DNA of 12,938 bases. Source: Azolla caroliniana. Its lineage: Eukaryota; Plantae; Polypodiophyta. The stretch's first letter is position 1; each line of letters begins with the position of its first letter. The position numbers and the translations under genes are program-made. Below the pieces are notes generated by a model. That model was not told where the DNA came from and did no database searches. It was given only the letters and a program-made list of their open reading frames with translations. Positions 1 through 12,938 of the stretch are shown here, in pieces. Location of the stretch: positions 1 to 12,938 of the forward strand of contig JBHGNT010001012.1 in assembly GCA_043228905.1 (NCBI GenBank). Direction: 5' to 3'.

Positions 1-182
1 AAGCAAGTAGATGGTCCGGAATTGAGCAAGGCATGAGAATTTATTGAAGTCAAACCAAAACAAAGACTTACTTGCAAAGAAAACCCTCCTAATGGTGGAA
101 CGGACTTGTAGGAGCATGGAGTAGGTGAGTAACGGGAAGCGTCCAACGACATGGCTCCTACTGCATCCGGACTTGGTCGTTT
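1..182 (-). pseudogene. pol: N-terminus of pol (aspartic protease) in the -1 frame relative to gag; catalytic motif degenerate
   Basis: The -1 frame is stop-free from 182 to the window edge: KRPSPDAVGAMSLDASRYSPTPCSYKSVPPLGGFSLQVSLCFGLTSINSHALLNSGPSTC. ALLNSGP (32-12) corresponds to the ALLDSGA protease motif. Confidence 0.8.
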
Positions 183-1195
183 TCCTGTTGTCTAGGAACC
201 TCTGCAAGACGTGCATGATGGAATTGGTGTCGCGGGCCCCGCACCGGGCAGTGGCGGATGACATGTCCGGGGTTGCCACAATAGAGACCGAGTCCATTGT
301 CCTGACGATGTTGGCGTTGGGCTTCAATTAGTGGTTGGAACCGAGCGTGGTCAATCTCCATCGGGATATGGAAATTGACCTCCCTCATGGTATGGGTATC
401 ACTGGGTGATGGTAAGGTTGGCGTGGGAGACAAGTAGGGCCTAGCGATTGATGCGTTTCGGGACGAAGCCTGAGACCGACGAGTCCCCCGTTCTTCTTGA
501 CAAAGTTCGAAGAGACGATTGTCACACTGGACAGCTTGGGAGATTACTTGAGACAATGATGTGGGCTCTGGGAAGTTTAAGAGAAGGATCTTGACGTCGT
601 TTCGGAGGCCATGACGGAAATGGTCGCATAGGGCTTGTTCATCCCAATTGACATCGCAGGCAATCTGACAGAACTTTGAGGCATAGACCGAGGTTGGACG
701 TGAGCCTTGTTGGAAAGAATAAAGCTTTGTGAGTGTCGTTCTTCGTCGGTCTGTCTCGCCAAATGTCGCTTCGAGCTCCTCAATGAAAGCGGTGAAGTTT
801 TCTAAGAGAGGGGATGATGTCTCAATCAAGGGTGCGAACCACGCTTGCGCCGGCCCGGAGAGAAGTGTGCCGACAAGCCCAACCTGAGAAAAGTTGCTAG
901 CATATCGTTGGGGCTGCAACCGGATGATAAGCCGAATTTGGTTGATGAAGCCGTGAAGATATGCCCTCGTGTCGTTGAATTTATCCAGTAGGTTGATGGT
1001 TGGTTCGAGGACATATGGATGGGAAGAGGACGTGGTCGGACTATGTGCTGATGGTGGTTGTGGCTCGACAGGTGGTGGATTTCTTGAAGTGTCGTATTGC
1101 AACTCTTGTAATGATTCCCGAAGGATTACATTCTCTAACTGAAGTTGTTGCAAGGCTATCATGATTTGGTTTAGGTTGTTGACGGAGCCAGACAT
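158..1195 (-). CDS. gag: Gag protein (345 aa) of the Ty3/gypsy element
   Basis: Open ORF with 'FINQIRLIIRLQPQRY', 'LLSGPAQAW', 'QGSRPTSVYASKF..IA..VNWDEQAL...FRHGL', 'PMEID' and a knuckle GLYCGNPGHVIRHC (CX2CX4HX4C with the first Cys replaced by Gly). The first 50 codons of the track ORF (1345-1196) lie in the LTR and leader, so the real start is taken as ATG 1195. Confidence 0.88.
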   Translation of the reverse strand: MSGSVNNLNQIMIALQQLQLENVILRESLQELQYDTSRNPPPVEPQPPSAHSPTTSSSHPYVLEPTINLLDKFNDTRAYLHGFINQIRLIIRLQPQRYASNFSQVGLVGTLLSGPAQAWFAPLIETSSPLLENFTAFIEELEATFGETDRRRTTLTKLYSFQQGSRPTSVYASKFCQIACDVNWDEQALCDHFRHGLRNDVKILLLNFPEPTSLSQVISQAVQCDNRLFELCQEERGTRRSQASSRNASIARPYLSPTPTLPSPSDTHTMREVNFHIPMEIDHARFQPLIEAQRQHRQDNGLGLYCGNPGHVIRHCPVRGPRHQFHHARLAEVPRQQENDQVRMQ

Positions 1196-1211
1196 GGTAG
1201 CAAGAAGAGGG

Positions 1212-1222
1212 AAGGTGAACAA
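1212..1222 (-). other. Self-priming type primer binding site (TTGTTCACCTT)
   Basis: Lies 2 nt after the LTR end, lacks the TGG of a tRNA-type PBS, and is the exact complement of AAGGTGAACAA at 1333-1323 in the LTR. Confidence 0.8.
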
Positions 1223-1224
1223 AT

Positions 1225-1485
1225 TGTCACGGACAAGTATTATAGAGCAAAGCGAAGACAAGACTAGAACACAAGAGAGAGGAAAGGAACAAGAACTCAA
1301 CTTATAGAAACCGTAACTGGTGTTGTTCACCTTGATTAGAATCAAGGTGCACCTGAGTATTTATACAAGAAGGCAAGGCTATATGTAAGCCAGCTAAAAA
1401 TAGAGTATGCATGAGGATGCTTGCAATAGAGAATGCACGAGAATGTGTGCAAGCTAGAAATGTCCAATGTTCAATCTACATTACA
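1225..1485 (-). repeat. 5' LTR of the gypsy element (~260 bp)
   Basis: The minus strand starts TGTAATG (1485) and ends CGTGACA (1225), an imperfect terminal inverted repeat. It has an internal TATAAATA and a pyrimidine-rich U5. The partner LTR is outside the window, and the outer end could be 1480. Confidence 0.65.
1358..1365 (-). promoter_or_regulatory. TATA box of the gypsy LTR promoter
   Basis: TATAAATA on the minus strand, 32 nt upstream of a CA initiator at 1334/1333. Confidence 0.65.
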
Positions 1486-1515
1486 TGAAGTTGGATTTGG
1501 TACACAGATGCATAT

Positions 1516-1575
1516 GTAGTTCAATTGGTAGGGTTGCCCAATAGAGACCATGAGGTCTTGGGTTTAATCCCTACC
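1516..1575 (+). mobile_element. tRNA-like (SINE head) relic
   Basis: A-box-like TAGTTCAATTGG (1517-1528) and B-box-like GGTTTAATCC (1561-1570), preceded by GAGGTCTTG, at tRNA-like spacing. No convincing cloverleaf. Confidence 0.4.
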
Positions 1576-1827
1576 TTCCTCCGTGGCATATGTCTATGAC
1601 AGATATATCCAGACACCGATTCGGGTACTTATTCGGTTTTCCATTCCAGATACCAATATGGCTCTGGCTTATTCAACCGATCCGGATCCAGTTGAGCTTG
1701 CCCGCTCAACACATAGGAATTCTGGTGCAGAAGTTGTAATGAACCTTGGTAGTAGTTGCTGCAATGGAAGCTCACATAGAAAAAAGAGTAGTTGGAAATG
1801 TAAGGTGTAACACACTATTTTATAAAA

Positions 1828-2104
1828 GTTGGAAATGGAACTCTCATAATCATGTTAGCCAGCTTGTTGAAGCATGAGATGTGTTCTAGAAGCTTCTAAC
1901 TACATATGTGGTTTCATGGAATGCAATGATGACAGGACATACAAGACATGGATGTTGGTTGATATGAGTTTGATGTGGGGGGGAAATGAACCATGCTATA
2001 ACAAGTAGGGCATCATTGAATGCATTGATCACATGTTATGCAAACAGTGGTAATAGTTTTGTGCCTTGAAGCTTTTGGCAAAAATGTTGGGTGAGAAGGT
2101 GGAA
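1828..2104 (+). pseudogene. Degraded pentatricopeptide repeat (PLS-type PPR) gene fragment
   Basis: Manual translation gives VGN.TLI.M / LVEA*DVF*KLLTTYVVSWNAMMTGHTRHG (VVSW at 1908-1919) and SLNALITCYANSGNS / ALKLLAKMLGEKVE (2013-2104). These match the PPR consensus 'VF..M...DVVSWNAMI.GYAQHG..EAL.LF..M...GV.P'. Several stops and frameshifts are present. Confidence 0.75.
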
Positions 2105-3497
2105 ATAATTTTAGCCTGTATTATTTGTGGTTTTCATAGGTTGTTGTTGGTTTGATCAGGTCATCATTTATGCAGAATTTTACTAATGAAGCATATTTTG
2201 TTTGGAAAAGAGAGAGAGTGTGTGAATTGAAGAAGAAGACAATGATTAAGAGAGAATAATTGCAAGAAAAGGAAGAGCTCCTCATGACAAGGGAACTAAA
2301 GGAATTTAGTTGATAAAACAGCAAGTGATAGAGGAATAGCCTATCACAAGAGCTTTTGTCCATCAAGTGATAATCAAGAGTTTGAACCTCCCTCCCTACA
2401 AATATAGAAGATGTGCGAGTCAAGTTATTTTACATTCTCTAGACGATTAAAGTGTTATTGTTTACGTAATGAAAATTGATTTATTCAAGGAATAAAAGTT
2501 TTCGGTTTTCATTTCATCCTCTTTGACAAACAATTCTGCATAATCCCATTCTCTTTCCTCCAACCATTGTTTACGTCCACAATCTCCACTTGAATACAGT
2601 CAAGAGCCACCAAGGGAGGGTGGGTAGTTTCGGTGGGTAGAGTCGAGTAGGTCCATTTCTCAACATGCTATGAGGCTCTGGGGGAGGAAATTATCCCATA
2701 GAGTGAGTCGAGCCCGTCTCGCCACGGAGCAACAACATCGCCCGAAATGCGCATGTGTGAAAGCATGGTAGAACCGCAAGGGTTTTGAACTAGGAGAGGA
2801 GTTTAGTGTCTTGTAGTTTGGATTCATGCTTAACTTTTTGGACTTTTGGCTTCCTTTCACACCTTGCTCGTCTCATTCCTAACATTTTTCCTACTCCTAG
2901 CACTCCTAACATCACACTCTCTCTTCTCACTCGTAGTTCTTGTCTCATTGTTAGCACACAATTAGTCACCAAACAATTTTTTTGTTAATCAAGTTTGCAA
3001 TTATAATTAATGAGGACTTTCTCCTCCTCATTCCCTTAATCCCTTCAGTTTCCCTAATCTACTTCGTGCCAATCCCCTTCAAATGGTCCTAACCTTTGTC
3101 TTTTATTGCAAGAATTGAAGTCACATCCTCCATATTAGCAAGAGAATGTTTAAGCTATCATACTTCCTTATGATCATATTTCTCCTTCCTAAGCTACCAT
3201 CTCTACATACTTGTGATGTTGACCACTTTCTCACGTCATGCCATTGGACTTTGCATAACTTATGCGTGAGAAAGGAAATGCAGAATGCAATTGCATTTTC
3301 TAGAACGTTGAAGAAGTTATGACATCGTTTTGTCGATGTAGTAGCATAATAATACCAAATGCTACTCACAACCAAATATGATTTCTACACCCACGTGCCT
3401 AAACATCAACATGTCTCTCTCTCTCACTCCCTGTGTGTACGGAGCTCCAAAATATCCCCGAGTTATTTCAAAAGTGCTTTTTAGGTTTCCAATTTAT

Positions 3498-3515
3498 CCC
3501 CCCCCCCCCCCCCCC
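3498..3515. repeat. Poly(C)18 tract
   Basis: Direct read. Confidence 0.95.
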
Positions 3516-3903
3516 TTCACCTCATACATGACCTTGTTGCTCTTGGACCAATGATACCCCAACCCCCATTTTCAATATGTATGTATGTATGTATGTATAT
3601 GTAGATATGTGTGTGGCACCACCACAAATGTACATACATACATAATATATGTACATATATATATATAAATAACCGGAAATACAACAGTAAAAAGAAAGGA
3701 AAACGTAGCACGGTAATTTGTTTTCTTCTTTTGTTTTTCTCAATTATTATAACGGCTGGAAAAAAAATATAGATTTGTTGGCACGTGGCGGTAATCCCAC
3801 AAAGAAAACCGAATATCCAAACGGGCGGTAGCCGGTCGCTGCAAAATCAGCTTCATGGACTCTCTCTGTCTCTTCTCTCTCATTCTCTCTTTCTCTGTGT
3901 TTG

Positions 3904-3933
3904 CTTCTTCTTCTTCTTCTTCTTCTTCTTCTT
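3904..3933 (+). repeat. (CTT)10 microsatellite in the CT-rich promoter/5' UTR region
   Basis: Direct read; followed by short GAC/TAC triplet runs. Confidence 0.9.
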
Positions 3934-4442
3934 CAACGACGACGACTACTACTGCGACTAACAATCAGATCAAAATATTTTAGAATCATCCGCTCTTTCT
4001 CTGCTGCTGCGCAGACATGATATGATGGTTTCTTCGTCTTCTTCTTCGCCTTCTAACACAGAACCCATCTTTGAAAAATCATCGTATTAACGTAGAGTAG
4101 TGATCCAACAACTGTCTGTTTCTTATTCTATTCTTCTTCATCTTCATCTTTATCATCGTCGTCATTTTCCTCTTTCTCTTCATTTTCTTCTTCTCACAAA
4201 GAACTCATCTCACGAAACTCTTCCTTCTCACTTTTCTTCGTCGTCCATGTCTCTACTGAAGGTAATGCGGCCTCTTCTGCTTCCCCTATCCTCGGACCTA
4301 ACAAATGCTGTACAGGGAATATCTCGTCTGTTCTGACTCTGCTCGGTATGAGAACCCCAACAAAACCGAAGCCAATATTATGGATTAATTACTTTCCCGA
4401 GCAGGAAAGGTTTTGAGTTATAGATGAAGATCAGAATCCGCC

Positions 4443-4602
4443 ATGTCTGAATATATCGCAGTTCAGAAAGGGAAGCTGGTTTCTAGTAGTGGTAAGAACA
4501 GGAAGAAGAAGAAGAAGAAGCAGATAGGAGGTGGGTGTGGGGGCGTCTTTTTACAGATCTTCAATGGAAAGCGACTGTTTTCTTGGAAATCTCTTCCAGA
4601 AG
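4443..4602 (+). CDS. TRM/LONGIFOLIA-family (TON1-recruiting motif; VARLMGL + DUF4378) gene, coding exon 1 of 4
   Basis: ATG in GCCATG context with an in-frame TGA upstream at 4425. Encodes 'GGCGGVFLQIFNGKRLFSWKSLPE', resembling the N-terminal GCxGxFxxxF motif of TRM proteins. Donor AG|GTATGC, phase 1. Confidence 0.8.
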
Positions 4603-4628
4603 GTATGCAATATATGCACATGGAGAGG

Positions 4629-4632
<4 letters not shown>

Positions 4633-4666
<34 letters not shown>
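4633..4666. repeat. (GA)17 microsatellite, intron 1
   Basis: Direct read. Confidence 0.95.
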
Positions 4667-4669
<3 letters not shown>

Positions 4670-4865
4670 TTATCTGTTTCATGTCTTTCTATGCGTACGT
4701 CTGTTTCTAGTTCTATGCCGCCACCATTTGTGCTTATCATGTAATTCATACTTCTTTTTTTGTTTGTTCTCCTCGAAATGAAGCCTCATAAGTACTAGAA
4801 ACACTGTAGGGGTATACGAGAGTAAGTTGGGTTCGTCCTAAATGGGAAACGAGAAGACATTGTGT

Positions 4866-4866
<1 letters not shown>

Positions 4867-4902
<36 letters not shown>
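4867..4902. repeat. (AC)18 microsatellite, intron 1
   Basis: Direct read. Confidence 0.95.
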
Positions 4903-4904
<2 letters not shown>

Positions 4905-4936
4905 AGTCACAGGCTCAATTTCTTTTGTTTTTACAG

Positions 4937-4989
4937 CAAGACCGCCTGATCATGATGATGAGAAGAGACCCATGGCCAAGTTGCTTCTG
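4937..4989 (+). CDS. TRM-family gene, coding exon 2
   Basis: Acceptor TTTTGTTTTTACAG| and donor |GTAAGT. Encodes (A)RPPDHDDEKRPMAKLLL; phases (1 in, 0 out) fit the neighbouring exons. Confidence 0.8.
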
Positions 4990-5147
4990 GTAAGTTTTCC
5001 TTCATTTTCTTGTCCATTCCTTCTTTTTTGTTGCTGCATAGTACATGGTAGATAGACCTATCGGATATGGCACATAGATCAGCTCACTTAAGTTTCTCAT
5101 TTTTTTTGCATACTTTAAAACTAAGGTAACGGTGAAATTTGAAGCAG

Positions 5148-7011
5148 AATGCAGATGAGAGTATAGGTAGATGTGGACAAGGAGACTCATCAGAAGATGA
5201 TATCCTTAAAACTGAACCCAAAGAGGATGATTTTGTTTTCGAGAATGAACATGAATTTTCACATGGAAAGAAATTACCAAATCTGGTTGCAAGGCTCATG
5301 GGCCTTGAAACAATGCCACCATCTCCAGAGCCTCTTCTTTTTGATGGGAACGAGATGGATCCCGATACAAATGACGACGTTGATTGTAATTCTTTACCAA
5401 AAGTATTGGACTCAATTGAAGATTCAAACAGCAACATTCGTGACATACAACCAACAAGAAGTAAACCTAAGAAGTCAGAAAATGATCATTCTCTTGAGAA
5501 GAAGATCCTTTTCACTCCTAAGGGTTCCTTATCTTGTGCAGATAAGGATAAAGGGGACGTGTATAAATGGATAGGCAGTTCTCGTCGACCTCCCCATCAG
5601 CTCGATTCTTCATTTCCATCTGGTTCTACGCCACCAAAAAGAGGTCCTTATTTTAACAAAGATTCTCTTTCAATTAACAGAGCTACTAATATTCGTGAAA
5701 GAAACTTGCATCAACTGCTTAAGGTGAATCAAACCAGACATGTAGGTTTGGTATCAAAGCCTCGAAATGCTGCTATGTTGAACACTGATAAAAGTAAAGG
5801 CAAGTTTGGTTGTGTTTTAACTCAGAATGAAGAAGAAACTAAGGTGCGAAGCCGGATGCAGAACACAAGTAAGGAAATGGTCAATAAAACTGATAAAAAT
5901 AAGAGTTTGCTGCAAGAGCTTCAAAGGAGGTATAGGTATCAACAAGAATTGACGAAACGAATTGATTCTGAGCTCAAAAAGACCAGAAAGGGATGTGACC
6001 CACATGAGGAGATAAGGAGACGTAGAAGCAAACAAGAAGAAACGAGTAGGAGACTAAGCCAACCAAGTTCAAGATCAATGGGAACTAACAAGTTAAGGCA
6101 ATCTAGCTCCCTTAAACCTAAGCTTACGTCAACAAATACCTTTGGTTCTTCCAAAGCACCAAGAAGTATGTTGTCTTCAAATGCTGTCGAGCTCTCAAAA
6201 AAAATGAGGTCTTGTGTCGAGAGCAATATTGTCCCGACTGTAGCATTGAGTAGCTCTTCTGTAAATGGATGCCCTGAGCAGAGCGAAGAGGGTAGTAATT
6301 GTATCGAGCAAAAAAGAGGCTCTAATATGGCTCTTCATGAGTCTGAAAATGTGTTTGATACAGCATCGATTGATGAGTACTTGAATAGTGAAACCGTAAA
6401 TTGTTTGCAAAGTAGCAGTACTCCTGTGAATAATGCATCTGAATTCATTAGAAATGAAGTGGAGCTATCAAGTCATGATGATGGTGATGGAGCTCATGTT
6501 GTAGGCTATGATAGAGTTCAAGCAAGGTGGGAAAATGATGATAATAGTAATGGTAATGGTAAGGGTTTTGGTGCCAAACGAGTCTTAGATTTTGTAAAGG
6601 CCGAGCGTAGTACTTGTGATTCTCGTTTTGGAGACTCGGGAGACATGGGTTGTTCTTTGCATGCAGAGCTGCTGGACATTAGTAGCCGCACATGTGATTC
6701 GGTTTCACACTCAGAAAAGAATAATGTGTCGGTAATCCTACATGAACTGCTAGCTGCATTGACCTCTTCTAAGTCAGGCTTAGAATCTAAAAGGGATTCC
6801 TATGGTGAAGATTCAAGAAATAAGTGTTCGGAAATGATCTCACCACAGCGTTCAATGGATAGGCAACTCAGAGAAAAGGCTTTTGGGGTTGATTGGGGTT
6901 CAGAAAATACTTTTTGTAACTCAAGTATTGATGGTGGAGATCAAGAGCTTGATTCTCTGTTTGAGGATTCAACTTGTGATAATACAGTAAAGAGTCTCGG
7001 ATCTAAAGAAG
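5148..7011 (+). CDS. TRM-family gene, coding exon 3
   Basis: 1.86-kb open frame containing PNLVARLMGLETMP (~5277-5318) and a long basic/Ser-rich region. Acceptor AAGCAG|; donor AG|GTACAA, phase 1. Confidence 0.88.
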
Positions 7012-7179
7012 GTACAATTATATAAGTTCTTTTCTTGTTGAACCTTATTGAAAATTTACATGTTGATGGGATTTGGAGCACATCATGCACACATGCATTG
7101 CAAATTTTAATATTCACAAATGTTTTGCAAATTTACGATGTTGATGAAGTTGACTAACATCAAACTTTGTGACCTATAG

Positions 7180-7958
7180 CACAAAACACTTGGTTCAAGC
7201 CTAGCCACTCAGAGAGCATGGATTATAGTAATTCCACCATGCAGGACACACAAGTGGTGGACATTGATGCAAGTGAAATAGCGGGAATCAATGGAAGGCC
7301 AGCCAAAGAAGGTCGAGAGTGTTTCCCGGATAGTATTATTGATTGTGATGCTCTCCTCAACACTATATCAAGATTGCATAGTATCAATCCCGAAGCCATA
7401 GGATTGACTCCAAGGATGCCAGGATACAAGAACAACCATCATGATGATAGAGATTATAAGACAATAAGTTGTTCTCCTTTGATTGGCCGAACTCTATCAT
7501 TTCTGAAGCCTGATGATGAGATGCAAAGCTCTGAGCAAGCATTTTCCTTGTCCTCTACTAGCGTGTCTGCCAATGACGAAGAAGAAACCAATAATTCTTG
7601 CAAAGTTGGTGGTGATACATGCCAAAATGAGGATGCTTTAGTTCAAAATAAAAAGTTAATCTCTGATTGCATCAATGAAGCATTCCGAAGCTTGGGAAGG
7701 CAAATGTATGCTATCTCTTCTTTCACCAACCCGTCTTCGGCTTCTCATGTCCTCAGTAAGGTGTACAAACAAATTGATGATTGGAAGGGGATGTCGATCG
7801 GCATGAACTTGGATGATATGGTAGAGAAAGAAATGAATACTCACATTGGAGGATGGCATGGTCATCATGACTTGGGTGATGAGGCTGAGGAAGCAGAGGT
7901 CATAGAGAGCACGATATTCAATCGTTTGATTGAGGAATTCGTCCTCGAGCTAATGTGA
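7180..7958 (+). CDS. TRM-family gene, coding exon 4 (DUF4378 / C-terminal TON1-binding M2 motif)
   Basis: Branch-like GACTAAC at 7152-7158 and acceptor TATAG| at 7179, in frame with ORF 7218-7958. Motifs 'KKLISDCINEAF', 'LDDMVEKEM....GGW' and 'IESTIFNRLIEEFVLEL*'. The joined CDS is 160+53+1864+779 = 2856 nt = 951 aa + stop. Confidence 0.88.
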
Positions 7959-8384
7959 AATGGCTATGACATTGTCGTAAATGGGGACACATGCCTCTTT
8001 GATTGTCATAAACTGCTCAGCGAGAATGCCACATGCTTTTCCTGGGATACACAATGGGTTCAAGACTAAGGGAGCAAAATATTGTATTTGAGCTTTTGGT
8101 CTAGGCTAGATCTTGATCAATCCAATATACATTTTTCTATTGTAGTCACATTCCAACATTTGGAATGGTCAAGCATTACAAGTAGCTGCTAGCTGGCTAT
8201 TTTATAACTCTTATTATTTTTTCCTCATTTTTTAAATGACTTGTATAAACATGAAGTCCACATTTTATTCATTGGCAATCACAATTAATTTATTTCAGAA
8301 AGGCTTTATTTGTATTTAACCTTTCACACTCTCAGTCTTCTTATGGTGCCAAGAGTGAATGTTCTTGCATTCCTATACAACGTT

Positions 8385-8418
8385 CTATGTCGACCCCTAT
8401 CCTATGTCGACCCCTATC
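8385..8418. repeat. Perfect 17-bp tandem duplication (CTATGTCGACCCCTATC x2)
   Basis: Direct read. Confidence 0.9.
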
Positions 8419-9404
8419 CACTGATGATGAACAAGAAGCACTAGAAAGTAAATGCCAATATTGGAAAGACTGATTGCTGAAATGTAAAGAACATATGGGT
8501 TCATGCTCCTAGAAAGGACATTGACTTTCATACCGGAAAGAGTGATAATGCATTCCTAGCTTTTGCCTCATCTTGGCTTCTTGTAATGTCAATATGAATG
8601 CGTTGTTATTCTCATGAATTGCATCATAAATGTTATGCGTTACGTTTTGTAAAATGAAATATTCATTTTGAGGTTGTTTCTTTATGGTTTTGCATAGATG
8701 GGAGGGAATCAGTGTAGGTTTAGGATATTGAGATCCACTATTCCTTCAAATTTTGAGAATAAAGATGCTTCAATTGTAAAATTCTTAACCCCTTTTCGAA
8801 TTGAATTGTCTTCTCGAATTGAACAAAAAATATAAGACATAAAAGCATCAACAGACTTTGTGGGCTATAGAACAAGTTGGAAGTAGCCCTTTGTGGGTAA
8901 TAAGAATAGACTGTCCTATTCTCTATTGTACAAGTTTGAGGTGAAATTGACAATTTCTCAATTCATTTAGTAGCGAGCTCTTGGTTTCTCCTTGCACACC
9001 TGAAAGTCCTCTTCGAGTAAGCTAGCTAACTAAGCAGACCTTGTTGGGCTTGTTAGCCACAAATGGGGTCTTTTATGAGGGTGGATTGTATATTGGGGTT
9101 TGTAGAGAATCACCAATTAAGTGGTATTTATGCTATATCCTTGTAACACACTACCTACAAATGTTGTTATGAATCGGTGGAGCAGAGAGCCAAGATAGAA
9201 TAGTTGAGGGAAGAAAAACTCTGTTTCTAAAAGGGGGAAAAAACAGAAGATACGATGGTTGTAATAATATCGCCTCTCTATCACAGAGGGGTTTTTCTCA
9301 TACACCCTATATCTCGAAAAGGGGAAAAATAAAGTAAAAGGTAAAAGACAGGAGCACAAGCCATTTTGGCCTTTTCACACTATGTACATGTCTCTATGTA
9401 CATA

Positions 9405-9711
9405 TGTTAAGAATTAGGTAATTAAGCAAGAGTTAATTAGTACCTAATTATGTGATTAAGTTAAGTGCGGAAGATTATGTGATATGTGTGTGTATGTGTG
9501 TGAGAGGAAGAGAGAGAGGAAGCTACACTTATGAACATCCCCTATCTTGTGTTGTTCATAAGTGTAGCTTCCTCTCTCTCTTCCTCACACACATACACAC
9601 ACATATCACATAATCTTCTGCACTTAACTTAATCACATAATTAGGTACTAATTCTTAACTCTTGTTACGAATTAGGTAATTAACCCATACTTAATCACCT
9701 AATTCTTAACA
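9405..9711. repeat. Palindromic (fold-back) 5' LTR-derived segment: arms 9405-9537 and 9553-9711, 15-nt loop
   Basis: The left arm is the reverse complement of the right arm apart from 2 substitutions and 3 indels (about 25, 3 and 2 nt). It begins TGTTAAGAATTAGGT and ends ACCTAATTCTTAACA. Confidence 0.95.
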
Positions 9712-9721
9712 TGGTATTAGA
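9712..9721 (+). other. Primer binding site, tRNA-iMet type
   Basis: TGGTATTAGA directly after ...TTAACA; 9/10 match to the canonical TGGTATCAGA. Confidence 0.8.
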
Positions 9722-9880
9722 CGTGTGGTTTAGAAAACCCATTAAGCCCACCCAACTCTGTGATTGTGTGTTCGAGACGCCGACGACAAAATCCGACTAT
9801 CGTCTATCATAGTGCCGCTACGTAGCACGTGTACGTGATCGAAGGAAGAAAAGTAAAAGAAGAGAAGACACTATATCAAA

Positions 9881-12475
9881 ATGAACTCACAAATGGGTAG
9901 CTCGCTCCCTAGTGAAAAGTTAGACCAGAGCAATTATTCATCTTGGGAGTACAAGATGACCCAATACCTTGTCAGCCAAGGGTATTGGAGCTACATCAAC
10001 GGCGCACAAGAAAATCGACTCGACTTGAAGAACGCCGACTATGCAACATGGGAGCAAGCGGCGAGTCGAGTCATGTATTGCTTGGCAACATGTGTCCATG
10101 ACCACATGCTTAGCCACATTCGAGACACCAAGAAGCCTAAAGAAGCGTGGGCGAACTTAAAGAAAATGTTCGCCACCAACACAACTGCCCGAAAGCTTCA
10201 ACTTCGACAAGAGTTGAACAACATTCGGCAAAAAGACATGTTCGTGTCGGACTACACCGCCAAGATCAAGAGCATTTGCGACTCGCTTGGCTCCATCAAA
10301 ATAAATGTTGATGAAGACAAGATGGTTCAAGTATGCTTTGGCGGCCTCTCACAATCGTGATTTGACTCGTTGAGGACGATAGTCTCGGTGAGGGAAAACC
10401 CTCTGTTCTTCGACCTTCAATCAATGCTATTGGTTGAAGAGAACCACGTCCAAACCAAAATCAAGACATCGGAAGGACAAATGTTCTTCCCGAATTCGGA
10501 TGGTGGCCGAGAACGAAATCGGGTGGTAGAAGAGGTCGATTCGACCCATCGAATGAAGGGAACTCAAGCCATTGAGGAACCTTCGGAAGAAGGGGGCGCT
10601 TCCATGCTGAACAAGGTCGGAAAACGTGGCCCATCACTTTCAATTATTGCGCCGAATTACGCCGCCAACTACGAATAGGATGACTACGATGGACTATTCG
10701 TAATGAGGCATAGAGTGAACTTTATGTCGGCCTTCGACTCCGCAAGCACCTCCAATTCGGAAGACGTGTGGTTCGTCGATTCCGGCGCCTCACATCACAT
10801 GACATCCCACGAAGAGTGGTTTAGTGATTTGCGCACACCCGATCGACCCAGTGTCATAGAGACGGGAGACAACACCACACATCCCATTTGGCACATCGGC
10901 AATGTCCCATTCGGGAAAGAAGGTGAGCAAACTTGCATCAAGAATGTCTTGCACATGCCCACAATAATGAAGAATTTGGTCTCAGTCGGCCAAATCGTGG
11001 AGCAAGGCATGTAAGTCCGCTTCAACAACGAAGGTTGTTTCATCGAGAAAGATGGCCGACTCATAACCAAGGGATGGAGAGACAATCGAATGTTCATCCT
11101 TGATTTGAATGAGGTGAAATCAACCATGTATGCTAAAGTTCTTAAAATCGAGACGAACATCGAGTTGCGGCACTAAGAGAATTGGCCACATAAACCTCCA
11201 ACGGCTTCGAGCAATGCAATCAAAGGGAGTCGTCATCGGACTTCCGGCATTCGAGTCGACCAAGTATGCAAAGCATGCCAACTCGGCAAACAACATCGAC
11301 TCCCATTTACGAAGGAGAGCTCCGCAAGCAAAGGCCTCCTCGACATCATACACTCGGATGTATGGGAGCCGGCTCAAACGCCGACGATCGACGAATACCG
11401 ATTGTACGTCACCTTCATCGACGACTACTCGTGCTATTCGATCTTCCCGATGAAGAAGAAGAGCGAAGTGTTCTCCCACTTCCAAAAGGGGCAAGTCGAA
11501 AAAGAAACCGGTCGGCACATTCGATGCCTACGATCGGATGGGGGAAATGAGTACTTCTCCGATGAATTCACCTCCTACCTCAAAAGTGAAGGTATTCGGA
11601 GAGAATTCTCATGCCGACACACACCCCAACAAAATGGAGTCGCCGAAAGGAAAAATCGGCAAATACTCGAGGTAGCATGCGCCATGATGCATGAGAAGCA
11701 CATGCTGAACCTCTATTGGGCAGAAGCGGCATCCATGGTCGTCTATCTCATGAATCGGTGTACCACTAATGGAGTGCATGAGGTAACTCAATATGAGCTC
11801 CTTGTCGGACGGAAGTCGATCCTGTCACACCTCAAGGTGTTCGGAATCATTGCGAATGTACACATCCTGAACGAACAACGACAGAAGCTTGACGTGAAGT
11901 CGGAGGAATGTATCCTCATAGGATACTCGTCCGAGAGGAAGGCATACAAGTGCTATAACCCTTCGACCCGAGCGGTTCGGTTGAGTCGAGACGTAGTCTT
12001 CGATGAATCGGCATCTTGGTATAAGCCTGATTCGACTCCACCTGACTCGACTGAGAAAGAGTTGAACGTCAACTCAGAGGACAATATTCGGACAAGTCCT
12101 CTACCATAGGACAATCCAAGCCCGCGTAAGCCTTCAAGCATTCCAAGCACATCGTGGCCAAGTACGACCTTGGACAAAGGCAATGGTAAGATGCCGGAAT
12201 ACGAAGGCGACCACCCTGACGACAGTGATTCAGATGAGTCAGCTCCCTCACTAGACAGTGAGTTTGGTGTACCCATCATGTGGACACCCGGAGTAAAGAA
12301 GGCGCTTACATTAGCGAGTGAAAACGTTCGACGTTCATCTAGAGCTAAGAACCCCATCACCCGGTTCGATGACAACGAGTACATGGCCCATCACTATGCC
12401 TTCGCGATGAATGTAGCGGCCGAACAAGAGCCCAAGAGCTCCACCAAAGCGGCTCATAACCCACGATGGGTGGCA
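9881..12475 (+). pseudogene. Disrupted copia gag-pol: Gag (UBN2-type), protease, GAG-pre-integrase, integrase; truncated just before RT
   Basis: 'KLDQSNYSSWEYKM..YL..QGYW', 'WFVDSGASHHM' (10769-10801), 'KNLVSVGQI', 'RIGHIN', 'CKACQLGKQHR', 'FIDDYS', 'RSDGGNEY', 'PQQNGVAERKNR', 'IGYS..RKAYKCY', 'RRSSR', 'EP.S...A...PRW'. In-frame stops at 10358, 10676, 11012 and 12107, plus frameshifts. Confidence 0.92.
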
Positions 12476-12634
12476 AGAGTCGACCTTCGCCCACACACTA
12501 CAAGCCTTTGTCACCGGCTTGAGGGGGAGGAATCGAGATTGCCTCGAAAAGGTCGAAGAAAGCCGAAGGCCAAACGGAAGCACACGAAGCCGACGAAAGC
12601 CAAAGCGGATGTCGGACACCTCACACTTGAGCTT

Positions 12635-12643
12635 GAGGGGGCG
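12635..12643 (+). other. Polypurine tract
   Basis: GAGGGGGCG immediately before the TG at 12644. Confidence 0.8.
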
Positions 12644-12938
12644 TGTTGAGATATCAAGCTCAACTTAGTTTAGTTGGTTAGTTAACCATGTAACTTTGTA
12701 GTTACCTAGATAGAATCTAGTTAGAAGTGTTGACTATAACGCCTTAAATAGGACCTTGTACTTAAGTGGGATATTCTAGATCCTCCACTCCCAAGTACAT
12801 TTAATATAGGACTTACACCTTTGTACCTATATTCTCCTCATACATGTGCACCCTTGCACATGAGATCTATATATACCTCATTGTAGGTATTTTTGTATTT
12901 GATGATGCTTTCTAATATAGTTACTCATCCCCCATCTT
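12644..12938 (+). repeat. 3' LTR of the copia element (partial: U3 and start of R)
   Basis: Starts TGTTGAGA after the PPT (7/8 inverted match to the ...TCTTAACA end at 9704-9711). TATATATA at 12868-12875. The last 13 nt match the palindrome loop region at 12/13. Confidence 0.8.

Follow-up and report, generated by a model that had tools for sequence, protein, structure and literature searches.

A palindromic 5′ LTR in a degenerate Copia element of Azolla caroliniana, most likely the fossil of a reverse-transcription priming accident

Introduction

Self-priming and mispriming by minus-strand strong-stop DNA, (−)sssDNA, are well known in vitro, where nucleocapsid protein suppresses them (PMC6088434); in HIV-1, self-priming of (−)sssDNA is cTAR-dependent (Guo et al. 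1997, reviewed in PMC6088434). The retroviral self-priming products are intramolecular dead-end hairpins formed in vitro, and their loop consists of the 3′ end of the (−)sssDNA in inverted orientation. Reverse transcriptases (RTs) can initiate synthesis from 3′ overlaps of only two nucleotides, provided that these contain C or G (PMC3035444; cited in PMC4668388), a clamping activity that is an in vitro trait of retroviral and some other RTs (PMC3035444). Among plants, complex insertions of LTR retrotransposons in the Triticeae have been attributed to template switching (Sabot and Schulman 2007, PMC1950507). A literature search found no in vivo precedent for an integrated fold-back product primed by (−)sssDNA; a maize preprint on “self-priming” was discarded as a precedent because it concerns RNA hairpins and siRNAs, not reverse transcription.

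The Copia copy described here, from the plant Azolla caroliniana, is like the retroviral self-priming products in that the 3′ end of (−)sssDNA would have primed on minus-sense DNA, with no transfer to the 3′ R, to give an inverted R-U5 followed by R-U5. Unlike those products, it has a direct-orientation loop that comes from upstream of R, it is joined to a primer-binding site (PBS) and gag, and it is chromosomal. Its junction is a two-nucleotide CA/TG overlap with a C/G pair, the minimum that supports RT-initiated synthesis (PMC3035444), and clamping of the kind seen in vitro may apply to this plant Copia case by analogy. The copy also resembles the Triticeae insertions, in which aberrant strand transfer led to integrated plant elements with an abnormal LTR arrangement; those cases, however, are direct-orientation, shared-LTR (tandem) structures, and PMC1950507 mentions no inverted, hairpin or palindromic LTRs.

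Results

A 307-bp palindrome sits in the place of the 5′ LTR

We analysed a window of 12,938 nt of plant DNA (contig JBHGNT010001012.1 of A. caroliniana assembly GCA_043228905.1); all coordinates are positions in this window, whose last base is 12938. A near-perfect palindrome of 307 bp (9405–9711) sits where the 5′ LTR of a Copia element belongs. Alignment of the reverse complement of its left arm (9405–9537, 133 nt) with its right arm (9553–9711, 159 nt) gave 129 matches, two mismatches and three indels of 2, 3 and 25 nt, with 129/131 aligned bases identical between the arms, which are separated by a 15-nt loop (9538–9552). Folded as single-stranded DNA, the palindrome reached −133.8 kcal/mol, compared with −24.9 ± 3.6 for shuffled sequences (z = −30).

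The palindrome is bounded by TG..CA termini. The left arm, on the minus strand, opens with TGTTAAG at 9405, and the right arm, on the plus strand, closes with CTTAACA at 9711; the first motif is the reverse complement of the second. Directly after CTTAACA, the PBS TGGTATTAGACG starts (9712–9723, plus strand). It is of a degenerate initiator-Met tRNA type and agrees at about 9–10 of 12 bases with TGGTATCAGAGC, which we take to be the canonical initiator-Met PBS. No inverted PBS was found beyond the left arm, where the flank closes in TGTACATA, and the last five bases of that flank, ACATA (9400–9404), are a candidate target-site duplication. The coordinates and the arm and loop lengths, together with the absence of an inverted PBS past the left arm, had all been reported in the original prediction, and re-alignment returned the same values. 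In the left flank, at 9380–9403, CTATGTACAT is present twice, 14 nt apart, forming a small tandem duplication directly left of the insertion point.

The palindrome adjoins a degenerate Ty1/copia element

The PBS is followed by a degenerate Ty1/copia element with gag, PR and INT and no RT or RNase H. Its gag region (9881–10360), which has an in-frame stop inside, matched the Pfam family Retrotran_gag_2 (E = 8e-19) and also Retrotran_gag_3. It is followed by a Pol beta-barrel domain of protease-proximal pol (10703–11014; Pol_BBD, E = 4e-23) and by a partial integrase core with an SH3-like domain (11402–12109; SH3_retrovirus, E = 1e-27; rve, E = 3e-4, below the Pfam cut-off). The gag and pol domains, all on the plus strand, lie mostly in one frame, with several stops and at least one frameshift. 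A residual linker ORF and a polypurine tract (PPT, about 12630–12643) occupy 12170–12643 (plus strand), with no Pfam family found on 12170–12649. The 3′ LTR, also on the plus strand, opens with TGTTGAG at 12644 and is represented by its first 295 nt only (U3, 12644–12938), since the window ends 7 nt before the probable start of R. Neither RT nor RNase H was found: with only about 535 nt between the end of integrase and the PPT and 3′ LTR, both must be missing.

Measured against the usual features of Ty1/copia, the copy has a Copia-type gag (both Retrotran_gag families) and an initiator-Met-type PBS, TGGTATTAGACG, directly after the 5′ LTR. Its domains run from Pol_BBD to the integrase core and SH3, with no RT present to place relative to integrase. 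Two direct U3-R-U5 LTRs were not found; the 5′ end consists instead of R-U5 plus an inverted copy, without U3. The copy is an aberrant member of Ty1/copia and does not have the normal structure of the group. In blastn searches within the window, the U3 sequence at 12644–12925 did not recur near 9405, and the first ~280 nt of the 3′ LTR (from 12644) did not recur anywhere else in the window, in agreement with earlier claims that this sequence is absent from the 5′ end and that the copy lacks a 5′ U3 promoter. Judged from its sequence, the element is inert today: it lacks a 5′ promoter, RT and RNase H, and it carries several stops. The one activity it could plausibly have would be that of a hairpin-forming sequence if read-through transcribed.

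Two other element classes were considered and rejected. The locus is not a fold-back or TIR DNA transposon or a MITE, because the arms are homologous to the R-U5 of direct LTRs and the palindrome adjoins a Copia PBS and gag. Nor is it a DIRS-like retroelement, as an integrase core and a retroviral-type SH3 domain were found and there was no match to a tyrosine-recombinase family. Elsewhere in the window, a gypsy-type gag ORF of another retroelement (Retrotrans_gag, Ty3_capsid) lies at 158–1345 on the minus strand, and a plant gene lies on the plus strand at 5139–7958 in two ORFs, with a VARLMGL motif (5139–7025) and a DUF4378 domain (7218–7958). Microsatellites of the (CTT)n, (GA)n and (AC)n types abound upstream of this gene, at 3400–4900.

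Related LTRs identify the left arm as an added inverted copy

Metagenome contigs were screened with a 20-mer from the arms, which yielded four contigs (L001–L004); pattern scans of viral contigs gave no match. In the alignment to the relatives, the right arm and the piece of the 3′ LTR each had a row of its own.

Contigs L004 and L002 carry normal LTRs of a related family. Their TATA-region segment is 80–87% identical to window 12813–12935 and passes unbroken into ..TCATCCCCCAT..TCTT..TGTTCATAAGTGTAGC.. and on to the LTR end, which in the relatives reads TTAACA (TTGACA in L002); the downstream part of both is 79–86% identical to the loop plus right arm. The two contigs are colinear with window 12813–12935 followed by 9536–9711. 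The right arm is homologous to L004:253–388 and L002:142–262, and also to L003 and L001, while the reverse complement of the left arm is 84% identical to L004:252–388. The counterpart of the loop (plus strand) in the alignment is the TCATCCCCCAT..TCTT..TG segment, present in L002, L004 and window 12926–12938, and TCATCCCCC stands at the junction point both in the relatives and in the window's own 3′ LTR. Inverted repeats of at least 25 nt were absent from L001–L004, so that the palindrome was rejected as the family's normal LTR on the strength of four related copies.

Since L004 and L002 are colinear with the window and have no inverted repeat, the loop and right arm represent the original LTR and the left arm the added copy. 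By this homology, loop and right arm together form the regular 3′-terminal ~176 nt of the LTR, normally oriented and adjoining the PBS. The left arm, on the same alignments, is an inverted duplicate standing in for about 280 nt of U3, and the palindrome is built from the last ~157 bases of the LTR plus their inverted copy. The architecture given in the original prediction, an inverted R-U5 followed by R-U5 and PBS without a 5′ U3, is therefore borne out by the normal LTRs of L004 and L002.

A link to the 3′ LTR had been drawn from a 13-nt match between 9536–9548 and 12926–12938. The match is real but at chance level alone (blastn E = 11), and it was dropped as stand-alone evidence for LTR continuity; it is meaningful only via the related LTRs. 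The predicted continuation of the 3′ LTR into right-arm sequence is supported by these relatives, metagenome contigs with 80–87% identity. In L004, positions 31–215 hold three tandem copies, about 61 bp each, of a TATA-containing U3 segment homologous to window 12842–12902.

The inner end of the inverted arm lies at the probable start of R

The dinucleotide CA at 9536–9537 belongs both to the direct LTR (..TCATCCCC..) and to the inverted arm (..TGAACA), forming a 2-nt microhomology at the junction. The inverted copy unambiguously spans 9555–9711, beginning from TTCATAAG, and the TG at 9553–9554 is the complement of the shared CA.

Two independent lines of evidence bear on what lies at this inner end. 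The first comes from L001:385–719 and L003:928–1250, which share a 335-bp unit with 86.6% identity. The last ~135 nt of this unit are homologous to the right arm, whereas its upstream ~190 nt are unrelated to the window U3, and homology to the window starts exactly at (G)TTCATAAG, which is the inner end of the inverted arm. The unit is followed by a flank that is not a PBS, and it has the appearance of a short LTR family related to the window through R-U5 and not through U3.

The second is promoter spacing. The 3′ LTR has two candidate TATA boxes, TATATATAC at 12869–12877 and a TATA-like AATATAG at 12914–12920 that is conserved in the window, L004 and L002. AATATAG precedes TTCATAAG by 29 nt in the window (projected through the 13-nt overlap) and by 31 nt in L004; a 25-nt insertion in L002 makes the distance 56 nt. 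The usual distance from TATA box to transcription start is ~30 nt. An alternative start, the CA at 9536, is only 10–11 nt after AATATAG and 57 nt after TATATATAC. The junction had originally been placed about 50 nt past TATATATAC; AATATAG, 29 nt before the inner end of the arm, is the better promoter candidate.

From the L001/L003 homology boundary and the AATATAG spacing, we place the probable start of R at about 9555 (TTCATAAG). The right arm would then be the R-U5 part of the LTR, the loop the tail of U3 just upstream of R, and the inverted arm one complete (−) strong-stop DNA, from the exact U5 terminus to the start of R.

The insertion in L002 (93–117) lies between AATATAG and TCATCCCCC and includes AGCTACACT; this is the inverse of the AGTGTAGCT found where R starts (p about 0.01 by shuffling). 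It may be a miniature fold-back at a junction site equivalent to that of the window.

The two arms differ at a U5-terminal hairpin

With two substitutions and three indels between them, the arms either differed from the outset or diverged later. The related LTRs side with the left arm at the two substitutions and at the 2-nt (CT)n indel, and with the right arm at the 25-nt indel. What the left arm lacks there, 25 nt, corresponds to the loop plus one stem of a U5-terminal stem-loop of 49 nt (9663–9711, plus strand; 21-nt arms, 7-nt loop) that adjoins the PBS and is recognised as an inverted repeat and in the minus-strand fold. The arms may derive from two slightly different packaged RNAs, in which case their ~1.5% divergence need not date the insertion.

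Both arms also contain an insertion that is absent from L002 and L004: 31 nt in the right arm (9648–9678, plus strand; alignment columns 268–295) and a shortened version in the left (about 9427–9445). In the right arm, the inserted bases themselves form a small palindrome, CTAATTCTTAAC-TCT-TGTTACGAATTAG, made of LTR-end sequence, which suggests an older strand-switch at the U5-terminal hairpin.

Spare (−)sssDNA as the proposed primer of the plus strand

We propose, with a probability of roughly 0.6, that the 5′ LTR was misbuilt during reverse transcription, when a spare (−)sssDNA primed the plus strand in place of the PPT primer. The left arm would be this (−)sssDNA, reaching from its 5′ end at the U5/PBS boundary to a 3′ end that complements the base at which R begins. 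Particles normally contain two RNAs that each bring a tRNA primer and can thus supply a second (−)sssDNA; the model requires two such molecules per particle. A spare (−)sssDNA, for instance from the second packaged RNA, would miss the first jump, and its 3′ end would clamp by two bases to minus-strand DNA 17 nt upstream of R. RT would then extend this end across the final 17 nt of U3, across R and U5 and into the PBS templated by the tRNA, yielding a surrogate plus-strand strong-stop DNA with the structure U5′-R′-(17 nt of U3)-R-U5-PBS. Like normal plus-strand strong-stop DNA, the surrogate has the PBS at its 3′ end, which makes a second jump possible. After that jump, the minus strand would copy the surrogate as far as its 5′ end, exactly at the U5 terminus, and the finished cDNA would read U5′-R′-(17 nt of U3)-R-U5-PBS-gag...PPT-U3-R-U5, with both termini of U5 type. 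In a mirror version, the nascent minus strand would switch onto the 3′ end of the spare (−)sssDNA and give the same product.

Several features of the locus fit this sequence of events. An exact U5 outer end without an inverted PBS is expected if the template or primer strand ended at the former tRNA primer, and the direct orientation of the loop indicates that it was copied from a template containing U3. Only one of seven bases distinguishes the inverted U5 end, TGTTAAG, from a normal U3 end, TGTTGAG, which makes recognition of a double-U5 cDNA by integrase plausible.

The original prediction had offered two reverse-transcription routes. Of these, a template switch involving minus strong-stop DNA fits better, and a plain fold-back is disfavoured by the direct loop of ~17 nt. 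Simple self-priming, or snap-back, of (−)sssDNA serving as plus-strand strong-stop DNA was rejected, as it predicts a hairpin of R-U5 only with an inverted 3′-end loop, and 9538–9552 is direct relative to L002, L004 and the 3′ LTR. Folding predicted no strong hairpin at the 3′ end of the inferred (−)sssDNA.

Alternative explanations

A rearrangement after integration has a modest chance of being the true origin. It could have been a replication or repair template switch accompanied by deletion of U3, or a deletion between two head-to-head LTRs. Replication-based template switching typically leaves short inverted duplications with 2-nt microhomology, and the indels between the arms also fit such an origin. 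For the inverted copy, however, chance would have had to place one end on the exact U5 terminus and the other on the probable U3/R boundary, at ~1 in 160 each, and fusion of head-to-head LTRs would have needed near-symmetric breakpoints. A simple post-insertion inversion, which had been listed among the earlier alternatives, is excluded: R-U5 is present twice and so was duplicated, not merely flipped.

An intramolecular snap-back in which transcription began further upstream appears improbable. Here the 5′ end of the RNA would lie at ~9536 (CA), and a minus strand that had read through the PBS, U5 and R would fold over the 15-nt loop and copy its own R-U5, with a stop or trimming at the U5/PBS boundary creating an integrase-competent end. 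CA is a typical plant initiator dinucleotide, and this scheme would accommodate both the direction of the loop and the 2-nt overlap. The start it assumes nevertheless has poor promoter geometry, being the one 10–11 nt after AATATAG and 57 nt after TATATATAC; synthesis would have no reason to halt exactly at the U5/PBS boundary; the product would be a covalently closed hairpin end, not a free att end; and the coincidence of the inner end of the arm with the L001/L003 homology boundary is left unexplained. Self-priming by snap-back is, for its part, a known reaction in vitro (PMC6088434).

An artefact of sequencing or assembly, for instance a chimeric fold-back read, is very improbable: palindromes are a known product of library chimeras, but these arms are non-identical (2 substitutions and 3 indels, the longest 25 nt), they halt at the precise LTR terminus beside unrelated flank with no continuation, and they enclose 15 nt of genuine LTR sequence as an asymmetric loop.

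Discussion

The palindrome is most likely a rare fossil of a priming accident in reverse transcription whose product was still able to integrate. Aberrant strand transfer is an event type that is already known; we prefer mispriming by (−)sssDNA over a plain fold-back with moderate confidence. The retrovirus literature treats misprimed strong-stop DNA as an in vitro dead end suppressed by nucleocapsid protein. If our reading of the copy as a product of (−)sssDNA priming is correct, it represents such a misprimed product that was rescued and inserted in vivo via two U5-type ends.

The copy would also record the length of the (−)sssDNA, and hence the U3/R boundary, of a plant Copia family without RNA data. 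LTR finders that require two direct repeats miss such copies or place their boundaries wrongly.

If further fold-back LTRs of this genome have the same anatomy, their frequency would offer a natural gauge of how faithful strand transfer is, and they might supply hairpin RNAs directed at active relatives. Mu killer is a natural hairpin-RNA (siRNA) trigger against MuDR. On a more speculative and rather doubtful view, priming of the plus strand by spare (−)sssDNA might be a recurrent, family-independent side pathway in this plant that generates integrase-competent double-U5 cDNAs. Each fossil would then mark the RNA 5′ end of its family to the base, and the U3-less R-U5 hairpin copies might act as siRNA triggers against their own families, as Mu killer does on MuDR.
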